From NCBI GenBank assembly GCA_900318205.1, contig ONJS01000002.1:18689-82688 (forward strand): a DNA stretch of 64,000 nt, written 5' to 3'. How positions within the stretch are numbered: the first letter of the stretch is position 1; every line of letters begins with the position of its first letter. Shown piece by piece: positions 1 through 64,000 of this stretch. The position numbers were made by a program, and so were the translations under genes. The notes under the pieces were generated by a model. That model was not told the origin of the DNA. It saw only the letters and a program-made list of their open reading frames with translations, and made no database searches. The DNA is from an uncultured Prevotellaceae bacterium (GTDB taxonomy: Bacteria > Bacteroidota > Bacteroidia > Bacteroidales > Muribaculaceae).

Positions 1-2
1 GC

Positions 3-314
3 CAGCTGGTGCCCAACCAGATTTCTCTCGACAGTTACATGGACACGTTCCTGATGCTTATCTTTGTGATGGGCATTATCTTTGAGCTGCCTTTGCTGGC
101 TTGGTTGCTTGGTGTGCTTGGAGTCTTGCGCCGAAGCTTCTTCAGGACCTACCGCCGTCATGCCGTTGTCGCCTTGCTGGTCCTTGCTGCCATCATTACC
201 CCTACTGGCGACCCCTTTACCTTATCTATAGTTTTCCTGCCCATCTATATGCTCTATGAAGTGAGTGCCTACCTTGTACCTAATACCAAAATTGTCCCCG
301 AAACTGAAATCTGA
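3..314 (+). CDS. tatC: Twin-arginine translocase subunit TatC, C-terminal part (truncated by window start)
   Basis: FELP and AIITPTGDPFT motifs and hydrophobic helices typical of the TatC C-terminus. Confidence 0.93.
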   Translation, partial: QLVPNQISLDSYMDTFLMLIFVMGIIFELPLLAWLLGVLGVLRRSFFRTYRRHAVVALLVLAAIITPTGDPFTLSIVFLPIYMLYEVSAYLVPNTKIVPETEI

Positions 315-415
315 TACTATTGAAATTAGTTAATGCATATTGATAATTTTTTTATAAATAAAGAAATTCCTGCAAAATTATTGATGAATGGTTATGTTGA
401 TTAAAAAAATACTTG

Positions 416-423
416 TATTTTTG
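416..423 (+). promoter_or_regulatory. Bacteroidota primary-sigma -7 box TATTTTTG
   Basis: Matches TAnnTTTG in the AT-rich spacer upstream of 589. Confidence 0.55.
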
Positions 424-588
424 CAACAATTATAAAAAACCAGATTCAAGTATATCATTCCTTTTTTGTCCTGTTCGGCAAATAATACATCCCCCCTCCC
501 CATCTTGGATTTGGCGCTTTATAAAAACCCGAAAGTGACTATTATCGTATTTATTCATTTTTTTATTAACTTAAACTTTTAACGATTT

Positions 589-2631
589 ATGAAGAAATTA
601 TTATTCTTATTGTTAGGTTTAGCAGTAGCTGCTACCGCAAGCGCCGGAATCGTAGGAACACCGATGCAGAGCAAGGTTGTCAAGCAACAACCTAAGAGCA
701 AAGTACAGGCTGTTACTCGTGCTAATGGTTTGGTGGTTCCTGGTACCCCCATTTCCTTCAATGGTTGGGACAATCAATTCTCACATGTGTTGAGGTCACG
801 TGAGGCCATCACTTGGGACTTTGAGGATGCAGAACAGTTCGCAGAGTTCATGGCTGTTGACAATGATGAGGACGGCTTCAACTGGGAGTACTACAACAAC
901 ACTGGTCTCACGACTGGTCGTATGACAGCCCACGGTGGCGAAGGTCTTGTTGCATCTGCAAGTTATGACAATGACTCAGGTACTGCCTTGCATCCCGACA
1001 ACTGGCTGGTATCGCCTCAGGTAACCCTGGGTGGTGCTCTGACGTTCTGGGCTATGGGCCAGGATGCAAGCTATGCTGCCGAGAAGTTTGCTGTTTATGT
1101 ATGTGTTGGTGAACCTACAGGTACCGAGAGCTTCACTATGGTTGCTGGTGATTTCACTGCTACTGGTTCCTATGTACAGTATGAAATCGACCTGAGCGCT
1201 TATCAGGGTCAGGTAGGCTGCTTCGCTATCGTTCACCACAACATCACCGACATGTTCTTCCTGAATGTGGACGATATCGTGCTGGATGCTAGTGCAGTTG
1301 CTCTGCCTTATCCCGTTGTTCCCACTGGTCTGACCGTTGATCCCGGCATGACCACTGCCAATGTTGTTTGGGACAATGACGAGGCTGCTTCTAACTGGAA
1401 CCTGCGTTACAGGCCCTACACCGAGGGTGCTGGCGATATGTATTACTGGCCGTTCACTCTTGATAGCTATCAGCAGGATATGGAGGGCTGGCAGGTTTAT
1501 GATGCCGATGAGGACGGTAACAACTGGGGCCTTGCTTACTCAGACGATACCCAGTCTGACGTTTGCTTCTTCTCAGAGTCATGGTCATATGATACCTATC
1601 AGGCTCTGACTCCTGACAACTACCTGTTCACTCCCGAAGTTCCTCTGCAGGGCGTTCTCAAGTTCACCTATTGGGGAGCTTCTAATACCTATGTAGAGAA
1701 CTTTATGGTCTATGCTTTGATTGGTGAGGACATGTATGCCCTTGCTGACGCAGACTATGTTACCTCGACCACTCATGTGACCGAAACTATCGACTTGAGC
1801 GAATTTGAAGGTGCCGTTGGTCAAATCGTCTTCCGCCACTACAATTGCGAAGACCAGATGGCAATGTACATCGATGAGATCATGATCGGTACTGAGTTTG
1901 AGCCCGCTCCCTGGATTGAGGTGAATGGCCTGACTGAGGCTAAGTACACCATCGAGGGCTTGGATCCCGAGACCAAGTATGAGGTACAGGTAATGGGTTA
2001 CAACGAGGCTCATGAGTCTGACTGGTGCGACATCGTAGAATTCACGACCCTCGGCGAGGAGCCTGTAATACCCGATGTTTACATGCTGGGTGGTGACGAC
2101 CAAGGTTGGGCTCCTAACCGCGGTATCAAGTTCGACTACAACGAGGAGGATAACATCTACACCCTCAATTACACCTTCCCCGCCGAGACCAACTACTTCG
2201 GCTTCACCACCATGCTTGCCGAGTATGATGATCAGGGTAGCTGGGACTACATTGAGCCCTACCGCTTCGGTGCTGTTGCCGATGGTGATAACTTCATCTT
2301 CTATGATGAGTACAATGGCCAACCTCTGGAACTGACTTGGGATGCATACAAGGCCTTCCAGATTGGTGCAGGTGAGTATGACATCGTTGTTGACCTGACC
2401 AGCATGAAGGTCATCCTTACCAAGGTTAATGTTGAGCCTCCTTACCTTCGTGGCGACGTTGACAACAGTGGTGATGTTAAGATCGGCGACGTTACTGCTC
2501 TGATCAACTACCTGCTCAGTGGCGATGCAACTAACGTTAACGTTCTGGCTGCTGACTGCGACGAGAGCGGCGATGTTAAGATTGCTGACGTTACTGCTCT
2601 GATCAACTACCTGCTGTCTGGCACTTGGTAA
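589..2631 (+). CDS. Secreted multidomain adhesin-like protein: signal peptide, two cleaved-adhesin (choice-of-anchor J-like) domains, FN3, SusE/F-like domain, C-terminal type I dockerin
   Basis: MKKLLFLLLG signal peptide. PDNWLVSP/GQDASYAAEKFAVY/DMFFLNVDDI resemble gingipain/HagA adhesin domains. YTIEGLDPETKYEVQV is FN3-like. Duplicated DVDNSGDVKIGDVTALINYLL dockerin repeat. Confidence 0.85.
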   Translation: MKKLLFLLLGLAVAATASAGIVGTPMQSKVVKQQPKSKVQAVTRANGLVVPGTPISFNGWDNQFSHVLRSREAITWDFEDAEQFAEFMAVDNDEDGFNWEYYNNTGLTTGRMTAHGGEGLVASASYDNDSGTALHPDNWLVSPQVTLGGALTFWAMGQDASYAAEKFAVYVCVGEPTGTESFTMVAGDFTATGSYVQYEIDLSAYQGQVGCFAIVHHNITDMFFLNVDDIVLDASAVALPYPVVPTGLTVDPGMTTANVVWDNDEAASNWNLRYRPYTEGAGDMYYWPFTLDSYQQDMEGWQVYDADEDGNNWGLAYSDDTQSDVCFFSESWSYDTYQALTPDNYLFTPEVPLQGVLKFTYWGASNTYVENFMVYALIGEDMYALADADYVTSTTHVTETIDLSEFEGAVGQIVFRHYNCEDQMAMYIDEIMIGTEFEPAPWIEVNGLTEAKYTIEGLDPETKYEVQVMGYNEAHESDWCDIVEFTTLGEEPVIPDVYMLGGDDQGWAPNRGIKFDYNEEDNIYTLNYTFPAETNYFGFTTMLAEYDDQGSWDYIEPYRFGAVADGDNFIFYDEYNGQPLELTWDAYKAFQIGAGEYDIVVDLTSMKVILTKVNVEPPYLRGDVDNSGDVKIGDVTALINYLLSGDATNVNVLAADCDESGDVKIADVTALINYLLSGTW

Positions 2632-2682
2632 TTTCATGAATTCGCTCGCTTCATGAACGCATGAAGTGACAACCCCTATGCT

Positions 2683-2716
2683 TCAGGCATCTGTCCTCTA
2701 TCGGGCAGGTGCCTGA
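2683..2716 (+). terminator. Intrinsic terminator after the first adhesin gene
   Basis: tcaggcatctgtcc / gggcaggtgcctga stem followed by ttgtttttgt. Confidence 0.8.
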
Positions 2717-2835
2717 TTGTTTTTGTGACTTTCTTTGAGTAGTGGCGTGCCATGGGAAATGCTTACTATATATAATTTTTTTTCACGATAAACCAAAAAA
2801 ATACTGAATTACTTTTGCGAAATTAAAAAATAGTG

Positions 2836-2843
2836 TAATTTTG
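2836..2843 (+). promoter_or_regulatory. -7 box TAATTTTG, with TTTG at 2814-2817
   Basis: Bacteroidota promoter consensus upstream of 2952. Confidence 0.6.
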
Positions 2844-2951
2844 CATATTGATAAGAGATATCTATAATCTCACTATTAACCCTTCAATGCAAATGATTAC
2901 ATACAGGATATGTAACTGTTTTTATTTAATAACTTTAAAATTTAAACGTTT

Positions 2952-4964
2952 ATGAAGAAATTATTATTTTTACTTTTAGGTGTTGCTGTTGTTGCATCTG
3001 CTGGTGCAGGGATTACCAAATCCCCGATCCAGAAGAAGGTTTCTAAAATGGAACGCACCAAGTCAAAAGTTGAGGTGGTGACTCGTGCCAATGGCGTGAT
3101 TAGTCCGTCAACTACTCTAAATTTCTATGGTTGGGACAAGATGCCCAAGCACATGTTAAGGTCTGATGCCGCTATCACTTGGGACTTTGAGGATTCAACC
3201 CAGTGGGCAGCTTTCTCTGCTGTTGATGTTGATGATGACGGCTTTAACTGGCAGTATTTTGACAATACGGGTTTGACCTCTAATCGTATGTCAACTCACA
3301 GTGGTGAAGGCGTCATAGCTTCGGCAAGCTATGACAAAACTAGTGGCAAAGCCTTGACTCCTGACAACTGGCTGATTTCGCCTGAGGTAACCCTGGGTGG
3401 TGTCTTGTCGTTCTGGGCTGAGGGTCAGGATGCCAGCTATTGCGCTGAGGTGTTCGCCGTTTATGTTTGCATTGGCGATCCTGTTGATGATACTTCTTTC
3501 CAGAAGGTAAGTCAGGATTTCACTGCTACTGGCGAGTTTGTAGAGTATGAAATCGACCTGAGCGCATATCAGGGCCAGGTAGGACACTTTGCAATCCGTC
3601 ACTACAACGTGACCGATATGTTCTGGCTGAACGTCGATGACATCACGCTCGATCCTGAAGCTGTCGCTCTGCCTTATCCCGTTGTTCCTGAGATTAATGT
3701 TACTCCCGCCACCACCTCTGCTTATGTAGAGTGGGCTGCAGATGAGGCTGCCGACGCTTACAACCTGCGCTGGAGGCAAAAATCAGATGGTAAGGCTTGG
3801 AGTTTCCCCGTGGATGGCTATGTGGCTGAGCTCGAAGAAGGCTGGTGGATTTATGATGCCGATGGAGACAGCACTTGCTGGTCTCTGTATTATGCTGACG
3901 ATGCCCAAACAGATCTTTGCTGGGGCTCTGGTTCTTATCAGGGTGGTGGTGCTTGCTCTCCCGATAACTATCTTGGAACACCTGACGTGCCCTTGAAGGG
4001 TGACCTCAAGTTTACCTTGTGGGGAGCTTCAGATAACTATCCCGAGGTGCTCCAGGTTTATGCCATGGTTGGTGAAGACATGTATCAGCTCTTTGAGGAT
4101 TCTCTCCTTTCCACGGTAGAACCTGTAGAGTACACTGTTAACCTGGATGCATTTGAGGGTGCTGAGGGCAGCATCATCTTCCGCAACTATAGCACTTACG
4201 ACCAGTGGATGCTGTTCCTCGATGACATTACTATCGGTACTATTAATCCGTGGAACGATGTTACGGGTATTACCGCTCCTAACTACACCATCGAGGGCCT
4301 GACCCCCGAGACTACCTATGAGGTACAGGTAATGGGTTACAACGAGGCTCACGAGTCTGACTGGTGTGACATCGTAGAATTCACGACCCTCGGTGAGGAG
4401 CCTGCAATTCCCGATGTTTACATGCTGGGTGGTGACGACCAGGGTTGGGCTCCTAACCGTGGTATCAAGTTCGACTACAACGCTGAGGAGAACATCTACA
4501 CCCTCAACTACACCTTCCCCGCCGAGACCAACTACTTCGGCTTCACCACCGTGCTTGCCGAGTATGATGATCAGGGTAGCTGGGATTACATTGAGCCCTA
4601 CCGCTTCGGTGCTATTGCCGATGGTGAAAACTTCATCTTCTATGATGAGTACAATGGCCAGCCTCTGTCTTTGACTTGGGATGAGTACAAGGCATTCCAG
4701 ATTGGTGCTGGTGAGTATGGCATCGTTGTTGACCTGACCAACATGAAGGTCACCCTTACCAAGGTTGAGCCTACCTACCTTCGTGGCGACGTTGACAACA
4801 GTGGTGATGTTAAGATCGGTGACGTTACTGCTCTGATCAATTACCTGCTCAGTGGCGACGCAACTAACGTTAACCTTCTGGCTGCTGACTGCGACGAGAA
4901 CGGCGATGTTAAGATTGCTGACGTTACTGCACTGATCAACTACCTGCTGTCTGGCAATTGGTAA
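2952..4964 (+). CDS. Tandem paralogue of 589..2631 (adhesin-FN3-SusE/F-like-dockerin)
   Basis: Same architecture; C-terminal third nearly identical to the upstream gene at DNA level. Confidence 0.85.
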   Translation: MKKLLFLLLGVAVVASAGAGITKSPIQKKVSKMERTKSKVEVVTRANGVISPSTTLNFYGWDKMPKHMLRSDAAITWDFEDSTQWAAFSAVDVDDDGFNWQYFDNTGLTSNRMSTHSGEGVIASASYDKTSGKALTPDNWLISPEVTLGGVLSFWAEGQDASYCAEVFAVYVCIGDPVDDTSFQKVSQDFTATGEFVEYEIDLSAYQGQVGHFAIRHYNVTDMFWLNVDDITLDPEAVALPYPVVPEINVTPATTSAYVEWAADEAADAYNLRWRQKSDGKAWSFPVDGYVAELEEGWWIYDADGDSTCWSLYYADDAQTDLCWGSGSYQGGGACSPDNYLGTPDVPLKGDLKFTLWGASDNYPEVLQVYAMVGEDMYQLFEDSLLSTVEPVEYTVNLDAFEGAEGSIIFRNYSTYDQWMLFLDDITIGTINPWNDVTGITAPNYTIEGLTPETTYEVQVMGYNEAHESDWCDIVEFTTLGEEPAIPDVYMLGGDDQGWAPNRGIKFDYNAEENIYTLNYTFPAETNYFGFTTVLAEYDDQGSWDYIEPYRFGAIADGENFIFYDEYNGQPLSLTWDEYKAFQIGAGEYGIVVDLTNMKVTLTKVEPTYLRGDVDNSGDVKIGDVTALINYLLSGDATNVNLLAADCDENGDVKIADVTALINYLLSGNW

Positions 4965-5015
4965 TTTCATGAATTTGCTCGCTTCATGACTACATGAGGC
5001 GACAACCCTATGGAT

Positions 5016-5049
5016 TCAGGCATCTGTCCTTTATCGGGCAGGTGCCTGA
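5016..5049 (+). terminator. Duplicated copy of the 2683 terminator
   Basis: Same stem arms tcaggcatctgtcc / gggcaggtgcctga. Confidence 0.75.
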
Positions 5050-5191
5050 TTGCTGTTGTAATGAGGGTTGGTGAATTGCTGTCCGTAACTAAATATTTTG
5101 ATTATTTTGTTGATTGTAAGGAAAAATGTATTAATTTTGGCCAAAATTTAACTTTGTGATACATTATTTCTATAATTCAAAAACCTACATT

Positions 5192-5971
5192 ATGAAGAAA
5201 TTTTACCTTTTATTATTGGCCTTGGCATTTGCTAGTAGTGCCTTTGCCCAGCTTTCTGAAGATGTTCCTGTTCCTGCCGATCCCGATGGATTGTTCTTTG
5301 AGTGGTATGACTACACACCTTATGAGTGGCCTAATGGCGAGGTGACGGTTGCGTCTGGTTGGTTTTTTCTTACCTACGGTATGGATGTATATGAAAACCT
5401 TGTTGCGACTGACTATGACATCTCGATTGATTCGTGCTATGTCCATGAGCTCAACTACACGATTCTTGACAGGGAGAAATTCAGCTATAGCATCTACACC
5501 GACATGGATGAAATCTTTGTTTTCAATCCTGAGGAGTTTTCTGAATTTACTGAGCCGACGACCAATGTCTATATCTTCAACATCCTGCCAAAGACTCCTG
5601 ACGGATATGGCTCAACTGCCAATTTCGAGTATTGGGGACCTCACTTCCCGAACAGGACTAACAAGGTGGAAGGCTTTGATGGCATGAAACCATTCTTCGA
5701 GTGGCGTATCGGTATCCAGACCCATTACACCGACAATGGCGTCACCACCTCGTCCAATATCATCTATTATGAAATCGGTCCCAAGCCTGTTACGTTACAG
5801 GGTGACGTGAATGCTGACGGCAAACTCAGCATTGATGACGTGACGGCTCTCATCAGCTACCTGCTGGGTGGTGATCCTGATCCTTTCAACAAGTTTAATG
5901 CCGATGGTAATGACGATAACAAGCTGACCATCTCAGATGTGACTGAAATCATCAGCATCATGCTGAATTAA
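5192..5971 (+). CDS. Secreted protein, unrecognised N-terminal domain plus C-terminal dockerin
   Basis: MKKFYLLLLALAFASSAFA signal peptide. GDVNADGKLSIDDVTALISYLL dockerin repeat. TAATTTTG at 5132-5139. Confidence 0.8.
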   Translation: MKKFYLLLLALAFASSAFAQLSEDVPVPADPDGLFFEWYDYTPYEWPNGEVTVASGWFFLTYGMDVYENLVATDYDISIDSCYVHELNYTILDREKFSYSIYTDMDEIFVFNPEEFSEFTEPTTNVYIFNILPKTPDGYGSTANFEYWGPHFPNRTNKVEGFDGMKPFFEWRIGIQTHYTDNGVTTSSNIIYYEIGPKPVTLQGDVNADGKLSIDDVTALISYLLGGDPDPFNKFNADGNDDNKLTISDVTEIISIMLN

Positions 5972-6013
5972 TAATATATAACGGTGATGTAGCTTTATCG
6001 CTACAATCGACAC

Positions 6014-6058
6014 AATAAGATTGCGCTCCGGGACATCATCCGGAGCGCAATTCTTATT
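6014..6058. terminator. Bidirectional terminator between convergent genes
   Basis: aataagattgcgctccgg / ccggagcgcaattcttatt inverted repeat. Confidence 0.85.
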
Positions 6059-6095
6059 TTAACGAGAATCTAATGAATCTAAACCGTTTTGGCTC

Positions 6096-8342
6096 TTACT
6101 TCTTCTTGAGCGGTGCCAACTGCTTGGCATTGCCCACAATCCATAGGATGTCTCCGAGCTTGAAAACAAGATTGGGGGTGGGGGAGATATAGTTGTCCTC
6201 GCCGCGCTGCACTGCAATGAGCAAGGCCCCATAGTCCTCGCGCAGACGGGCATTCTCAAGCCTTTCTCCGATGATGGAAGCATGGTCGGCTACGGCAAAA
6301 TGCAACAGTTTTACATCGGGTATTGCTGCCTCGCCAGTTTCCTTTTGTGCCTCAACCAACGGCAGCATGCGTTGAATCTGTTCCTCGGTGCCTATTACCC
6401 CCAGTACGTCGCCAGGGAAGATACGCATCTCTCCTGACGGTACAGGGTGCAACTTGCTGCCGCGCTGGATGTTGACCAGGTTCACACCATAGCGGGATCG
6501 CAAGTCTAGGTTCCTTAATCTGTCACCGATAAAAGGACAATCGTGACCCACCCTCATGTAGGCCAGATGCAGGTCGCTCACCAAGTTGTTCTCGTGGCCC
6601 GTGCGGCGGTTCTCGCGCTCGTTGATGTTGCTGATGAACCGTTTCTCGATGTTATTGATGCGTTTGCGCAGCGGGGTGGGAAGCAACGTGAAAATGATAA
6701 GGGTGGCAAGGACGAGCAATACTGCGGCTATCATCGCAGCGGCACTTTGGTAAACACCATCCAAAATAATGGCGATAAATACGGTGGACAATACCAGATT
6801 GATGATGAACAAGACCACAATGGGAACATAGGATACCGATCCACGCTCTTGCCCCAACTGATCATATTCCGTTCGCTTGATTGACGGTATGATAATAGAT
6901 GCAATAAATGGTCCGACAATGACTAAGGTCGAAGTCACACATGCCAGACGTGCCCAACTGCCGCCGCCCATCAACTTCATGATCAGTGGCATCAGATAAG
7001 TGCGGCACAGCACAGTCAGGGCAATGATGATGACAGAATAAATGATAAGACGTAGAATATTGCGTGACACGATGGATTTCCACAACCGCGAGGTTTCTCT
7101 CGATTCGCTTTCAGTGGCGTCTTTGCTGTAGCCGTTCAACAGGCGAGTCCAGCTTTTGGGCAACACCTTATATATTGAATTATAGCAGGGTTCGGCCTGT
7201 TTGATGAAGAAGGGGGTGGTGAAGGTCGTTACAACCGATACCGCCACGATGATGGGATAGATGCTCTGGTCAAGCACGCCAAGGCTGGTACCCAAAGTAG
7301 CGATGATGAAGGAGAACTCACCGATCTGAGTCAATGAGAATCCTGATTCCATTGCCAGTTTGAGCGGTTGACCTGTGGCGAGCATACCAAAGGTTCCGAA
7401 CACAATCATGCCAATGATAACCACAACCGCCAACAGGGCGATGACACTCCAGTGCCGGGACATCACCGTGGGATTGACCATCATGCCCACCGAGATGAAG
7501 AACACGGCACCGAACAGATCCTTGACCGGCGAGATGAGGCGCTCGATACGTTCTGCCTCACTGGTACCCGCAAGAATGGAACCCATGACAAAGGCGCCCA
7601 ACGCCGCCGAGAAGCCTGATTTAATGGAAAACAGCACCATGGCAAAACACAGGCCCATCGCGATAATCAGCATCTGTTCATCACTGATGTAACGCTTGAA
7701 TCGCTTGAACACTGTGGGTATCATGAAAATGCCCACTGTGAACCACATGATCAGGAAGAACGACAATTTGAGGATGCTGCCTAACATCTCTCCACCCTTG
7801 ACGCTGTTGTTCAAGGCAATGGACGATAGGATCACCATCATGACGACCGCAAACAGGTCCTCAACAATAAGGACCGCGAACGTCATGGGGACAAACCGCC
7901 GTTGCCGCATGTTCAGGTCGGTCAAGGCCTTGAGGATGATGGTGGTAGATGACATGGAAATCATGCCGCCCAGGAAGATGCTGTTCACCAGTCCGTAGCC
8001 CAGGTACTTGCCAACGACAAAACCGAGGCTCATCATGCCTAAAACTATGATTAAAGCAGTGAGAATCGCGGAGCCGCCCACGTCTATCAGTTTCTTGAAG
8101 CTGAATTCCAGTCCCAGCGAGAATAGCAGCACGATGATGCCGATTTGGGCCCAGAATTCGATATTGGCCTCAACTGCCACCGAGGGCAAGAGGGCAAAAT
8201 GAGGACTGGCGAGAAAACCAGCAACGATGTAACCCAAAACAACCGGCTGCTTCATCATCTTGAAGATGACGGTGGCGATGGCTCCCAGCACAAGGATGAG
8301 AGCAAGGTCGCTGATCAGACTATTAATATCGACTCCTTCCAT
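6096..8342 (-). CDS. CPA2-family cation:proton antiporter with C-terminal RCK_C (TrkA-C) domains
   Basis: LLFSLGLEF, QIGEFSFII motifs; two C-terminal RCK_C-like repeats. Confidence 0.88.
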   Translation of the reverse strand: MEGVDINSLISDLALILVLGAIATVIFKMMKQPVVLGYIVAGFLASPHFALLPSVAVEANIEFWAQIGIIVLLFSLGLEFSFKKLIDVGGSAILTALIIVLGMMSLGFVVGKYLGYGLVNSIFLGGMISMSSTTIILKALTDLNMRQRRFVPMTFAVLIVEDLFAVVMMVILSSIALNNSVKGGEMLGSILKLSFFLIMWFTVGIFMIPTVFKRFKRYISDEQMLIIAMGLCFAMVLFSIKSGFSAALGAFVMGSILAGTSEAERIERLISPVKDLFGAVFFISVGMMVNPTVMSRHWSVIALLAVVVIIGMIVFGTFGMLATGQPLKLAMESGFSLTQIGEFSFIIATLGTSLGVLDQSIYPIIVAVSVVTTFTTPFFIKQAEPCYNSIYKVLPKSWTRLLNGYSKDATESESRETSRLWKSIVSRNILRLIIYSVIIIALTVLCRTYLMPLIMKLMGGGSWARLACVTSTLVIVGPFIASIIIPSIKRTEYDQLGQERGSVSYVPIVVLFIINLVLSTVFIAIILDGVYQSAAAMIAAVLLVLATLIIFTLLPTPLRKRINNIEKRFISNINERENRRTGHENNLVSDLHLAYMRVGHDCPFIGDRLRNLDLRSRYGVNLVNIQRGSKLHPVPSGEMRIFPGDVLGVIGTEEQIQRMLPLVEAQKETGEAAIPDVKLLHFAVADHASIIGERLENARLREDYGALLIAVQRGEDNYISPTPNLVFKLGDILWIVGNAKQLAPLKKK

Positions 8343-8412
8343 TTCTTATTATTAGTGTATTTTTGTGACAGGGTAGTCTGTGCCACACCTTCCTGTGCCG
8401 GCTTCTCATGAA

Positions 8413-9129
8413 TCACATGTTCATCTCGTTGGTTATGGTGATTGAGATGGCATCTCGTTTGTCTTTGATTTCCTTAAACATGGCGGGCACATTCACTTTG
8501 CTCGTGCTGCGCACCATGAAGTTGACAATCGTCACATTAGCCACATAGTCATATTTCATGAACTCATCACTGATGTGTACTTCATAGTTGCTGAGGATTT
8601 CACGCAATGACTGGATTTCGTCGATGATGCCGTGCACCTTGACACGGATAATCTTACTCTCCCACAAGAAGTTGTGACGCTGCTCAATGCGCTCGATGTT
8701 GAAAAGGATAAAGATGATGAGGATGGTGGCAATGATGCTGATGAGATACATGCCTGCACCGACGGCTAGGCCGAGACATGCAGCCATCCAGATGCCCGCC
8801 GCTGTCGTCAAACCGCGCACCGAGCCTTTCATCTGGATGATGGCACCGGCACCCAGGAAACCCACACCGCTCACCACCTGGGCGGCGATACGTCCCGGGT
8901 CACCATTTTTCAGTCCCATGTATTCCTGTGGAATATAGATGGAAATGAGCATGGCGAGCGTGGCACCCATCGAGATAAGCGCGAACGTGCGCAATCCGGC
9001 GATCTGTCCCTTGCGGCGGCGTTCAATTCCGATGATGGCTCCCAGCAACAGGCTAAGCACCAGCTTGGCTATTGCCCCGATGAGGTTCACATCAGGGCTG
9101 ATGATATTCTGATAAATGCTTTCCCACAT
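8413..9129 (-). CDS. MgtC/SapB family membrane protein with ACT-like C-terminus
   Basis: IGIERR, AGLRTF, RIAAQVVSGVGFLGAG, GLTTAAGIW. Start moved to MWESIY at 9129. Confidence 0.9.
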   Translation of the reverse strand: MWESIYQNIISPDVNLIGAIAKLVLSLLLGAIIGIERRRKGQIAGLRTFALISMGATLAMLISIYIPQEYMGLKNGDPGRIAAQVVSGVGFLGAGAIIQMKGSVRGLTTAAGIWMAACLGLAVGAGMYLISIIATILIIFILFNIERIEQRHNFLWESKIIRVKVHGIIDEIQSLREILSNYEVHISDEFMKYDYVANVTIVNFMVRSTSKVNVPAMFKEIKDKRDAISITITNEMNM

Positions 9130-9238
9130 AATTAATTGAATTGTAAACGACAAAAGTACTGTTTTTAGACCACTTTTGCAACGACGTAATCCTTTTTTTG
9201 CTAAATTTGTGCCATCAATTATTAATGATGACGACAAT

Positions 9239-10153
9239 ATGAACAGATTTTATTTAACGGTTATTCTTTCGCTGGCTACGGTGACATCGCTCTCGGCTCA
9301 GATGCTCGTTGGGTCCTATAACATCAGGTATAAGGCTAGTAGTGACAGCATTAACGGCAATTTGTGGCAGAAGCGTTGTCAGGTCATGTGTGATCAGGTG
9401 AACTTCATGTCACCTGACATCTTTGGTGCCCAAGAGGTGCTACATGTCCAGTTGGTGGATATGCTCGCAGGGCTGGACGGCTATGACTATATCGGAGTGG
9501 GTCGTGATGACGGCAAGACCGCTGGCGAGTATGCAGCCATCTTTTATAAGACAGACAGGTTAAGGTTACTTGACCAGGGTAACTTTTGGATTAGCGAGAC
9601 CCCTGATCGTCCGGGACTGGGTTGGGATGCGGCTTGTGTCCGCATCTGCACTTGGGGCAAGTTTGCTGCTCAGACAGCCAGCAACGACGAGGCCTTCTTT
9701 TTCTTCAACCTCCATATGGACCACGTCGGTGTCACGGCACGCCGTGAAGGTGCCAAACTGATCGTCAGCAAGATACGTGAGATTGCCCAAGGTGCACCAG
9801 TCATTGTCACGGGCGACTTCAACGTGGACCAGAACGATGAGATTTACAGCATCTTTACCAAATCGGGACTCTTGAAGGATTCTTACGCTGCCACGCGTCT
9901 GCGTTTCTGTGAGAACGGCACGTTCAACTCCTTTGACACCGACCTTTATACCGAAAGCCGCATTGACCACATCTTTGTATCCCCTTCATTTAATGTGGAT
10001 GCTTACGGCGTGCTTACCAACAGTTATTGGGCTCCCAATGCCGATTCATCAACCCAACTCAAGGGACATGACGCGCCACAGGAGATTAACTTCAGCAAGT
10101 ATTCCCGCCGTCAACCCTCGGACCATTACCCGGTATTCGTGCGCCTTAACTAA
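9239..10153 (+). CDS. Secreted endonuclease/exonuclease/phosphatase family protein
   Basis: SYNIR, GAQE, GDFN, RIDHIF, SDHYP motifs; signal peptide; TAAATTTG at 9202-9209. Confidence 0.9.
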   Translation: MNRFYLTVILSLATVTSLSAQMLVGSYNIRYKASSDSINGNLWQKRCQVMCDQVNFMSPDIFGAQEVLHVQLVDMLAGLDGYDYIGVGRDDGKTAGEYAAIFYKTDRLRLLDQGNFWISETPDRPGLGWDAACVRICTWGKFAAQTASNDEAFFFFNLHMDHVGVTARREGAKLIVSKIREIAQGAPVIVTGDFNVDQNDEIYSIFTKSGLLKDSYAATRLRFCENGTFNSFDTDLYTESRIDHIFVSPSFNVDAYGVLTNSYWAPNADSSTQLKGHDAPQEINFSKYSRRQPSDHYPVFVRLN

Positions 10154-10227
10154 ATTTAATCATCTAATCATGGTGTAATGTGCCAAAAAAGCATTACCTT
10201 TGCCAATTCTTGGCAAAAGAAAAAGCT

Positions 10228-11286
10228 ATGATTAGTCCAATTATTGAGGAAAAGACCATTGAACGCTTGCGCGCTTATATCAACAGTGCGCAGCGCATTG
10301 TCATCACCTGTCACAAGTCACCCGATGGTGACGCATTGGGGTCATCGCTGGCACTGTGCCATATCCTCAGGCGCTTGGGCAAGGATGTCGTGGTTGTCAC
10401 TCCCGACATGGCTCCCAAATCGCTGGAATTCATCCCGGGGGTGCGTGAGCTGGTGGTGTACACCAAGCATGAGTTGCGAGCCCGTAATGTCTTGAAGGAT
10501 GCACAACTGCTCTTCTGCCTTGACTTCAATTCCATGAAGCGCATCGACCGTCTCGCCGAACTGGTGGGGCCGCTCAACGTGCGCCGTGTCCTGATTGACC
10601 ATCATCTCGATCCTGATGATGACTTCGATATCTCCATCTCTTTTCCTGAATCGTCATCAACATGTGAGTTGGTTTTCCGCGTGCTGATGCAGATGGGACT
10701 CTTACGCATGATGGACCGTCATGCCGCAAGTTGCCTCTATGTGGGACTGTTGACCGATACGGGAGGCTTTGCCTATAGTTGTGACAACCCCGAGTTTTAT
10801 GAGATTTTGGCGTCAATCCTGAGGCGACGCATCGATCGCATCGGCCTGTACAATAAGGCGATGAACACTTTCAGCGCCGACAGCGTGCGGCTGCAGGGCT
10901 ATGCGCTCAGCGAGAAGATGGAACTCTTCCCCGAGCAGGGTGCTGCCCTCATTACATTGAGCAAGGAGGAACTGGAGCGTTTCAATTACAACCGTGGTGA
11001 CACCGAGACACTGGTCAACAAGCCGCTGGCTATCCCCGAGATTTATTGGAGTGTCTTCCTGCGCGAGGATGCTGACAAAATCAAGGTGTCATGCCGCTCC
11101 CAGGGCGATTTCTCGGTGAGCGACATCTGTGCCCGTTATTTCAATGGCGGTGGCCACTTCAATGCTGCCGGCGGTGATTATGTGGGCTCGCTTGATGAAG
11201 CGATTGCGGCCTTTCATCAGGTCCTTAACGACCTCTTTCCCGATAACGACAATTCCCAGGAACAATCAATACAAGAACAAGAATAA
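10228..11286 (+). CDS. nrnA: DHH/DHHA1 phosphoesterase (NrnA-like nanoRNase/pAp phosphatase)
   Basis: HKSPDGDALGS, IDHH, TDTG, GGGHFNAAG. Confidence 0.88.
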   Translation: MISPIIEEKTIERLRAYINSAQRIVITCHKSPDGDALGSSLALCHILRRLGKDVVVVTPDMAPKSLEFIPGVRELVVYTKHELRARNVLKDAQLLFCLDFNSMKRIDRLAELVGPLNVRRVLIDHHLDPDDDFDISISFPESSSTCELVFRVLMQMGLLRMMDRHAASCLYVGLLTDTGGFAYSCDNPEFYEILASILRRRIDRIGLYNKAMNTFSADSVRLQGYALSEKMELFPEQGAALITLSKEELERFNYNRGDTETLVNKPLAIPEIYWSVFLREDADKIKVSCRSQGDFSVSDICARYFNGGGHFNAAGGDYVGSLDEAIAAFHQVLNDLFPDNDNSQEQSIQEQE

Positions 11287-11864
11287 TGAGACAAAAAATC
11301 AGTTATTGCATCTTGATGGGCATCTTTGCCCTCACACTGTTGTCATCGTGCAACAACGACCAGAGCTATGCCGACCGCTTGAATGAGGAACGCAATGCAG
11401 TTAATGCTTATCTTGCTAACCAACGAGTGGTGATGTCGGTGCCCAAAGACTCCGTTTTTGAGGTGGGCGAGAATGCTCCGTTCTATCGTGTTGACGCCGA
11501 TGGTAACGTCTTTATGCAGGTGCTTGATGCCGGTGACAGGAAGAATGACAAAGCCAAGAACGGCGAGCCCATCTACTTCCGCTATTCGCGCTACAACCTT
11601 GCCACCTGGTATGCCGATGGCACCTGGTCGATCTATAGCGGCAATGAGACCGCCATGGATGCCATGTCGTGCTCGTTCAACTATGGCGATTACACTTTGC
11701 CCAGCTCTTCACAGTGGGGCTATGGACTGCAGTTCCCCCTGCTGTTCCTTGGGGTCGAGTGTGAGGTAAATCTCGTCATCAAGTCGCAATATGGCTTCAC
11801 CAATGAGATATCCTATGTGACGCCATTCTTCTACCATGTCCGCTACTACCACAGCATGATTTAA
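11286..11864 (+). CDS. Bacteroidales lipoprotein, DUF4827-like
   Basis: LLSSC lipobox; usual neighbour between nrnA and glmM in Bacteroidales (from memory). Confidence 0.7.
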   Translation: MRQKISYCILMGIFALTLLSSCNNDQSYADRLNEERNAVNAYLANQRVVMSVPKDSVFEVGENAPFYRVDADGNVFMQVLDAGDRKNDKAKNGEPIYFRYSRYNLATWYADGTWSIYSGNETAMDAMSCSFNYGDYTLPSSSQWGYGLQFPLLFLGVECEVNLVIKSQYGFTNEISYVTPFFYHVRYYHSMI

Positions 11865-11968
11865 ATCAGTGAGGACTTAGAAGTGAGGAGTAAGGAATTG
11901 GCATCTGCGATCAATACCTTTACTCCTTAATCGCTTTTAACATCCCACATCTAACTTCTAACAATAAA

Positions 11969-13354
11969 ATGTCATTAATCAAGTCTATTTCAGGCATTCG
12001 CGGCACCATCGGCGGTAAAGCCGGTGACGGCCTTTCGCCGCTCGATATCGTAAAATTCACTTCGGCTTACGCCACTTTCATGCGTCGCAACTCTCCCGTG
12101 CAGTCCAACGTCATCGTCGTTGGACGTGACGCCCGCTTGTCGGGTCGCATGGTGTTGAACACCGTGGTCGGCACACTCATGGGTATGGGCTTTGACGTGG
12201 TCAACATCGGTCTTGCCACCACTCCCACCACCGAATTGGCTGTCGTGGGCGAGCACGCTTGTGGTGGCATCATCATCACGGCTTCCCACAACCCCAAGCA
12301 GTGGAATGCCCTCAAGCTCCTCAACCACAATGGTGAATTCCTCACCGATGCCGAGGGTAAAGAGGTACTCCGTCTTGCTGAGGCCGAGGACTTTGACTAT
12401 GCCGACGTGGACCACCTGGGTCGCGAGCAGAAGAACTATACCTGGCTGCGCCGTCACATTGATCAGGTGCTGGCACTTGACCTCGTTGATGTTGAAGCCA
12501 TCCGCAAAGCCGACTTCACCGTGGCTGTTGATGCAGTCAACTCGGTGGGTGGTGTTGCCATTCCCCAGTTGTTGCATGCACTGGGCGTGAAGAAGGTAGA
12601 AAAACTCTTCTGTGATCCCACGGGCAACTTCGGCCACACACCGGAGCCGATTCCCCAGAACCTGACCGCTATCAGTGACTTCATGCGTCAGGGCAAAGCC
12701 GATGTCGGTTTTGTCGTGGATCCCGATGTGGACCGCCTGGCCATTGTCATGGAAAATGGTGAGTTCTTTGTTGAGGAATATACCCTCGTGGCTGTCGCCG
12801 ACTATGTGCTGGCTCACACGCCTGGCTCGACCGTGAGCAACCTGTCCTCGTCGCGTGCTTTGCGTGACGTGACCAACAACCATGGTTGCACCTATACGGC
12901 TGCTGCCGTCGGTGAGGTCAATGTGACTACCGAGATGCGCCGCACGGGTGCTGTCATCGGTGGTGAGGGCAACGGTGGTGTCATCTATCCCGCCAGCCAT
13001 TACGGTCGCGATGCCCTCGTGGGCGTGGCTCTCTTCCTGTCGCTGCTTGCCAAGAGCGGTAAGACCGTCAGCCAGCTGAAGGCTACCTATCCGCAATACA
13101 GCATCGCCAAAACCAAACTCGAACTCAAGCCCGAGATGGACGTTGATGCCATCCTCAAGGCTGTCGAGAAGCATTATCAGGGCGAGCAGATGACCACCAT
13201 TGATGGTGTGAAGATTGACTTTGCCGACAGTTGGGTACACCTGCGCAAGAGCAACACTGAGCCCATCATCCGCATCTACAGCGAGGCTCATACGATGGAG
13301 GAGGCCGAACGACTCGGCGAGGACGTAAAGCAAATCGTCCTTTCCCTTATCTGA
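11969..13354 (+). CDS. glmM: Phosphoglucosamine mutase
   Basis: SISGIRG, TASHNP, DPDVDR, GGEGNGG. Confidence 0.9.
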   Translation: MSLIKSISGIRGTIGGKAGDGLSPLDIVKFTSAYATFMRRNSPVQSNVIVVGRDARLSGRMVLNTVVGTLMGMGFDVVNIGLATTPTTELAVVGEHACGGIIITASHNPKQWNALKLLNHNGEFLTDAEGKEVLRLAEAEDFDYADVDHLGREQKNYTWLRRHIDQVLALDLVDVEAIRKADFTVAVDAVNSVGGVAIPQLLHALGVKKVEKLFCDPTGNFGHTPEPIPQNLTAISDFMRQGKADVGFVVDPDVDRLAIVMENGEFFVEEYTLVAVADYVLAHTPGSTVSNLSSSRALRDVTNNHGCTYTAAAVGEVNVTTEMRRTGAVIGGEGNGGVIYPASHYGRDALVGVALFLSLLAKSGKTVSQLKATYPQYSIAKTKLELKPEMDVDAILKAVEKHYQGEQMTTIDGVKIDFADSWVHLRKSNTEPIIRIYSEAHTMEEAERLGEDVKQIVLSLI

Positions 13355-13412
13355 TTGATGCTTGCTGCGCTCGCAGTTTAGAGTATAGTGGAGGCATCCG
13401 CACTTTGGGGTG

Positions 13413-13534
13413 CACGCTAAGCCGCTAAACCTTTTATTGCTCGCAAGGAGCTCGCAAGAAATAAAGAATTTTATCATTTGCGAGCCCCTTGCGAGCAACA
13501 TTTATATCTTAGCGGCTTGGCGGCTTAGCGTGAG
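13413..13534. repeat. Nested imperfect palindrome, REP/MITE-like
   Basis: Inner arms 13437-13457 and 13478-13498 (21 bp, 1 mismatch); outer arms 13413-13425 and 13520-13532 (13 bp perfect). Confidence 0.8.
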
Positions 13535-13630
13535 ATTGTGTGGGACACTAAGGTTGATATTTTACTCAAGTGGTTGACTTATTTGGCAGGTGGGTGACAA
13601 TTTGTCGCCTGCCTGTCACTTTATAGTGGC

Positions 13631-13647
13631 TTGGCACACTCGTTGCA
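13631..13647 (+). promoter_or_regulatory. Sigma-54-type -24/-12 promoter upstream of groES
   Basis: TTGGCACACTCGTTGCA fits TGGCAC-N5-TTGCW. Confidence 0.6.
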
Positions 13648-13707
13648 GTCTTGCAGAGCGTGATAAAAACAACATAAAATAACTTATTAAACTGTTTTAA
13701 AGTAATC

Positions 13708-13980
13708 ATGACTATTAAACCATTAAATGACCGCGTTCTCATCGAACCGGCTAAGGCTGAAGAAGTTGTCGGCGGCATCATCATCCCCGACAGTGCAAAG
13801 GAAAAACCTCTCAAGGGCAAAGTGCGTGCTGCTGGTAATGGCACCAAGGACGAGGAAATGATCGTTAAGCCCGGTGATACCGTTCTCTATGGCAAGTATG
13901 CTGGCAATGAGATTGAGATTGACGGTGAGAAACTGTTAATGATGCGCCAGAACGACATCCTGGCCATCGTCGTTGAATAA
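13708..13980 (+). CDS. groES: Co-chaperonin GroES
   Basis: [27 protein letters not shown]. Confidence 0.98.
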
Positions 13981-14049
13981 TTTTCAGGCTTTAGACTTTA
14001 GGTCTCAGGCTTTTGGAACTGACAACAGAAAACTGACTATTAAAACTAA

Positions 14050-15699
<1,650 letters not shown>

Positions 15700-15743
15700 T
15701 CCCCCTAACGGCTGTTTCATAGCATTATAGTTTTATATGGTTA

Positions 15744-15778
15744 CCCCTGCTGACGCACTCGCCAGCAGGGGCTTTTTT
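15744..15778 (+). terminator. groEL intrinsic terminator
   Basis: cccctgctg / cagcagggg stem followed by T tract. Confidence 0.9.
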
Positions 15779-15885
15779 GTGCCTAAAAGTCTCTGATTAT
15801 CTTCGTTTTTAACCTTATACGTACCATCATCGCCCTTTTTTTAAAATAATGTGTTAATCGTTCTTGATAATTACTAAAAAAGTTG

Positions 15886-15893
15886 TATTTTTG
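15886..15893 (+). promoter_or_regulatory. -7 box TATTTTTG heading the signalling cluster
   Basis: Consensus match; CTTG at 15863-15866 with a 19 nt spacer. Confidence 0.65.
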
Positions 15894-15952
15894 CAGTTGC
15901 TTAATGGATTAGTCAAGTTTTACTCTTATATACTTACAAAAATTGTGCTTTA

Positions 15953-16318
15953 ATGGAACAACAACGTTTGATATTCAATTCACGGGATGAGTTGTTGCGT
16001 ATTGACGTGCCGCGTATCGTTTACTATGAGGCGGACGGTAACTATACCTATATTGTGACAAGCAATAAGCTCAAGAGCGCTGTTTGCATGAACCTCGGCC
16101 AGATGGAGGAGGTGCTCGCCCAGCGGTTGAAGGAGAAGAAATGCCTCTTTGCCCGCATCGGCAAGAAGTATATTATCAACTTGAGTTATGTCTATAGGAT
16201 TAACCCGCTCAAGAAACAATTGGTGCTTTCCGACTTTAATAATTTCTCCTTCCAGCTTGATGTTTCCAAGGAAGCATTGAAGAACCTCAAGGAGATCATG
16301 GCTCACATTAAGATTTAA
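15953..16318 (+). CDS. Stand-alone LytTR DNA-binding protein (no receiver domain)
   Basis: IVYYEADGNYT and FARIGKKYIINL match the LytTR pattern; only 121 aa. Confidence 0.85.
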   Translation: MEQQRLIFNSRDELLRIDVPRIVYYEADGNYTYIVTSNKLKSAVCMNLGQMEEVLAQRLKEKKCLFARIGKKYIINLSYVYRINPLKKQLVLSDFNNFSFQLDVSKEALKNLKEIMAHIKI

Positions 16319-16324
16319 ACTTCG

Positions 16325-17002
16325 ATGGAACTGATTATTGGAAGAGACGGAGCAACAGCTAAGCTGAAAGTGGTTGATGGCACCGAGGTGAAGCTCTATG
16401 GCGAAGCCGCCAGTGTGCCCGTTGACGTTAGCCGTCAGCACTGTCAGCTCACCGCAATCGATGATAACACTTTTATCATCAGGAACATCAAGGCTGCCAA
16501 CGTGACCTGGGTCAACGGCATTGAAGTCCAGACCAAGAGAATCACCCGTGAAGATAAGGTCCAGCTTGGACAGAGCCGTTACTTGCTGCCGCTTGACGAG
16601 ATCCTGGAGCAGATCAAGCCCAATATTGTTGATATCAGCCCGCTCAAAGCGGTTTGGGAGAAATACAATACAAGCACTATTGCCATCAGAAAGCGCCAGC
16701 AGACCAATAACCTCTTGTCAAGAATTCCCATTTTCATGACGATGCTGGGTGGTGTGCTCATTGCCTTGAACGAGGCGATACGGCCTTATTCCATCACGTT
16801 CACTGTGATTGCCCTGTTGATCATGGCGTACGGTTTCTACCGCCAGGCAACCGATCGGGCTATTGACAAGCAGGAACAGTTGAAAAAGCAGTTCCAGCGC
16901 GACTACGTTTGTCCCAAGTGCGGCCGATTCTTGGGCTTTGTGGACTATGACTTGCTTCACCAGAACAAGAATTGCCCTGGCTGCAAGGCCAAGTATTTAT
17001 AA
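16325..17002 (+). CDS. FHA domain + two TM helices + C-terminal CxxC..CxxC zinc finger
   Basis: IIGRD, VSRQH, TWVNG (FHA); two hydrophobic segments; CPKC and CPGC. Confidence 0.85.
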   Translation: MELIIGRDGATAKLKVVDGTEVKLYGEAASVPVDVSRQHCQLTAIDDNTFIIRNIKAANVTWVNGIEVQTKRITREDKVQLGQSRYLLPLDEILEQIKPNIVDISPLKAVWEKYNTSTIAIRKRQQTNNLLSRIPIFMTMLGGVLIALNEAIRPYSITFTVIALLIMAYGFYRQATDRAIDKQEQLKKQFQRDYVCPKCGRFLGFVDYDLLHQNKNCPGCKAKYL

Positions 17003-17082
17003 GTGATTATCATTTCATACATTAATCCAACTATTTTGTCCAATATACTTTATATTGTTTGGATATCACGATAGCCGATGAT

Positions 17083-17090
17083 TAATTTTG
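17083..17090 (+). promoter_or_regulatory. Internal promoter TAATTTTG with TTTG at 17058-17061
   Basis: Full TTTG-N21-TAnnTTTG consensus. Confidence 0.7.
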
Positions 17091-17129
17091 CATCAACAAA
17101 ATGATTAACGGAACTAAAATTGAAAGATT

Positions 17130-18452
17130 ATGGTAAACGAAGAAACTATCTACACAGGCAACGCCCAACAAGGAAAGTCTAGTGAGGGTGCTCTGCAGAA
17201 TATCGTCGGCAAGACGTGGAAGCCTGTCACCATCGGTGGCACCGCTGGTATTTTATTGGGTGCCGGAGCTCTCTTGGCCCAGCACACCATCGCATTGAAT
17301 GCCGACGCCAAGTCTTCGGCTCCTGCCGATGACGTGATGAATAAGGTGACCCCGAGCCCTGTCGAGGAAAAAGTGGCTGAGGAGGCTATCATCGAGGATC
17401 AAACCGCCCTGCGCGTTGCTACGGTTAGCGATGACTTGACCTTTGAGCAGGCATTTACCCAGGCTCGCGAGATGGTGGGTCCTGGTGGCGTTTTCCACTG
17501 GCATGGTGCCATCTTCAGCACCTATACTGCTGATGAATGGGACGAGATGACCGATGAAGAAAGAGACCATTTTGCCGAGAGCGTACGCCCCGAGGTTGAT
17601 GCCAGCCAAGTCGATGCCGAGCAGCTCGCTTCGGTTGATGATGACATTGAACCCGACTCTGATATCGATGATGAGGGTGGCGAGGTTTTCGCCGATGTGG
17701 AAGTTGACCAGAACCAGGTGGCTGACCAGGATGTTGCCGATGTGCCCGTGCACGAAGCAAACGAAGAATTCATCCAGGCCGACATCCGTGAGGCCGAAGG
17801 TGGCTTTGCTCTCGCCGACGAGGTGGATGAGGATGTCGTTATTGCCGACAATGACGAGATGGTTCAGGATATCGCTATGATTGACGAGGAATTTAATGAG
17901 GATATCGCTGTAGCCGAAGATATGGCAGTTGCTGAAGATCTCGCAGTCGCCGAGGATGTTGCCGTAACTGAGGATATTGAGGTAGCCGAGGATGTCGCTG
18001 TTGCTGATGAAGACGCTGCTGCAGCCGACGATTCCTTTGCCCTCGATGAAATGTTCAACCTCAAGGCCGAGGACGATGTCGCTATGGCCAACGGTACCAA
18101 GAGCTCTCCTGATGCTGATCATCACGACAAATTTGAGGACTTCATCTCTGATGATGTGGTTCGCATTGTAGGTTATGGCGAGTTTGACGGTCACGCTGTT
18201 CGTGGTCTGGACCTGGATGGTGACCTCATTGCCGACGTTGCCGTGATCGACGTGGATGATTCTGGCGACCTCTCAAGAGACGATATCGTGGTTGAAGAAG
18301 GCAACGGCAACATGACTACCTACGGCGAACTTCATGACTTTGCCATGAACCAGCTTCAGGGTGCTCACGATGATGCCCATGACAATATGCCTAATCCTGA
18401 TGTCGCCGAGGATATGCCCGACTACATGGATGATGCCATCGCACAACTCTAA
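17130..18452 (+). CDS. Highly acidic protein with N-terminal hydrophobic segment, tandem repeat and DxDxD motifs
   Basis: Strong D/E bias; GTAGILLGAGALLA segment; DLDGDLIAD and DVDDSGD motifs. Confidence 0.75.
   Translation: MVNEETIYTGNAQQGKSSEGALQNIVGKTWKPVTIGGTAGILLGAGALLAQHTIALNADAKSSAPADDVMNKVTPSPVEEKVAEEAIIEDQTALRVATVSDDLTFEQAFTQAREMVGPGGVFHWHGAIFSTYTADEWDEMTDEERDHFAESVRPEVDASQVDAEQLASVDDDIEPDSDIDDEGGEVFADVEVDQNQVADQDVADVPVHEANEEFIQADIREAEGGFALADEVDEDVVIADNDEMVQDIAMIDEEFNEDIAVAEDMAVAEDLAVAEDVAVTEDIEVAEDVAVADEDAAAADDSFALDEMFNLKAEDDVAMANGTKSSPDADHHDKFEDFISDDVVRIVGYGEFDGHAVRGLDLDGDLIADVAVIDVDDSGDLSRDDIVVEEGNGNMTTYGELHDFAMNQLQGAHDDAHDNMPNPDVAEDMPDYMDDAIAQL
17898..18005 (+). repeat. Six degenerate 18 bp tandem units encoding EDx(A/E)V(A/T)
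   Basis: gaggatatcgctgtagcc, gaagatatggcagttgct, gaagatctcgcagtcgcc, gaggatgttgccgtaact, gaggatattgaggtagcc, gaggatgtcgctgttgct. Confidence 0.9.
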
Positions 18453-18481
18453 TCAACACTGCCGATAAAGACTCTGACAGC

Positions 18482-19276
18482 ATGCGACGTCTCATTCACA
18501 ACCTGGTCCTGCTCTTGACAATCGCCATGATGTGTCAAGGTGCTGTAGCCCGCAACTATATCCTGTGTGTGGGACTGGACGCCTATCCCAAGAAGGTGGG
18601 ACGTTATCGCGTCAAGTCGCTTAATGTCAGTGCCAACGATGCCAGGGTGGTAAATAAGGTCTTTGCTGCCAATGGCTTCAGCACCTCGCTTTTAACCGAT
18701 AGCGCTGCTACAATCGATGCTGTGCTGAGGACGATGAAATATCGCTTCTATACGGCCAAGAGTGATGACATGGTTGTCTTCTACTTCAGCGGCCACGGCA
18801 CTGAGGACGGATTGCTCTGTTATGACCAGGTGTTGAAGAACGAAGCGATTGTCAATGTCTTGAAGCAGTGCAAGGCCAAGACCAAGATGGTGATTGTTGA
18901 TGCTTGCTATTCCGGTATCATGCGCACCGACTCGGTTTGGCATAAGGCTTTCGGCAATGAAAATGTAATTTTGTTCCTTTCGTCCCGCAATCAAGAGGAA
19001 TCTTTCGAAACCGGATATAGCAACAGTTTGTTTACCATGTATCTTGAACGCGGGTTGCGAGGTGGTGCCGATACCAACAAGGACAGCAGTATCACACCCA
19101 AGGAATTATTTGAATTTGTGCACAACGGTGTCAGCACCGATGGCATGTTCACTTCACGCCAGCACCCCGTGATGTGGGGACGGTTTGATGGTGACAGCCC
19201 CATTATGATATGGAAGAATAAGAAAAACAAGAGTAACGAGACTAAACAGGAAATAGAAGATGCCACAAACTATTAA
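18482..19276 (+). CDS. Caspase-like (peptidase C14) protease with signal peptide
   Basis: FYFSGHG (His) and IVDACYSG (Cys) dyad; N-terminal signal peptide. Confidence 0.88.
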   Translation: MRRLIHNLVLLLTIAMMCQGAVARNYILCVGLDAYPKKVGRYRVKSLNVSANDARVVNKVFAANGFSTSLLTDSAATIDAVLRTMKYRFYTAKSDDMVVFYFSGHGTEDGLLCYDQVLKNEAIVNVLKQCKAKTKMVIVDACYSGIMRTDSVWHKAFGNENVILFLSSRNQEESFETGYSNSLFTMYLERGLRGGADTNKDSSITPKELFEFVHNGVSTDGMFTSRQHPVMWGRFDGDSPIMIWKNKKNKSNETKQEIEDATNY

Positions 19277-19787
19277 CATCAAGTGCCCGGGATGCGGCGT
19301 AGTATTGAGAGTGACCAATTCCAAGGACGAGGCCGAGAAACGTATCGCATGCCCCAAGTGCGGTAAGCGATTGATCGTTCCGTTCTATAAGCTCAAGCCC
19401 GAAGACGGTGAGACCCAGTTGGATGGCAAGGAAGGCAGCCAGTCGACCCAGATGTGTGGTGATGACCTGCTGCAGTCATGCTATCTCTTGTTTGAAGGTA
19501 AGGAATACGAACTGTCTATCGGCAGCAACACGGTAGGGCGCTCGGCATCCACCTCAATTGCCGATGTGCAGATTGAAACCGACGACTTGTTCATGAGCCG
19601 TGAACATGCTGTCATCAATGTTCGCCGTCTGCCCAATGGCGGTCTCAAGATAGACATCTCCAACTTCAAGAACAAGAATACCACCAAGGTTAACGATTAC
19701 CGTCTTGAAAGTGATGATGCCATCGTGCTGCATGACGGAGACACCGTTGAGATGGGCAGCACGTCCATGACTTTTCACACCAAATAA
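19260..19787 (+). CDS. Zinc-ribbon + FHA domain protein
   Basis: CPGC..CPKC; VGRS, MSREH, NTTKVN; overlaps the caspase gene by 17 bp. Confidence 0.85.
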   Translation: MPQTINIKCPGCGVVLRVTNSKDEAEKRIACPKCGKRLIVPFYKLKPEDGETQLDGKEGSQSTQMCGDDLLQSCYLLFEGKEYELSIGSNTVGRSASTSIADVQIETDDLFMSREHAVINVRRLPNGGLKIDISNFKNKNTTKVNDYRLESDDAIVLHDGDTVEMGSTSMTFHTK

Positions 19788-19798
19788 TTGAACACGAG

Positions 19799-21070
19799 AT
19801 GAGAATTAAGATATATCCACCGTTGGCGATCCAGGAGATGGGAAACCGTGACAATCAGGAAGATTACATCTATCCTGAGTTCGGTAAGGCGACCATCAAC
19901 GATCACTTGTTCATCGTGTGTGACGGAATGGGTGGCCATGAGAAAGGTGAAGTGGCTAGCCAAACCTTTGCCGAAGCCCTCGCTGACTATTTCAACGCCA
20001 ATGCTTCGGGCGACAGTGTACTGAAGGATTCGGTAATCGCTGCTGCTCTGGACCATGCTTACAGCAAGCTGGATGCTGCCGACAGCGGCAGCTACAAGAA
20101 GATGGGCACCACGCTCACCCTCCTGTATTTCCATCGTGGCGGAGTGACTGCAGCCCACATCGGTGACAGCCGCATCTATCATCTCAGGCCAGGCAAGAAA
20201 CTGCTCTACGTCAGCCGTGACCATTCATTGGTTTTTGACCTCTACCAGAGCGGTGAGATTACCTATGGCGAGATGAAGACCTCCTTGCAGAAGAACGTCA
20301 TCACTCGTGCCGTGCAGCCTGGAGAGGATAATCGTGTGAAGCCCGATATCATACACATCACCGATGTGAAGCCTGGGGACTATTTCTTCATGTGCAGTGA
20401 CGGTATGCTGGAACGCATGGATGACGATGACGTCCTGAAACTCTTCTCGGGCAGTGGTGATGACGAGAAAAAAAGGAAAAAACTTATCTCGGACACCGCT
20501 TCCAACCAGGACAATCACAGTGCTTACATCATTCATGTGCAGGACGTTATCCATGAGCCGGATGATGCAATCACCGTGAATGAAGAGAATACAGCCCGTT
20601 TCAATGTGCTGAACATGAAACCGCTGAACACCAACACCACCATTCAGAGTGAAGAGGAGGATAATGACTCTACTGTCATGGCCTCTTCGACACCGGTTGA
20701 GTCTGAACCAACGACCGTACGCAGCAGGAAAAAGTCAAGCTGGCTGTGGTGGGCTTTGCTCATCGCTGCGATTGTTGCAGCAGCAGCTTGGCTCGCTCTG
20801 TATGGTTTAGGGGGACGTCAAGAGAAATCCAATCCTGAAAGCTCAACTCCTGTGATGGAAAGCATCCATAACGAGGAACCGGTTAAACCGGTCATCCCTC
20901 ACACCGAAAAACCTCATCGGGTCAAGAGTGCTGATGCCGATCGTGCAGCACAAGAAGCTTCGCAATCGAACACGATGAATAGATACAAGGACTCGATCGA
21001 TGCAGCAAAGAAGCGCCATCAGGCAACTCAAGACAATGCAGACAATGAGCAGGAACCTGATAAGAATTAA
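19799..21070 (+). CDS. PP2C-family Ser/Thr phosphatase with TM helix and C-terminal extracytoplasmic tail
   Basis: NQED, CDGMGGH, HIGDSR, CSDG, DNHS; WLWWALLIAAIVAAAAWL. Confidence 0.92.
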   Translation: MRIKIYPPLAIQEMGNRDNQEDYIYPEFGKATINDHLFIVCDGMGGHEKGEVASQTFAEALADYFNANASGDSVLKDSVIAAALDHAYSKLDAADSGSYKKMGTTLTLLYFHRGGVTAAHIGDSRIYHLRPGKKLLYVSRDHSLVFDLYQSGEITYGEMKTSLQKNVITRAVQPGEDNRVKPDIIHITDVKPGDYFFMCSDGMLERMDDDDVLKLFSGSGDDEKKRKKLISDTASNQDNHSAYIIHVQDVIHEPDDAITVNEENTARFNVLNMKPLNTNTTIQSEEEDNDSTVMASSTPVESEPTTVRSRKKSSWLWWALLIAAIVAAAAWLALYGLGGRQEKSNPESSTPVMESIHNEEPVKPVIPHTEKPHRVKSADADRAAQEASQSNTMNRYKDSIDAAKKRHQATQDNADNEQEPDKN

Positions 21071-21096
21071 CGTCGAAAAAGAAAACACTACGATAT

Positions 21097-22614
21097 ATGT
21101 CTAATCAAGAAAATATCAATATGAAGTCGATGCTCAAGGTGGGTACCGTGTTGCATGGTACTTATCGCATCGACAGTTACCTGTCAAGCGGCGGATTTGG
21201 TAACACTTACGTGGCGACACACATCAATTTCAATGAAAAATACGCCATCAAGGAGTTTTTCATGAAAGGCGTGAATGAACGTGATGGAAACAACACCACC
21301 GTCAGTGTCAGCAACAACGAGAAGGTTACCGAATTTAACGAGCAGCTCGAGAAATTCAAGAAGGAGGCTCGCCGCTTGCGCAAACTCAATAATGATCATA
21401 TTGTCAGGGTATATGACTTGTTCGACGAGAATGGTACGGCCTACTATGTCATGGATTACATCAATGGCGAGAATCTGAAGGAAAAGCTCAAACGCACCGG
21501 ACAACCCATCAGTGAGGCCGAAGCTACCGTTGTACTTGAACAGGTCCTTGACGCTTTACAGGAAGTACATTCCCAGGGTATCTGGCATCTTGACTTGAAG
21601 CCTGCCAATGTGATGGTTGACCAGGAAGGTACTGTCAAACTCATCGACTTCGGTGCCAGCAAGCAGTTCAACAGCAAGACCGGTGGCGCATTGTCCACAT
21701 CGTCAGTAACCTATACCAATGGTTTTGCTCCCATCGAGCAGATGGAGAAGAGCTATGAGAAACTGGGACCCTGGACTGATTTCTATGCCCTTGGAGCAAC
21801 GATTTATAACGTGCTCTCCAATCAGCGTCCTCCCATGCCCAGTGACATCAATGATGACCGCACGCCCGACAAGCATCTTTCCTTGCCTCTGCCCTTCAAC
21901 ACGAGTGAAAGGATGCGCGAGCTGCTCCTGTGGTTGATGAAGACCAACAGGAAGGAGCGCCCCGCATCGGTGAAGGAGATTACTGACTTCATGAGTGCTA
22001 AGTCACTGACCAGCAGCCATGATGTAGAGTCAACAATCCTCAATCAGAGGAAAGCAGCTCCGGTTCAGCAGCCTCTAAGACATCAGGATGACTCAGCTAC
22101 CCTCAACGATGACGAAGATTCTGAAAGCAGCTCCGAGAATACCAAGAAAACCAAGAGGGCTATAGTTCTCGCCGCTTGTGCAGGATTGTTGCTTGCTGTG
22201 GGCTTGTATTTCTTCTTCAATGGTGGCGGCTCCAGCTCCAAGTCTCCGGTTATTCCCGATTCACTGCTGGTTCATGATGTGGTTGATTCAGTATTGACAA
22301 TTCCCCTGGGCGAGTGCAAGTACACGGGAACAGTCAAGAACGGTCTGCCCGACGGTAAAGGCACTGCTGTATTTACTGCCGATGGACAGAAGCTGGTGGG
22401 CGTATTCGAGAATGGTAGTGTTGATGGCGATAGCATCCACATCTACTATTCTAACGGTAATACTTTCGTTGGCTCCTTCAAGAACAATAAGATGCACCAT
22501 GGTCGCTTCACCTGGGTTGATGACGGCTCCTATTTTGAGGGATTCTTCACCGATGGTCAGCCCAATATGAAGAAGGGTGCGATGTATGACAAGAAAGGCA
22601 AACGTATCAATTAA
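21097..22614 (+). CDS. Hanks-type Ser/Thr kinase with TM helix and MORN-like C-terminal repeats
   Basis: GGFGNTY, AIKEF, HLDLKPAN, DFG; TM segment; YTGTVKNGLPDGKG-type repeats. Confidence 0.92.
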   Translation: MSNQENINMKSMLKVGTVLHGTYRIDSYLSSGGFGNTYVATHINFNEKYAIKEFFMKGVNERDGNNTTVSVSNNEKVTEFNEQLEKFKKEARRLRKLNNDHIVRVYDLFDENGTAYYVMDYINGENLKEKLKRTGQPISEAEATVVLEQVLDALQEVHSQGIWHLDLKPANVMVDQEGTVKLIDFGASKQFNSKTGGALSTSSVTYTNGFAPIEQMEKSYEKLGPWTDFYALGATIYNVLSNQRPPMPSDINDDRTPDKHLSLPLPFNTSERMRELLLWLMKTNRKERPASVKEITDFMSAKSLTSSHDVESTILNQRKAAPVQQPLRHQDDSATLNDDEDSESSSENTKKTKRAIVLAACAGLLLAVGLYFFFNGGGSSSKSPVIPDSLLVHDVVDSVLTIPLGECKYTGTVKNGLPDGKGTAVFTADGQKLVGVFENGSVDGDSIHIYYSNGNTFVGSFKNNKMHHGRFTWVDDGSYFEGFFTDGQPNMKKGAMYDKKGKRIN

Positions 22615-22646
22615 ATCAGTGACGCCCTTAGTGTAATCCACGCATC

Positions 22647-23807
22647 ATGAAGAAGTTTTATTGCATAATGCTCTTGTCATTAACGCTGATATTCTCGGCG
22701 GTTTCTGCCTTTGGTCAGGTGGGTCAGGTGAGCAAGCCTATTCAAGCCAAGCCCAGCACGACTAAGGTGAAGAAACCAGCCGGTAACAGCGGCAATAAAA
22801 CATCTAAATCCAATGCCTCCAATCGCTCTGCCTCAAGGAGATCTTCGGCCCCAAGCCGCACCAGCAGCAATGCGACTGCAAATAGCGGCTCTTCATCATC
22901 GGTTGTTACGGTGGCAATCAACTGCAATGCCGAGGCTGCTGATGTCTATATCGATAATTCCTATTATGGCGAGGCCGGAAACTCCTATAATCTGAAGACT
23001 GGTACCCACACTATTCAGTTGGTGGCCGAAGGGTACGAGGACTTTTTGGACAACTTTACGGTAACCGGCTCCAACCGCTCGTTCAATTTCTCGATGACCA
23101 AGAAGGCCCTGCTGTCTGTCCTTGATTTTCTGGACGAGATGGTCTTTGTTCATGGCGGAGCATTCGAGATGGGTTCTAAGGGGCTTGATGCCGAATATGA
23201 TGAGAAGCCTGCCCATGAGGTGATTTTACCTTCTTTCTATATGAGCAAGCATGAAGTGACCCAGCAGTTATGGGTCGATGTGATGGGAGGTAATCCGAGT
23301 GTCCACATGGGTGAATTCAAGCCTGTAGAGTCTGTGTCATGGGAGGATTGCCAGTTGTTCATCTCCCGCTTGAATGCCTTGACAGGCGTGAAGTTCCGTT
23401 TACCCACCGAGGCCGAATGGGAATATGCAGCGCGCGGAGGTAATATGAGCAAAGACTTCAAGTATGCTGGCAGCGACAGCATCAATGACGTGGCATGGTA
23501 TGGTGCCCTTGAAGTGGATCCCCAGGATGTAGGAGGAAAACAACCCAATGAATTGGGGTTATATGATATGTCAGGAAATGTTATGGAATGGTGCTCCGAC
23601 TGGCACGGGTCCTACCATGCCGGAAGGCAAAAGAATCCCACTGGGGCTCAAAGTGGTCAATACCGCATAGTCCGCGGCGGGTGTTGGCAAAGCGATCCGA
23701 GCCATTGCACCGTTACCTATCGTTTCCCGATTCCCCCCGAAGAGGTTAATGAGACCATTGGGTTTAGACTTGTTGCGAAAACTTTGAAAACAAAACATAA
23801 TAAGTGA
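22647..23807 (+). CDS. Secreted PEGA + FGE-sulfatase (SUMF1-fold) protein
   Basis: Signal peptide, S/K-rich linker, PEGA-like segment, RLPTEAEWEYAARGG, GLYDMSGNVMEW. Confidence 0.85.
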   Translation: MKKFYCIMLLSLTLIFSAVSAFGQVGQVSKPIQAKPSTTKVKKPAGNSGNKTSKSNASNRSASRRSSAPSRTSSNATANSGSSSSVVTVAINCNAEAADVYIDNSYYGEAGNSYNLKTGTHTIQLVAEGYEDFLDNFTVTGSNRSFNFSMTKKALLSVLDFLDEMVFVHGGAFEMGSKGLDAEYDEKPAHEVILPSFYMSKHEVTQQLWVDVMGGNPSVHMGEFKPVESVSWEDCQLFISRLNALTGVKFRLPTEAEWEYAARGGNMSKDFKYAGSDSINDVAWYGALEVDPQDVGGKQPNELGLYDMSGNVMEWCSDWHGSYHAGRQKNPTGAQSGQYRIVRGGCWQSDPSHCTVTYRFPIPPEEVNETIGFRLVAKTLKTKHNK

Positions 23808-25126
23808 TGAAAAGATACTTGGTGATATTATTTTCATTCATGTTACTAATGCCTGTGCAGACAGCGTTTGCACAGGTGAGTAACGTTCCTAAACCTAGCA
23901 TAGAAAGGCCAAAGCCACAGCCTAAACCAAGGCCACAGCCTAGGCCGAGGACCCAGTCAAGACCTAAGCCGAGCCCAAGACCTCAGCGTACTCAGCACAA
24001 TGGACCCTCAGTTGATGTGACCTTCAGTTGCAATATTGAGGATGTTCCTGTTTTCATCTCTATTGACGGAAAACAGCCTAGTGATATCGATGAAATCTAC
24101 AACTTGACAATCGGTAATCACAAGGTGCGTGTGACGGCTGACGGTTATGTGCCTTATAGCACTCCCATTAAAGTTGTTGAGGAAGGCGATTTCTTCTATT
24201 TTGAACTCTCGGAGGCAACAGGATACGAGGACTCTGATGTGGGAGATGAAGACGAAGATGAGGCCGAGGTTGATGAACCATCCGCTCCAGTGGATATTAA
24301 TGCTCCATTTGTTGCAAGCGAGTTGCCCCCCGAGTCCTCTCAACCCGAGGTGTCGGTACTTGTCGAAGATCCCGCCAATGCACAGAAGTTCCTGAATGAC
24401 ACGATTACTGTCAACGGCGTCTCGTTTGTCATGGTCTTTGTTCCCGGTGGTACTTATACCAGGTATGAAATTCCTGAGAATCTGGACTCTATCATTGACA
24501 TGAATGTGACGGGCGTGCCACCTGCCCACAGGGTCTCCTTGTCCAATTTCCACATCGGCATGTGTGAGGTGACATGGGATTTGTGGTATGCGGTCATGGA
24601 GGATAGCATCGTTGATTACTACCACAATCGTCCCTATGACGAAGCGACTTGGGTTGATTGCCAACAATTCATTGATAAGCTCAATAAACTGACAGGAAAG
24701 ACGTTCAGACTGCCTACCGATGCTGAATGGGAATATGCCGCCCGTGGCGGAAACAGGTCTAACGGATATGTCTATTCCGGCAGCAACAATATCGATGAGG
24801 TGGCTTGGTACTATGAGAATTATGAAGGAGAATGGCACGAGGTTGCTACCAAGGCGCCCAATGAATTGGGTATCTATGACATGACGGGTGGCGCCTGTGA
24901 ATGGTGTGCAGACTGGTATAATTGGCCTGATGCCAATGAGAACACGCCGCCTCTCGTCAATCCTAAAGGCCCGCTGGAGGAACAGAAAAACAGCAGGAGC
25001 GGTAATCCCATGGGACGCACCATCAGGGGCGGCAGCTATGGTCAGGACGCCGCTATGTGCTGCGTGTTCAAGATTTATTATGCCAATCTTCAGAAGGCCC
25101 GCTATGGTTTACGCTTAGCGATGTAA
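23804..25126 (+). CDS. Second secreted PEGA + FGE-sulfatase-fold protein with Pro/Arg-rich linker
   Basis: PKPQPKPRPQPRP linker; RLPTDAEWEYAARGG; GIYDMTGGACEW. Confidence 0.85.
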   Translation: MMKRYLVILFSFMLLMPVQTAFAQVSNVPKPSIERPKPQPKPRPQPRPRTQSRPKPSPRPQRTQHNGPSVDVTFSCNIEDVPVFISIDGKQPSDIDEIYNLTIGNHKVRVTADGYVPYSTPIKVVEEGDFFYFELSEATGYEDSDVGDEDEDEAEVDEPSAPVDINAPFVASELPPESSQPEVSVLVEDPANAQKFLNDTITVNGVSFVMVFVPGGTYTRYEIPENLDSIIDMNVTGVPPAHRVSLSNFHIGMCEVTWDLWYAVMEDSIVDYYHNRPYDEATWVDCQQFIDKLNKLTGKTFRLPTDAEWEYAARGGNRSNGYVYSGSNNIDEVAWYYENYEGEWHEVATKAPNELGIYDMTGGACEWCADWYNWPDANENTPPLVNPKGPLEEQKNSRSGNPMGRTIRGGSYGQDAAMCCVFKIYYANLQKARYGLRLAM

Positions 25127-25159
25127 ACTGATCGCTCTACAGTAATAACTCATCATGTG

Positions 25160-25191
25160 AAGCACATCCTGCCAGAATTCAGGATGTGCTT
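25160..25191. terminator. Inverted repeat closing the signalling cluster, overlapping the nhaC-like stop codon
   Basis: aagcacatcctg / caggatgtgctt, followed by tcttc. Confidence 0.7.
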
Positions 25192-26636
25192 TCTTCTGCC
25201 GGATGATGCCGTTTGATCTTCCAGCCAATGGCTGCTACGATAATGGTTGTCAGCGGGCTAAGGATATTAAAGAAGCAGTAGGGCAGGTAGGTGAGGGTGG
25301 GGACGCCTAGCACTGTCGCTTGCGTCATGCCGCATGTATTCCAGGGCACGAGTACTGATGTCACAGTGGCGGCATCCTCGGTGGTACGACTCAACAGACG
25401 CCCTTCATAGCCTTCCTTTTTGTAAATATCGCGGAACATATCGGCTGTGAGAACAATACTGATGAATTGGTCGCCTGTTGTGAGATTGAGGAAAATACCT
25501 GTTCCCACAGTAGAGGAAACCAGGCTCGTCCGCGAGCGTACCCACTTGACGACGACATTGGTGATGCTTCCAAGCATACCACTAGCCACCATGACAGCAC
25601 CGAAGCACAAAGCACACAGGATGAGCCAAATGGTATTCAACATTCCTGCCATACCTCCAGTTGATACCAGGTCATTAAGGGCATCGAAACCCGTCTGCAC
25701 AGCAGTGGATCCATAGTAAGTTATCGCCAAACCCTTGAAAATGGCTGCTGGAGTGCTCAACGTCGGGTCGTCGGCAATCTGGCACAGGATGTGGGGTTGC
25801 AGGATAATAGCGGTAATGCCCGCAATGATTGAAGAGACAAACAACACGACCAGTGAAGGCACCTTGCGGGCGATGAGGATTCCGGTAATCAGCGGAACGA
25901 GCAATGTCCACAACGAGATGTTAAAGGTAGAATCCAATCCATCGACATACTGATCAATGTGGAGGGCATCTTCACTGCCATGCCCAAGACCGGCAACCAG
26001 GAAGATGACAAGCGTGATAAGAATGGATGGTGTGGTGGTCAGTACCATGTAACGGATGTGCTCAAAGATATCCACCCTCACCGATGACGATGCAAGAATG
26101 GTCGTGTCACTCAAGGGCGACATCTTGTCACCGAAATAGGCTCCCGAGATGATGGCACCGGCTGTCCATGCTTCGGAGATGCCCAATGCTTGACCGATAC
26201 CCAACAGGGCTACACCAATGGTGGCAATCGTTGTCCAGGAACTGCCTGACAGCAGCGATATTAAGGCACAAATGACACAGGCGCTCACCAGAAAGAAACT
26301 GGGTGACAGAATATGTATGCCATAATAAATGAGTGTGGGTACCACACCACTGATCATCCACGACCCCGCGAGCATACCCACCGTCAACAGGATGAGCAGA
26401 GTGACAGACACGTCACCGATGGTTTTGGTCATTTGTCGCTCAAATGTTTTCCATGGTATGTGGTAACATGTCATCGAAATGAGCACGCATACGGCAACTC
26501 CCATTAACAGAGCAATCTGACTGCCGCCACTCAATGCATCACTGCCAAACAATGTGATGACGATGCTTATCAGGATGATTAGAACGACAACGGGAATAAT
26601 CGCTACGAGGGGATGAGGATGTTTGCGTTCGGTCAT
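25179..26636 (-). CDS. NhaC-family Na+/H+ antiporter
   Basis: GSSWTT, GAYFGDKMSPLSDTT, PWNTCG. Confidence 0.9.
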   Translation of the reverse strand: MTERKHPHPLVAIIPVVVLIILISIVITLFGSDALSGGSQIALLMGVAVCVLISMTCYHIPWKTFERQMTKTIGDVSVTLLILLTVGMLAGSWMISGVVPTLIYYGIHILSPSFFLVSACVICALISLLSGSSWTTIATIGVALLGIGQALGISEAWTAGAIISGAYFGDKMSPLSDTTILASSSVRVDIFEHIRYMVLTTTPSILITLVIFLVAGLGHGSEDALHIDQYVDGLDSTFNISLWTLLVPLITGILIARKVPSLVVLFVSSIIAGITAIILQPHILCQIADDPTLSTPAAIFKGLAITYYGSTAVQTGFDALNDLVSTGGMAGMLNTIWLILCALCFGAVMVASGMLGSITNVVVKWVRSRTSLVSSTVGTGIFLNLTTGDQFISIVLTADMFRDIYKKEGYEGRLLSRTTEDAATVTSVLVPWNTCGMTQATVLGVPTLTYLPYCFFNILSPLTTIIVAAIGWKIKRHHPAEESTS

Positions 26637-26749
26637 ATGATTTGTGATGTCTGTGGTTCTTATTGTGGTTTAAATGTGCAAATATATAAAAAAATCCCAT
26701 TTATAGGGTTATTCTTTCCAAAAAGACAATTTTTGAGTAACTTAGCGGC

Positions 26750-29221
26750 ATGAAACAGATCATGAGACTATTATTTGTTGCCGTTTGTCTAATGGCAATA
26801 TCCGGGATGACGGTGCAGGCAGTCCCCGTCGAGAATGGCGTGTCTTGGGCGTTGGCACAATACCGCTCGGCCCATATCAGTGACGTGAATTACAGCCTGT
26901 CGTTCACGGTGCCAGCCTTGAAGTCCCAACCTGTCTATTTCGAGGAAACGCTATTGTTTAATTGGACGGGTGACGAAGACCTGCAGATTGATTTTCAGGG
27001 CGAGTCCAATCAACTTTCCAATGAGATTATTGTCAATGGCACGAGATTGAAGACTGTGTTGAGCGATGAGCACATCGTGATTCCTCTCCAGTATTTAGTA
27101 CAGGGCGAGAACTCGGTGTCTATCAGCGGCTATAGTGGAGACAAGGCTTTGAACCGTAGCGATGACTACATGTACACCTTGTTCGTGCCCGACCATGCCC
27201 GCAGCGTGTTCCCTTGCTTTGACCAGCCTGATCTGAAGGCAGTTTTTGACCTAAAACTGGATATCCCTGAGGGCTGGGTAAGTATCAGCAACCAGACACG
27301 AAAGCCCATTCCCACCTACCTATTCTCGTTCACAACAGGAAAATTCCAGGTGAAGACGGCAACCCGCGACGGACGCCTGCTCACCGCCTTGTACCGAGAG
27401 ACCGATCCTGCCAAGGTGGCACAACTGCCCATCGTGTTTGACCAGGTGGCGCTGTCATTGCGATGGATGGAGGAATACACCGCCATTCCGTACCCCTTTG
27501 AGCACTATGGTTTTATTGTCCTGCCTGGCTACCAGTTCGGCGGCATGGAGCATCCCGGTTGCATTCAGTTCAACGACCAGCGCATCTTCCTCGGCCCGGA
27601 ACCTACGCCCGACGAGGAATTGTCACGCCTCAACCTCATTGCCCACGAGACGGCCCACATGTGGTTTGGCGACTTGGTGACCATGCGTTGGTTCGACGAC
27701 GTGTGGACCAAGGAAGTCTATGCCAATTTCATGGCCGATAAAATTTCACGAGAGCAGTTCCCTGACATTGACCATGACCTGGCCTTCATCAAGGCTCATT
27801 ATCCGATAGCCATGAGCACCGACCGCACTCGGGGCACTCATCCCATCCAGCAACCATTGGATAATCTGAACAAGGCTGGATTGCTCTATGGCAACATCAT
27901 CTATCACAAGGCGCCTATCATGATGAACAAACTCGAGAAGGAAAAAGGTGCCGATGCCCTGCAACTAGGGCTGCGCAGTTACCTCAGCCGTTATGCCTAC
28001 AGCAATGCCACCTGGGATGACCTGATTGTCGAACTCGACCGTTTCAACCCCGAGCACAGCGCCCAGTCCTTCAGCGACGTGTGGGTCAAGCAGAAGGGAA
28101 TGCCTGTCATCTATCCCATCCGAATGAGTGACGTTGTCCGTGTGCGTCAGTCCGACCCTTATGGCCGCAACTTGGTGTGGAAACAGGGCTTTGACATCGG
28201 CTATGTGGATGAGAACGGCAGGTTTAGCCAGCACCCCATTTATATGAACGATCGCGACTATTTGTTCTACTTGGGTTATAACGATGGCCTGTTTGTCAAC
28301 AGCAATGCCGAGGGCTATGGCCAGTTTAAACTTCGTTGTGAGGGCATCTCGAGGATGTCCGAAGCCTGGAAAACGATGGTCGACAATGACCTGGCCCGCT
28401 ATGCCGCCGTGCTCACCCTCTACGAGAACCTTCATCTGGGCACCATCAAGGCAACGGAACTGATGAATATGCTGCTCGAATTCCTCTCACATGAGCAAAA
28501 CGAACTGATTGCCTCGACGACATGCACGTTTATCAACAATTTGATTTCTCGTATTGATAGGGAACCTCGTGCCGAGATAGAACAGCAGTTGTTTGAAATG
28601 ATGCAGACACACAGCCTGTCGTCTGTGCGCCAGACGTTATTGCGCCAACTATCACTCAAGGCCATTTCTCCCAATGTTGTGGACAAGCTATATGACATCA
28701 GGGAAAAACATAGTGCTTCGTTCCTGAATAACCGTGACTATATGCGCATGGCCTATCATCTTGCCATCATGTTGCCTGAACGATGGCAGAACATTCTTGC
28801 CATTCAGAAGGAGCGGCTCACGACCGATGATGAGCGACGTGAGTTTGACTTTGTGTCTCGTGTCTGCAATCCCGACAGTAAGGTACAGCTGCAATTGTTC
28901 AATGAATTGCTTGAAGTGGAGAACCGTCGGGTAGAGCCCTGGACTCGCACCGCTTTGGCCTTGCTTAACGACCCGGAACGTGAACCATGGAGTAACCGTT
29001 ATCTGGAGCCTGGGCTTGATGAGTTAGAAGAAATCCAGCGCACGGGTGATATCTTCTTCCCCGGTTACTGGTTGTCAAGCCTGTTAGAAGGACACAGCAG
29101 TCAAGAGGCGCGTGAAAAGGTCACCAAGTGGATTGATGCACATCCACAGCTTGCTCCAGCTTTAAAGAACAAACTTCTGGAAAACGCTTATTGGCTGCTA
29201 GATATGCAAAATCCAAAGTGA
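26750..29221 (+). CDS. Secreted M1-family aminopeptidase
   Basis: GGMEH exopeptidase motif; HETAH-x18-E zinc motif; signal peptide. Confidence 0.9.
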   Translation: MKQIMRLLFVAVCLMAISGMTVQAVPVENGVSWALAQYRSAHISDVNYSLSFTVPALKSQPVYFEETLLFNWTGDEDLQIDFQGESNQLSNEIIVNGTRLKTVLSDEHIVIPLQYLVQGENSVSISGYSGDKALNRSDDYMYTLFVPDHARSVFPCFDQPDLKAVFDLKLDIPEGWVSISNQTRKPIPTYLFSFTTGKFQVKTATRDGRLLTALYRETDPAKVAQLPIVFDQVALSLRWMEEYTAIPYPFEHYGFIVLPGYQFGGMEHPGCIQFNDQRIFLGPEPTPDEELSRLNLIAHETAHMWFGDLVTMRWFDDVWTKEVYANFMADKISREQFPDIDHDLAFIKAHYPIAMSTDRTRGTHPIQQPLDNLNKAGLLYGNIIYHKAPIMMNKLEKEKGADALQLGLRSYLSRYAYSNATWDDLIVELDRFNPEHSAQSFSDVWVKQKGMPVIYPIRMSDVVRVRQSDPYGRNLVWKQGFDIGYVDENGRFSQHPIYMNDRDYLFYLGYNDGLFVNSNAEGYGQFKLRCEGISRMSEAWKTMVDNDLARYAAVLTLYENLHLGTIKATELMNMLLEFLSHEQNELIASTTCTFINNLISRIDREPRAEIEQQLFEMMQTHSLSSVRQTLLRQLSLKAISPNVVDKLYDIREKHSASFLNNRDYMRMAYHLAIMLPERWQNILAIQKERLTTDDERREFDFVSRVCNPDSKVQLQLFNELLEVENRRVEPWTRTALALLNDPEREPWSNRYLEPGLDELEEIQRTGDIFFPGYWLSSLLEGHSSQEAREKVTKWIDAHPQLAPALKNKLLENAYWLLDMQNPK

Positions 29222-29239
29222 CCACCATAAAGGCTATGG

Positions 29240-31189
29240 TCAGGCATCAGTCTCTGTTTGGATTTCTTGTTGATGATTCTTTTCCAGTGACAGCAATTGC
29301 TGCTTGATGTTGGTGCCTGATGCATAACCACCCAGGCTACCATCACTGTTGATGACACGATGACAAGGGACGACGATGCTCACTGGGTTGTTGTGATTGG
29401 CTTGGGCTACAGCACGTGAAGCCGTCGGCTTGCCCATGCGTTTTGCTTCTTCTCCATAAGAGATGGTCACACCGTAGGGTATCTGTTTTAGCACATCCCA
29501 TGCCTTCATCTGGAATTCGGTGCCAACCAAGTGCACGGGCAGAGAGAATTCTTTACGTGTGCCATCGAAGTATTCTTTGAGTTGAATCATACAGTTGGCG
29601 AGTAGGGGAGACGTGGTTTCAACAGGCTTCAGTTTCATTTTCTTTGCCATGCTGTCAATGTCATCACCGTTCCAGCCGATATAGACCAGTCCTTGGGTGC
29701 AGGCACCAATTGTCAATGTGCCGAGGGGTGTCTCCATCGTAGTGTAGCAAAACTGTCCGTCATGAACCGGCGTGATGCCTAGCTCGCTTGCCTTGTCCAG
29801 CATGAGACGATAGGCCGACTCATAGTCGTTGGTGATAATGCCATCGAGAATGGCATCCTTGATGGCGTCCTTGATATAACCCACGGGGCGTGACGGGGCA
29901 AGCCCGAAGGTCTGCATGATTTCCTCGCCATCGATGGGCGGCTGGAAGTTGCGCACTCGGTCTTTCTCTTCGATATCCACCAGTTTCTGCTTCACCAAAT
30001 CAAAATTCTCGCGGAAACGTTGCACCTTGATCTGGTTTTTGCTGGTGATGTCGGCCTTGCACAGGGTCATCAGGTCATCGATATCATCTCCTGCGTCAAA
30101 CAGCAGTCGGCGCACTGCGCTGTCGGTCACCTCATCCTCAACCAGGGCAATGGGGCGCATGTGCAGTCCTACAAGTTTTTTCACATATTTCATCTGCTCG
30201 TTGAGGGGCAGACGCATTTTTGCAAAAATCTTGGGCACCATTTTCTCGCCGATGAAGTTGTGGTTGTGGAATGTCCATCCCAGTTGAGGATCCCAACGCT
30301 TGGTGCGTGCCTTGCCCACATCGTGTAGCAAGGCAGCCCAGCGCAGCCACACGTCATCACTGGCGGCAGCCACATTGTCGAGCACTTGCATGGTGTGCAT
30401 GAAATTGTCCTTATGGCCGCGCCCGTTGACCGTCTCAATGCCTTTCAGGGCAGCGAGCTCTGGGAAGATGAGCGGCAATAGGCCACTCTGGTCGAGCAGT
30501 AACCAGCCGCGTGAGGGTCGGGGAGTGCGCATGATCTTCATCAGTTCCTCAGCGATTCGCTCACGGGTGATGATGTGAATGCGTTTGGCATTTCGGCGGA
30601 TGGCATCAAACGTTTCGGGATAGATGTCAAAATCCAATTGTGTTGCAAAGCGCACTGCACGCATCATCCTCAACGGGTCGTCGCTGAAGGTGATATCAGG
30701 GTCGAGTGGGGTGCGGATGATGCGACGCTCCATGTCGCCAATGCCGTCAAATGGATCAAGCAGTTCACCATAGCGTGCTTGATTCAGGCAGATGGCCATA
30801 GCATTGATGGTGAAGTCGCGACGTTTCTGGTCATCATCCAGGGTGCCGTCTTCAACTATAGGGTTGCGGCTGTCGCGGCGATAGGATTCGCGGCGGGCAC
30901 CGACAAACTCCAGTTCCCATTGACGAGTCTTGACCTGTGCCGTACCATAGGTGCGGAAAACTGCTAAATGTGCACGCTTGCCAATGCGACGAGCAACCGC
31001 TTTGGCGACCTCAATGCCGCTACCGACGGTAACAAAGTCCATGTCGTTGCTCGGGCGTTCAAGGAAAATGTCCCTGACATACCCTCCCACGATATAACAT
31101 TTGCGTTGCAAATCGTCGGCAACATTACCCACCAGTTTTAAGATGGGTAATTCCACGTGAGCATCTATTTTTTGACGGTCAATTCTCAT
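29240..31189 (-). CDS. cca: CCA-adding/HD tRNA nucleotidyltransferase fused in frame to a methylated-DNA--protein-cysteine methyltransferase (Ogt) domain
   Basis: GGYVRD, DMDF, RRDFTINA, LLHDVGK, then IPYG..SY, SRAVA, PCHRV; no stop between the two parts. Confidence 0.88.
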   Translation of the reverse strand: MRIDRQKIDAHVELPILKLVGNVADDLQRKCYIVGGYVRDIFLERPSNDMDFVTVGSGIEVAKAVARRIGKRAHLAVFRTYGTAQVKTRQWELEFVGARRESYRRDSRNPIVEDGTLDDDQKRRDFTINAMAICLNQARYGELLDPFDGIGDMERRIIRTPLDPDITFSDDPLRMMRAVRFATQLDFDIYPETFDAIRRNAKRIHIITRERIAEELMKIMRTPRPSRGWLLLDQSGLLPLIFPELAALKGIETVNGRGHKDNFMHTMQVLDNVAAASDDVWLRWAALLHDVGKARTKRWDPQLGWTFHNHNFIGEKMVPKIFAKMRLPLNEQMKYVKKLVGLHMRPIALVEDEVTDSAVRRLLFDAGDDIDDLMTLCKADITSKNQIKVQRFRENFDLVKQKLVDIEEKDRVRNFQPPIDGEEIMQTFGLAPSRPVGYIKDAIKDAILDGIITNDYESAYRLMLDKASELGITPVHDGQFCYTTMETPLGTLTIGACTQGLVYIGWNGDDIDSMAKKMKLKPVETTSPLLANCMIQLKEYFDGTRKEFSLPVHLVGTEFQMKAWDVLKQIPYGVTISYGEEAKRMGKPTASRAVAQANHNNPVSIVVPCHRVINSDGSLGGYASGTNIKQQLLSLEKNHQQEIQTETDA

Positions 31190-31208
31190 TATTTCATGCT
31201 TTATTCTG

Positions 31209-31267
31209 CAAAATTAATGCTTTTTCTGCGCTTTTTTTGTTCATATCTGCAAAAATCATTAATTTTG
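31209..31267. promoter_or_regulatory. Divergent promoters for cca (-, 31209-31216) and rho (+, 31260-31267)
   Basis: TAATTTTG on each strand; the rho promoter has TTTG at 31236-31239 (20 nt spacer). Confidence 0.7.
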
Positions 31268-31552
31268 CACCGCAAAACAAGATCACAAAGGATGTTTTGC
31301 GACGCTATTCATTAATCAATACCGAATCCCCCGTTCTTTTCCTATCTCTTTTATTCTGAGGAAATGACAATCTATATATTTTTGGCTGATTGTTCATATA
31401 CGGGCGATTTGAATTGAAGAAATGAGGTTACTAGAACAGACAAATCATTAGTATAATTTGGAATATCATGCGTTGTTGCGCATGGCATGGTGTAGTGAAA
31501 CAGAGTGGCTGTTTTTTATTGTCACACCATGATAGCTTTATATAATTTTTAT

Positions 31553-33706
31553 ATGTATAACATTAATCAATTAAATGCGATGAGCGACGAACAACTTCGT
31601 GAGCTCGCCAAGTCTATGGGTATTAAGCGCGTTGATTCGTTTAGCCATGATGATCTTGTGTTTCAGGTTTTGGACCATCAGGCAGAGACAGAAGCAGCTA
31701 ATGCTCCTGAACCCACTACCAAACGTCGTCGTGAACGCATTCGCCAGCCGGCAGCCAAAGCAAATGGTAATGAAGTGATCAAGGACGATGCCGTGGCACC
31801 CAAGAACCAAAGTAAAGAGAAAAACGATATAGTAGAAACCAACGAGGTTACCAAGCCCGTTGAAAAAGAAGCACCTGAGCCCACCGAGAAACCTAAAGCT
31901 CAGAAAAAAGATAAAGACAAAGACAAAGAAGCAAGCGATACGCAGGAACCGCCTAAACGCAAGCGTGGCCGCCCTTCAGCTGCCGAAAAAGCAGCTCGTG
32001 AAATAGCGTTGAAAAACAGTCAAGAAGAACAACCCGTTGCTGAAGAGCTGACTGCCGATCAGCAAGAGCAGCCAGCAGCCGAAGTGGTTGTTAGCGAGCA
32101 AGCTCCTCGCCGTCGTGGTCGCAAAACCAAACAGGTCGTTGATGAGCAACCGGTTCTGCCCTTTGACAATACTGAGCTTCAGCCTGAACAAGAGATGTTG
32201 GAGCCTATGACCGAGGAACCTGTTTATGATGAGTCATTGCAAGAGCCCATCAATGAGGAAATCGGCTATATGCCGGAGAATGAGCCTGAAATGATGGCAC
32301 CCCAACCCGAGGAACAGCATGAGAGGGAGGATGTCTCACTCAATACGTTCTTCAATACAGGTAGCGGATTCACTTTCAAACCTCGTACTCAGCAGGAACG
32401 CGAAGAAGCAATGCGCAAGGCCGAGGAAGAACGCCGCCGTCAGGCTGAACAGGCCGCCGTTGCTCCCATTGTTATCCAGGAACCTAAAGTGGTAAAGGAG
32501 AGCAAGAGCAAGAAGCGCAAGATGAAACAGCAGCAACAGCAACAGATTGCTGAAGTCAATCCCTATCTGGACCAGCCCTATAACTTCGACGGAATTCTTG
32601 AGGCACAAGGTGTGCTCGACATCGCCCCCGAGGGTTATGGCTTCCTGCGCTCCAGTGATTATAATTATCTCACGTCTCCTGATGATATTTACGTACAGCA
32701 GTCCCAGATCAAGGCTTACGGCCTCAAGACTGGTGACGTTATCGAGGGAACCATTCGCCCGCCCATGGAGGGTGAGAAGTATTTCCCGATGAGTGAGATA
32801 CATCTGATCAATGGCCGCACGCCTGCTTATGTCCGTGACCGCGTACCGTTTGAGCATCTGGTTCCTCTGTTCCCCGATGAGAAGTTTGATCTCGTGAGCA
32901 AAACCCATCCCACGGTTTCACAACGCGTGGTGGATATGTTCTCGCCCATCGGTAAAGGACAGCGCGGCCTCATCGTCGCTCAGCCCAAGACAGGTAAGAC
33001 CATGCTCTTGAAGGAGATTGCCAATGCCATCTCGGAGAATCATCCTGAAACCTATATGATCATCCTGCTCATTGATGAACGTCCTGAGGAGGTGACCGAT
33101 ATGGCTCGTAGTGTCAATGCCGAAGTCATCGCTTCTACCTTTGACGAGCCGGCTGACCGCCATGTCAAGATTGCCGACCTCGTATTGAGCAAGGCCAAAC
33201 GCCTGGTAGAATGTGGTCATGATGTGGTCATCCTGCTTGACTCGATTACTCGTCTGGCTCGTGCCTACAACACCATTGCTCCTGCTTCAGGAAAAATCCT
33301 GACGGGTGGTGTGGATGCCAACGCATTGCAGCGACCCAAGCGCTTCTTTGGTGCTGCCCGTAATATCGAGGGCGGTGGTAGTCTTACTATTATTGCCACT
33401 GCATTGACCGAGACTGGCTCCAAGATGGATGAAGTGATCTTTGAGGAATTCAAGGGTACTGGTAACATGGAGTTGCAGCTTGACCGCAAGTTGTCCAACA
33501 AGCGTATCTTCCCGGCTGTGGATGTCATGGCATCAAGTACACGTCGTGACGACTTGCTGCTGCCGCAGGATACCTTGAACAAGATGTGGATCATCCGTCG
33601 CTTCTTGAGCGACCGCACTTCGGTCGAGGCCATGGAGTTTGTAAAAGAGCGTATGGATCGAACCCGTGATAACGAGGAGTTCCTGCTCACCATGCAACAA
33701 GGCTAA
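31553..33706 (+). CDS. rho: Transcription termination factor Rho with long N-terminal disordered insertion
   Basis: [41 protein letters not shown]. Confidence 0.97.
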
Positions 33707-33717
33707 TCATATTGATG

Positions 33718-34155
33718 ATGGGGCGCATTTTAGGCATAGATTATGGACGTAAACGCACTGGTGTTGCCGTCACCGATCCGTTACAGATCGTGGCAGGTAA
33801 TCTTGCCACTGTGCCCACTCACACGCTCATGTCGTTCATCAAGGATTATATCGCGCGAGAGCAAGTGGAACGCATTGTCATCGGGCAACCCACACAACTC
33901 AATGGCGAACCCAGCGAGAGCATGAAATACATCACGCCGTTTGTCAACAAGTTGCGCAAGGAATTGCCTGATATGCCTATCGTGATGTATGACGAACGCT
34001 TTACAAGTACGATTGCTCATCGCGCGATGATTGATGGTGGCATGAAAAAGAGTGACCGCCGTGACAAGTCACGCGTTGACGCCATCGCTGCCACCATTAT
34101 TCTTAACGATTATCTACAGAGTAAATTAAATCAACCTTTTAATACTGAATCATGA
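33718..34155 (+). CDS. ruvX: YqgF/RuvX RNase H-fold nuclease
   Basis: ILGIDYG, DERFTS, DAIAATIIL. Confidence 0.93.
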   Translation: MGRILGIDYGRKRTGVAVTDPLQIVAGNLATVPTHTLMSFIKDYIAREQVERIVIGQPTQLNGEPSESMKYITPFVNKLRKELPDMPIVMYDERFTSTIAHRAMIDGGMKKSDRRDKSRVDAIAATIILNDYLQSKLNQPFNTES

Positions 34156-34724
34156 TTTTACCGATTTATATCTATGGTCATCCCGTGCTCAGGACCGAGA
34201 ATGCCACTGTCACGCCTGACTTTCCTAATCTTCAGGAGTTTATTGAGAATCTGAAGGAAACCATGTACCATACCCAGGGTATTGGTATTGCTGCGCCTCA
34301 GGTGGGCGTCAATGCACGCATTGTTTATATTGATGTTGATGTGCTGGCCGAGGATTTTCCCGAGCTCAAGGGCGTTAACATGCTGCTTATTAATCCCGAA
34401 ATTACGGTCGATGAGACTTCTCCGTTGATTTCACGTGAGGAGGGATGCCTCAGTGTACCCGGTATTCACGAGAATGTTCACCGTCATGAGAAAATCCACC
34501 TGCACTGGCAAGACGAACAATTCCAGGAACATGACCAGGACATTGAGGGCTATCTCGCCCGCGTCGTCCAGCATGAGTGTGACCACTTGGACAAAACGCT
34601 GTTTGTGGATCGCATTTCACCTATCCGCAAACAGTTGATCAGAGCCAAGCTGAATAATATGATGAAGGGTAAAGTGTCTTGCAGCTATCGTTGCAAAGTG
34701 GCGCCTCTCAAGCGTAAAAAATAA
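34152..34724 (+). CDS. def: Peptide deformylase
   Basis: GIGIAAPQVG, EGCLS, QHECDH. Confidence 0.96.
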   Translation: MILPIYIYGHPVLRTENATVTPDFPNLQEFIENLKETMYHTQGIGIAAPQVGVNARIVYIDVDVLAEDFPELKGVNMLLINPEITVDETSPLISREEGCLSVPGIHENVHRHEKIHLHWQDEQFQEHDQDIEGYLARVVQHECDHLDKTLFVDRISPIRKQLIRAKLNNMMKGKVSCSYRCKVAPLKRKK

Positions 34725-34787
34725 GAAAGTGGAAGATGTCTCACGACAGCCTCCACAAACCTTAAATCTAATACCATGAAAAACACA
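34720..34787 (-). ncRNA. Candidate ~67 nt small RNA with own promoter and terminator
   Basis: Minus-strand TTTG (34821-34824)-N21-TACATTTG (34792-34799); hairpin 34729-34756 with GUGA loop followed by U tract. Confidence 0.65.
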
Positions 34788-34943
34788 CGTACAAATGTAC
34801 TACAGATTTTTTGAATTGTACAAACATTTTAAGGATTTTTTGTATTTTTATATAAAAATTTAGACTAAATTAATGGATTTTAATAAGCCCCTGAAGACCA
34901 ACGATGAAGAAAGTCTTTTTATGATGGTGGCATGTAACAAAAA

Positions 34944-34977
34944 AAATCGGCTACTCCAGTGACGGGGTAGCCGATTT
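34944..34977 (-). terminator. Terminator of the porin gene
   Basis: aaatcggctac / gtagccgattt with A tract on the + strand. Confidence 0.8.
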
Positions 34978-35008
34978 CTATCATTGTTTTCTCTCTAGTG
35001 TTCTGCTA

Positions 35009-35611
35009 TCAGAACTTCATACCGAAGGCAATCTGGATGTTGCCGTTCTTAGCCTTGTTCTCGCCAAGGACAGCATTATCCTTAAGCGCCTTAGTGAGAC
35101 CCATCGTGTAACGAGCCTGAACAAAAGCATTCTCGGTAAGGTTGTAGGTGGCACCCAGGCCTACGCCAAAATCGATAGCCTTTGTTCCGTCTTTGAAGTC
35201 GACAGATTTGTCATAACCCTTGGCGGCAATCTTGCTGTACACATTAAATCCTACTTGAGGACCGAGGTCGATGCTGAAGCTGGGAGCAACGTAATACTTG
35301 AACATCAAGGGAACGTTGATGTAGTTGGCATTGTATTTAATTTCGGTGGTTGTGATGTCAAAGAGGTCGAGGGCAAATGCCTTGGACTTACCACCCTGGG
35401 CGGCAAACACAACTTCGGGAGCGATGGCAAAATGAGGATTGAACTTGTATTCCATCATCAGACCAACCTGATAGCCAGGCTTCATACCATGGTCTACATC
35501 CGGTCCCCAGAAGTTAGTCATGTCAAAACCGACCTTTCCACCAAACTGAACTTGAGCGCTTGCGCCCATGCACACGATTGCAGCAGCAATCAAAACAAAA
35601 AATTTCTTCAT
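35009..35611 (-). CDS. Outer-membrane beta-barrel (PorT/porin family) protein
   Basis: Signal peptide, YINVPLMFKY, GPQVGF, terminal Phe. Confidence 0.85.
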   Translation of the reverse strand: MKKFFVLIAAAIVCMGASAQVQFGGKVGFDMTNFWGPDVDHGMKPGYQVGLMMEYKFNPHFAIAPEVVFAAQGGKSKAFALDLFDITTTEIKYNANYINVPLMFKYYVAPSFSIDLGPQVGFNVYSKIAAKGYDKSVDFKDGTKAIDFGVGLGATYNLTENAFVQARYTMGLTKALKDNAVLGENKAKNGNIQIAFGMKF

Positions 35612-35784
35612 AATTTTTACTTAAAATAAAACGTTAAGTTGTTTTCTATGCTTGAGTTTTTGCCTTTTGAGCAAAACGACTCTTAGACTAAAATAAAACC
35701 GTTAGGTTTAATGGCAAGACGAAAAAAATACTATTTTGAGAAAAATTAACCACTTTGCCGCCTAAAATGAACACCACATAGCGC

Positions 35785-36414
35785 TTATTGCTTGTATTGC
35801 TTGCAGAATTGTTGTATCCCGCAATTCAGGCAGTCGGGACGCTGAGCCTTGCAAACATACCGGCCGTGGAGCAGGATCCAGTGATGTGCCTTGAAACGCA
35901 GTTCGGCAGGGATGTGGCGCGTCAAGTCACGCTCCACGTCATTGGGCGTCTTACCCTGTGACAGTCCCAGTCGATGAGACACACGATACACATGGGTATC
36001 CACTGGTATGGTCGCTTGATGGAAGACAATTCCCAAAATCACATTGGCAGTCTTGCGTCCAACACCCGGCAGTGAGGTGAGGTCCCTCATGTTGTCGGGC
36101 ACCTTGCCGTCAAACTCTTCAGCCAGCTTTTGGGCCATGGCTTGCAGGTGGGCGGCTTTGCTGTTAGGATAGGATACACTCTTTATATATTGTAAGATGT
36201 CCTCAACGCTGGCTGCGGCCATAGCTTGTGGAGTAGGGTAAGCCTCAAACAAGGCAGGAGTCACCATGTTGATGCGCTTGTCGGTACACTGGGCACTCAA
36301 CATCACTGCCACCAGCAACTCAAACGGGTCGCGATGCTGCAACTCGGTTTCCGGATTAGGCTGTTCCCGCTGGAAATAGTCTAATATACCCTCAAATCTC
36401 TCCTTTATTGTCAT
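35785..36414 (-). CDS. nth: Endonuclease III
   Basis: LSAQCTD, LPGVGRKTA, VDTHV, C-x6-C-x2-C-x5-C. Confidence 0.96.
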   Translation of the reverse strand: MTIKERFEGILDYFQREQPNPETELQHRDPFELLVAVMLSAQCTDKRINMVTPALFEAYPTPQAMAAASVEDILQYIKSVSYPNSKAAHLQAMAQKLAEEFDGKVPDNMRDLTSLPGVGRKTANVILGIVFHQATIPVDTHVYRVSHRLGLSQGKTPNDVERDLTRHIPAELRFKAHHWILLHGRYVCKAQRPDCLNCGIQQFCKQYKQ

Positions 36415-36428
36415 AGCTCAATTTACAT

Positions 36429-36455
36429 GTAGAGACGCAAAATCTTGCGTCTCTA
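36429..36455. repeat. GTAG-type REP-like palindrome
   Basis: gtagagacgcaa-aatc-ttgcgtctcta. Confidence 0.65.
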
Positions 36456-36503
36456 TATCTCTAATCACTAATCTCTAATCTATTTTGCCCATCGGGCAAA
36501 ATA

Positions 36504-37547
36504 TCAATGTGCGCTCTTGAACTCGTCAAGGAAGCGTACGTCGTTCTCGCTGAACATGCGCAGGTCCTTCACCATGTACTTCAAGTTAGTGATGCGCTCA
36601 ACGCCAAGGCCGAAGGCATAGCCGCTATAAACCTTGCTGTCGATACCGCTGGCCTCAAGCACGGCAGGATCCACCATGCCACAACCCAGAATCTCGACCC
36701 AACCCGTGTGCTTGCAGAAACCGCAGCCCTCGCCGCCGCACAGCATACAGGATACGTCCATCTCGGCACTGGGCTCGGTGAACGGGAAGTAGCTGGGACG
36801 CAGACGGATCTTGGTATCGGTACCGAACAGTTCCTGGGCAAAGTGCAGCAGCACCTGTTTCAGGTCGGCAAACGACACGTTCTTGTCGATATAAAGACCC
36901 TCAATCTGATGGAAGAAGCAGTGCGCGCGTGCAGTGATTGCCTCGTTGCGGTAAACGCGACCCGGGCAGATGATGCGGATGGGCGGCTGGTTACGCTCCA
37001 TAGTACGCACCTGCACCGAGCTGGTGTGGCTGCGTAGCACGATATTGCGGGTAACGTCCTGGTCATTCTTCTCAATGAAGAAGGTGTCCTGCATGTCGCG
37101 GGCGGGGTGGTCGGCAGCGAAGTTCAGCGCACTGAATACGTGCCAGTCGTCCTCAACCTCGGGACCATCGGCAATGGTAAAGCCCAGGCGTGAGAAGATG
37201 TCGATGATCTGCTTGCGCACCACCGAGATGGGGTGACGCGTTCCCAATTCTGCCGGGAAGGCAGGACGGGTGATGTCGATCTTGTTCTGCTCCTTAGCCT
37301 GCTGCTTGGTAGCCTCGCGCAGGGCATTGATCTTCTCGGTAGCGAGGTTCTTCAGTTCGTTGAGCTTCTGACCCAGCTCACGTTTCTCCTCGGGAGCCAC
37401 CTCACGGAACTCGTTGAACAATGCCGTAATTTCACCTTTCTTGCTCAGATACTTAATGCGTAATGCCTCAAGAGCCTCTTCGTTCTCGGCCTTGAGTTCA
37501 GCTATTTGCGCCTTCAGCGCCTCTATCTTGTCTTTTAACATAGTCAT
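36504..37547 (-). CDS. pheS: Phenylalanine--tRNA ligase alpha subunit
   Basis: HPARDMQDTF, LRSHTS, FHQIEG, FPFTEPS, GLGVER. Confidence 0.97.
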   Translation of the reverse strand: MTMLKDKIEALKAQIAELKAENEEALEALRIKYLSKKGEITALFNEFREVAPEEKRELGQKLNELKNLATEKINALREATKQQAKEQNKIDITRPAFPAELGTRHPISVVRKQIIDIFSRLGFTIADGPEVEDDWHVFSALNFAADHPARDMQDTFFIEKNDQDVTRNIVLRSHTSSVQVRTMERNQPPIRIICPGRVYRNEAITARAHCFFHQIEGLYIDKNVSFADLKQVLLHFAQELFGTDTKIRLRPSYFPFTEPSAEMDVSCMLCGGEGCGFCKHTGWVEILGCGMVDPAVLEASGIDSKVYSGYAFGLGVERITNLKYMVKDLRMFSENDVRFLDEFKSAH

Positions 37548-37668
37548 AATCTTGTTTTAACGTGCAAAGGTACGAAATAGTTTTCAGTTAACCCTTAATA
37601 GATAACAGTTTTTTCTCAACAATTCGCCTTTATCAACTGTCAATCAGATATGACGATGTATTTGTACG

Positions 37669-38286
37669 TTAGAAAAGATACCCCAATGAAATCTGAATGT
37701 TGCGGTTTTTGCCTCCATCAAAGACCTTAGATGTGCCAGTTAAGCCGTGGATATAACGAGCATCAACAAAGGCTCCGTTCTCAAATCTGTATCCCAGGCC
37801 ACCAAAAATGCTGAAGTCAAATTTCTTTGTGTTATCTGAATCAAAAGAATCATCAATTTCATGGTCTTCCAGTTTGTCCTTTTTAGAGAGCAGATAACCG
37901 AATTGTGGACCACATTCAACGTAAACTCCTTTTACGAGATTTACTTTTGCAGCAATAGGCAATGTCAGGTAGTGACTGGTAACACTGTAATTCTTATCGT
38001 GTAATCTTTGCTCTGCTTCGACCTCAACACGGTCTTTAAAGCCCTGCATTGAGTAAAGTAAATCGGTCTCCAGTTCAAAGCGTTCGTTGATGGCCCAATT
38101 AACTACACCACCAATATGCAAGCCAGTTCTAAAGCCGGGGCTTTCTGCATTATATCCATTGATGTTCTTATACTTGGACTCGGTTGATAGATTCAAACCG
38201 CCCTTTACACCGAACTGAATCTCTTGTGCATTCACGCTAATAGTTGCCATTGTGACAATGGCCATAAGAATGATTCTCTTAAACAT
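37669..38286 (-). CDS. Outer-membrane beta-barrel (porin family) protein
   Basis: FGVKGGLN, YLTLPI, GPQFGYLL, GYLF end; AT-richer than neighbours. Confidence 0.85.
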   Translation of the reverse strand: MFKRIILMAIVTMATISVNAQEIQFGVKGGLNLSTESKYKNINGYNAESPGFRTGLHIGGVVNWAINERFELETDLLYSMQGFKDRVEVEAEQRLHDKNYSVTSHYLTLPIAAKVNLVKGVYVECGPQFGYLLSKKDKLEDHEIDDSFDSDNTKKFDFSIFGGLGYRFENGAFVDARYIHGLTGTSKVFDGGKNRNIQISLGYLF

Positions 38287-38444
38287 GATTAAATCAAAAT
38301 ATTTTAGTGGTTAAAGCAATAATATAGACGTTTTAAAAACAAGTATTGTAAACCCTTTATTGTGAGATAATGCATTTGATTAATATACTTTAATGATATT
38401 TAATGGTGGTTAAGTTAAGTTTCTGGTTGTTGTACTAATAACAA

Positions 38445-38472
38445 AATCCCTGGGTTGCTCAACCCAGGGATT
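38445..38472 (-). terminator. pta-ackA terminator
   Basis: aatccctgggtt / aacccagggatt. Confidence 0.85.
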
Positions 38473-38496
38473 CTTGCTTATTTGTTATCTCTATGT

Positions 38497-39711
38497 TTAC
38501 GGTTCGCGGCCTTCGATGATGGCTTCGGTGTCTTTGGCGATCATGTATTCCTCGTCGGTGAGGACGACAACGACCTTGACCTTGCTGTCAGGAGTGCTGA
38601 TTTCACCTTCCTTGCCGCGCCACAGGGTGTCGTTCAGTTCTTCATCAATCTTGACGCCCAGGTATTCCAGTTGTTTGCACACGCGCTTGCGGGTCTGGTA
38701 CTGGTTCTCGCCAACACCACCGGTAAAGGCGATGATGTCCACACCATTCAGCTCGGCTGCATAGGCACCGATGGTCTTGAGGATGCGGAGCTCATACATG
38801 TCGAGTGCCAACTGAGCACGCTCGTTGTGGTCCTTCTCGGCTGCATCAACAACATCGCGCATGTCGCTGCTCACGCCAGTGATACCGAGCACACCGCTCT
38901 TCTTGTTGATGATGTTGAGCATCTCCTTCGGGCTGAGGTTGTATTTCTCCATGAGGAACAACAACGCACCGGGATCGACGTCACCCGAGCGGGTACCCAT
39001 CATCAGGCCCTCGGTGGGGGTGAGACCCATCGTGGTGTCGATGCTCTTGCCGTCCTTGATAGCGCTGATGCTGGCGCCGTTACCGATGTGGCAGCAGATG
39101 ATGCGCTTGCCCTCGGGGGTAGTGCCGAGCATTTCGCACACGCGCTGAGCGATAAAGCGGTGGCTGGTGCCGTGGAAGCCATAACGACGCACGTGGTCGT
39201 TGGTGTAATACTCCATGGGCAGGGGATACATGAAGGCCTTCTTGGGCATCGTCTGGTGGAAAGCGGTGTCAAACACGGCTACCTGGGGAACACCGGGCAA
39301 TACAGCCTCGATGGCCTCGATACCAGCCATATTAACGGGATTGTGCAGCGGAGCGATGCCGTAGCACTCGCGGATCATGTCCTTCACCTCGTCGGTGATG
39401 AGGACACTGCGGCTGAACTTCTCACCACCGTGTACTACGCGGTGACCGACGGCGTCAATTTCCTTCAGGTCCTTGATGCAGCCATATTCGGGATTGATGA
39501 GAGCATCGAGGATAGCCTTGATGGCACCCTTGTGGTCGATGAGGCCCAGGTCGATGTTCTTCTTGCTGCCGTCATCAAATTTCAGCTTGATGAAACCGTC
39601 GGGCAAACCGATTTTTTCTACACCGCCCTCGGCGAGGGTCTTGTTCTCCTTAATCTCGATGAGTTTGTACTTGGCAGAGCTGCTGCCACAGTTAAGCACT
39701 AAGATATTCAT
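38497..39711 (-). CDS. ackA: Acetate kinase
   Basis: LNCGSSS, GHRVVHGG, APLHNP, YGFHGTSH, TRSGD. Confidence 0.97.
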   Translation of the reverse strand: MNILVLNCGSSSAKYKLIEIKENKTLAEGGVEKIGLPDGFIKLKFDDGSKKNIDLGLIDHKGAIKAILDALINPEYGCIKDLKEIDAVGHRVVHGGEKFSRSVLITDEVKDMIRECYGIAPLHNPVNMAGIEAIEAVLPGVPQVAVFDTAFHQTMPKKAFMYPLPMEYYTNDHVRRYGFHGTSHRFIAQRVCEMLGTTPEGKRIICCHIGNGASISAIKDGKSIDTTMGLTPTEGLMMGTRSGDVDPGALLFLMEKYNLSPKEMLNIINKKSGVLGITGVSSDMRDVVDAAEKDHNERAQLALDMYELRILKTIGAYAAELNGVDIIAFTGGVGENQYQTRKRVCKQLEYLGVKIDEELNDTLWRGKEGEISTPDSKVKVVVVLTDEEYMIAKDTEAIIEGREP

Positions 39712-39764
39712 GTTTTAAGTTTAAACTATTATCTATAATCTATTATCTATTATCTGTTCTCTAT

Positions 39765-40775
39765 TTATCGGTTGATTGCCTGGTTGCAGGTCAGGATGAC
39801 GGTGCGGTAGATGTCGTCCTCGTTGCAGCCGCGCGACAAGTCGTTGACGGGAGCGGCAAGACCTTGCAGGACGGGACCCACGGCCTTGGCGCCAGCGATG
39901 CGCTGAACCAGTTTGTAAGCGATGTTACCTACGCCCAGGTCGGGGAACACGAGCACGTTGGCATGGCCAGCGATGTCGCTGCCGGGAGCCTTGCTGGCAC
40001 CCACACTGGGAACGATAGCGGCGTCTGCCTGCAGTTCACCGTCGATCTTCAGGTTGGGATTCATCTCCTTGGCGAGACGGGTAGCCTCGACTACTTTATC
40101 TACACGCTCATGCTTGGCGCTGCCCTTGGTCGAGAAGCTCAGCATGGCAATCTTGGGATCGTCGATTTCGGCGAGAGCGCGTGCGGTGCGGTCGGCACTC
40201 ACGGCAATCTGAGCCAGCTGCTGGGCGTCGGGATCAGGCACAACAGCACAATCGGCAAACACCATCACCCCATTGTGGCCGTAGGGCGAACCCTCGGGCA
40301 ACAGCATCAGGAAGGCACCGCTCACCGTGCTGATACCGGGCGCAGTCTTGAGCACCTGGAAGGCAGCTCGCAGTACATTGCCCGTGGTGTTCATTGCACC
40401 GGCAACCTGTCCGTCGGCATCGCCGTTCTTAATCATCAGGCAACCCAAGTACAGCGGGTCAAGCACCTTCTTGCGGGCATCCTCGATTGTCACACCCTTG
40501 GCTTTGCGCAGCTCGTAGAACAGCTGGGCATATTTCTCGACAGCCTCGGCATCATTGGGATTGATGACGGTGGCCTTGTCGATGTTCTTGAGACCAAGTT
40601 CAGTGGCCTTGGCCATGATTTCAGCCTTGTCGCCAATGAATACCACGTCGGCAATGCCGTCGGCGATGATGCGGTCGGCTGCTGTCATGGTGCGGGGTTC
40701 AGTACTCTCGGGAAGAACGATGCGCTGCCTCTTGGCAATCGCGTTGCTTTTGAGTTTCTCAAATAAAGGTTCCAT
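39765..40775 (-). CDS. pta: Phosphate acetyltransferase
   Basis: IVLPES, MLSFSTKGS, DGELQADAA, NDLSRGC. Confidence 0.97.
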   Translation of the reverse strand: MEPLFEKLKSNAIAKRQRIVLPESTEPRTMTAADRIIADGIADVVFIGDKAEIMAKATELGLKNIDKATVINPNDAEAVEKYAQLFYELRKAKGVTIEDARKKVLDPLYLGCLMIKNGDADGQVAGAMNTTGNVLRAAFQVLKTAPGISTVSGAFLMLLPEGSPYGHNGVMVFADCAVVPDPDAQQLAQIAVSADRTARALAEIDDPKIAMLSFSTKGSAKHERVDKVVEATRLAKEMNPNLKIDGELQADAAIVPSVGASKAPGSDIAGHANVLVFPDLGVGNIAYKLVQRIAGAKAVGPVLQGLAAPVNDLSRGCNEDDIYRTVILTCNQAINR

Positions 40776-40994
40776 GTTTCTTTTGTTAGTATTTTAGGAA
40801 AACTGATGAATGTTCGTTTTGCTGCCACAAAGGTACTGCAAGCTGAACACAATGGCAAGAAAAAAACGATTTTTCTTGCCATTGTTGAAGCGCACCCTGC
40901 CTAAGCCCTTGCGTCCCTGACGGGACTTTTGACCGGACACAAAATAAATAAAAATCAGACAACCTGGAGTGCAAGTTGCCTGATAATTAAAAAT

Positions 40995-41021
40995 CTTCGC
41001 GCCTTCGCGCCTTAGCGTGAG
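40995..41021 (+). repeat. Octamer-period REP-like arm, related to 13508-13534
   Basis: cttcgcgc cttcgcgc cttagcgtgag versus cttagcgg cttggcgg cttagcgtgag. Confidence 0.6.
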
Positions 41022-41043
41022 GCTAACTGTAGGCGTTAGTGTC

Positions 41044-43359
41044 TTATTCGCCGTCAAGAATAGCAGCTATGATTGCGTTGATGTCGGCGATGTTGATTTC
41101 TCCATCACCGTTAACATCATAGACCTCATCAAAGGTGTCATTATTGTCGATAATCGTATCTATACAACAATTGACATCAGCTATATTGATTTCTCCATCA
41201 CCATTGACGTCTGCCGAATCAAAGTTTATACCAACGATATGTTCAATCCATTTCCACGGATAGGTAGTCTTGTATATCTCCACTGAATTGATCGGCACAT
41301 AGACTGTTGTCAAATGCTCCAGATGGGGATTTATTGACGACATGGCTGGCGGTGTCTCTGCTTTACAGTATATGCTAGATATCGCATTGTCCTCAAAAAA
41401 GGTGTTGGCGCCTATATTTGTTATTGATTTTCCAAAGCTGATAGAGGTCAGATTCTTACAGTAAGAGAATGAATGTGTGCCAACTTGTGTTACAGAATTG
41501 GGCAACTTGACATTTTTCAATGCTTCGTCATCGCTAAATGCATATTGACCAATTTTATTCAATGACTTGCCGAAGCTAATTCTCTCAAGTGCCTTACAAT
41601 CATGGAAAGAATAGTCTCCTATAGTGGTCACTGAATTGGGCAGAACTATTTCGGTAAGCATCTTGCAGTTATCAAATGCATATCCCCTAATCTTTTGTAC
41701 AGAATTGCCAAACTTTACGTTTTCGAGCGATACACAATTCCGGAAAGTGCCTTTGCTGATTTCGGTGACAGAGTTGGGAATGACAATACTGGTCAGTTTA
41801 GAGCAATCCAAGAATGCGCTATCCCCGATACTTGTTATTGAATTGCTCAGTTCAACATCAGTCAATGCCGTACAGTTAACGAATGAGTATTTCCCGATAA
41901 TCGATGCTGAAGCACTGGGGATAGTCACTTTGTTGAGTCCTCGGCAATCCCAAAATGCCGCTTCACCGATTGTTTCAAGGTTCGTTGGGGTGATGACCTC
42001 TGTTAGGCTATAACAATGACTAAAAGCATAGTTGCCGATGCTTTTAATGTTATCTGGAAGATCAAGAAGATAAGGTAAACTCTTGCATCCATATAGCGCA
42101 TAGTCACCAATTGCCGTTATGTTTTCGTTCCAACGTATATCAACGAGACTTTCGCAGTTAGCAAATGTCTCTCTATATAGTTGTGTTATCCCATTACCCA
42201 GTTGCACATACTTCAGACCACGACATTCTTCAAAGGCATAGTTACCTATTTCAGTCACTTGATCGGGAATACTGACTGAGGTAAGGCTCTTACAATCAAA
42301 AAATGCACCAAAACCAATCGTTTTGAGAGATTCTGGTAGGGTGAAGTTGGTTAGATTTTCGCAACACGAAAACGTCCAGTGTGGAATTTCAGTCAAGGAT
42401 TTTCCAAAATTAACTTGTTCCAGACCTGTGTAAGAAAATGACTCATGGCCAATACTAGTTACTTTGTCATGAATAACCAAACTTTTCAGATTATAATAGC
42501 CATAGAAAGCAAACGGATAAATCTCGGTGATGGACTCGGGAATGATCAAATCAACAACCTCCTTGCCGTCTGCGATGAGATTTTTGGCATAGCACATCGG
42601 GTTGGAGAAAATATAGGAAAAGTCAATTTGTAACCACGACTCTATATTGGGGATATAGATGTTTTCCAGGCTGTCACAATAATAAAAAGGATCAGTACCA
42701 ATGTACCGCAATGTGCTGGGTAGGTGGATGTTTTTTAGACTATAGCAATAGCCGAACAAATACTCATTAATTTTCGTGAGACCTTCGGGTAATGTGACAT
42801 CCTGAAGTGATGTACAAGCGTAAAATGCCATTTTGCCAATCATTTGGACAGAGTTAGGGATGTCAATGGACGTTATTGACGAACCGATAAAAGCCCATGG
42901 TTGGATTGCAATGACAGTATTTGGCAATTGTACACTAATTAAATTGCTGCAACCGGCAAAAGCATAATTACCTATTTCGGTCACAGTATAGGTGTTCTCA
43001 CCATTTATAACTGTCGATGGAATGATAATGTTTCCATAATAATTTGAACCATTTTCATCTAAGTCCATGTTTTCATCGTAGGTCACGCTCACCTCGTTTT
43101 CACTGATGATTTTGTAACAGATACCGTCATACTTGAAGTCGAAGTTCTGGCCTTGGGCACGATGGATTTCAGACTGAAAATCATCGGGCATAATCCTATG
43201 TTCTGACTTGTAATTTGCAGGTTTGTCATGTCCGAACTTGTTGTATGCCATTTTGTAATTGACATCAAGGATTTTATCAGTCAACACATCACTTTCTGTT
43301 GCAAGTGATGTCAAGAGTGTAGCAATTAACAGGTAAAAGAAGAAAATAAACCGTTTCAT
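41044..43359 (-). CDS. BspA-like leucine-rich repeat (LRR_5) surface protein with C-terminal dockerin
   Basis: Many IG.YAF..C..L..I.IP.SV repeats; DVNGDGEINIADVN dockerin duplication; signal peptide. Confidence 0.9.
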   Translation of the reverse strand: MKRFIFFFYLLIATLLTSLATESDVLTDKILDVNYKMAYNKFGHDKPANYKSEHRIMPDDFQSEIHRAQGQNFDFKYDGICYKIISENEVSVTYDENMDLDENGSNYYGNIIIPSTVINGENTYTVTEIGNYAFAGCSNLISVQLPNTVIAIQPWAFIGSSITSIDIPNSVQMIGKMAFYACTSLQDVTLPEGLTKINEYLFGYCYSLKNIHLPSTLRYIGTDPFYYCDSLENIYIPNIESWLQIDFSYIFSNPMCYAKNLIADGKEVVDLIIPESITEIYPFAFYGYYNLKSLVIHDKVTSIGHESFSYTGLEQVNFGKSLTEIPHWTFSCCENLTNFTLPESLKTIGFGAFFDCKSLTSVSIPDQVTEIGNYAFEECRGLKYVQLGNGITQLYRETFANCESLVDIRWNENITAIGDYALYGCKSLPYLLDLPDNIKSIGNYAFSHCYSLTEVITPTNLETIGEAAFWDCRGLNKVTIPSASASIIGKYSFVNCTALTDVELSNSITSIGDSAFLDCSKLTSIVIPNSVTEISKGTFRNCVSLENVKFGNSVQKIRGYAFDNCKMLTEIVLPNSVTTIGDYSFHDCKALERISFGKSLNKIGQYAFSDDEALKNVKLPNSVTQVGTHSFSYCKNLTSISFGKSITNIGANTFFEDNAISSIYCKAETPPAMSSINPHLEHLTTVYVPINSVEIYKTTYPWKWIEHIVGINFDSADVNGDGEINIADVNCCIDTIIDNNDTFDEVYDVNGDGEINIADINAIIAAILDGE

Positions 43360-43413
43360 TTTCGATAGTATAGAAGGTTATGTTAGATGTTTTCAAGTGT
43401 GTGATATAAATAT

Positions 43414-43596
43414 AGAGGCTGTGTCATAATTCATTCGTTTCAAATTGAGTCGCGCTTCGCGCGAGAAATTAAGCAAAAATTTGTATAAAAAATTAAGCAA
43501 AATACATTTTTTATTTTAATTTTATTAATAATTTTGTTTAATTTCTCGGCCGTCAGGCCGATTAAAAATAACGAGGTGAATTATGACACAGCCTCT
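43414..43596. mobile_element. 183 bp MITE-like element
   Basis: Perfect 20 bp terminal inverted repeats agaggctgtgtcataattca / tgaattatgacacagcctct; TAT on both flanks. Confidence 0.75.
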
Positions 43597-43608
43597 TATA
43601 GACGAGGG

Positions 43609-44862
43609 TTACTCGCCGAGGATGGCTGCTACGCCGGGGAGGGTCTTGCCCTCGATAGCCTCGAGCATGGCACCGCCACCAGTCGAAACGTAGGATACCT
43701 GGTCGGCCAGGCCAAACTTGTTGACAGCAGCAACCGAGTCACCACCACCCACGAGTGAGTATGCACCATTCTGAGTAGCTTCAGCCACATACTTGGCGAT
43801 TTCGCCAGTACCATGAGCAAAGTTCTCAAACTCAAACACGCCCACGGGACCGTTCCACAGGATGGTCTTGGAGTCGAGGATGATCTTCTTCCAGTTAGCC
43901 AATGAGGCTTCGCTGGCATCCATACCCTCCCAACCATCGGGGATGTTGTAGATGTCAACCGTCTGGCGGTTAGCGTCGTTGGAGAAGCTGTCACCGGCAA
44001 CGGTAGCTACCGAGAGGCTCAGGTTCACGCCCTTCTCCTTGGCTGCGGCGATAACGTTCAATGCCTCGGGCATCAGGTCGTCCTCATGCAGCGAGTCGCC
44101 GATGTGGCCACCCTGTGCTTTAATAAAGGTATAGCCCATACCACCACCAATGATGAGGTTGTCCACCTTATCGAGCAGGTTCTTGATGACTGACAGCTTG
44201 GAAGATACCTTGCTGCCGCCGATGATAGCGGTGAAGGGATGCTGGGCATTCTTCATCACGTTGTCGATAGCGGTCACCTCTTTCTCCATGAGGTAACCCA
44301 GCATCTTGTGGTCGTTGTCAAAGAAGTCGGCGATCACGGCTGTCGAGGCGTGACGGCGGTGAGCTGTACCGAAGGCGTCGTTCACATACACGTCGGCATA
44401 GCTTGCCAGCGTCTTGGCAAACTCGGTCTGACGGGCCTTCATCTCCTTCTTGGCAGCGTCATAGTTGGGATCATCCTTTTCGATACCTACGGGCTTGCCT
44501 TCCTCCTCGGGATGGAAGCGCAGGTTCTCGAGAATCAATACTTCACCGGGCTTGAGCTCATCGGCCTGTTTCTTGGCCTCGGCACTGTCTTGTGCAAACT
44601 GAACGGGCCTCTCCAGGGCTGCAGCAACGGCACTGGTGATCTGGCTCAGGGAGAGCTTGTGGTTGATCTTGCCCTTGGGCTTGCCCATGTGGGACATAAT
44701 GATCAGGGCACCACCATCAGCGAGGATTTTCTTCAGGGTGGGGACTGCTCCGCGGATGCGAGTGTCGTCAGTAATTTCACCTTTTTCGTTCAGGGGCACG
44801 TTAAAGTCTACGCGCACGATTGCCTTCTTGCCGGCAAAGTTAAAGTCATTAATTTTAGCCAT
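43609..44862 (-). CDS. pgk: Phosphoglycerate kinase
   Basis: [36 protein letters not shown]; start moved to MAKIND. Confidence 0.97.
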
Positions 44863-45071
44863 TTTTACTTTATCATTGAATAGTTGATAATTGTATTTCA
44901 ATTTCAAAACTGCAAAGTTAAAAATTTTTCGTTTATTAATGTGCATTTTGTTTGTAAAAAACAATATTTTAATGGAGTTTATTACGTTTTTGCCATTTTT
45001 AAGATTTCACATCAACCGTCAACCGACTTTTTGCGCTATATTTGCCTGCTGCAAACTAAAATTTGAAAAAT

Positions 45072-45554
45072 ATGAAAAAAATATTATTTGTTTTGATGCT
45101 GTCGGTGACTGTCATCTCATGTGGCATGCTGTCACACAATGCTGATGATATCATTAACGACATGCGCGATGCAAGGCACGCACAGTATGTCAATGTGGGC
45201 AGTGGCCTGTTGGGCCTTGGACGCCTGATATCACCAACCTTGTCCGAAGCCAGCCTTGGCATCAATTCTGTGCAGGTGCTCGACTTGAGCAGGTGCAATC
45301 CCAGCGTGCGTGATAAATTCAGAAAACGTATCCAAAATCTTTACAAGGGCCACTATTATGAGGAAATCGTGACCAATCAGACCGCCTTTGAGACCAGGAC
45401 GGCTCTCGTGCGTCGCGATGGCCAGTATGTCAGCGAAATTGTTTTGGCAAATTCCAGCGAGACTAATGATGTGTTAGTCCTCATCTATGGTCACATCAAT
45501 CTTGAGAATTTGCAACGCATCGTCAATGACCAGAGCAACTACTTCATCAAGTAG
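45072..45554 (+). CDS. Lipoprotein, DUF4252-like
   Basis: VISC lipobox; C-terminal LVLIYGHINL pattern. Confidence 0.6.
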   Translation: MKKILFVLMLSVTVISCGMLSHNADDIINDMRDARHAQYVNVGSGLLGLGRLISPTLSEASLGINSVQVLDLSRCNPSVRDKFRKRIQNLYKGHYYEEIVTNQTAFETRTALVRRDGQYVSEIVLANSSETNDVLVLIYGHINLENLQRIVNDQSNYFIK

Positions 45555-45688
45555 CATGAGGACTCATCATGAGGGAACGGGAATGGCATCCGATAGATGA
45601 TTCATCAGTCAATCGGACGCTTCTGTCCTGTTCTTCACTTTTAATTACAATCTGAACCATCATTTAAAGATTCTAAAGTATAATAACA

Positions 45689-46825
45689 ATGAAAGAGAAA
45701 ATTCAGGAACAATTCAAACAGCGTTTCGGGACCGACGGGGTCATCTACGCCTCGGCAGGACGCATTAACCTTATTGGCGAGCACACCGACTATAACGGCG
45801 GTTTTGTGTTCCCTGGTGCCATTGATAAGTACATCATGGCTGAAATCAACATTAACGGCACCGACAAGGTGCGTGTCTATAGCATGGACATGGATGCCTA
45901 TTGCGAGTTCGGCCTCAACGAGGAAGACGCACCTCAGGATCAGTGGGCACGCTACATCTTCGGTGTTTGCCGCGAGACCATCAAGCGCGGTGGCGTAGTC
46001 AAGGGCTTTGATACCGTGTTTGCAGGCAATGTGCCTTTGGGTGCAGGTCTGTCTTCGTCGGCAGCGCTGGAGTCATGCTTCGCTTTTGCTCTCAACGACC
46101 TGTTCAACGATAACAAGATCGACAAGTTTGAGCTGGCCAAAATCGGTCAGAGCACAGAGCATAACTATTGCGGTGTGAACTGTGGTATCATGGACCAGTT
46201 TGCCAGCGTATTCGGCAAGAAGGACTGCCTGATGCGCCTTGACTGCCGTTCGCTTGAGCACGAGTATTTCCCCTTCCACCCTGAGGGTTACAAGCTCGTC
46301 TTGCTTAACAGCAAGGTAAAGCACGAGCTGGTGGATTCGCCTTACAACAAGCGCCGCGAGTCGTGCGAACGTGTGGCAGCTACTCTGGGTTTAGAGACTC
46401 TGCGCGATGCCTCTTATACCATGCTGGCCGATGTGCGTGACAAGATCAGTAACGAGGACTATCGTCGTGCCCGCTTCGTCATCGGTGAGAAGCAGCGCGT
46501 GCTTGACGTGTGCGATGCACTGGAGCGTGGTGACTATGAGACCGTGGGCCGTTGCATGTTTGAAACCCACGATGGCCTGTCACGTGACTATGAGGTGAGC
46601 TGCGAGGAGCTGGACTACCTCAACGACGTGGCTCGTGAGTGCGGTGTTACCGGTTCGCGCATCATGGGTGGCGGCTTCGGTGGCTGCACCATCAACCTGG
46701 TGAAGGAGGATCGCTACGACCACTTCATTGCCACTGCCAAGGAGAAATTCAATGCTAAATATGGACACGAGCCCGAGGTGATCAATGTCATCATCAGCGA
46801 CGGTGCTCACAGGGTTGAGGACTAA
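45689..46825 (+). CDS. galK: Galactokinase
   Basis: GRINLIGEHTDY, PLGAGLSSSAA, GIMDQ, GGGFGGC. Confidence 0.96.
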   Translation: MKEKIQEQFKQRFGTDGVIYASAGRINLIGEHTDYNGGFVFPGAIDKYIMAEININGTDKVRVYSMDMDAYCEFGLNEEDAPQDQWARYIFGVCRETIKRGGVVKGFDTVFAGNVPLGAGLSSSAALESCFAFALNDLFNDNKIDKFELAKIGQSTEHNYCGVNCGIMDQFASVFGKKDCLMRLDCRSLEHEYFPFHPEGYKLVLLNSKVKHELVDSPYNKRRESCERVAATLGLETLRDASYTMLADVRDKISNEDYRRARFVIGEKQRVLDVCDALERGDYETVGRCMFETHDGLSRDYEVSCEELDYLNDVARECGVTGSRIMGGGFGGCTINLVKEDRYDHFIATAKEKFNAKYGHEPEVINVIISDGAHRVED

Positions 46826-46830
46826 TAGAC

Positions 46831-47886
46831 ATGAAGAGCATCCGTATCGATACCCACGAGACCGAGCGTGGCGAAATTACCACCTATGAACTCATCAATG
46901 CCAGTGGTGCAAGCGTTAAGCTCTCTTCACTGGGCGCTGGTATTCTTGAAATCAAGGTCCCTGACCGCGACGGCAACCTTGCCGACGTGGTACTGGGCTA
47001 TAAGGATCTGAACGACTATTTCTTTGACGGCCCCTGTGCCGGTAAGGTGCCTGGCCGTTTTTCCAATCGCATCTGCAAAGGGCATTTTGTGCTGGACGGC
47101 AAGGAGTACCAGCTCAATTGCAATCACCAGGACAAGCACCATCTGCATGGTGGTAATGTAGGTTTCCAGAACAAGATTTGGGATTGTGAGATGGACGGCA
47201 GCGATACCGTTGTATTCTCGTTGGAAAGTCTTGACGGTGACGAGAAGTATCCCGGTACCCTCAATGCCCGCGTGGCCTACACCTGGAGTGATGACAATGT
47301 GCTCAAGATTGAGTTGGGCGCAGTGACCGACGCCCCCACGGTGCTGAATCTTACCAACCACACCTATTTCAATATGGCAGGAGAGAGTAGGGAAGGCACC
47401 GCTCTCAATCAGGTGCTCAAGCTCAATTGCTCACATTACCTGGTGACTGATGCCGACCTTATCCCGACTGGCGAAATTGCTCCCGTGGCTGGCACCCCTA
47501 TGGACTTCACCGAGCCTAAGGTGATTGCCCGTGACATCAAGCAGGATTTCCCCGCCTTGAACTATGGCAAGGGATATGACAACTGCTGGGTCGTTGACGG
47601 TTATGAGGACGGTGACCTGCATTTGGTAGCTGTGCTGGCCAATGAGGAGTCTGGCCGCATGGTCGAGATTTGCTCTGACCAGCCTGCAGCACAGGTCTAT
47701 ACCGGCAACTGGCTGGAAGGATGCCCCCTGAGCAAGAGCGGCAAGCAGTATCATGACTACGATGGTGTGGCCATAGAGTGCCAGGGATTCCCTGATGCTC
47801 CCAACCACGAGAATTTCCCGTCACCGGTATTGCGCCCTGACGAGGAGTACCGCCGTACGATCATCTTTGACTTCAAGACAATCTAA
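46831..47886 (+). CDS. galM: Aldose 1-epimerase
   Basis: GRFSNRI, HLHGG, NLTNHTYFN, QVYTGN. Confidence 0.93.
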   Translation: MKSIRIDTHETERGEITTYELINASGASVKLSSLGAGILEIKVPDRDGNLADVVLGYKDLNDYFFDGPCAGKVPGRFSNRICKGHFVLDGKEYQLNCNHQDKHHLHGGNVGFQNKIWDCEMDGSDTVVFSLESLDGDEKYPGTLNARVAYTWSDDNVLKIELGAVTDAPTVLNLTNHTYFNMAGESREGTALNQVLKLNCSHYLVTDADLIPTGEIAPVAGTPMDFTEPKVIARDIKQDFPALNYGKGYDNCWVVDGYEDGDLHLVAVLANEESGRMVEICSDQPAAQVYTGNWLEGCPLSKSGKQYHDYDGVAIECQGFPDAPNHENFPSPVLRPDEEYRRTIIFDFKTI

Positions 47887-47928
47887 TAACTTCAAAACTA
47901 AAAACTAAAAACTGAAAACAGAAGAATA

Positions 47929-48834
47929 ATGAAACCGACATTATTTGTGCTCGCTGCTGGCATGGGCAGCCGTTACGGCGGTCTCAAGCAGCTCGACGGT
48001 CTGGGCCCTCACGGCGAGACCATTATGGACCATTCGATTTATGACGCTATTCACAGCGGCTTCGGTAAAGTTGTCTTTGTCATCCGCAAGGATTTCGAGG
48101 CCGATTTCCGCGAGAAGATTTTGTCAAAATATGAGGGACATATCCCTGTGGAACTCGTATTCCAGGGCTTGAACGACCTGCCTGAGGGCTTCACTTGTCC
48201 TGAAGAGCGCGTGAAACCGTGGGGCACCAACCATGCCTTGCTGATGGGCAAGGACGTCATCAACGAGCCGTTCGCCATCATCAACGCCGATGACTACTAT
48301 GGCCGTAACAGCTTTGAGGTGATGGCCCAGGAACTCTCATCTCTGCCCGAGGACAGTAAGGGCCACTATAGCATGGTGGGGTTCAAGGTGGGTAATACCA
48401 TGAGCGAGAGCGGTACCGTGGCACGTGGCGTGTGTGAAACCAGCGATGGCTTGCTCACCGGCGTGGTAGAACGCACAAGCATCGGCTTTGATGCCGACCA
48501 CAATATCGTCTTTACCGACGAAAACGGCGATGTGCAGCACCTGGATTTTGACACCCCCGTGTCGATGAACTTCTGGGGCTTTACTCCCGACTATTTTGTA
48601 CACAGTGAGCGTTGCTTCATTGACTTCCTCAAGGAAAACATCGACAAGCCCAAGGCTGAGTTCTTTATTCCTACGGTTGTCAATGAAATGGTAACTGCCG
48701 GTACTGCACAGGTCAAAGTGCTGAAGACCGAGAGCAAGTGGTTTGGCGTGACCTACGCCGCCGATCGCCAGGGCGTCGTGGACAAGTTTGCCGAACTCCA
48801 TGCCGCAGGCGTCTATCCCGACAAGATGTTCTAA
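47929..48834 (+). CDS. Sugar-phosphate nucleotidyltransferase (NTP_transferase fold)
   Basis: LAAGMGSRYGGLKQ, INADDYYG. Confidence 0.85.
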   Translation: MKPTLFVLAAGMGSRYGGLKQLDGLGPHGETIMDHSIYDAIHSGFGKVVFVIRKDFEADFREKILSKYEGHIPVELVFQGLNDLPEGFTCPEERVKPWGTNHALLMGKDVINEPFAIINADDYYGRNSFEVMAQELSSLPEDSKGHYSMVGFKVGNTMSESGTVARGVCETSDGLLTGVVERTSIGFDADHNIVFTDENGDVQHLDFDTPVSMNFWGFTPDYFVHSERCFIDFLKENIDKPKAEFFIPTVVNEMVTAGTAQVKVLKTESKWFGVTYAADRQGVVDKFAELHAAGVYPDKMF

Positions 48835-48862
48835 AGCGAACATAATTACCTAAATAGCTCTA

Positions 48863-48900
48863 AATATCCCGCATGGTAATGTTTACCATTGCGGGATATT
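48863..48900 (+). terminator. Hairpin ending the gal operon
   Basis: aatatcccgcatggtaa / ttaccattgcgggatatt followed by ttgt. Confidence 0.7.
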
Positions 48901-48915
48901 TTGTACTTTTGTGCA

Positions 48916-50181
48916 GTGAGACTATTCAAGACGACATCCAACAAGCCGCCACAACGGGTCAAGAAGCATACTTGGTCACGCAATTTCCATGCTTGGGAAT
49001 TGCGTAATAATCGACGTGAACAGGACCGCAATTTGTCCCTGGTTGACGATAGCACGATGCGTACCTGTCCTAACTGCCGCAGGCGTTTTGTTGGGAGTTT
49101 CTGTCCGCGGTGTGGACAGTCGGGCACATGGTCCCGATACACCTTTAAGCGTGCAGTCTTGAATTTCCTTGACATCTGGGGGCTTGGCAACCGCCCCATG
49201 TTCCAAACCATGCGGGAATTGTTTGTCCGTCCGGGATATATGGTGCGTGATTACTTGAGCGGTCAACGTCAACGTTATTTTCCGCCGTTCAAGATGCTCG
49301 CGGTGATGACTGTGCTGCTGGTTTTTGTCTCCTGGCTGACAAACCAGAACCATTATAGTTTTCTGGGTGCGATAGTACAAACGTATAATGAATTTTTTGT
49401 TGATAAAGTCAATGCGATGTCATTGTCTTCTGGAATTACTGGCTTCATTGATGCCTTGATCCGGTTGCTGACATTCCTGTCTTCAGGTCCATTGTACGAG
49501 TATCTTTGTCTTGGAGTACTTTATGTGTTATGTGTCTGGATCGCTTTTAAGCGTGTCAGCCGATTTAATCTTGTGGAGACCTACATATTTCTGGTCTTTA
49601 TCCTGGTTCAGTTCCTGTTATGCATTATTCCGCTGAGGTTTTGTACTGGCATATATGCTTTATTGAACGAGGTGGTGTCGTCTCAAACCATAACACCTAT
49701 TAAATTAATTGAATCCCAGTTCTTGAATATCCTTCACGGAGTGTTCTCAGGGATATTCAGTAAGAGTTGGATTTTTCTCCTGCTTCTTTGGGTCTATGAT
49801 TTCCACCAGTTTTATCAACTCGGTTTCCGTAAGACGATTTGGCACTTGTTCATGGCTGCATTAATCGGCATTGTTATAGTATTCCTTTTTTTATTTTTTA
49901 TTCTTTCCCTTGTATTAGAAGGCTTTGTTAGTGCATTGATTTTTGCAATATCGATTGTGATTGCGGCTGTCACAGCTTACTTTGTATTAAAGTACCTTCA
50001 CAGCATTAAAGCTAATACAAACCCTGTACTATATATCGTATCAAAGGTCGCTCTGGGTATATCTGTTTTTCTGTATATATTCATATTTGAAGACCTGTTG
50101 TTGTCAACTTTATTGTTTCTGGTTTGTGTCACTTGCAGCCTTCTGCCTATCGTCATTCACCATAGGCTTAAACGCAAATAG
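48916..50181 (+). CDS. DUF3667-like zinc-ribbon membrane protein
   Basis: CPNC..FCPRCGQ, TMRELFVRPG, RYFPPF, many TM helices; GTG start inferred. Confidence 0.75.
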   Translation: MRLFKTTSNKPPQRVKKHTWSRNFHAWELRNNRREQDRNLSLVDDSTMRTCPNCRRRFVGSFCPRCGQSGTWSRYTFKRAVLNFLDIWGLGNRPMFQTMRELFVRPGYMVRDYLSGQRQRYFPPFKMLAVMTVLLVFVSWLTNQNHYSFLGAIVQTYNEFFVDKVNAMSLSSGITGFIDALIRLLTFLSSGPLYEYLCLGVLYVLCVWIAFKRVSRFNLVETYIFLVFILVQFLLCIIPLRFCTGIYALLNEVVSSQTITPIKLIESQFLNILHGVFSGIFSKSWIFLLLLWVYDFHQFYQLGFRKTIWHLFMAALIGIVIVFLFLFFILSLVLEGFVSALIFAISIVIAAVTAYFVLKYLHSIKANTNPVLYIVSKVALGISVFLYIFIFEDLLLSTLLFLVCVTCSLLPIVIHHRLKRK

Positions 50182-50282
50182 GTCCTTATCAATTGCCCCG
50201 TTATTGATTTGAATTGAGCCTAATCAATCTTATTTCAGCACCATAATGGTTATTGTTGCGGTTTTTTTTATATCTTTGGGGC

Positions 50283-51635
50283 ATGAAAAAACCGAAAAAA
50301 ACAAAGATTAAGATAAAGAAGCCCGCTGCAAAGGTGGAGCCCATCAAAAAGAATACCTGGTACCGTCGGTTCCGGGCTTGGGAAATACGGCTCGACCGTC
50401 GCTTGCAGCGGCAAAATGAAATACCCCAAAACATTGACGAGACCCCTCGGGAGTGTTCCAACTGCGGCTATAGTTTCACGGGTCGCATCTGTCCGCAGTG
50501 TGGGCAGGCAGGCACCTGGATGCGCTATTCGTGGCGACAGATGATACTCAATGTTCTCGACATCTGGGGCCTGGGCAACAGGCCGATGTTCCGCACGTTG
50601 CGCGAACTGTTCACCCGTCCTGGCTACATGGTGCGCGACTACCTGGGTGGCCATCGTCAGTTCTATTTCCCTCCATTTAAGTTGCTGGCTGTCTCCATTG
50701 TGCTAGTGATTTTCGTCAGTTGGCTGACGGGAGTCAAGTATGACTCTATATTTGCCAGTATTGCCGAAGATTTGCCAGACAACGCTGACAATCTCACGGG
50801 AGCAATAGGATTTCTTGCCAATGTGGGTATCATGTTTGTCAACTTATTGGCTAGCAACTTGCTATATGAGTGGCTGTTTTTTGGAGTGCTTGCGGTAATA
50901 GGTGTGTGGATTGCCTTTTATCGTTACAGGAAATATAATTTTGTGGAAACCTATATCTTTCTTGTGTTTGTCATGGTACAGTGGCTGCTCTGCTCAATTC
51001 CTAAAATGTTGGGCTCTGCTTTCTGCAATTTTGTAGATGCCCACGCATCGGGTTCAGGTTTTGCCGCTGCCGGTGTTTCCTTGGTGTCAATTGTCGGCGA
51101 TCTGCTCAGCAAAGTCTATTTTTGGGCAGTCACGTTGTTGCTTGTTATGGATTTCCGTCAGTTCTATGGCTTGAAATGGAAGACTGCACTCTGGCGCATG
51201 ATTCTTGCAGCCTCCACTCTCGTTGGTATTGCTCTAATTATTTGTGTCATCATTATTGCTTTTTTCGATCGAGGTTCCATGTTCCAGGCCCACGCCTTAT
51301 TGAACTGCGTGATGATACCTGCGGCATTTGTTCTGGCCAACTGGTTTATTGACAAGAATAAACAGATTGCACCCTCATCTGTCATCACCATATGCAAGAT
51401 GTCGATGCTCTCTGTTTTGTCAATGCCGTTCGTGAGCGCCATGTTAAATCTTCGTGGTTTTGGCGTGGTAAGTTCAGCAGCGATTGTCGTCTTGTATGGA
51501 ATGCTTGTTGTGACTTTCAGCCTCCTGCCAGTAATTCTCTATAAGAAATATCAACGCACCTGGCCCTCCTTCTTATCACTGATTCTGCTCATCGCTTTTA
51601 TTGTTTTGACTTTTTGTCTTTTCAAGTATTCGTAA
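50283..51635 (+). CDS. Second DUF3667-like membrane protein (tandem paralogue)
   Basis: CSNC..ICPQCGQ, TLRELFTRPG, FYFPPF. Confidence 0.8.
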   Translation: MKKPKKTKIKIKKPAAKVEPIKKNTWYRRFRAWEIRLDRRLQRQNEIPQNIDETPRECSNCGYSFTGRICPQCGQAGTWMRYSWRQMILNVLDIWGLGNRPMFRTLRELFTRPGYMVRDYLGGHRQFYFPPFKLLAVSIVLVIFVSWLTGVKYDSIFASIAEDLPDNADNLTGAIGFLANVGIMFVNLLASNLLYEWLFFGVLAVIGVWIAFYRYRKYNFVETYIFLVFVMVQWLLCSIPKMLGSAFCNFVDAHASGSGFAAAGVSLVSIVGDLLSKVYFWAVTLLLVMDFRQFYGLKWKTALWRMILAASTLVGIALIICVIIIAFFDRGSMFQAHALLNCVMIPAAFVLANWFIDKNKQIAPSSVITICKMSMLSVLSMPFVSAMLNLRGFGVVSSAAIVVLYGMLVVTFSLLPVILYKKYQRTWPSFLSLILLIAFIVLTFCLFKYS

Positions 51636-51693
51636 AACAATAGATACAGTTGATGACATAGTAAAAGATCAAAATTCAATAAAAATTATAGAA

Positions 51694-54300
51694 ATGATGA
51701 AATTGAAATGGCTCCAACTTGCCTGCATGGTGGGTGTGATTGCTCTCACTGCTTGCAATTCAGTGAAACAGAATGTAATGTCACGGAGTGTGATGACTCA
51801 ACGCGCTCCATCGCTCGATGATGATGCATGGAGTGTCTCGTCTTGGATTGCAGTGGCCGACGCCCCTGTGGTGACAGGAAAAGTCCAGGATGGTACAAGG
51901 GCAGCCGATGGTGCCAACTGGTTCGTCTCCACGCTCAAGAACGAACAGCAAGTGACCAAGGCCGTGTGGATGACAACGGGCCTCGGCGTGTATGAAATCT
52001 ATGTCAACGGCGAGAATATCGGTGAGGAAGTGCTCAAGCCCGGTTTCACCCATCCGATGAAGACTAGACGTTCTTTCACCTATGACATCACGAGTAAGTT
52101 CAATACTGTTGCTGGTGCCGAGAATGTGTTATCGGCTCAGGTGACGCCAGGGTGGTGGGCCGACAAGATAGTCACTCCTGGCGGCAATGACGGGATGGTT
52201 GGCAAGAAGTGCGCCTTCCGTGGTGTCCTGGAACTGACCTATGCCGATGGCACTAAGAAACGCTACGGCACCGACACTCGGCACTGGAAAGCAGGTATTG
52301 CAGGTCCCGTGAAACATGCGGCCATCTTCGACGGTGAGGAATATGACGCCCGTGAGCGCGCAGTCAATGCCATGAGTTCAGAATTGACTACGCCCGTTGT
52401 GAGCGACGAATTCAAGGGTGAAATTCTTCCGACAGATGGCGCTGAGATTTACCTGCGCCACGACCTGGCCCTTTCACCTGTCCGTGCCTACATCTGGAAG
52501 GATGTTGAAGGCGCTGATTCGACCGCCTACGGTAAAGTGATTATCAGCAGGGAATATGTGAGTGGAGAGCCGATGACCATTCATCCTGGCGAGCATCTCG
52601 TGATTGACTTCGGCCAGAATTGTTCTGCCGTGCCGGCCTTTGTGTTTAACGCCAAGGGCGGTACACAGCTCACTTGTATTACCTCTGAATTGTTGAACGA
52701 CGGCAATGGATTGAAGAGCCGAGGCATGGACGGCCCCGAAGGCAGCGTGCATCGCCAGAACTTGCGCATCCCCGATACGGGCATGAGAATTGACTACACG
52801 TTTGCCGATTCCAAGGTGCCCGCTGAGTGGTATCCCCATTTTACGTTCTTCGGCTATCGCCTGATCTCTATCACAGCAACCGATGATGTGGTCATCAACA
52901 GTGTCAAGTCTATTCCGGTGACATCTATTGCACAGGGTATGGAAATCGGCAAGATCACCACGGGAAATGAACTGGTAAACAAGCTGATTTCAAATACCCT
53001 TTGGGGACAGCGTTCCAATTATCTGTCGGTCCCCACCGATTGCCCGCAGCGCAACGAACGCCTGGGATGGATGGCCGACACACAGGTGTTTACCGAGACA
53101 GGAACCTTCTTTGCCAACACCGACAATTTCTTCCGTAAGTGGCTTCGCGACGTGCGTGACTCTCAGAGCGAAACGGGTGCCTACCCGGGTGTCGCACCGT
53201 GGGCACAATATGGCGCCATGTCTTCCGACATGATGCGCTTGGGCTGGGCCGATGCCGGCATTATCGTACCCTGGACTGTATGGAAACAGTTCGGTGACAA
53301 TGACATCGTGAACCAGCACTGGGCCTCGATGGAGAAATACATGGACCACGTGAATCAGACTAAATATGACCATACCGCCCTGAACACCGAGAACGGCAAC
53401 TATCAGTGGGCCGACTGGCTGAGCTATGAGCCGCTTGAGAGCTGCACTGGCAGGGCCTTTGGCAAATATGGCGTTAAGTCCGACACCAGAGTCTATTGGA
53501 GTTATCTGGGTGCATCCTATTGGGCTATCGATGCCGCGATGATGCGCGACATGGCACTTGCCACAGGTCATGACGCATCCAAGTATGAAGCGATGGTTGC
53601 TGAAGCAAAAGCCTACCTGTTGAAGCGTTTCTTTAAGGAGAATGGCGAGTTCAAGGCCGATATCCTCAACACGATGCAGACACCGATTTTGTTCGCACTC
53701 AAGAATGAATTGTTCACGGGACAGGTTAGAGACAACATGTTGAAGCGCCTGCGTGAGAACTTTGAGTCGCATGGCAACTGCCTGCAGACGGGCTTCTTGG
53801 GTACCTCCATCCTGATGCCCACACTCACCGAGAACGGCATGAGTGACATCGCCTATGAGCTACTTTTCCAACGCAAAAATCCCAGTTGGCTCTATTCGGT
53901 AGATAATGGTGCAACAACCATTTGGGAACGCTGGAACAGCTATATGATTGAGGAAGGAATGGGCCCACAGGGCATGAACAGTTTTAACCACTATGCCTAT
54001 GGTGTCGTCTGCCAGTGGATTTGGGAAACCGTGGCAGGCATTGCTGCCGACACGGCTCAACCTGGATTCCGTCATATCATCATGAAGCCTATCCCTGACA
54101 GACGTCTCGGGCACGTTGAGGCCGAATACAACTCGGCAGCCGGACTCATCAAGAGTTGTTGGAGATATGAGGGTGACAAGTGGATATGGAAATTCTCGAT
54201 TCCCAAGGGGGCGACTGCATCGGTTACTCTACCTGGCGAGACCCTGTCAAGAGCATACCAGGCTGGAGACTATACCATCAAGATGGACCTCGCCAAGTAA
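51694..54300 (+). CDS. Alpha-L-rhamnosidase (GH78), lipoprotein
   Basis: LTAC lipobox; PTDCPQRNERLGW; GATTIWERW; MNSFNHY. Confidence 0.92.
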   Translation: MMKLKWLQLACMVGVIALTACNSVKQNVMSRSVMTQRAPSLDDDAWSVSSWIAVADAPVVTGKVQDGTRAADGANWFVSTLKNEQQVTKAVWMTTGLGVYEIYVNGENIGEEVLKPGFTHPMKTRRSFTYDITSKFNTVAGAENVLSAQVTPGWWADKIVTPGGNDGMVGKKCAFRGVLELTYADGTKKRYGTDTRHWKAGIAGPVKHAAIFDGEEYDARERAVNAMSSELTTPVVSDEFKGEILPTDGAEIYLRHDLALSPVRAYIWKDVEGADSTAYGKVIISREYVSGEPMTIHPGEHLVIDFGQNCSAVPAFVFNAKGGTQLTCITSELLNDGNGLKSRGMDGPEGSVHRQNLRIPDTGMRIDYTFADSKVPAEWYPHFTFFGYRLISITATDDVVINSVKSIPVTSIAQGMEIGKITTGNELVNKLISNTLWGQRSNYLSVPTDCPQRNERLGWMADTQVFTETGTFFANTDNFFRKWLRDVRDSQSETGAYPGVAPWAQYGAMSSDMMRLGWADAGIIVPWTVWKQFGDNDIVNQHWASMEKYMDHVNQTKYDHTALNTENGNYQWADWLSYEPLESCTGRAFGKYGVKSDTRVYWSYLGASYWAIDAAMMRDMALATGHDASKYEAMVAEAKAYLLKRFFKENGEFKADILNTMQTPILFALKNELFTGQVRDNMLKRLRENFESHGNCLQTGFLGTSILMPTLTENGMSDIAYELLFQRKNPSWLYSVDNGATTIWERWNSYMIEEGMGPQGMNSFNHYAYGVVCQWIWETVAGIAADTAQPGFRHIIMKPIPDRRLGHVEAEYNSAAGLIKSCWRYEGDKWIWKFSIPKGATASVTLPGETLSRAYQAGDYTIKMDLAK

Positions 54301-54319
54301 GCAAGGATCATTGAACAAA

Positions 54320-54359
54320 ACAATACCGCACTGCCGATTAAATGACAGTGCGGTATTGT
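54320..54359. terminator. Terminator between convergent genes
   Basis: acaataccgcactg / cagtgcggtattgt. Confidence 0.8.
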
Positions 54360-54386
54360 ATTTAGGACGATTCTTCAAATCGGTTG

Positions 54387-54902
54387 TTACTTGCGTAGCA
54401 TGAGGTTGATGACCAACCAGCCGCCGAAGGCTTGTAGCAGCATACCAGGCCACCCCAGTTTCCAATCCTGCAATGCACTGGCAAGGCTGCCCGTCATGGC
54501 CCACTCAATCAGGCCGCCCACGAGTTGATAGCCCAGTACTACGGCAATGAGTGCCAGCAGTGACGCGCCCTTGCTACGGTTCGCCATCCAGGCAGCAGCA
54601 CCGGCCAGCAGCACGCCCTTGATCATGATAATGGGCAATGCGGCAGCGGGGGGCATCCCGAACAGTGCCGAGTTGATCAGCGGCGACAGCACGGCCGTCA
54701 ACAGACCAACGCGGAATCCGAACTTATAGGCTGCGACCAGTGTGAAGAAATAAATGGGCAACAGAATCAAGCCTCCCTGAGGAAACAGGTGGCACAGTTG
54801 CGGCAGCACGATATTGCCGATGATGAACAGCAGGGAGAACATATAGGTGCGCATCTCGCGCCAACCCAAAGAATAAAGCCTAATAGCAGTATTACTTTCC
54901 AT
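54387..54902 (-). CDS. ECF-transporter S-component-like membrane protein
   Basis: About 170 aa, hydrophobic; GLILLPIYFFTLVAAYKFG..GLLTAVLSP pattern. Confidence 0.7.
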   Translation of the reverse strand: MESNTAIRLYSLGWREMRTYMFSLLFIIGNIVLPQLCHLFPQGGLILLPIYFFTLVAAYKFGFRVGLLTAVLSPLINSALFGMPPAAALPIIMIKGVLLAGAAAWMANRSKGASLLALIAVVLGYQLVGGLIEWAMTGSLASALQDWKLGWPGMLLQAFGGWLVINLMLRK

Positions 54903-55047
54903 TTTGTTGATTTGATTTTGGTTGATTTTGCTGCAAAAGTAGGTTAAAAAACGCATTTTCACAACTACTTAGCTTGAAAAAATTAATCAAACTCATGTAT
55001 TCAGTCTAAAAAAACTCTAATTTTGCCTCACAATTCAATTGATAGCA

Positions 55048-55917
55048 ATGGATATCGATATTCTATGGAGGATAGGGGAGAGACTGTTGCGATGGGGAAC
55101 ACGGGCCCACTGCACGGTGATGCCGTCGGTATATCCCTCCTACAACCGCAATCAATATTCTTGCCCCATTGAACAGAAGTATCATGTCTCTGGACCTTAT
55201 GCGGTTACCTATCATGCCATTGACGGTACTCATGCATTTATCCCTGATGTTGCTCAAGAACAATCATTCCCTCTGGTGGTGATGGTCAATGGAACCGGCT
55301 TGAAGGCGTTGGATTACGCCCCGGTGTTTGAGCACCTGGCCTCTTGGGGATTCATTGTTATCGGCAATGATGACCCCAGCGCGTGGAATGGACACTCGGC
55401 ATTGGCATCTCTCGACATTGCTCTTCAACATAACGAGGACAAGAGCAGTCCGTTGTATCATCGCATTGACCTTCAGCGGATGGGCGTCGCTGGCCATTCC
55501 CAAGGCGCTATCGGAGCTATCAATGCGGCATCAGCCGAAAAGCGGTTCAAGGTGCTTTATGCCGCCAGTTGCCCACAAGCCAAACTGGCAAAAAGGTTGC
55601 ATTGGACATACTCCTTGGGCGACATTCATGTTCCCACCATGTTGAGCGCCGGCACGTGGTGGATTGAACGACAAATCTCACCTCTTGCTTCGTTGGAACA
55701 CTTAGCCAGTGAACTTCCCGCCTCAACACCGATGCTGATGGGGCGCATCAACGGCATAGAGCACCGCTATGTCCTTCATCAGGGCGATGCCTACATGACC
55801 GCTTGGTTGCGCTATTGGCTGGCAAATGATATGCAGGCAGCCCCTGCCTTTTTAGGAGCTGCTCCTGAAATCCTGAATAATCCCCGCTGGATAGATGTAA
55901 AGATTGCTCTAAAGTGA
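55048..55917 (+). CDS. Alpha/beta hydrolase (chlorophyllase/lipase-like)
   Basis: HLASWGFIV, GHSQG nucleophile elbow; TAATTTTG at 55018-55025. Confidence 0.8.
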   Translation: MDIDILWRIGERLLRWGTRAHCTVMPSVYPSYNRNQYSCPIEQKYHVSGPYAVTYHAIDGTHAFIPDVAQEQSFPLVVMVNGTGLKALDYAPVFEHLASWGFIVIGNDDPSAWNGHSALASLDIALQHNEDKSSPLYHRIDLQRMGVAGHSQGAIGAINAASAEKRFKVLYAASCPQAKLAKRLHWTYSLGDIHVPTMLSAGTWWIERQISPLASLEHLASELPASTPMLMGRINGIEHRYVLHQGDAYMTAWLRYWLANDMQAAPAFLGAAPEILNNPRWIDVKIALK

Positions 55918-55942
55918 GATTTATTATCCTGACTGCTGAAGA

Positions 55943-56950
55943 CTACTGCCCCATAACGCCGTCCCATACGGCATGGCGCAGCGTTCCGACCTCGTCATCG
56001 CAACGGTATTCCCAGTACATCGCGCCGCGCATGCCTGTTTCCTTGATGAACTTACATTTCCAAGCCAGTGACTCGGCGTTTTCATAGGTGCAGACAAACT
56101 GGCCGTCCTTCATGAGATAGGGTGCCTTGGCTACGTCATCCCACATGCGGGTGACATCAGTGCGCTTGACCAGGGCACCGTAGGAAGCGTCGCCGAACCC
56201 CTTTACCGAACGTCCATAGAAAGGTACGCCCAGCACCAACTTGTTCACTGGCATTCCGGCGTCAAGATGTGCCTGCAGGGCCTCCTGTGCTGTCACGCGG
56301 CCAGACATCTCGCTGCGATAAAGGGCAGCATGATGATAGGGTGGGTTGCCCACGTCATACATCATGATGTTCACAAGATCAACGTAGGGCTCTATTGCCT
56401 TGAAATCGACAAATCGGGCATCGGCGATGGTGGCACACGACAACAGGTAATCCTTGCCAAGTGCCTTGCGCAGTTCCTTCATCAGCAGGGTGAAATTGTC
56501 GATGTCGGCAGGTGATGATGTGATGCCCGCCTCGCTGCTGCTGGGATATTCCCAGTCCATGTCGATACCATCGAGATGAAACTCCTTGACGATGCGCTTG
56601 CAGTCACGGGCAAACGCCTTGCGACGCTTGTCGGTAGATGCCATTTCGCTAAATCCGCCTGCTGTCCATCCACCGATGCTCAGCACGATATAAATCTTGT
56701 GGTCCTTCTTCAACTCGACCAATTCTCGCAGTCGCTCAGGACGCTGGATGATCACCCCGTCATAGGTCTTGTTTACGTTGCCGAAGGCATAGTTGATATG
56801 CGTCAGCACCGAGCAGTCAGGTAAGGGCATATCTTTGTTCCATCCTGTTACATAGGCTGCCACGACAGGCCCGTCATCCTTGTGCTGGCCTGCCAATGCT
56901 GGCATCATCAATGCCAACAAACAAGTCAATATTAATATCCTTTTCATCAT
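55943..56950 (-). CDS. Secreted GH18 glycoside hydrolase
   Basis: SIGGW and DGIDMDWEYP (DxxDxDxE intact); signal peptide. Confidence 0.92.
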   Translation of the reverse strand: MMKRILILTCLLALMMPALAGQHKDDGPVVAAYVTGWNKDMPLPDCSVLTHINYAFGNVNKTYDGVIIQRPERLRELVELKKDHKIYIVLSIGGWTAGGFSEMASTDKRRKAFARDCKRIVKEFHLDGIDMDWEYPSSSEAGITSSPADIDNFTLLMKELRKALGKDYLLSCATIADARFVDFKAIEPYVDLVNIMMYDVGNPPYHHAALYRSEMSGRVTAQEALQAHLDAGMPVNKLVLGVPFYGRSVKGFGDASYGALVKRTDVTRMWDDVAKAPYLMKDGQFVCTYENAESLAWKCKFIKETGMRGAMYWEYRCDDEVGTLRHAVWDGVMGQ

Positions 56951-56959
56951 TAATTGTGA

Positions 56960-57421
56960 TTACTGATCCCTCAAAAAGAGGTCATAATAGTGGGATTCTT
57001 CTTTTGCAAATCTGCCGCCTCCTTTGGTGCGATGATGCCAAGCCGCCTCGTTGTTCCACTTTGATGGCTCAAGCTCGACATCTCCAACTTTGATGGATGA
57101 GAGATACTTCCACGCATGAACGATATGCTCTTCCCGATACAAGCCATCCCACTCGCGGTGAATGGTCAGATACTGATTTGGAGCAAGTATCGCAACATAG
57201 ATACTATCGCTGCCGTCATAATGAGTCGTCACGCTGTCGCTTCGATGAACATCATAGCCCGAATAGGGTGAAGTCATGATTTCATGATAGAAGGAGACGG
57301 TTACAGTGTCGCTTGTCATATTACGGATGTTATACTCCGAAGATGACATTGTGTCACATGATGCCAATAGCAAGAGGACTCCAGCTATTGCCATCCAGAT
57401 TGATATGTTGATTCTTAGCAT
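56960..57421 (-). CDS. Hypothetical lipoprotein
   Basis: LLLASC lipobox; no family recognised. Confidence 0.6.
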   Translation of the reverse strand: MLRINISIWMAIAGVLLLLASCDTMSSSEYNIRNMTSDTVTVSFYHEIMTSPYSGYDVHRSDSVTTHYDGSDSIYVAILAPNQYLTIHREWDGLYREEHIVHAWKYLSSIKVGDVELEPSKWNNEAAWHHRTKGGGRFAKEESHYYDLFLRDQ

Positions 57422-57810
57422 AGTTCTAATCTACCCTAATATATTAACGTCATAATCTTCAATATCTTGCTTTTATCATCAACAAAATCAAGCCAAAAAT
57501 TCAGTTATAGCCATTATCCTACTGATTTCACTGATTTCAATCATCATTTGTTCTCTCCATTCACCGGATAAAGCGTGCATCATTGCGGAAAAAGGCAAAA
57601 ATGCTAATCCGTTGGTGTGGACCTAACGTGCACACGCGGCCGGAACGGAAAAGGCGACCGAAAGAGACTTCGCAGCATCGTGGCTTCGAATGAGTTTTAT
57701 GAATACTGATACCTCTCTCATCAGCCTGCAAGGCGAACACCAACACAGGAATTAATCTTTTTTTAATAATGAATAATTAAAATAATAGTATGTAATTCGG
57801 GAAATAGTAG

Positions 57811-57818
57811 TACCTTTG
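57811..57818 (+). promoter_or_regulatory. -7 box TACCTTTG of the mutase operon
   Basis: Consensus match about 120 nt before 57938. Confidence 0.65.
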
Positions 57819-57937
57819 CGGGTTGAATTGCTACGGCAAGGTTTTAGCCACCTGGCTTGAAGCATCAGACGATGGCAATTCAGTTGAAAAGTTAGAACCA
57901 AAAACTATTTTAAGGTTACTATATAATTTACTATTTT

Positions 57938-59782
57938 ATGGCAGAAACAAAGAAATTGTTCGACCAATTCGCGCCTGTCACTCCCGAGGAGTGGCGTGCC
58001 AAGGCCGAAGTTGACCTGAAAGGGGCCGACTTTGAGAAGAAAATGGTTTGGCGGACAAATGAGGGTTTCAATGCCCAGCCGCTGTATCGCAGCGTGGACA
58101 TTGCTGACCTGAAGCAGACCAAATCACTCCCCGGCGAGTTCCCCTATGTCCGCGGAACACGCTACAACAACGACTGGAAGGTGCGCCAGAACATCGATGT
58201 CAACGATGTTAAGGCTGCCAATGCTAAGGCAATTGAGGTGCTCGGCAAGGGCATCAATTCGATTGGCTTCCACATGCATGGTGCTGATGTAGACCTGAAG
58301 GAACTCTTCAAGGGCATCTCCCTTCCCGCTTGTGAAATCAACATCATGTGCTGCCCCAAGTGCGCCATCAAGTATGCCAATGAGCTTGTTGCACTCTGCA
58401 AGGAGCTCGGCTGCGAGGACACCTTCGTGGGTAGTATCACCTTCAACCCGTTCAAGCGTACCTTCAAGCACGGTGAGCCCTTCCCTGGCGACATCGTTGC
58501 CATGGCTACCGAACTGATGAATGCCGTGAAGCCCGTCGCTCACCTGCGCGTGCTCAGCGTTGACTCGCTGGCACTGAACAACGCTGGTGCCTACATCTAC
58601 CAGGAGCTGGGTTATGCCCTGGCTTGGGGTGCCGAGTGGATGGCCATGCTGACCGAGGCTGGTTTCTCAGCCGATGAGGTGGCAAACCGCATCAAGTTCA
58701 ACATGGGCGTTTCGACGGTTTACTTCATGGAGATTGCCAAGTTCCGCGCTGCACGCGAGCTGTGGGCACTCATCGTGAAGCAGTTCAATCCCGCTAACGA
58801 CTACTCGTGCATGATGAACGTCAATGCCGAGACCAGCCGTTACAACCAGACAATCTATGACAGCTATGTGAACCTGCTCCGCAGCCAGACCGAGGCCATG
58901 AGTGCCGCCCTGGCTTGTGTAGATTCTATCGTTGTAACCCCGTTTGACGCTCCCTATAAGGAGAGCGACGACTTCAGCGAGCGCATCGCCCGCAACCAGC
59001 AGATTCTGCTCAAGGAAGAGAGCCACCTCGACAAGGTCGTTGACCCCGCCGGCGGTTCCTACTATGTGGAGATGCTGACCAAGAACCTCGCCGAGCAGGG
59101 CTGGAAGCTCTTCCTCGATGTTGAGGACAAGGGTGGTTTCAAGGCTGCCCTCGAGAGCGGTGACATTATTAAGGCCGTTAACACTACTGCCATGGAGCGC
59201 TTCGATAAGGTCGCCAAGCGCCGTGAGCAGCTGCTGGGTACCAACCAGTTCCCCAACTTCACCGAGAAGGCTGCCGACAAGGCTGACGCCTGCAAGGAGT
59301 GCAACTGCCACTGCAGCTGCAACCACGAGGAGACTGAGGGTGCTGTAACGCTCAACACCAAGCGCCTGGCCACGCAGTTCGAGGAGGTTCGCCTCGCTAC
59401 CGAGCATGCTGCCAACACGCCCAAGGTGTTCATGCTCACCATTGGTAACCTGGCTATGCGCCTCGCTCGTGCCCAGTTCAGCGACAACTTCTTCGCTTGC
59501 GCTGGTTATGAGCTGATCGACAACAACGGTTTCAAGACCGTCAAGGAAGGTATGGACGCCGCTATGGAGAAGAAGGCCGACGTTGTTGTGCTCTGCTCCA
59601 GTGACGACGAGTATGCCGCTCTGATTCCCGAGGCTGTGAAGGAACTCAACGGCCGTGCCGAGCTCGTGCTCGCAGGTCCCGAGACCGACGAATTCAAGGC
59701 TATGGGTATCACCAACTTTATCAATGTTCGCACCAACGTGCTTGCTACGTTAAAAGCCTTCAACGCTAAACTTTTAAAATGA
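57938..59782 (+). CDS. mutA: Methylmalonyl-CoA mutase small subunit
   Basis: [19 protein letters not shown], lacks DxHxxG; precedes the large subunit. Confidence 0.92.
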
Positions 59783-59792
59783 CGAGACGACT

Positions 59793-61931
59793 ATGAGACC
59801 GAATTTTAAGAATATAGATATTGCTAATGATGCTTTTAATGTAAAGCACAATCCCCTTCCCAAGGGCGAGGTGTGGAAGAATGCCGAGTTGATCGACATT
59901 AAGCCCATTTACACTCACGAGGACATCGAGGGTCTGGAGCACCTGGAGTTTGTTGCCGGTATTCCTCCCTTCCTGGGTGGTCCTTATTCGCTGATGTACC
60001 CGTTCCGTCCGTGGACCGTCCGTCAGTACGCTGGTTTCTCGACCGCTGCCGAGTCCAACGCCTTCTACCGCCGCAACCTGGCTTCGGGCCAGAAGGGCCT
60101 GTCCGTAGCTTTTGACCTTCCCACCCACCGTGGCTACAATGCCGATAACCCCCGCGTTGTCGGTGACGTCGGCAAGGCCGGTGTTTCCATCTGCTCGGTC
60201 GAGGACATGAAGGTCCTGTTCGACGGTATCCCCTTGAACAAGATGTCAGTGTCCATGACCATGAACGGTGCCGTGCTACCCATCATGGCGTTCTACATCG
60301 TTTCAGGTCTGGAGCAGGGTGCTAAGCTCGAGGAAATGCAGGGTACGATCCAGAACGATATCTTGAAGGAGTTCATGGTGCGCAACACCTATATTTATCC
60401 TCCCAAGTTCTCGATGCAGATCATCGCCAGCATCTTTGAGTACACCTCTAAGTATATGCCCAAGTTCAACTCGATCTCGATTTCGGGTTACCACATGCAG
60501 GAAGCCGGTGCTACCGCCGACATCGAGCTGGCTTACACGCTGGCCGACGGTATGGACTACATCCGCACTGGTGTGAATGCAGGTCTGTCGGTTGACGCTT
60601 TTGCTCCCCGTCTGTCGTTCTTCTGGGGCATCTCGATGAACTTCTTCACCGAGATTGCCAAGATGCGTGCCGGCCGTCTGTTGTGGGCCAAGATCGTGAA
60701 GAGCTTCGGTGCCGAGAATCCCAAGTCAATGTCGCTGCGTACCCACAGCCAGACCTCTGGTTGGTCGCTGACCGCCCAGGATCCCTTCAACAACGTGGGC
60801 CGCACCTGTATCGAGGCTATGGCAGCAGCCCAGGGTCACACCCAGTCGCTCCACACCAACGCCCTCGACGAGGCTATCGCACTGCCCACCGACTTCTCGG
60901 CTCGTATCGCCCGTAACACCCAGATCTACATCCAGCAGGAGACCTATATCACCAAGGTTATCGATCCTTGGGCAGGTTCCTACTATGTAGAGGCTCTGAC
61001 CAACGAACTCGTGCAGAAGGCATGGGCTCACATCGAGGAGATTGAGAAGCTTGGCGGTATGGCCAAGGCTATCGAGACCGGTGTGCCCAAGATGCGTATC
61101 GAGGAAGCTGCAGCCCGTACCCAGGCCCGCATCGACAGTGGCCGCCAGACCATCGTCGGCATCAACAAGTATGCCCTCGAGAAGGAGGCTCCCATCGACA
61201 TCCTGGAGATCGACAATACCGAGGTTCGCAAGGAACAGGTAGAGGGTCTCGAGAAACTGCGTGCCAACCGTGACGAGGCTAAGGTTAAGGCCGACCTCGC
61301 CGCTATCACCGAGTGTGTGAAGACGGGTAAGGGCAACCTGCTCGAACTCGCTGTCGAGGCTGCTAAGGACCGCGCTTCGCTGGGTGAGATTTCAGATGCC
61401 TGCGAGGAAATCGTGGGACGTTATAAAGCTGTCGTTAAAACCATTTCAGGCGTGTATTCAGCAGAAACCAAATCCGATCCCGACCTGGAAGAGGCTCGTC
61501 GCTTGACCGCTCTCTTTGCCAAGAAGGAAGGCCGCCAGCCCCGTATCATGATTGCCAAGATGGGTCAGGACGGTCATGACCGTGGCGCTAAGGTCGTTGC
61601 CACCGGCTATGCCGACTGTGGCTTTGACGTGGACATGGGTCCCTTGTTCCAGACTCCCGAGGAGAGTGCCCGTGAGGCTGTCGAGAACGACGTGAACGTG
61701 CTCGGCGTATCTTCGCTTGCCGCTGGTCACAAGACCCTCGTTCCCGCCGTGATCGAGGAGCTCAAGAAGCTTGGCCGTGAGGATATCATCGTTACCGCTG
61801 GTGGTGTAATCCCCATGCAGGACTACGATTACCTCTACAAGGCAGGTGTAGCAGCCATCTTCGGCCCCGGCACCAACGTCATGAAGAGTGCCATCGAGGT
61901 GATGCACATCCTCCTCGACGACGCCGAGTAA
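59793..61931 (+). CDS. scpA: Methylmalonyl-CoA mutase large (B12-binding) subunit
   Basis: [29 protein letters not shown]. Confidence 0.96.
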
Positions 61932-61965
61932 TCCCCGGTTTTAAAACGGACATCTCAACTTAATT

Positions 61966-62005
61966 ATCAAGTGGGTCACAGCGATTTTGCCGTGACCCAC
62001 TTGAT
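61966..62005. terminator. Terminator after the mutase operon
   Basis: atcaagtgggtcac / gtgacccacttgat. Confidence 0.85.
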
Positions 62006-62074
62006 TTTCTATATTTAAGGTAGTGTTCTTATTGTCTACGTATTGCGAGCTTCCGGCTCGCACAAGAGTCAGGT

Positions 62075-63160
62075 TTACTCGGGAGAGACTGTGATGACGG
62101 CGTATTCTGAGTCGGTGCCGATGCGGAACTTGCCGCCCCAGATGCCTAGACCGGAGCTGACGTAATAGTCGGTGTTGCCACGGCGATACTGGCCGTAGTC
62201 ACATTCATACATTTTCTTGGTCACCCAGTTCAGTGGCCAAACCTGACCGCGATGCGTATGTCCGCTCAACTGCAGGTCCACGCCGTTCTTCTCGGCTTCT
62301 TCCAGTTGGAATGGCTGATGATCAAGCATGATGATGTAATTGCCGCGTGTAACGCCTTGCATCAGTTGTTCGACGCTCTTGCGAGCACGATTGCTGCGGT
62401 CATCACGGCCGATAATGGTTACATCACCGATGACTATAGTTGAATCCCGTAACAGGCAGATACTGGTTTGGTTGATAAGGTCAATCGATTTGTCAATACC
62501 CGTAATATACTCGTGGTTTCCCAAGCAAGCGATGGTCGGGGCATTGAAGCGCTTCAGTTCATCGGCTGTCCCTTGGGCAAGCAGCGGACGCACATTGCCG
62601 TCAATCATATCCCCGGCAATGAGGATGAGATCGGCTTGCTCGGCATTGATCATGTTCACCCAGCGGCCCACCTCGGCGCGCGGATTGTGGAAACCGGCAT
62701 GAAGGTCGCTCAACATCACAATTTTCAATGGGCGTTCAAGGTGCTTATTGGTCGTAATCTTGATTTCCTGGCGTTGTTTGTTATGGTAGTGGATATTGCC
62801 GCCGATGAAGGTTACCAGCATGATGCCGGTAATAACCAGTGAGGTAATGCCGTTGCTCTTGAGCCATGTGGCGGGCACCAAATGGATGAGTCGCCCGATG
62901 TCCAGCAGCAGAAACGTCATCAACAGGTAGAACATGATGATGAGCCACGAGTTGCCGATTTCATACATTGCTGTGGCCATCCCCAGGGGAACGCTGTCGC
63001 TCTTGAACTGTAATACCATGCATCCCAGTGCTGCCAGCATGAGCAGAACGATAATGAGTTTCACCGGTGTGGAGAAGGGTAGCACGCGCCAAACGTGCCA
63101 TGTTACAAAACCCTGCATGACCAGCATGACGGTCAATGCTACAATAAAGAATTTTGCCAT
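62075..63160 (-). CDS. Membrane-anchored metallophosphoesterase (YkuE/YaeI-like)
   Basis: SDLH, GDMID, GNHE, DHQP, SGHTHRGQ; start moved to MAKFFI. Confidence 0.88.
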   Translation of the reverse strand: MAKFFIVALTVMLVMQGFVTWHVWRVLPFSTPVKLIIVLLMLAALGCMVLQFKSDSVPLGMATAMYEIGNSWLIIMFYLLMTFLLLDIGRLIHLVPATWLKSNGITSLVITGIMLVTFIGGNIHYHNKQRQEIKITTNKHLERPLKIVMLSDLHAGFHNPRAEVGRWVNMINAEQADLILIAGDMIDGNVRPLLAQGTADELKRFNAPTIACLGNHEYITGIDKSIDLINQTSICLLRDSTIVIGDVTIIGRDDRSNRARKSVEQLMQGVTRGNYIIMLDHQPFQLEEAEKNGVDLQLSGHTHRGQVWPLNWVTKKMYECDYGQYRRGNTDYYVSSGLGIWGGKFRIGTDSEYAVITVSPE

Positions 63161-63260
63161 ATTGTCATTTTTTTGATGGCAAAAGTAGTAAAAAAACTTT
63201 TCTTTCAATATGATGTGCACAATAATAAGTAACTTTGCAGCACAAACATTGATGATTCTG

Positions 63261-64000
63261 ATGAAAGAGAAGGATTTATTGCAGACAGTGCAGCAGCGCA
63301 TGGGAATTGATGCTCTTAACGAGATGCAGCAAATGGCTTTAGAGAAGTGGAAATCGGGCGGGGGAGACCTCATCCTCTATTCCCCTACGGGTACCGGAAA
63401 GACGTTGGCTTTCTCGCTGTGTCTGTTACAGGCTCTCAAGCCACCGATGCAGCAGTTGCAGGCAGTTGTGATGGCACCCTCGCGCGAACTGGTGATGCAG
63501 ACCGCCGAAATTCTGCGTGTCCTTGCCGAGGGTTATAAGGTGACACCTTGCTACGGCGGACATACCGTGGCCGACGAGAAGGCATCGCTCGCTGTCACCC
63601 CTGACATCATTGTTGCGACACCAGGCCGATTGCTGGACCATCACAAGCGCGGCCACATCGACTTGCGTGGCACCCGACTGCTTGTCCTTGATGAGATGGA
63701 CAAGTCATTGGAGCTGGGCTTTGAAGACGAGATGCGTCAGATCATCAAGCAGATGCCACGTATCAACCGCCGCATCCTTGCTTCGGCAACCGTCCTTGAC
63801 GTCGTACCCGATTTTGTGCGCCTCCACAATCCTTTCACCCTCAATGTGCTGGAAGGAAAAGAGCAACCTGCCGAACGAATAAAAGTCTGGCAAGTGGTCT
63901 CCGACAGCAAGGACAAACTCGATACCCTTCGTCAACTGCTGCTCACGCTGGGTGGCGAGAAGACCATTGTGTTTGCCAATTACCGTGAGAGTGTGGAGCG
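63261..64000 (+). CDS. DEAD-box RNA helicase, N-terminal part (runs off the window; absent from the ORF track)
   Basis: My translation: SPTGTGKTLAF, PSREL, TPGRL, VLDEMD, SAT; TAACTTTG at 63230-63237. Confidence 0.9.
   Translation, partial: MKEKDLLQTVQQRMGIDALNEMQQMALEKWKSGGGDLILYSPTGTGKTLAFSLCLLQALKPPMQQLQAVVMAPSRELVMQTAEILRVLAEGYKVTPCYGGHTVADEKASLAVTPDIIVATPGRLLDHHKRGHIDLRGTRLLVLDEMDKSLELGFEDEMRQIIKQMPRINRRILASATVLDVVPDFVRLHNPFTLNVLEGKEQPAERIKVWQVVSDSKDKLDTLRQLLLTLGGEKTIVFANYRESVE

Follow-up and report, generated by a model that had tools for sequence, protein, structure and literature searches.

Secreted proteins with C-terminal dockerins as probable cargo of a proposed system for cohesin-dockerin surface assembly in uncultured Bacteroidales of the ruminant gut

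The window analysed here is a stretch of 64,000 nucleotides from one contig of an uncultured Prevotellaceae bacterium. Four of its genes, three of them adjacent, encode proteins that begin with a signal peptide and end in a dockerin. These genes and their dockerin modules are as follows:

589..2631, + strand: P1, 680 aa, predicted cargo subunit; signal peptide, two cleaved-adhesin/choice-of-anchor-J domains, fn3, an unassigned module of ~120 aa and a C-terminal dockerin
2452..2616, + strand: dockerin module of P1, aa 622-676; Pfam 36.6 bits; 'TT' helix allele
2952..4964, + strand: P2, 670 aa, a tandem paralogue that shares the architecture of P1
4785..4949, + strand: dockerin module of P2, aa 612-666; Pfam 38.1 bits
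5192..5971, + strand: P3, 259 aa; signal peptide, unannotated N-domain and dockerin
5801..5956, + strand: dockerin module of P3, aa 204-255; Pfam 31.5 bits
41044..43359, - strand: P4, 771 aa; signal peptide, BspA-type LRR_5 array (472 bits) and C-terminal dockerin
41056..41214, - strand: dockerin module of P4, aa 716-768; Pfam 30.4 bits; 'NN' helix allele

A sequence-only reading of the window had described these as four secreted proteins ending in a duplicated Ca-binding dockerin, and profile searches confirmed this description. All four modules (4/4) lie at the extreme C-terminus and, at 30.4-38.1 bits, exceed the Pfam Dockerin_1 (PF00404) gathering score of 22.9 bits. Type I dockerins are characterised by a ~22-residue F-hand, duplicated, with Ca-coordinating D or N at loop positions 1, 3, 5, and 12 of both repeats. 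A duplicated F-hand is present in each dockerin, and the Ca-loop motif is visible in all four tails. As read from the translations, each protein (4/4) also begins with a signal peptide of the Sec type that lacks a lipobox cysteine. P1 and P2 each contain two domains matching Cleaved_Adhesin or the NCBIfam choice-of-anchor-J family (114 and 94 bits), plus fn3. The two paralogues are 87-97% identical over the last ~200 aa and 40-80% identical over the N-terminal 440 aa, and P1 has more than 1000 homologues. A domain HMM search found no known domain in the N-terminal part of P3. Pfam and NCBIfam scans detected neither a GH domain nor the T9SS CTD (TIGR04183) in P1-P4, as the sequence-only reading had also claimed.

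The dockerins of P1-P4 are far beyond chance because the same genome holds ~206 dockerin ORFs according to a genome-trained HMM and at least 151 according to Pfam (ORF and signal-peptide counts were obtained by simple heuristics on a MAG that is 95% complete). Ca-loop positions 1, 3, 5, and 12 are D or N in 80-100% of the modules in both repeats. The column profile of 184 genome dockerins reads D100/N80/D89/D99 in repeat 1 and D95/N70/D79/D100 in repeat 2. Helix alleles were assigned from HMM columns, regex classing of the helices being too crude and having been dropped. The alleles are discrete (TT 82, NN 55), which suggests that they represent dockerin specificity classes. Contamination from a Firmicute was ruled out: dockerin genes occur on more than 40 contigs, some of which also carry SprA, PorU, pgk, or ackA-pta, and congeners have dockerins too. 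The system takes up ~5-6% of the coding capacity of the genome.

To describe the cargo we used a full Pfam census of 203 proteins, which replaced a single-linkage clustering that had lumped 136 cargo proteins via common LRR and Ig modules. BspA-LRR adhesins, C10 proteases, CotH, and FGE-like proteins make up most of the proteins with dockerins, and the leading classes are LRR_5 (39), Peptidase_C10 (26), CotH (16), and FGE (14). Dockerin-bearing peptidases comprise 26 C10, 5 S8, and 3 M6 members, and glycosidases make up ~12/203 of the cargo (GH13 x6, GHL10 x3, GH53 x2, and GH32 x1). The earlier label of 'non-enzymatic' is accurate for P1-P4 but does not extend to the whole system, in which peptidases and glycosidases carry dockerins. 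Lipobox-like N-termini were present on only ~11 dockerin proteins, which ruled out lipoprotein surface export for most of the cargo.

Pfam Cohesin (PF00963) returned only two weak matches in the genome, and a genome-trained profile was needed to find the rest. With this profile, we identified 17 cohesin modules in 12 proteins. Only 1/17 passed the Pfam gathering threshold of 24.1 bits (in the scaffold C32, with 26.2 bits in the genome scan and 35.8 bits for the protein); a second scored 17 bits in the Pfam scan, and the remaining 15 were found by the genome-trained profile only. When the profile was compared with PDB sequences, the top matches were all cohesins, the best being 5n5p from Ruminococcus flavefaciens. 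The cohesin fold is confirmed by the AF2 model (pLDDT 89.5), which superposes on the solved cohesins 6kgc_A, 2xdh, 2vo8, 5nrm_A, and 3ul4_A at a Foldseek TM of 0.74-0.81 and an rmsd of 2.2-3.0 A, and which forms a nine-strand jelly-roll beta-sandwich.

Each scaffold protein carries one to three cohesins, three being the maximum seen, and the genome also encodes cohesin-dockerin adaptors of ~220 aa as well as cohesin-dockerin-cohesin scaffolds. The scaffolds scanned yielded no CBM. The genome has the multi-cohesin scaffolds (2-3 cohesins), adaptors, and numerous dockerin ORFs (~206) of a cellulosome, but not its predominance of plant-cell-wall CAZyme subunits, given ~12/203 glycosidases. A search with a single scaffold protein as the query showed that 38 related loci of ruminant MAGs have conserved cassettes in which a scaffold with a CTD-like tail is accompanied by an adaptor.

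Of the 12 cohesin proteins, six have a CTD-like C-terminal tail of seven strands. The scaffold ends are T9SS CTD-like tails rather than the SLH or LPXTG sortase signals of Gram-positive anchoring, and in alignments they stay in register with homologues whose last residues are '...KGVYIINNKKVVVK'. Their best match to TIGR04183 (15.7 bits, E 0.011) is below the NCBIfam cut-off of 23 bits, and Pfam and NCBIfam searches of the six tails gave Por_Secre_tail and DUF6383 matches that were all sub-threshold. Among tail family members, TIGR04183 reached E ~7e-4 in 3/29 and 3/20 and was the sole recurrent family match. A profile of 29 tails yielded no meaningful match among PDB sequences. The AF2 model of a scaffold tail is a 7-strand sandwich with pLDDT >90 over residues 21-82. 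The Foldseek top 20 for this 62-residue sandwich, which is weak (E 3e-3 to 7e-2) and also contains generic FN3/Ig domains, includes 5hfs and the CTDs of RgpB (7pq4, 30% identity; 5ag8), of RemA within the T9SS complex (8gl6_D, TM 0.62/0.67), and of mirolase.

T9SS machinery is present in the genome, with SprA at 2641 bits, two copies of PorU at 918 and 687 bits, and GldM/PorM at 530 bits. A CTD or CTD-like tail also occurs on ~40 proteins besides the scaffolds. A search of the genome for a secretin found none, and the T2SS was accordingly ruled out as a cargo route. The HMM census of Dockerin_1, Cohesin, and T9SS genes that the sequence-only reading had proposed thus revealed many dockerins, plus cohesins on proteins with CTD-like tails.

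Homologues of P1 at 47-53% identity have one core followed by a tail that is either a dockerin or of the CTD type ('...GIYIHNGKKVVIK'). These either-or tails on the same core imply that the anchor has been swapped. The N-domain of P3 is likewise found elsewhere in the genome preceding CTD-like tails. Both observations directly support the earlier proposal that the dockerin sits where a CTD would be. Across the genus, cohesins and dockerins co-occur in 17/18 species, and the remaining species has neither module and retains SprA. Twelve other families of the order have neither, save one dockerin match in one family. The P1 gene is transcribed end to end in four bovine RNA runs (metatranscriptome contigs from three studies), and the spacer downstream of it has zero RNA depth. 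Detection of scaffold RNA was thin and low-level only, in runs that are rich in P1 gene transcript.

We consider it likely, with a probability of roughly 0.7, that P1-P4 are cargo of a genus-wide cohesin-dockerin surface-assembly system in uncultured Bacteroidales of the ruminant (cattle) gut. P1-P4 would cross the inner membrane via Sec, with signal peptides of the signal peptidase I type and not as lipoproteins. Their type-I Ca-binding dockerin would substitute for the T9SS CTD of homologous adhesins in other Bacteroidales. We infer that it inserts non-covalently into the cohesins of the scaffolds, with one to three cohesins each, and of the ~220-aa cohesin-dockerin adaptors. Since the scaffold C-termini resemble a T9SS CTD, SprA is predicted to translocate the scaffolds and, by analogy with Porphyromonas cargo, the PorU sortase to transfer them to anionic LPS. 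The outcome would be an outer-membrane-anchored display rack that holds adhesins, C10/S8/M6 proteases, CotH, and FGE-like proteins at the cell surface, along with a small number of glycosidases, amylases among them. The sequence-only reading had suggested that the dockerin might be either a docking tag for a cohesin scaffold or a secretion signal. The former is supported by ~206 dockerin ORFs, 17 cohesins, and six cohesin proteins with CTD-like tails.

Since the cargo lacks a recognised outer-membrane route, its docking at the surface needs a further step. One possible, though rather doubtful, solution is piggy-back export, whereby the cohesin-dockerin pair couples folded, Sec-exported, CTD-less cargo to CTD carriers passing through SprA. 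Docking would take place in the periplasm and the non-covalent complex would be translocated, so that the pair would serve both for anchoring and as an export adaptor. This idea is consistent with ~200 cargo proteins having Sec signals without a CTD (only ~11 with a lipobox), with the failure to find a secretin or T2SS in a genome that has the T9SS components SprA, PorU, and PorM, and with the conservation of scaffold-plus-adaptor cassettes. Moreover, the cargo classes BspA, C10, PAD, Omp28, and cleaved adhesin are classical T9SS cargo, with homologues that have CTD-type tails. However, we are aware of no earlier case of hitch-hiking via the T9SS, and the scheme is purely inferential. The stoichiometry also looks unfavourable, as six CTD carriers would have to serve ~200 cargoes and RNA of the scaffolds is much scarcer than that of the cargo, and each carrier would be left occupied by PorU cleavage and anchoring. 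It is less probable still that the cargo is not actively exported, and is instead released by lysis or vesicles and captured by the cohesins of sister cells, or that the complexes reside in the periplasm or vesicle lumen. Bacteroidales shed vesicles abundantly, and no known export route was found for the cargo. Nonetheless, an extracellular role is expected of adhesins, LRR proteins, amylases, and proteases, and a lysis-dependent system seems costly at ~5-6% of coding capacity. Vesicle sorting in Bacteroides favours lipoproteins, which the dockerin cargo are not.

Two other explanations dispense with cohesin-dockerin docking. The dockerin-like modules are very unlikely to serve as Ca-binding units for stabilisation or ligand binding without pairing with the cohesin-like modules. 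Among bacteria and archaea, dockerins in isolation, with no cohesins, are described as common (Peer et al. 2009, as cited in PMC6487960). Such scattered non-cellulosomal dockerins offer a parallel, and pairing in this genome is predicted. Yet gain and loss of the two module types go hand in hand, the genome encodes both cohesin-dockerin adaptors and cohesin-dockerin-cohesin scaffolds, and discrete helix alleles (TT 82, NN 55) suggest specificity classes. We give scarcely any credence to the dockerin being a new outer-membrane secretion or sorting signal, read by the T9SS or another machine, with the cohesins incidental. Although the dockerin occupies the C-terminal position of a CTD in 164/206 proteins and replaces the CTD in homologues, it is N-terminal or internal in 42/206, and its helical EF-hand pair fold is unrelated to the Ig-like CTD. 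Furthermore, CTD-bearing proteins also have dockerins, and strict co-occurrence with cohesins would have no explanation. The secretion-signal role raised by the sequence-only reading is therefore unsupported.

Cohesin-dockerin assembly is usually regarded as a Gram-positive, fibre-degrading strategy. The connectors found here equal in number those of the largest known cellulosome, appear tied to the Bacteroidota-specific T9SS, and carry adhesins and proteases, not cellulases. In the literature, we found no description of a cohesin-dockerin system with T9SS-tailed cohesins in a Gram-negative cell. Rumen surveys relying on the standard cohesin HMM catch the dockerins and miss the cohesin sockets. 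The genome-trained cohesin profile matches 9,740 representative clusters in public data, which implies that much of Bacteroidales surface biology is now unannotated. These results raise the testable question of how ~200 soluble proteins would reach the surface without a known outer-membrane export signal. If piggy-back export were true, one C-terminal sorting signal would serve ~200 different proteins, and the T9SS would gain its first described hitch-hiker mechanism. The surface-assembly system might also be of use in engineering as a natural Gram-negative display scaffold.

Dockerin ORFs affiliated with Prevotella and Bacteroides, including C10 peptidase-dockerin proteins, have been reported in cow and camel rumen metagenomes, with no report of Bacteroidetes cohesin partners or a T9SS link (PMC6487960, PMC6071333). 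A later survey of camel-rumen MAGs placed cohesins in Firmicutes_A only (PMC9177762). The probable reason is that cohesins such as those of the present genome score below standard HMM thresholds. Among non-cellulosomal pairs, the NagJ/NagH toxin complexes of Clostridium perfringens, the R. bromii amylosome, and the Limousia mucinolysome are similar in that cohesins and dockerins assemble proteins other than cellulases, and the best matches of the genome's cohesins, by sequence and by fold, include NagJ cohesins. However, all are from Firmicutes, have few partners or glycan-degrading cargo, and have no link to the T9SS or an outer membrane.

The cellulosome of Ruminococcus flavefaciens, with its ScaA/ScaB scaffoldins, ScaC adaptor, sortase-anchored ScaE, and ~220 dockerin proteins, likewise belongs to a rumen bacterium. 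The two systems are alike in their number of dockerins, in having several cohesin scaffolds, and in their small cohesin-dockerin adaptors. Non-CAZymes, including LRR proteins and peptidases, also form much of the R. flavefaciens cargo, and its base scaffold is covalently anchored to the cell surface, as predicted here. In contrast, R. flavefaciens is Gram-positive, attaches its scaffold to peptidoglycan by an LPXTG sortase, faces no outer-membrane problem, and has cellulases and hemicellulases as core cargo. The system proposed here has CTD-like scaffold tails, at most three cohesins seen per scaffold, no scaffold CBM seen, and ~12/203 glycosidases.

T9SS display in Porphyromonas gingivalis and Tannerella forsythia presents gingipains/HagA, BspA, PPAD, and C10 proteins by means of a CTD, PorU, and A-LPS. 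Cleaved adhesin, BspA LRR, Peptidase_C10, PAD_porph, and Omp28 are common to their cargo and that of the present genome, as are SprA/Sov, PorU, and PorM, and the scaffold tails are modelled like the CTDs of RgpB and mirolase, albeit with weak E-values. Whereas each cargo protein in P. gingivalis and T. forsythia has its own CTD and covalent anchor, ~200 cargo proteins here carry a dockerin instead.

Four proteins in the window had been proposed by a sequence-only reading to be secreted and to end in a dockerin, and domain searches bore this out. All four carry an N-terminal Sec-type signal peptide that has no lipobox cysteine, and all exceed the Pfam gathering score for Dockerin_1 (22.9 bits):

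589-2631, plus strand: P1, 680 aa, two Cleaved_Adhesin domains (NCBIfam 'choice-of-anchor J'), fn3 and C-terminal Dockerin_1 (36.6 bits)
2952-4964, plus strand: P2, 670 aa, two Cleaved_Adhesin domains, fn3 and C-terminal Dockerin_1 (38.1 bits)
5192-5971, plus strand: P3, 259 aa, N-terminal domain without annotation and C-terminal Dockerin_1 (31.5 bits)
41044-43359, minus strand: P4, 771 aa, BspA-type LRR_5 (472 bits) and C-terminal Dockerin_1 (30.4 bits)

Pfam and NCBIfam scans of P1-P4 detected neither a glycoside hydrolase domain nor the C-terminal sorting domain (CTD) of the type IX secretion system (T9SS), also as claimed. The P1 and P2 genes (589-4964) are tandem paralogues, with 90% identity over the last 720 nt versus 65% over the first 1200 nt, and protein identity of 87-97% in the end portion versus 40-80% in the N-terminal portion. 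The end comprising fn3, a ~120-aa module and the dockerin has the look of a homogenised segment, for which gene conversion is one possible cause, and the divergence lies in the adhesin domains. At the 5' end (positions 3-314), a TatC-like membrane protein is represented by its C-terminal part. With pgk, ackA and pta (38497-44964) lying beside the P4 gene, the dockerin genes sit on a housekeeping contig.

The window (C23:18689-82688) belongs to a metagenome-assembled genome (MAG) of 3.62 Mb in 53 contigs, with 51% GC, 94.8% completeness and 2.3% contamination. Dockerin_1 matched at least 151 places in this genome, and an HMM trained on the genome itself identified 206 stop-to-stop ORFs with a dockerin. 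In 164 of these, no more than 15 residues separated the end of the dockerin from the stop; in the other 42 the module was N-terminal or internal. Under heuristic assignment of ORF starts and signal peptides, about 197 dockerin proteins appeared to begin with a signal peptide and only some 11 resembled lipoproteins. Calcium-coordinating positions were D or N in 70-100% of modules in both F-hand repeats; by sequence, the modules are genuine type I dockerins. Two helix alleles dominate, T/T (82) and N/N (55), which hint at specificity classes; P1-P3 carry the former and P4 the latter.

We surveyed the cargo by a Pfam scan of 203 trimmed dockerin proteins (E ≤ 1e-5). The families recovered were LRR_5 (39 proteins), Peptidase_C10 (26, the majority with an I69 propeptide), CotH (16), FGE-sulfatase (14), DUF285 (at least 10), Alpha-amylase (6), Peptidase_S8 (5), Endonuclease_1 and Omp28 (4 each), Peptidase_M6, GHL10 and Cleaved_Adhesin (3 each), GH53 (2), and GH32 and PAD_porph (1 each). 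By these counts, the cargo is chiefly adhesins and proteases. In Porphyromonas, Tannerella and Prevotella, proteins of these classes are exported as T9SS cargo. Some docked cargo was unusual: 15 ORFs combine a signal peptide, an N-terminal dockerin and a SUMF1-like FGE-sulfatase domain (e.g., C30:128250-129281 and C20:19073-20059), the 16 CotH proteins pair a dockerin with a CotH kinase, and five proteins have an Lcl_C/DUF1566-like tail after the dockerin, which is N-terminal in only some of them.

Pfam Cohesin matched just two places in the genome (26.2 and 17 bits), each in a dockerin-carrying protein. An iterated HMM seeded with these two modules converged in one round on 17 cohesin (Coh) modules in 12 ORFs, listed here with any dockerin (Doc):

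C32:45134-47230: scaffold, 698 aa, signal peptide-Coh-Coh-Doc-Coh-tail (Pfam Cohesin 35.8 bits)
C23:91750-94728: scaffold, 992 aa, two to three Coh and tail, 9 kb past the window end
C26:83353-88197: scaffold, 1614 aa, two Coh and tail
C39:22248-24395: LRR-Doc-Coh-tail, 715 aa
C46:29973-31964: LRR-Doc-Coh-tail, 663 aa
C39:1205-3061: Coh and tail, 618 aa
Three ORFs: signal peptide-Coh-Doc adaptors, about 220 aa, each immediately downstream of a scaffold gene
One ORF: LRR-Coh-Doc, 829 aa
One ORF: Coh only, 175 aa
One ORF: Coh truncated at a contig end, 118 aa

The best PDB sequence matches of a 15-module profile were cohesins (R. flavefaciens 5n5p, C. perfringens NagJ, C. acetobutylicum CohA2 and A. 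fulgidus 2xdh). AlphaFold2 modelled the C-terminal 423 residues of the C32 scaffold, from a 20-sequence alignment of related loci, as sandwich-helical-sandwich-sandwich (pLDDT 89.5), and domain-sized Foldseek matches to this model were solved cohesins (TM 0.74-0.81, rmsd 2.2-3.0 Å). A cohesin scaffold of the kind postulated by the sequence-only reading does exist in this genome.

Six of the cohesin proteins end in a beta-rich tail of two flavours, one of roughly 70 aa (e.g., '...RIYADGHDIIVESPIAQRIVISDVAGH...GVILVNAGEKTAKLMIK') and one of roughly 45 aa ('...VRYFNMAGQEM.EANGLTIVVTTYTDGTTSAVKVVK'). Both belong to a single HMM family found in 36 ORFs genome-wide, always at the extreme C-terminus. 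Library HMMs were sub-threshold on the scaffold tails, where the T9SS sorting domain TIGR04183 reached at best 15.7 bits, and TIGR04183 was the sole recurrent family match to tail-family members (best E about 7e-4). Scaffold tails and homologues in other Bacteroidales MAGs, the latter ending '...LxKGVYIINGKKVVVK', could be aligned in register. AlphaFold2 predicted the tail to be a seven-strand sandwich (pLDDT above 90). Foldseek E-values for it were weak, with generic FN3 folds matching too, and its top 20 matches included the CTDs of RgpB (7pq4, 30% identity; 5ag8) and mirolase, 5hfs, and the RemA CTD in a T9SS complex (8gl6_D; TM 0.62/0.67, rmsd 2.8). The genome encodes the T9SS components SprA (2641 bits, full-length on C24), two PorU paralogues and PorM. 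Only seven canonical TIGR04183 domains were detected in it, making the 36-member family the obvious main cargo signal. This convergent, individually weak evidence suggests the tails are CTDs and that the scaffolds are likely routed through the T9SS (probability roughly 0.75).

Three further observations concern this machinery. A ~45-aa tail ('..VAGVRYFNLAGQEM.EANGLTIVVTTYTDGTTSAVKVVK') below the TIGR04183 cut-off ends about 30 proteins (e.g., C30:200728-201258 and C36:21685-25420) and probably represents a short form of the T9SS sorting signal that has escaped annotation. The PorU paralogues lie 2 kb apart (C25:125903-129157 and C25:130982-134290; 687 and 918 bits) and could each handle a different class of sorting tail. 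Besides the full-length SprA, a partial SprA-like ORF (C26:68953-70302; model positions 761-1195, 502 bits) contains an in-frame TGA and is a pseudogene, fragment or assembly artefact.

The proposal that the dockerin occupies the CTD position was upheld by homologues. P1 has more than 1000, and those at 40-98% identity mostly carry the dockerin PF00404; others, at 47-53% identity across the adhesin-fn3 core, end in '...YYYNLMGQKVSGNLPAGIYIHNGKKVVIK' or '...VYTVTGIQVNKRSDLPKGIYVVGGKKIVVK' instead. The P3 N-terminal domain recurs in two further proteins of the genome (32-35% identity, E 2e-8), both ending in a short CTD-like tail. At the level of sequence, an anchor swap between dockerin and CTD-type tail is demonstrated, which fits the name 'choice-of-anchor J'.

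The best-supported model is display on scaffolds. Cargo and scaffolds would be exported by Sec, CTD-bearing scaffolds would be translocated by the T9SS and anchored to LPS by PorU, and cargo is predicted to dock Ca-dependently, directly or via adaptors. This model leaves cargo passage across the outer membrane unexplained, since the cargo proteins are not lipoproteins and have no CTD, and no secretin was found in the genome. The dockerin had been suggested as a secretion signal, and its non-C-terminal placement in 42 proteins argues against a C-terminal signal. The most interesting remaining reading, though an improbable one, is that cargo docks in the periplasm and is co-exported with a CTD carrier.

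Across the genus, the two module types occur together. Among 18 other congeneric species, 17 had from at least 43 to more than 140 dockerins together with 1-16 cohesins. Neither was found in the remaining species, represented by a fragmented 2.2-Mb MAG that kept SprA, and it is a natural control for loss or non-acquisition of the system. In twelve genomes representing as many other families of the order, there were no cohesins and at most one dockerin match. Used as a query, the C32 scaffold recovered 38 loci from ruminant-gut MAGs that carry the labels Bacteroidales, Prevotellaceae, Prevotella sp., Bacteroidaceae or Muribaculaceae. Genus-level homologues retain the pair of Coh-Doc-Coh-tail scaffold and 219-aa Coh-Doc adaptor. 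Distant ones form a recurrent three-gene cassette, made up of a canonical-CTD dockerin protein (~1300-1480 aa), Coh x3-Doc (about 700 aa) and Coh-CTD (about 400 aa). In public data, the cohesin profile matched 9,740 representative clusters (1,450 at E ≤ 1e-30).

Several studies of the bovine gut and rumen yielded metagenomes that contain the locus (word share 0.95). In metatranscriptome contigs from four runs in three studies, RNA covered the P1 gene from about 450-620 to about 2613-2623 at a depth of 20-110. The spacer at 2628-3015 had zero depth, favouring mRNA over DNA carry-over as the source. The P2 and P3 genes were weakly covered in four bovine metatranscriptomes (depth about 0-10), and the three neighbouring genes do not behave as a co-expressed operon. 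In the runs that cover the P1 gene, RNA for the C32 scaffold and adaptor amounted to only a few fragments of low depth.

In function, the system resembles the cellulosome of R. flavefaciens through its scale, its adaptors and a putatively anchored base scaffold. It departs from defining traits of a cellulosome, as its cargo is not chiefly CAZymes, no CBM was seen on the scaffolds and the anchoring is not of the Gram-positive kind. In cargo classes and machinery it resembles T9SS cargo display in P. gingivalis. In the searchable literature, Bacteroidetes dockerins were mentioned at census level only (PMC6487960, PMC6071333) and cohesins reported in Firmicutes MAGs only (PMC9177762, PMC5830445), and no description of T9SS-linked cohesin scaffolds was found. 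This genome offers a well-populated instance of an apparently undescribed and probably T9SS-linked variant of the cohesin-dockerin system.

Follow-up and report, generated by a model that had tools for sequence, protein, structure and literature searches.

A patchily distributed kinase–caspase–LytTR gene module of Bacteroidales with a proposed role in envelope signalling

Nine genes at positions 15953-25126 of a 64,000-nucleotide stretch of DNA (hereafter the window) are transcribed together and make up a genuine accessory module for signalling in Bacteroidales of the rumen and gut. We call it the kinase–caspase–LytTR module and propose that it acts in envelope signalling. Its core comprises seven genes that encode, in order, a LytTR DNA-binding protein (g1), an FHA-2TM-zinc-ribbon protein (g2), a new protein (g3), an exported caspase (g4), a zinc-ribbon-FHA protein (g5), a PP2C phosphatase with a TM anchor (g6) and a Ser/Thr kinase with a TM segment (STK) and, here, MORN repeats (g7). 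Two PEGA-FGE genes (g8, g9) follow as an accessory sensor layer. Such an arrangement goes far beyond what chance would give; the set of genes is found again in 79 further loci. We found no description of the module in the literature, and its composition, reported by an initial annotation to match no characterised system, indeed found no equal in PADLOC, NCBIfam or the searchable literature. From sequence and analogy, we propose with a probability of roughly 0.6 that the module is an envelope-sensing phosphothreonine relay with a LytTR transcriptional output.

The initial annotation had described nine co-oriented, tightly spaced genes with intact catalytic and phosphothreonine-binding motifs, lying between the groEL terminator and a hairpin at 25160. 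An ORF check confirmed all nine at the coordinates given there, on the plus strand, with successive gaps of 6, 127, 29, −17, 11, 26, 32 and −4 bp; Pfam profiles, supplemented by NCBIfam and PADLOC searches, agreed with the domains, and the motifs of the FHA, PP2C, kinase and caspase genes proved intact. The groEL terminator hairpin (~15744-15780) marks the 5' boundary, and the hairpin AAGCACATCCTG ... CAGGATGTGCTT (25160-25191, unstranded), between the convergent g9 and NhaC genes, is likely the terminator and 3' boundary. The locus, set between groEL and NhaC, shows no mobile or defence genes and has normal GC.

The module is widespread yet patchy in Bacteroidales. Among the 79 further loci, which come from many species of the order, the caspase gene occurs in 79, Zn-FHA in 75, PP2C in 70, g3 in 69, STK in 66, FHA-TM in 58 and LytTR in 54. 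Adjacent pairs include Zn-FHA–PP2C (68 loci), caspase–Zn-FHA (64), g3–caspase (62) and LytTR–FHA-TM (53). Overall, the module is present in 36 of 301 family genomes (12%) and 11 of 301 order genomes (4%), and it is missing from close relatives whose groEL is 95-98% identical. The neighbourhood check that the initial annotation had called for thus returned both co-conservation and patchy spread.

Co-transcription, also anticipated there, is borne out by metatranscriptomes. Five rumen datasets contain the module, with RNA contigs crossing the g1/g2, g2/g3/g4, g4/g5, g5/g6, g6/g7 and g7/g8 junctions; g9 is transcribed too. Between groEL and g1, depth falls to 0 in runs X26 and X28 (bin 15755-16205). 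In run X15, g3 reaches a depth of 20 against 8-18 for g1-g2. Metatranscriptome contigs may include DNA, and their depth is a poor guide to expression.

Three consecutive genes encode a phosphothreonine reader, a phosphatase and a kinase. The cytoplasmic reader g5 (19260-19787; 175 aa) has Pfam FHA (2e-10) and zinc-ribbon matches and carries C9/C12/C31/C34, G93-R94 and S113-x-x-H116; GR and SxxH are present in both FHA domains of the module. The phosphatase g6 (19799-21070; 423 aa; Pfam PP2C_2 2.9e-13, NCBIfam Stp1-type 6e-49) contains DGMGG42, GDS122, SDG200 and DN238, and ends in a TM anchor (319-337) and a short ecto tail. The Hanks-type kinase g7 (21097-22614; 505 aa; Pfam Pkinase 1.5e-42 plus MORN) contains AIK50, HLDLKPAN164 and DFG184, and its TM segment (356-374) precedes extracytoplasmic MORN repeats. 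It is the sole Hanks kinase found in the genome, as tblastn of g7 against the whole genome returned only the self-match. The best NCBIfam matches are the Stk1/PknB and Stp1 families, with scores under the cut-offs (154 vs 450 and 166.6 vs 230), and in PADLOC the kinase hits models for kinases, mad6 and PD-T4-6 among them, all PADLOC matches being to generic domains only. Among orthologues the cytoplasmic domains are conserved and the ecto parts diverge: kinase domains are 86-95% identical, MORN regions 41-75%. The ectodomain also differs in kind between module kinases, with FGE in 12 of 104 and Lcl_C, MORN, Sel1, TPR, TonB_C or LRR in others.

The first two genes pair a DNA-binding protein with a membrane protein. 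g1 (15953-16318; 121 aa; Pfam LytTR 1.7e-11) is a receiver-less LytTR protein whose gene, present in 54 loci, adjoins that for FHA-TM in 53 of them. The protein is 79-98% identical among syntenic orthologues, and we propose it as the transcriptional output. Its neighbour g2 (16325-17002; 225 aa; Pfam FHA 1.5e-7; 80-96% identity) combines an FHA domain (G6-R7, S36-x-x-H39), two TM segments, of which one is clearly predicted (130-148) and the second more weakly, and a C-terminal zinc ribbon with CxxC pairs CPKC196 and CPGC217. We propose that g2 is the membrane partner or gate of g1. An FHA domain and zinc ribbon on the partner of a LytTR protein would imply control by threonine phosphorylation.

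g3 (17130-18452; 440 aa) has no match in Pfam, NCBIfam or PADLOC. This acidic (27% Asp+Glu) protein, with a single predicted TM segment, consists of a cytoplasmic N-tail bearing a NEETIY threonine motif, the TM segment, a conserved ecto-domain of ~60 aa, a disordered acidic linker (30-62% identity among orthologues) and a conserved Asp-rich C-terminal domain. In its AF2 model, residues 92-152 and 340-412 form two confidently predicted domains, for which a PDB fold search gave no match, and the domain family numbers 2,479 cluster representatives. T6 is at least 90% conserved across 69 homologues. EETI[YL]-type threonine motifs are common to g3 tails and kinase linkers, occurring in 54 of 69 g3 N-tails (1.9 in shuffled sequences) and 45 of 104 module kinase linkers (~2 in shuffled); the post-kinase linker of g7 carries VESTIL. 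The N-terminal E-[ET]-T motif is reminiscent of ETTS, the phospho-acceptor and FHA ligand in GarA/OdhI.

g4 (18482-19276; 264 aa; Pfam Peptidase_C14 2.6e-17) is a caspase-fold cysteine protease (clan CD, C14), predicted to be exported by its hydrophobic N-terminal signal. The residues H105 and C142 of its SGHG/DAC dyad are invariant in 70 homologues, and its AF2 model (pLDDT 93) matches GSU0716, legumain, caspase-7 and MALT1 at TM ~0.6. The DAC motif, together with what is generally known of orthocaspases, suggests that P1 specificity is probably Arg/Lys; the role assigned to g4 depends on the same grounds. The caspase gene almost always lies beside g3.

The final two genes encode secreted proteins with signal peptides and overlap by 4 bp: g8 (22647-23807; Pfam FGE-sulfatase 2.9e-44), a PEGA plus FGE-sulfatase protein of C-type-lectin fold, and g9 (23804-25126; 440 aa; FGE-sulfatase 8e-25 plus PEGA). 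In g8 a Ser aligns to the first catalytic Cys of FGE, and the closest PDB relative is Treponema TvpA (1.9e-31, vs ~1e-17 for true FGEs), which suggests a non-enzymatic ligand sensor or kinase co-factor. No TR/VR repeat was found for either gene. Downstream of the kinase, 7 of 7 syntenic species have a g9-type FGE gene and 5 of 7 a g8-type gene, with a PEGA match detected in only some of these genes; PEGA identity among orthologues is 31-79%. Across the 79 loci, FGE genes occur in 20 (about a quarter), adjacent to STK in 11. Because they are missing from some three quarters of loci and have ~22 FGE paralogues elsewhere in the genome, g8 and g9 may be loosely coupled to the rest. The notion of a self-contained nine-gene circuit narrows to the seven-gene core plus two accessory genes. 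In relatives, kinase and FGE domain are joined in a single fusion protein.

Two putative promoters serve the locus. P1, for the g1-g2 transcript, has a −7 box TATTTTTG (15886-15893, plus strand) of the Bacteroidota TAnnTTTG type; similar boxes lie upstream of g1 orthologues, and the earliest 100%-identical RNA contig begins at 15907. P2, for g3-g9 (17058-17090, plus strand), has a −33 TTTG (17058-17061) and a −7 TAATTTTG (17083-17090), both kept in orthologues. Just 5' of P2 sits a direct repeat of 21-bp period, TTTCATACA-N12-TTTTGTCCA (17013-17042, plus strand), a candidate g1 operator that is kept in orthologous intergenic regions across the module's range, at −100 to −128 from the ATG. The strict pattern occurs in 27 of 81 g3-upstream regions against a 2.8% background; the relaxed pattern occurs on the module strand in most LytTR-bearing loci, with an appreciable background. 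The exact 15-mer was found in only 5 of 41 related genomes, those with a close module. The repeat is assigned to g1 on two grounds only: the module encodes no other DNA-binding protein, and the two co-occur phyletically. A conserved LytTR-type repeat at an internal promoter further backs the earlier suggestion of a circuit with transcriptional output. Three further sites in this genome, each with the same −33/−7 architecture, precede genes for two small outer-membrane (OM) beta-barrel (OMP_b-brl) proteins and a Big_7 surface lipoprotein; one OMP target is also kept in a second genome, G024. We consider it probable that the g1 switch governs a few genes for outer-membrane proteins besides the operon of the module itself.

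Predicted topology suggests how these parts could work together. The kinase MORN domain, g3 ectodomain, caspase and both PEGA-FGE proteins are placed outside the cytoplasmic membrane, and the kinase and PP2C catalytic domains, both FHA domains and LytTR on its cytoplasmic side. In the relay we propose, variable ectodomains (here the MORN domain and secreted g8 and g9) would sense a ligand or damage, with g8 and g9 acting on g7 as TagR does on PpkA. g7 would then phosphorylate EETI-type threonines in its own linker and the g3 tail, marks that soluble g5 and membrane-bound g2 would read and g6 would erase. Engagement of g2 would free or activate g1, which would bind the 21-bp-period repeat and drive g3-g9 in a feed-forward manner, as well as the promoters of the two OM beta-barrel proteins and the Big-domain lipoprotein, thereby remodelling the envelope. 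The exported caspase probably cuts the g3 ectodomain or is retained by it, and may serve as a periplasmic signal-generating or signal-terminating step.

By analogy, the module resembles two known pathways and belongs to neither. Like the Pseudomonas aeruginosa H1-T6SS threonine pathway (TagQ/R/S/T-PpkA-PppA-Fha1), it combines a Hanks kinase that sits in the membrane and has a periplasmic domain with an opposing PP2C, an FHA reader and, by prediction, an FGE-superfamily protein in the periplasm. In TagR, residues 127-359 place the protein in this superfamily, and modelling has it engage the PpkA ectodomain after membrane damage (PMC13713981). However, that pathway's output is T6SS assembly, whereas the module's is a LytTR DNA-binding protein, and the module further includes an exported caspase, g3 and another FHA protein, bound to the membrane. 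T6SS is absent from this genome (VipB was not found), and we saw no TagQ/S/T homologues. Like HdrRM and BrsRM of Streptococcus mutans, the module has a receiver-less LytTR gene directly upstream of a co-transcribed membrane-protein gene, and direct repeats just 5' of a target promoter's −35/−33 element, the arrangement of LytTR regulatory systems (PMC6193735). It differs in that the membrane partner carries FHA and a zinc ribbon, the repeats lie at the g3-g9 promoter with none at the g1-g2 promoter in the window, and the pair is embedded among kinase, phosphatase and caspase genes.

Could the module instead serve in anti-phage conflict? Kinases with diversifying lectin-like sensors would detect an invader, and the caspase would act as a death or dormancy effector in abortive infection. 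Predicted FGS/caspase NTPase-dependent conflict systems, which are intracellular and use STAND, MoxR-vWA or GTPase switches with EAD adaptors, recurrently contain caspase, FHA and Ser/Thr kinase domains and an FGS sensor of lectin fold that is akin to DGR variable proteins (Kaur et al. 2020, 2021; PMC7159879, PMC8195603). Patchiness, fast-diverging sensors, the proximity of the FGE domain to the DGR variable protein TvpA and the mad6 and PD-T4-6 matches fit this reading. We nevertheless consider it improbable: the caspase and FGE proteins are exported, neither a toxin nor an EAD/EACC1 partner or NTPase is fused to the caspase or encoded beside it, and g4 scores 65.5 against a cut-off of 140 for EACC1-type caspases. 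Moreover, the PADLOC matches are generic, the locus between groEL and NhaC shows normal GC and no mobile or defence genes, expression occurs in ordinary rumen samples, the predicted regulon consists of envelope proteins, and g8/g9 lack a TR/VR repeat. The defence or cell-death role raised initially gains no direct support from these data.

Still less probable is housekeeping control of envelope growth or division. The actinobacterial cluster fhaA-fhaB(fipA)-pstP-rodA-pbpA-pknA-pknB follows the same logic, with a pair of FHA proteins in one operon beside a PP2C and one or more Hanks kinases anchored in the membrane, and g7, as the genome's only such kinase with Stk1/PknB (and g6 with Stp1) as best match, would suit that role. 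The module, however, is not universal but accessory, and its rarity (~12% of family genomes) and absence from close relatives imply that it is not essential. It also has no SEDS or PBP genes or PASTA domain, its NCBIfam scores fall short of the cut-offs, and its LytTR, caspase and g3 have no counterpart there.

About as doubtful is a row of independent neighbours: LytTR with its membrane protein, an operon of kinase, phosphatase, FHA and caspase genes, and a couple of secreted FGE-family proteins unrelated to the rest. The separate P1 and P2, the occurrence of FGE genes in only 20 of 79 loci, their scattered paralogues and the placement of the LytTR–FHA-TM pair, in many loci, 0.7-6 kb from the g3-caspase block, or at its other side, would favour this reading. 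Against it stand the pair's distance from the caspase, under 10 kb in 54 of 79 loci (many of these on truncated contigs), a g2 FHA domain that makes sense only with a threonine kinase, of which g7 is the genome's only one, the candidate operator at the second unit's promoter, the STK-FGE fusions that tie the third unit to the kinase, and RNA contigs running from g2 into g3 and from g7 into g8.

Nine co-oriented open reading frames, g1–g9, fill positions 15953-25126 of the window on the plus strand, with intergenic gaps of -17 to 127 bp and a GC content (~0.48-0.51) similar to that of the remaining window. They are flanked 5' by groES/groEL (13708-15699) and 3' by a convergent gene for an NhaC-type antiporter (25179-26636, minus strand). 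A strong terminator hairpin follows groEL (15744-15780) and a second hairpin closes the cluster at its 3' end (25160-25191), in agreement with the initial annotation, which had bounded the cluster by the groEL terminator and a hairpin at 25160.

Pfam confirmed each domain that had been named for these genes. A LytTR domain spans residues 13-116 of the 121-aa g1, with no second domain and no receiver; g2 contains FHA, g4 Peptidase_C14, g5 a zinc ribbon and FHA (Zn-FHA), g6 PP2C, g7 Pkinase and MORN, and g8 and g9 both PEGA and FGE-sulfatase, while g3 matches no Pfam family. Hydropathy and motif scans place a hydrophobic N-terminal signal on g4, g8 and g9. Hydropathy further indicates single transmembrane (TM) segments in g3 (32-50), g6 (319-337) and g7 (356-374), and a clear one in g2 (130-148), to which inspection by eye adds a second, weaker segment. 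The catalytic and phosphothreonine-binding motifs had been described as intact, and a motif scan found those expected: GR/SxxH in both FHA domains (g2, g5); DGMGG, GDS, SDG and DN in the g6 PP2C; AIK, HLDLKPAN and DFG in the g7 kinase; and SGHG and DAC in the g4 caspase. For the nine genes, NCBIfam returned only sub-cut-off matches, such as Stp1-type PP2C, PknB-type kinase, EACC1-type caspase and GldK, and PADLOC, a screen suggested at the outset, only generic kinase, caspase and PP2C matches.

The best-supported reading of this module is an accessory trans-envelope phosphothreonine relay. The data show its gene content, co-occurrence, sequence-based topology, intact motifs and transcription, along with a conserved and phyletically linked operator element. 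Input would come from variable ectodomains, here the kinase MORN repeats and the secreted FGE-fold proteins. The kinase g7 would act as writer, the PP2C g6 as eraser and the FHA proteins g5 and g2 as readers, and the LytTR protein g1 would deliver the output on the g3-g9 promoter and a few envelope genes. The exported caspase and g3 would form a periplasmic sub-module. By analogy, g8 and g9 may act on the kinase as TagR acts on PpkA, a likeness drawn because TagR belongs to the FGE superfamily (PMC13713981). We infer that g2 gates g1; the kinase-substrate pairings, FHA targets and caspase substrate are likewise putative assignments.

Comparative genomics separates a stable core from a changing periphery. 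A close caspase orthologue was present in five of 40 related genomes, all five from the same genus. Two of them, G007 and G024, carry the entire cluster in identical order, again flanked by groEL and NhaC; identity to the window is 98% for groEL and 41-83% for the cluster proteins. Across syntenic orthologues, the cytoplasmic domains are far better conserved than the exported parts. A scan with the caspase alignment, using one genome per species, found at least 468 relatives. The best 80 of these, which we analysed, come from Prevotellaceae, Bacteroides, Muribaculaceae, Rikenellaceae, Paludibacteraceae and other Bacteroidales, as metagenome-assembled genomes and a few isolates; cultured carriers include Prevotellaceae HUN156 (L034) and Bacteroides caecigallinarum An428a (L061). 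The organism behind the window is itself a rumen member of the Prevotellaceae that has not been cultured. We searched every open reading frame of 79 caspase loci, many on short contigs, with HMMs made from the first orthologues and recovered Zn-FHA in 75, PP2C in 70, g3 in 69, at least one kinase in 66, FHA-TM (the g2 type) in 58, LytTR in 54 and an FGE protein in 20. The commonest neighbours were Zn-FHA and PP2C (68 loci), caspase and Zn-FHA (64), g3 and caspase (62), LytTR and FHA-TM (53), and PP2C and Ser/Thr kinase (STK; 40). These counts resolve the nine genes into a seven-gene core (the g1-g7 types) and a variable sensor layer, and they show the co-conservation that had been set as a check at the outset.

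The module is also accessory and patchy rather than housekeeping. Its conserved g3 ecto-domain (alignment A2), a module-specific marker without a Pfam model, occurs in 36 of 301 evenly drawn family genomes (14 of 29 genera) and in 11 of 301 order genomes. Synteny 3' of groEL is absent from close relatives lacking the module (G013, whose groEL is 98% identical, G016, G017 and G005), so an empty site is undefinable and an insertion or deletion event not reconstructable. In one same-genus relative the module lies at another genomic site (L107, G489:C2:55100-75000), with two STK-FGE fusions upstream; tblastn for a caspase between g3 and Zn-FHA found none there, and this locus may be a caspase-less variant. 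Gaps in other loci hold accessory genes missing from the window, none of which encodes an outer-membrane (OM) barrel: a second acidic TM protein of ~226 aa (33 loci), a secreted protein of ~130 aa (19 loci) and a ~350-aa protein that appears BspA/LRR-like by eye (18 loci). Examples, paired with these in order of listing, are L071:2072-2749, L097:4412-4801 and L058:5141-6202.

Sensor diversity is concentrated in the kinases. g7 is the only Hanks kinase detected in its genome, and loci elsewhere often have multiple kinases, up to five, with highly variable ectodomains. Among 104 kinases these include FGE-sulfatase (12), Lcl_C (8), MORN (7) and Sel1 (6), as well as TPR, TonB_C, LRR_5, FKBP and others. 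The STK-FGE fusions of relatives link the separate g8 and g9 of the window to the kinase. We rejected g8 and g9 as true FGEs. The best PDB relative of the g8 FGE domain is TvpA (1.9e-31), a non-enzymatic variable protein of a diversity-generating retroelement (DGR), with true FGEs at ~1e-17. Aligned with human FGE, g8 has Ser in place of the first catalytic Cys and retains only the second (the pair that we take to be human C336/C341); g9 has Gln at the first position, by positional reading, and the cluster contains no sulfatase gene. DGR diversification was rejected as well, since blastn of the g8 and g9 3' ends against the whole genome revealed no template repeat and only short matches of 71-89% identity, the placeable ones in FGE paralogues. 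About 22 secreted FGE-sulfatase paralogues occur in the genome, with domains 45-56% identical to that of g8 (for example L109:3049-4047, minus strand); TvpA is the best structural relative of this expanded set as well. One of them is a Dockerin_1-FGE fusion that adjoins an OM-protein target of the candidate regulon described below. The only other PP2C in the genome (L111:2956-4265, G000:C26; 221 aa) has no TM segment, and its gene overlaps one for an M54/M10-like metallopeptidase, 1.5 kb from another FGE paralogue; this unrelated context led us to discard it as a further module part.

The acidic membrane protein g3 defines a new and sizeable domain family that has neither a Pfam model nor a structural relative. 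Its AF2 model contains two confident small domains (92-152 and 340-412) separated by ~185 disordered acidic residues, and a fold search against the PDB gave no match, with nothing below E = 0.9. The ecto-domain accounts for 2,479 cluster representatives (50% identity) among 1.84 billion. Some members (P0121-P0124 and others) contain two or three tandem copies of ~60 aa and reach up to 1,126 aa, which marks the domain as a mobile module of a larger uncharacterised family.

On the cytoplasmic side, the short N-terminal tail of g3 begins N-E-E-T-I-Y; its T6 shows conservation of at least 90% in a set of 69 homologues. A motif of the form [DE]-[DESTAN]-T-x-[ILVFYM] lies within the first 20 residues of 54 of the 69 g3 proteins (shuffled mean 1.9). 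Of 104 module kinases, 45 have it in the 25 residues that follow the kinase domain (shuffled mean 2.1); in g7 it reads VESTIL. Judged from sequence, the threonines of the g3 tail and the kinase linker are candidate phospho-acceptors. We take the motif to resemble the ETTS motif of GarA/OdhI, which is kinase substrate and FHA ligand at once. In rearranged loci g3 immediately precedes the Zn-FHA gene, an arrangement that fits g5 reading g3.

The exported caspase is an unprecedented component of such a circuit, and we know of no function for exported bacterial caspase homologues. g4 has the features of clan CD/C14, a caspase-hemoglobinase fold (AF2 model, pLDDT 93) and a His-Cys dyad (H105 and C142) invariant among homologues. 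A sequence search of the PDB gave no match at E <= 0.01, and the EACC1-type caspase model NF047832 scored 65.5 against a cut-off of 140. Fold search retrieved only generic clan CD neighbours (GSU0716, legumain, caspase-7 and MALT1; TM ~0.6), so P1 specificity cannot be read from a close structure. In g4, an Asp at the second position ahead of the catalytic Cys (DAC), along with other invariant acidic residues, suggests a predicted preference for Arg or Lys at P1, as in orthocaspases (PMC6426788).

A bolder possibility, which we hold tentatively and with the odds against it, is that g3 couples periplasmic proteolysis to cytoplasmic threonine phosphorylation, a kind of trans-envelope signalling not recognised before. 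Ectodomains of lectin-like or repeat type, exchangeable for one another, would capture surface damage or a foreign ligand; capture would set off cleavage of g3 by the exported caspase within its acidic ectodomain, and the kinase would mark the g3 EETI tail. The FHA proteins would then read the combined state of g3 and free the LytTR switch, and the outer membrane would be rebuilt. If true, gut and rumen Bacteroidales would possess a T6SS-independent counterpart of 'tit-for-tat' damage sensing, possibly serving in defence against phage or contact-dependent attack.

The output of the proposed relay would act at a conserved element ahead of g3. The 127-bp g2-g3 spacer contains, in order, a direct repeat (TTTCATACA-N12-TTTTGTCCA, 17013-17042, 21-bp period), the -33 TTTG (17058-17061) and -7 TAATTTTG (17083-17090) elements of the g3 promoter, and the g3 start (17130). 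Repeat, -33 and -7 are all kept in orthologous g2-g3 spacers, and a more distant subgroup has TTTCGTACA...TTTCCTACA with unchanged repeat spacing. In loci where g2 is followed by an inserted kinase gene, the repeat motif goes with g3. A strict pattern matches 27 of 81 g3-upstream regions, versus 2.8% of random 300-bp windows, at positions -46 to -128 and mostly -100 to -128. A relaxed pattern finds a clear module-strand copy in most LytTR-bearing loci, preceding g3, accessory genes before g3, or extra kinases; within 200 bp upstream of LytTR the motif occurs in only four loci. The exact 15-mer TTTCATACATTAATC is shared by the genome of the window, G007, G011, G022 and G024, which are exactly the genomes carrying the close module, and occurs in 0 of 36 other relatives. 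Its conservation and phyletic link to the module indicate that the element is real and module-specific, and we regard it as a newly identified candidate operator with a candidate regulon. The module encodes no DNA-binding protein other than g1, and the direct repeats to which LytTR proteins bind sit immediately 5' of -35 (PMC6193735); on these grounds we infer that the repeat at 17013-17042 is the target of g1.

Three further copies in the same genome share the repeat, -33 TTTG and -7 TAnnTTTGCA architecture (C21:109066, minus strand; C31:204639 and C48:616, plus strand; loci L108, L109 and L110). The genes downstream of them encode a 772-aa lipoprotein with a Big domain and a pair of small, paralogous OM beta-barrel proteins (PF13505), together a candidate LytTR regulon. 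G024 has a single extra copy, upstream of a gene that N-terminal similarity suggests is orthologous to one of the OM-protein targets. A different, palindromic repeat, TTTCGTACA[GC]GGGGACGGTTCTTTTGTACG, forms inverted pairs ~45 bp apart on both strands at eight or more sites (among them C16:69535, C30:234189/253159/254131, C31:290951, C36:13806 and C43:52625); it resembles REP elements or terminators and has no relation to the module operator.

A predicted regulon of envelope genes is hard to square with a conflict or abortive-infection system, a role that the patchiness, variable sensors and shared domain vocabulary of the module would otherwise suit. The exported effector, the lack of an NTPase or adaptor and the housekeeping flanks also count against that role, which we judge improbable.

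The relay works like a hybrid of two known systems, the T6SS threonine phosphorylation pathway and the LytTR regulatory system (LRS), and fails a defining feature of each, as the genome has no T6SS and the LytTR gene's own promoter lacks the repeats. The TagR-PpkA-PppA-Fha1 pathway unites a membrane Hanks kinase, PP2C and FHA, matched with intact motifs by g7, g6 and g5/g2, and its periplasmic FGE-superfamily kinase activator may have counterparts in the secreted FGE-fold g8 and g9 and the STK-FGE fusions of relatives. Its output, however, is a type VI apparatus. The initial annotation saw no T6SS genes in the window, nor did we, and no VipB/TssC match exists genome-wide, on which ground T6SS linkage was rejected. 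An LRS has a receiver-less LytTR regulator, which g1 fits (121 aa, LytTR its only domain), and a co-transcribed inhibitory TM protein downstream, which g2 parallels in gene arrangement only (a 6-bp g1-g2 gap, adjacency in 53 of 54 loci and spanning RNA contigs). LRS repeats lie 5' of their own operon's -35, giving positive autoregulation, whereas here they lie upstream of the g3 -33 and not at the g1-g2 promoter.

The module falls outside two other groups. It is not one of the NTPase-dependent caspase/FGS conflict systems; caspase-based conflict systems of the EACC1 and NTPase ternary types have an EAD/EACC1 partner or an NTPase nearby, neither of which Pfam finds among the nine genes. The actinobacterial FhaA/FhaB/PstP/PknA/PknB cluster joins a PASTA kinase to rodA/pbpA, whereas g7 has no PASTA (NCBIfam PknB_PASTA_kin score 154 against a cut-off of 450). 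That lack, together with the absence of SEDS or PBP proteins among the nine and a prevalence of only 12%, makes housekeeping control of growth or division very unlikely as the role of the module.

Bacteroidales are the dominant Gram-negative order of gut and rumen, and to our knowledge their Hanks kinase signalling is almost unstudied. The relay uses a known kind of signalling (Hanks kinase, PP2C and FHA); what is new is one protein family and the exported caspase. It offers a compact, testable circuit in which swappable ectodomains serve as inputs (FGE/C-type-lectin folds of the TagR kind among them) and one writer and one eraser work with two readers, along with a candidate phospho-acceptor motif, a predicted operator and a small predicted OM-protein regulon. 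If the mechanism is true, it would show phosphothreonine gating of LytTR regulators and a role for a periplasmic caspase in a commensal. The module bears on colonisation, envelope stress and the sensing of phage or competitors. The claim that no characterised system has such a composition agrees with our finding no description of the module in the searchable literature; an unpublished 'novel caspase-based conflict system' with periplasmic action, to which a 2026 preprint refers, may overlap with it.

Five bovine metatranscriptomes from two studies hold transcribed sequence of the cluster. Contigs at 99-100% identity to the window cross the junctions from g1 through g8, as the proposed co-transcription predicts: g1 to g2 (15907-16353, 15948-16846), g2 through g3 to g4 (16839-18551, 16238-17966), g4 to g5 (18510-19400), g5 to g6 (19288-19820), g6 to g7 (20374-21192, 20717-21524) and g7 to g8 (22315-22846, 22384-23109), with further contigs in g9 (24006-24384, 24573-25088). 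Such read-through, the co-occurrence of the genes, the single kinase of the genome, the operator position and the fusions make it highly improbable that these are independent units that merely adjoin.

The transcript of the putative relay is separate from that of groEL. In each run groEL peak depth exceeds that of the cluster by several-fold to roughly fifty-fold, and depth is 0 in the bin 15755-16205 in two runs (X26, X28), which indicates a transcript of the cluster's own, with contig depth a rough measure only and contigs that may include carried-over DNA. A TAnnTTTG box at 15886-15893 is suitably placed for the earliest cluster contig end (15907). In several runs, contigs stop with adapter attached at 15703/15704, 4-5 nt past the groEL stop codon and short of the terminator hairpin at 15744-15780; these ends may represent the processed 3' end of groEL mRNA.

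What the first reader, a model, noticed from the sequence alone, without database searches (positions are those of the whole stretch)
29240..31189. CCA-adding enzyme fused to an O6-alkylguanine methyltransferase
Seen: one 649 aa ORF. The tRNA nucleotidyltransferase/HD part runs through LGITPVHDGQ (about 29760) straight into a full Ogt domain with intact PCHR. Known: these are normally separate proteins, and Ogt is a single-turnover suicide enzyme. Inference: the fusion could target dealkylation to tRNA, or link alkylation damage to turnover of a tRNA-maturation enzyme. It could also be a simple stop-codon loss.
Basis: partly seen in the sequence, partly recalled or inferred. Interest (0 to 1): 0.65.

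Follow-up and report, generated by a model that had tools for sequence, protein, structure and literature searches.

The report
CCA-adding enzyme fused to Ogt
A group of uncultured rumen and gut Muribaculaceae bacteria makes its tRNA CCA-adding enzyme and its only O6-alkylguanine repair protein as one conserved polypeptide, a real domain combination that I found described in no paper, though nothing yet shows that the two activities work together.

Summary
Window 29240-31189 (minus strand) is one 649-aa ORF. It encodes a class II tRNA nucleotidyltransferase with an HD domain (residues 1-~476), followed after about four residues by a complete two-domain Ogt with an intact PCHR site.

It is neither an assembly error nor a recent stop-codon loss.
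- The identical protein was assembled on 50 contigs.
- More than 120 clusters (83-100% identity) show all five Pfam domains.
- The fusion is present in most species of this Sodaliphilus-like genus and in two neighbouring GTDB genera.
- Both halves are under purifying selection (dN/dS 0.02-0.07 and 0.10-0.18).

The other 32 genera sampled in the family, and other Bacteroidales families, keep the two genes apart and not adjacent.

The fusion arose once or twice and was lost at least two or three times. In every unfused genome checked, an unrelated stand-alone ogt is present. In fused genomes it is the only Ogt and usually the only CCA enzyme, and about 70% of this genome's tRNA genes lack an encoded CCA.

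Most likely it is a bifunctional protein with two independent housekeeping activities. No sequence feature supports tRNA-directed dealkylation. Turnover coupled to alkylation damage remains untested. It is a new variant of known kinds, of moderate interest.

The parts
29240..31189 (-). Whole fusion gene, 649 codons plus stop (TGA at 29240-29242)
31209..31216 (-). TAATTTTG, 20-27 nt upstream of the ATG. It matches the Bacteroidetes -7 promoter consensus TAnnTTTG (consensus from my own knowledge). Its role is inferred only.
30713..31099 (-). Class II nucleotidyltransferase head (PolyA_pol, residues 31-159). It carries motif A, GGYVRD (31070-31087), and the catalytic DMD (residues 49-51, within DMDFV at 31031-45).
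30449..30682 (-). Neck. Contains motif D, DDPLR (residues 170-174), and PolyA_pol_RNAbd (186-247). Motif B, RRDFTINA, lies just upstream at 30800-30823.
30146..30403 (-). HD phosphohydrolase domain (residues 263-348). H289-D290 are invariant.
29765..30145 (-). Helical C-terminal body/tail of the nucleotidyltransferase (residues 349-475). Unfused orthologues end here.
29720..29782 (-). Fusion junction, LGITPVHDGQFCYTTMETPLG (residues 470-490). About 4 residues separate the natural nucleotidyltransferase end from the start of Ogt homology. G478-x-L-C is conserved in the genus. AF2 pLDDT is 96.
29531..29746 (-). Ogt N-terminal (ribonuclease-like) domain, residues 482-553
29279..29518 (-). Ogt catalytic and DNA-binding domain, residues 558-637. 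Includes SY577GEEA, R592 (the arginine-finger position), N600-P and the acceptor Cys609 in PCHR (29357-29368).

Best explanation
This is a stable, lineage-specific gene fusion that makes one bifunctional polypeptide.

The N-terminal ~476 residues are the cell's housekeeping class II CCA-adding tRNA nucleotidyltransferase, with an HD phosphohydrolase domain. It builds or repairs the 3' CCA end of tRNAs. The C-terminal ~170 residues are a complete O6-alkylguanine-DNA alkyltransferase. It flips out an O6-alkylguanine and transfers the alkyl group irreversibly to Cys609.

The fusion arose in an ancestor of a Muribaculaceae sub-clade: the Sodaliphilus-like genus of the window plus two neighbouring GTDB genera. 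An ogt gene was joined to the 3' end of cca. This happened once, or at most twice.

I infer that the two halves act independently on their usual substrates (tRNA 3' ends and alkylated DNA). The benefit or neutrality of the fusion would then lie in constitutive co-expression. That the two domains are present and intact, and that the protein is the sole copy of each, is shown by the data. That they act independently, and that the protein is made and stays as one chain, is inferred.
For: Domains and catalytic residues:
- The domain architecture and all catalytic motifs are intact.
- PCHR is invariant in all 34 fused sequences examined.
- Fold level: the AF2 model has pLDDT 88.4. Its N-terminal part matches CC-, A- and CCA-adding enzyme structures (TM 0.6-0.69 normalised to the target). 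Its C-terminal part matches M. tuberculosis OGT at 2.3-2.6 A rmsd (TM 0.82-0.86).
- Sequence match to M. tuberculosis OGT, E 1e-30.

Sole copies:
- It is the only PF01035 domain in the genome.
- The fused genomes of the two neighbouring genera show no other full-length Ogt match; two of them (G065, G188) carry a short, weak second match to the catalytic domain.
- 39 of 41 genomes of the genus that are at least 90% complete have exactly one PolyA_pol head.
- By my count of the list, about 29 of 41 tRNA genes lack an encoded CCA, so full CCA addition is required.

Conservation:
- Identical protein on 50 contigs, and more than 120 clusters with all five domains.
- Present in most species of the genus.
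- dN/dS is 0.02-0.07 for the nucleotidyltransferase part and 0.10-0.18 for the Ogt part.

Separability:
- Unfused clades are nested among fused ones.
- Each unfused genome checked carries a stand-alone Ogt of a different clade.
- No fused-specific substitutions were seen in the Ogt recognition helix or active site.
Against: - There is no protein-level or activity evidence. Proteolytic separation after translation cannot be excluded.
- The junction in this genus has essentially no linker, carries conserved residues (G-x-L-C), and is modelled with pLDDT 96 and pTM 0.74. That hints at a fixed inter-domain geometry rather than two beads on a string.
- Retention of a suicide domain on an essential enzyme across three genera could reflect a functional link.
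- If the fusion arose twice (not excluded), convergence would argue for selection on the fusion itself.
Confidence: 0.68

Rival explanations
1. Damage-coupled control. Ogt is consumed by its own reaction, and alkylated alkyltransferases are structurally destabilised. Alkylation of Cys609 would therefore inactivate or destabilise the whole fusion. That would lower CCA addition, and hence the supply of chargeable tRNA, during alkylation stress, acting as a built-in brake on translation.
For: - The fusion carries the only Ogt and usually the only CCA enzyme.
- Most tRNA genes need CCA added.
- The junction is tight, conserved and confidently modelled.
- It has been retained for a long time under purifying selection.
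[quoted passage not shown] That alkylation itself destabilises AGT is from my own knowledge.
Against: - Nothing here tests it directly.
- The domain was lost and replaced by a stand-alone Ogt at least two or three times without obvious compensation.
- Linker length varies (+5 to +13 residues) in the two sister genera.
- The fate of alkylated bacterial Ogt is not established by anything I retrieved.
Confidence: 0.12
2. RNA-directed repair. The CCA enzyme part docks tRNA and so presents it to the tethered Ogt domain, which removes O6-alkylguanine from tRNA.
For: - The CCA enzyme binds every tRNA, and the HD domain already gives it an RNA-end repair flavour (NF008137 'multifunctional CCA addition/repair protein').
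- The Ogt is attached directly to the tRNA-binding tail.
Against: - Human MGMT is reported to be hindered on RNA by a clash between the 2'-OH and Gly131 (PMC10814553).
- By my own residue count, which rests on the human sequence recalled from memory, the equivalent position here is Ala in this genus, Gly in the two sister genera, and Ala in many stand-alone Muribaculaceae Ogts. On that reading there is no fused-specific adaptation.
- A stoichiometric suicide enzyme is a poor match for an abundant RNA.
- As the only Ogt in the genome it must still serve DNA.
- Stand-alone Ogts replace it freely.
Confidence: 0.08
3. The Ogt domain has been co-opted as a non-catalytic nucleic-acid-binding appendage of the CCA enzyme, or is on its way to decay.
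For: The Ogt half evolves 3-5 times faster at the protein level than the nucleotidyltransferase half.
Against: - PCHR, the Arg finger, Asn-Pro, Tyr and the C-terminal Glu are kept in all fused sequences.
- dN/dS is 0.10-0.18.
- No other Ogt is present in these genomes.
Confidence: 0.05
4. Artefact: a mis-assembly or sequencing error joined two adjacent genes.
For: The genome is a metagenome-assembled draft (53 contigs). Reads could not be inspected.
Against: - The same protein was assembled on 50 contigs.
- 47 further fused loci, from other studies and host animals, were retrieved. Within this genus they share the same junction register.
- The Ogt and nucleotidyltransferase trees agree on the main groupings.
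Confidence: 0.01

Closest known systems
Bacterial class II CCA-adding enzymes with an HD domain (E. coli Cca type, NF008137; actinobacterial type, TIGR02692)
   Same: - Head, neck and body/tail architecture.
- Motifs A-D: GGxVRD, DxD, RRD, DDPLR.
- An HD domain with the H...HD signature.
- Fold matches to the T. maritima, B. stearothermophilus and A. aeolicus enzymes.
   Different: - Scores lie below the NCBIfam equivalog cut-offs (350 vs 438.8 bits for TIGR02692), so it is a distinct Bacteroidota subfamily.
- It carries a 170-residue Ogt at its C-terminus.
Stand-alone Ogt / O6-alkylguanine-DNA alkyltransferases (M. tuberculosis OGT 4BHB/4WX9, E. coli Ada-C 1SFE, human MGMT 1EH6)
   Same: - Two-domain fold.
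- PCHR acceptor cysteine, Arg finger, Asn hinge, Tyr and helix-turn-helix.
- 38-40% identity and 2.3-2.6 A rmsd to M. tuberculosis OGT.
   Different: - It is not a free ~19 kDa protein. Its N-terminus is fused with almost no linker to the tail of another enzyme.
Known natural alkyltransferase fusions: Ada (N-Ada regulator plus C-Ada), AGTendoV of Ferroplasma acidarmanus, archaeal ATL-EndoV, C. elegans AGT-2 (listed in PMC10779285)
   Same: An alkyltransferase module joined to a second nucleic-acid-related function in one chain.
   Different: - The endonuclease V and histone-like fusions are described as carrying only the C-terminal half of AGT; here the whole Ogt is kept.
- Those partners are an alkylation-response regulator, a DNA-repair endonuclease or a histone-like domain. 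Here the partner is an RNA (tRNA) maturation enzyme.
Other C-terminal extensions of the same nucleotidyltransferase-HD family found here (P0129 with a Ham1/ITPase domain; the P0145 cluster with an unassigned ~230-aa tail)
   Same: Extra modules are attached at the same point, the C-terminal end of the tail.
   Different: - The partners differ.
- The Ham1 fusion is a singleton cluster seen on 2 contigs, whereas the Ogt fusion is fixed in many species.

Membership tests
Class II tRNA nucleotidyltransferase (CCA-adding enzyme) | PolyA_pol head with motif A (GGxVRD...DxD carboxylates) | tested here: met
   PF01743, E 8e-27. G35 G36 V38 R39 D40 D49 D51 are invariant in 63 sequences.
Class II tRNA nucleotidyltransferase (CCA-adding enzyme) | Motifs B (RRD), C and D (E/DDxxR nucleotide template) | tested here: met
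   R123 R124 D125, D145-D152 and D170 D171 P172 L173 R174 are invariant.
Class II tRNA nucleotidyltransferase (CCA-adding enzyme) | Overall head-neck-body-tail fold | tested here: met
   Foldseek gives E 1e-14 to 7e-18 and TM 0.6-0.69 (normalised to the target) against 3WFR, 3H37, 5HC9, 1MIV and 6QXN.
Class II tRNA nucleotidyltransferase (CCA-adding enzyme) | Adds the complete CCA (rather than CC only, A only, or poly(A)) | not testable with these tools
   Inferred from two facts. It is the sole PolyA_pol head in 39 of 41 genomes of the genus. About 29 of 41 tRNA genes lack an encoded CCA. It scores below the NCBIfam equivalog cut-offs.
HD-domain phosphohydrolase | H...HD...D metal-binding signature | tested here: met
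   PF01966, E 2e-10, and TIGR00277 above its cut-off. H259/H265, H289-D290 and H310 are invariant.
O6-alkylguanine-DNA alkyltransferase (Ogt/MGMT) | PCHR motif with the acceptor cysteine | tested here: met
   Residues 608-611. Invariant in all 34 fused sequences examined.
O6-alkylguanine-DNA alkyltransferase (Ogt/MGMT) | Helix-turn-helix with Arg finger, Tyr, Asn-Pro hinge, and C-terminal Glu of the catalytic network | tested here: met
   SY577G, R592AVA, N600-P and LE in KQQLLSLEK align with M. tuberculosis OGT and are conserved. The numbering against human MGMT comes from my own knowledge of that sequence.
O6-alkylguanine-DNA alkyltransferase (Ogt/MGMT) | Two-domain fold including the N-terminal ribonuclease-like domain | tested here: met
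   PF02870, E 7.5e-11. TM 0.82-0.86 and rmsd 2.3-2.6 A to 4BHB/4WX9 over ~161 residues.
O6-alkylguanine-DNA alkyltransferase (Ogt/MGMT) | Stoichiometric alkyl transfer from O6-alkylguanine in DNA | not testable with these tools
   Needs a biochemical assay.

The most novel reading that the evidence does not exclude
The fusion is a functional unit. Suicide alkylation of the Ogt domain may switch off or destabilise the cell's only CCA-adding enzyme, so that alkylation damage throttles tRNA maturation and translation. Alternatively, the CCA enzyme may deliver tRNA to the Ogt domain for RNA dealkylation. Either would be a new link between direct damage reversal and tRNA biogenesis.
Probability: 0.18. 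Interest if true: 0.8.

Novelty: new variant of a known kind. Interest (0 to 1): 0.42.

Why it matters
Both domains are textbook enzymes, and I found no report of this pairing. Three full-text searches returned nothing on it. A 2023 review of the alkyltransferase family lists fusions only with a regulator (Ada), endonuclease V and a histone-like domain.

An essential tRNA-maturation enzyme is permanently tied here to a protein that destroys its own activity with each repair event. That makes a natural experiment on whether suicide repair can be coupled to another cellular process. It also provides a natural C-terminal 'SNAP-tag-like' module on a CCA enzyme.

If the halves are independent, as I think most likely, this is a Rosetta-stone fusion of modest evolutionary interest. 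It also shows that NCBI's name (methylated-DNA--[protein]-cysteine S-methyltransferase) and JGI's name ('poly(A) polymerase') each describe only half of the protein.

Tried and rejected

2. I looked for a pre-fusion state with cca and ogt adjacent and found none. In unfused relatives the genes are far apart or on different contigs. No Ogt remnant lies within 4 kb of the unfused cca loci.

3. Apparent close stand-alone relatives of the fused Ogt turned out to be artefacts.
- P0281 sits behind a 100-N scaffold gap inside a fused gene.
- P0287 is a frameshifted or mis-assembled fused gene.
- The other hits above 56% identity are fragments on contigs of roughly 0.6-2.4 kb.

4. One versus two origins could not be resolved.
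- The Ogt domains of this genus and of the two sister genera each form a clade (support 94 and 99).
- They are not sisters in the best tree.
- Holding them together is not rejected (AU p 0.47 and 0.30).

5. A conserved internal start codon for a separate Ogt is rejected. Met484 is not conserved: 9 of 47 fused orthologues have no Met anywhere in residues 475-492, and Ile, Ala, Gly or Ser occur at that position.

6. Recent horizontal acquisition of the Ogt half gets only weak support. GC3 is 0.54 against 0.63 for the nucleotidyltransferase half, and the domain broadly co-diverges with the host gene.

7. The one single-contig genome of the genus (G361) is unfused. I therefore did not identify a complete or cultured genome that carries the fusion.

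8. A sigma-70-type promoter and terminator scan gave nothing above the shuffled background.

Full report
**Observation**

Window 29240-31189 on the minus strand is one uninterrupted 649-codon ORF that starts with ATG. Pfam places five domains on it, all above their gathering scores:
- PolyA_pol head, residues 31-159
- PolyA_pol_RNAbd, 186-247
- HD, 263-348
- Methyltransf_1N, 482-553
- DNA_binding_1 (the Ogt catalytic domain), 558-637

NCBIfam gives the best match for the first 450 residues to actinobacterial-type CCA tRNA nucleotidyltransferase (TIGR02692, 350 bits, below the 438.8 equivalog cut-off). The tail matches TIGR00589 'ogt' (110 bits against a cut-off of 46).

**Is it real?**

Other evidence is strong.
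- The identical protein is on record from 50 contigs.
- More than 120 clusters at 83-100% identity all carry the five domains.
- A scan of one genome per species returned 47 further full-length fused loci. They come from rumen and gut MAGs of cattle, buffalo, goat, sheep, yak, deer and horse, labelled Prevotellaceae, Muribaculaceae, Bacteroidales or Sodaliphilus.
- The junction has no long homopolymer.
- Within this genus the junction is in the same register in every sequence.

An assembly artefact is excluded for practical purposes.

**Distribution and history**

Almost all genomes of the window's GTDB genus have the full-length fusion, at 68-84% identity. It also occurs in all sampled members of a second genus (g48) and in some members of a third (g41). 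The other 32 genera sampled in the family, and 16 other Bacteroidales families, have a ~475-aa nucleotidyltransferase-HD protein. Where an Ogt was seen in them, it is encoded elsewhere. In the two unfused relatives where both positions were seen, the genes are not neighbours: they are 54 kb apart in G025 and on different contigs in G020.

In a library of 1.84 billion representatives clustered at 50% identity, only one full-length fused representative and two fragments appear. The architecture is therefore confined to this narrow lineage.

A tree of the nucleotidyltransferase part puts the three genera, plus one unfused lineage, in one clade. Unfused groups are nested among fused ones, and at least four state changes are needed, for example one gain and three losses.

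The Ogt domains of this genus form one clade (support 92-94). Those of the other two genera form another (99). Whether these two clades are sisters is unresolved, because constraining them together is not rejected (AU p 0.47 and 0.30).

The linker differs among the genera:
- About four residues, with a conserved G-x-L-C, in this genus.
- 7-8 extra residues in g48.
- 5-13 variable extra residues in g41.

The fusion therefore arose once or twice and was lost at least two or three times.

Every unfused genome checked in these genera carries a stand-alone Ogt from one of two other clades. The fused genomes show no second full-length Ogt match; two g41 genomes (G065, G188) have a short, weak second match to the catalytic domain. 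This complementary pattern says that the fused domain is the cell's Ogt and that a free Ogt can replace it.

**Both halves are functional genes**

Pairwise dN/dS is 0.02-0.07 for the nucleotidyltransferase part and 0.10-0.18 for the Ogt part.

The nucleotidyltransferase motifs are invariant across 63 fused and unfused sequences:
- Motif A: GGxVRD and D49/D51
- Motif B: RRDFTINA
- Motif C
- Motif D: DDPLR
- The HD signature: H289-D290

In the Ogt part, PCHR, the Arg-finger position, Asn-Pro, the SY(G) tyrosine and the C-terminal Glu are kept in all 34 fused sequences from the three genera.

An AlphaFold2 model built on the 63-sequence alignment has mean pLDDT 88.4 and pTM 0.74. Its N-terminal part matches tRNA nucleotidyltransferase structures from A. 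aeolicus, T. maritima, B. stearothermophilus and a psychrophile (TM 0.6-0.69 normalised to the target). Its C-terminal part superposes on M. tuberculosis OGT at 2.3-2.6 A.

**Cellular role**

The fusion holds the only PF01035 domain in the genome.

The genome has a second nucleotidyltransferase-HD paralogue, 36% identical, beside an RtcB RNA ligase gene on another contig. That paralogue is sporadic: 39 of 41 near-complete genomes of the genus have a single PolyA_pol head, which is the fusion or its unfused orthologue.

By my count of the aragorn list, about 29 of 41 tRNA genes in this genome do not encode CCA. The fused enzyme must therefore add the whole CCA and is very likely essential.

**Mechanism**

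The best-supported reading is a bifunctional protein whose halves do their ordinary jobs independently. One half adds or repairs CCA on tRNA (plus HD phosphohydrolase activity). The other performs single-turnover removal of O6-alkyl groups from DNA guanine. The fusion ensures constitutive co-expression.

Arguments for independence:
- The Ogt domain has been replaced repeatedly by free Ogts.
- The linker is variable in the sister genera.
- No fused-specific change is seen in the Ogt recognition helix.

On the last point, a review reports that a 2'-OH clash at Gly131 hinders human MGMT on RNA (PMC10814553). By my own residue count, from the human sequence as I recall it, the equivalent position is Ala in this genus, Gly in the sister genera, and Ala in many free Muribaculaceae Ogts.

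Arguments for some coupling:
- The junction in this genus is almost linker-less, conserved and confidently modelled (pLDDT 96).
- A self-inactivating domain has been kept for a long time on an essential enzyme.
- A convergent second origin is possible.

I put independent bifunctionality at about 0.68, damage-coupled control at about 0.12, tRNA-directed repair at about 0.08, a non-catalytic appendage at about 0.05, and an artefact at about 0.01.

**Comparison with known systems**

Each half passes the sequence- and fold-level tests for its family. Activity could not be tested.

Known natural alkyltransferase fusions are Ada, AGTendoV and ATL-EndoV of archaea, and C. elegans AGT-2 (PMC10779285). 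None involves an RNA-maturation enzyme. The endonuclease V and histone-like fusions are described as keeping only the C-terminal half of AGT. Three full-text searches found no paper on a CCA-Ogt fusion.

Public annotations name the protein either methylated-DNA--[protein]-cysteine S-methyltransferase or 'poly(A) polymerase'. An earlier first-stage note of this scan saw the same architecture in another genome, which agrees with the distribution found here.

**Verdict**

This is a real, conserved domain architecture, undescribed as far as my searches reach, made of two well-known enzymes. It is a new variant of known kinds and probably has no new chemistry. Interest is moderate (0.42). It would be high only if the coupling hypotheses were confirmed, and these are cheap to test with recombinant protein.

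Noticed in passing
own genome contig C50 (locus L003: 89-1261 and 1381-2841, + strand): A second nucleotidyltransferase-HD paralogue (486 aa, 36% identical to the fusion's N-terminal part) lies 120 bp downstream of an RtcB-family RNA ligase gene. This looks like an RNA-repair pair. The paralogue was found in only a few genomes of the genus, and only 2 of the 41 near-complete ones.
   Followed up: partly
P0129 (687 aa): A relative of the same nucleotidyltransferase-HD family carries a Ham1/ITPase (non-canonical NTP pyrophosphatase) domain at residues 483-671. That is the same attachment point as the Ogt. It is a singleton cluster seen on 2 contigs.
   Followed up: partly
P0145 cluster (719 aa, 24 members): Another nucleotidyltransferase-HD relative has a ~230-residue C-terminal extension with no Pfam match. 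P0255 (651 aa) has a weak uridine-kinase/PRK-like tail that scores below the cut-off.
   Followed up: no
window 31505-33706 (+): The Rho termination factor is transcribed divergently from the fusion gene. It has a ~330-residue acidic/basic low-complexity N-terminal extension before the conserved core (NCBIfam match to residues 328-730). Rho holds the same divergent position in several fused relatives (L010, L036, L020, L046, L047, L044) but was not found beside the unfused loci checked.
   Followed up: partly
window 26750-29221 (+): An M1-family aminopeptidase N-like gene converges on the fusion gene. Only 18 bp separate the two stop codons, and no terminator-like hairpin was found between them.
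   Followed up: no
L066 (4001-5885), L133 (1-1301), L132 (about 3820-3945): Three public copies of the fused gene are broken. Two have a frameshift (L066, L133) and one has a 100-N scaffold gap (L132). These produce spurious 'stand-alone Ogt' gene calls in the databases.
   Followed up: yes
G361:C1:3058300-3061400 (L129): The only single-contig genome of the genus has the unfused 475-aa form. It belongs to the sub-clade that lost the Ogt domain.
   Followed up: yes

Follow-up and report, generated by a model that had tools for sequence, protein, structure and literature searches.

Convergent with the peptide deformylase gene def, the window (the whole stretch of DNA analysed here, 64,000 nucleotides) carries a short minus-strand unit, which raises the question of whether it is a gene in its own right, to which family its product belongs and on what that product might act. 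Read directly over 34824–34716, the unit consists, in order, of a promoter, a 5′ stretch antisense to an ATG start region, a GUGA-capped hairpin of 12 positions and a U-tract. The promoter, the first 27 nt and the GNRA-capped terminator quoted in a first-pass annotation, made from the letters alone, all lie where it had placed them. Our analysis confirmed that this unit is a real, conserved gene for a regulatory RNA of about 68 nt that belongs to the already described FopS family. The features of the locus are:

34152–34724, plus strand: def, peptide deformylase (Pfam PF01327, E 5.5e-48), the last gene of rho-ruvX-def
34716–34728, minus strand: U-rich terminator tail of 13 nt, read directly, covering the def stop codon and the last two def codons
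34719–34786, minus strand: sRNA gene of about 68 nt, from the RF04319 match, with the 3′ end somewhere in 34722–34716
34729–34756, minus strand: terminator hairpin with a 12-position stem and a GUGA (GNRA) loop at 34744–34741, from pairing and covariation
34758–34786, minus strand: seed (R1/R1′ of FopS), nt 1–29 of the RNA, from consensus identity, predicted to be mostly single-stranded
34792–34799, minus strand: −7 box TAcaTTTG (type TAnnTTTG), read directly
34821–34824, minus strand: −33 element TTTG, read directly, 21 nt upstream of the −7 box
35009–35611, minus strand: gene for an outer-membrane β-barrel protein (Pfam PF13568, E 2e-23), upstream of the sRNA

The TTTG and TAnnTTTG elements constitute the canonical promoter of the Bacteroidota primary sigma factor. 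The RNA would start at about G34786, five bases past the −7 box, with 34787 also possible. In the hairpin, nt 31–42 (34756–34745) face nt 47–58 (34740–34729), and 11 of the 12 positions are paired, the exception being one C-U mismatch. The RNA has a folding energy of −19.3 kcal/mol (z = −3.6), which none of 200 shuffles matched, and its minimum-energy fold leaves nt 1–19 single-stranded. A generic sigma-70 and terminator scan found neither the promoter nor the terminator of the sRNA, because Bacteroidota promoters are not modelled and the U-tract is interrupted. The β-barrel gene ends with its own terminator-like hairpin and T-run, read directly at about 34975–34940, and the sRNA is therefore a separate unit, as the first-pass annotation had proposed in calling it a stand-alone RNA with its own promoter and terminator. 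On the other side, the Rho protein of the rho-ruvX-def group has 733 aa (31505–33706, plus strand), with about 300 residues between its Rho_N domain (22–62) and its RNA-binding domain (368–440), which we take to be the long insertion typical of Bacteroidota Rho.

FopS is a family of paralogous sRNAs, with 14 copies in B. thetaiotaomicron (Ruttiger et al. 2025, PMC11697453). In that species, a single-stranded 5′ seed (R1′) is followed by a terminator, the promoters are canonical and expression is induced by bile salts (PMC11697453). The RNAs pair beside the start codon of susC BT_3983 and of other first genes of polysaccharide utilisation loci (PULs), and they block translation in vitro, a block that is relieved by the RRM-1 protein RbpB (PMC11697453). 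The mechanism of FopS-10 has been worked out by in-line probing, compensatory mutations and in-vitro translation (PMC11697453).

The Rfam model of this family, RF04319, matches 34786–34719 from end to end (model positions 1–71; 50.2 bits, E 2e-6, window search at an E-value threshold), and the sRNA is also the best match when the whole genome is searched (E 3e-6). The score falls short of the gathering cut-off of 56 bits, and a scan of the whole window at gathering thresholds returned no matches. This shortfall arises because the spacer and stem differ, not the seed: nt 1–29 are the same as the Rfam FopS consensus at 29 of 29 positions. The sRNA also has the other features of the family, namely a seed at the extreme 5′ end, a single terminator hairpin, a length of 68 nt and a TTTG/TAnnTTTG promoter. 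A resemblance to FopS had been suggested in the first-pass annotation, which named an Rfam search as a check; that search does find FopS, below the gathering cut-off, and at least 118 units from many Bacteroidales families share the seed, nearly all of them with the same promoter-seed-hairpin build. The locus is very probably an independently transcribed FopS-family sRNA gene. It represents a variant linked to def, with a longer terminator stem attached directly to the canonical seed, and its product would act in trans as a repressor of translation initiation.

A copy of the variant beside def is present in 14 related genomes, the majority of which came from a flank-based search of the window genome’s own genus. 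In the alignment of the 15 def-linked orthologues, nt 1–22 are invariant and 98% of the alignment cells in the stem are paired, as against 39–62% when the partners are slid. Two stem pairs show compensatory changes, G-C to A-U and G-C to C-G. Across 11 orthologous intergenic regions of the genus, no change is seen in the seed, in the stem or in the T, A and TTTG of the −7 box, against a mean column identity of 57% over the wider aligned region, and the −33 TTTG is mostly conserved. An invariant seed and −7 box, together with compensatory changes in the stem, therefore point to purifying selection on the sRNA gene, and the conservation footprint is, as judged from these alignments, that of a functional, vertically inherited RNA gene. 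Syntenic relatives of the locus include L105, L107, L113 and L138, the last two being Muribaculaceae metagenome-assembled genomes (MAGs), and on this basis the window genome probably belongs to that family.

This footprint bears on whether the locus could be a decaying, non-functional FopS copy, or simply the terminator of def beside a chance promoter-like motif. Such a reading would fit the score below the Rfam cut-off, and the window genome (G000) is the only one of 81 in its family without an RF04319 match over that cut-off. Against it stand the signs of selection seen within the genus, with an unchanged seed and −7 box and compensated substitutions in the stem, and the E-value of 2e-6 excludes a chance identity of 29 nt to the FopS consensus. 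We consider decay or coincidence very unlikely.

A plus-strand ORF of 12 codons (34776–34814), encoding a micropeptide that starts MKNT, overlaps the unit, and the first-pass annotation had named a function of this ORF as a finding that would refute the sRNA reading. The ORF is present and its ATG lies in a plausible AT-rich context; its sequence is not conserved. Among the matches listed, its counterparts in 116 family units vary between 3 and more than 22 codons, with 7 the commonest length, and the sequence that follows MKN(T) is the −7 box read in reverse complement. Conservation is uniform over codon positions within the seed and stops at the promoter. The orientation of the terminator fits a minus-strand transcript. 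The micro-ORF was rejected on its variable length and promoter-dictated residues, and a peptide-coding function is extremely improbable.

The arrangement with def invites a further reading, in which the RNA acts in cis: convergent transcription or a short 3′ overlap would modulate def, or read-through from def would carry a site fully complementary to the sRNA and so titrate it. The tail of the sRNA lies over the end of the def coding sequence, and linkage to def is kept in the 14 related genomes despite a changing gene on the far side. Moreover, the plus-strand hairpin has no downstream U-tract, and def read-through is therefore plausible. The overlap with def, however, spans no more than about 9 nt and involves the U-tract and not the seed; the kept adjacency may be simply inherited gene order; and many unlinked loci elsewhere in the order share this seed, for which a cis role on def would not account. 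On balance, we regard action on def as unlikely, and a FopS-type RNA acting in trans as the preferred reading.

The distribution of the family was assessed at two levels. A scan of one genome per species found the exact 24-nt seed core in at least 119 stretches, and the matches listed include Paludibacteraceae, Dysgonomonadaceae, Muribaculaceae, Prevotellaceae, Tannerellaceae, Odoribacter, Porphyromonas and Bacteroidaceae. Among these matches, a GTCGNGAGAC-type hairpin and a T-run lie downstream in nearly all of 118 extracted units, and 107 of 116 FopS units have a TAnnTTTG box at a constant spacing. By covariance model, RF04319 is above its cut-off in all 80 other genomes of the window genome’s family, with 1–9 copies each at E 0.001 or better, and in 25 of 151 genomes of a sample of the order.

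In the window genome, the canonical seed was found in one copy, accompanied by weaker relatives on contigs C30 (40.8 bits) and C46 and C43 (24–35 bits), in an assembly of 53 contigs from which copies may be missing. The C30 relative (G000:C30:93305–93377, minus strand) is a second FopS-like gene, which has its own TAacTTTG box and terminator and an altered seed (CAUAGGAUUAGAUUUUU). Composite tandem units at G000:C46:8335–8497, C43:113834–114046 and C22:45800–45849 have a degenerate FopS-like head and, after it, a second, shared unit beginning GTTTATGTTAATGGTATTAGA, and show a weak similarity to BTnc231 (28.7 bits). The C22 copy directly follows an apparent tRNA 3′ end, a position that hints at a connection with integrative elements. 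In sister genomes (G022, G044, G047, G064, G079 and others), many FopS matches sit close to contig ends, a few hundred bases away at most; FopS genes there seem to border repeats that break the assembly, which could also explain the few copies in the window genome.

Some FopS promoters carry an additional element. Among the matches listed (units L023–L141), 34 of 116 promoters, from many families (e.g., L062, L075, L095), have a palindrome (ATGYT, 2–6 nt, ARCAT) at 38–33 nt before the RNA start, and in two more units it lies further upstream; 0.16% of random 55-mers carry it. It is not clearly present at window positions 34826–34812. The palindrome may be the operator of the regulator postulated in the FopS paper, whose text (PMC11697453) nowhere uses the words ‘palindrome’, ‘inverted repeat’ or ‘operator’.

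How would such an RNA act? By analogy with FopS-10 of B. thetaiotaomicron, we infer a trans-acting repressor of translation initiation, in which the single-stranded 5′ seed would pair around mRNA start codons. In the predicted register, the CAU of the seed would stand opposite AUG and its U-run opposite Lys-rich second and third codons, with nt 12–27 facing an A-rich leader without a Shine-Dalgarno sequence. The resulting duplex would block ribosome access and so repress translation.

With the seed CAU fixed on the start AUG, a mean of 15.45 of 27 positions are paired across the start regions of the genome, compared with 14.18 ± 0.45 for composition-matched shuffles, of which one in 300 reaches the real value. 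At least 20 in-register pairs are formed by 124 genes, against 31 ± 20 for the shuffles. Signal-peptide-like N-termini make up 50–59% of the best in-register matches and 35% overall. This enrichment is due entirely to pairing of the U-run with Lys codons after the AUG, the leader contributing none: for leader-only complementarity, the difference between exported and other genes is no larger than with shuffles.

When the register was left free, discrimination was lost. Across 2,739 crude gene calls, the real seed gave 209 genes with a duplex energy at or below −18 kcal/mol, within the 66–306 obtained with shuffled seeds, and many of the top matches are internal ATGs or GC-rich artefacts. The start regions of 16 susC homologues, at −8 to −19 kcal/mol by this crude method with no accessibility term, showed no outstanding seed complementarity. 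The best target candidates are mixed, comprising an EamA transporter, MurB, a prophage SU10 capsid gene and hypothetical proteins. The leader of the prophage gene, which encodes an SU10-type major capsid protein (G000:C14:23980–25386), is among the better duplex partners of the seed at −22 kcal/mol.

Two proposals of the first-pass annotation can be weighed against these results. Its view of the 5′ half as antisense to a generic translation start gains modest support, as the in-register pairing beats 299 of the 300 shuffles, and a generic start-region reading of the seed’s targets is reasonable; no specific regulon can be named. The six positions that it quoted as starts of exported proteins (589, 2952, 5192, 22647, 35611 and 45072) are indeed MKK ORF starts. 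As to its proposal that envelope-protein mRNAs are the targets, no specific envelope target is supported, and no susC start stood out.

The published circuit includes an RRM-1 antagonist, RbpB, whereas a search with PF00076 (RRM_1) gave no match in the window genome, which is 94.8% complete; the RbpB arm therefore probably does not apply here. Matches to PF00076 occur in 3 of 80 genomes of the same family, all three in one genus of 29, and in 113 of 151 genomes across the order, where at least nine FopS-positive genomes gave none; these counts come from samples of partly incomplete genomes, so that absence means not found in those searched. As no RRM-1 partner was found in most genomes of the family searched, the published FopS-RbpB antagonism cannot be the general mode of control. 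We offer, tentatively and as a possibility we would not favour over its negation, that in this family (probably Muribaculaceae) FopS-type sRNAs work without an RRM-1/RbpB-type antagonist, and that the def-linked copy may be a vertically inherited ‘housekeeping’ damper of many Lys-rich starts (MKK-type, exported-protein) and not of specific susC mRNAs. If true, this would be a differently wired version of the Bacteroides circuit.

FopS RNAs control which glycan-uptake systems gut Bacteroides make, and these results show that the seed and the gene build are spread over many Bacteroidales families, with FopS in every sampled genome of the window genome’s family, while variants like the def-linked sRNA escape the Rfam cut-off. 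For Muribaculaceae laboratories, the scarcity of RRM-1 in the family raises a concrete question. The locus itself is mainly a matter of correctly annotating a known RNA family, not a discovery.

Among described sRNAs, BTnc231 (RF04180) weakly resembles the window sRNA in its U-rich 5′ end and in a hairpin with a GUGA loop; membership was rejected, with 16 bits against a cut-off of 80.4 and an E-value of 1.1 that makes the match not meaningful. GibS (RF04182) likewise has the R1 seed at its 5′ end, and the sRNA scores 31 bits. Unlike the window sRNA, GibS is 142 nt long, with a second seed R2, an extra stem and the non-canonical promoter motif 2 (PM2), and membership was rejected on the score (31 bits against a cut-off of 115), a length of 68 nt that leaves no room for R2, and the canonical promoter. 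From FopS (RF04319) as described there are several differences. The usual AAGAUUGG-type spacer is absent from the window sRNA, in which a 12-bp stem with different arms starts 3 nt after the seed; one canonical-seed copy was found in this genome, compared with 12–15 FopS per genome in the Bacteroides species surveyed; and the host is probably a member of Muribaculaceae, whereas the FopS paper (PMC11697453) reports conservation within Bacteroidaceae. To these come the RRM-1 (RbpB) gene, for which no match was obtained in this genome, and the susC start regions, none of which is a predicted target. The two have in common that each is an intergenic, stand-alone gene of about 65–70 nt with a canonical Bacteroidota promoter and an identical 29-nt 5′ seed (R1/R1′), the single-stranded 5′ part being followed by one intrinsic terminator hairpin.
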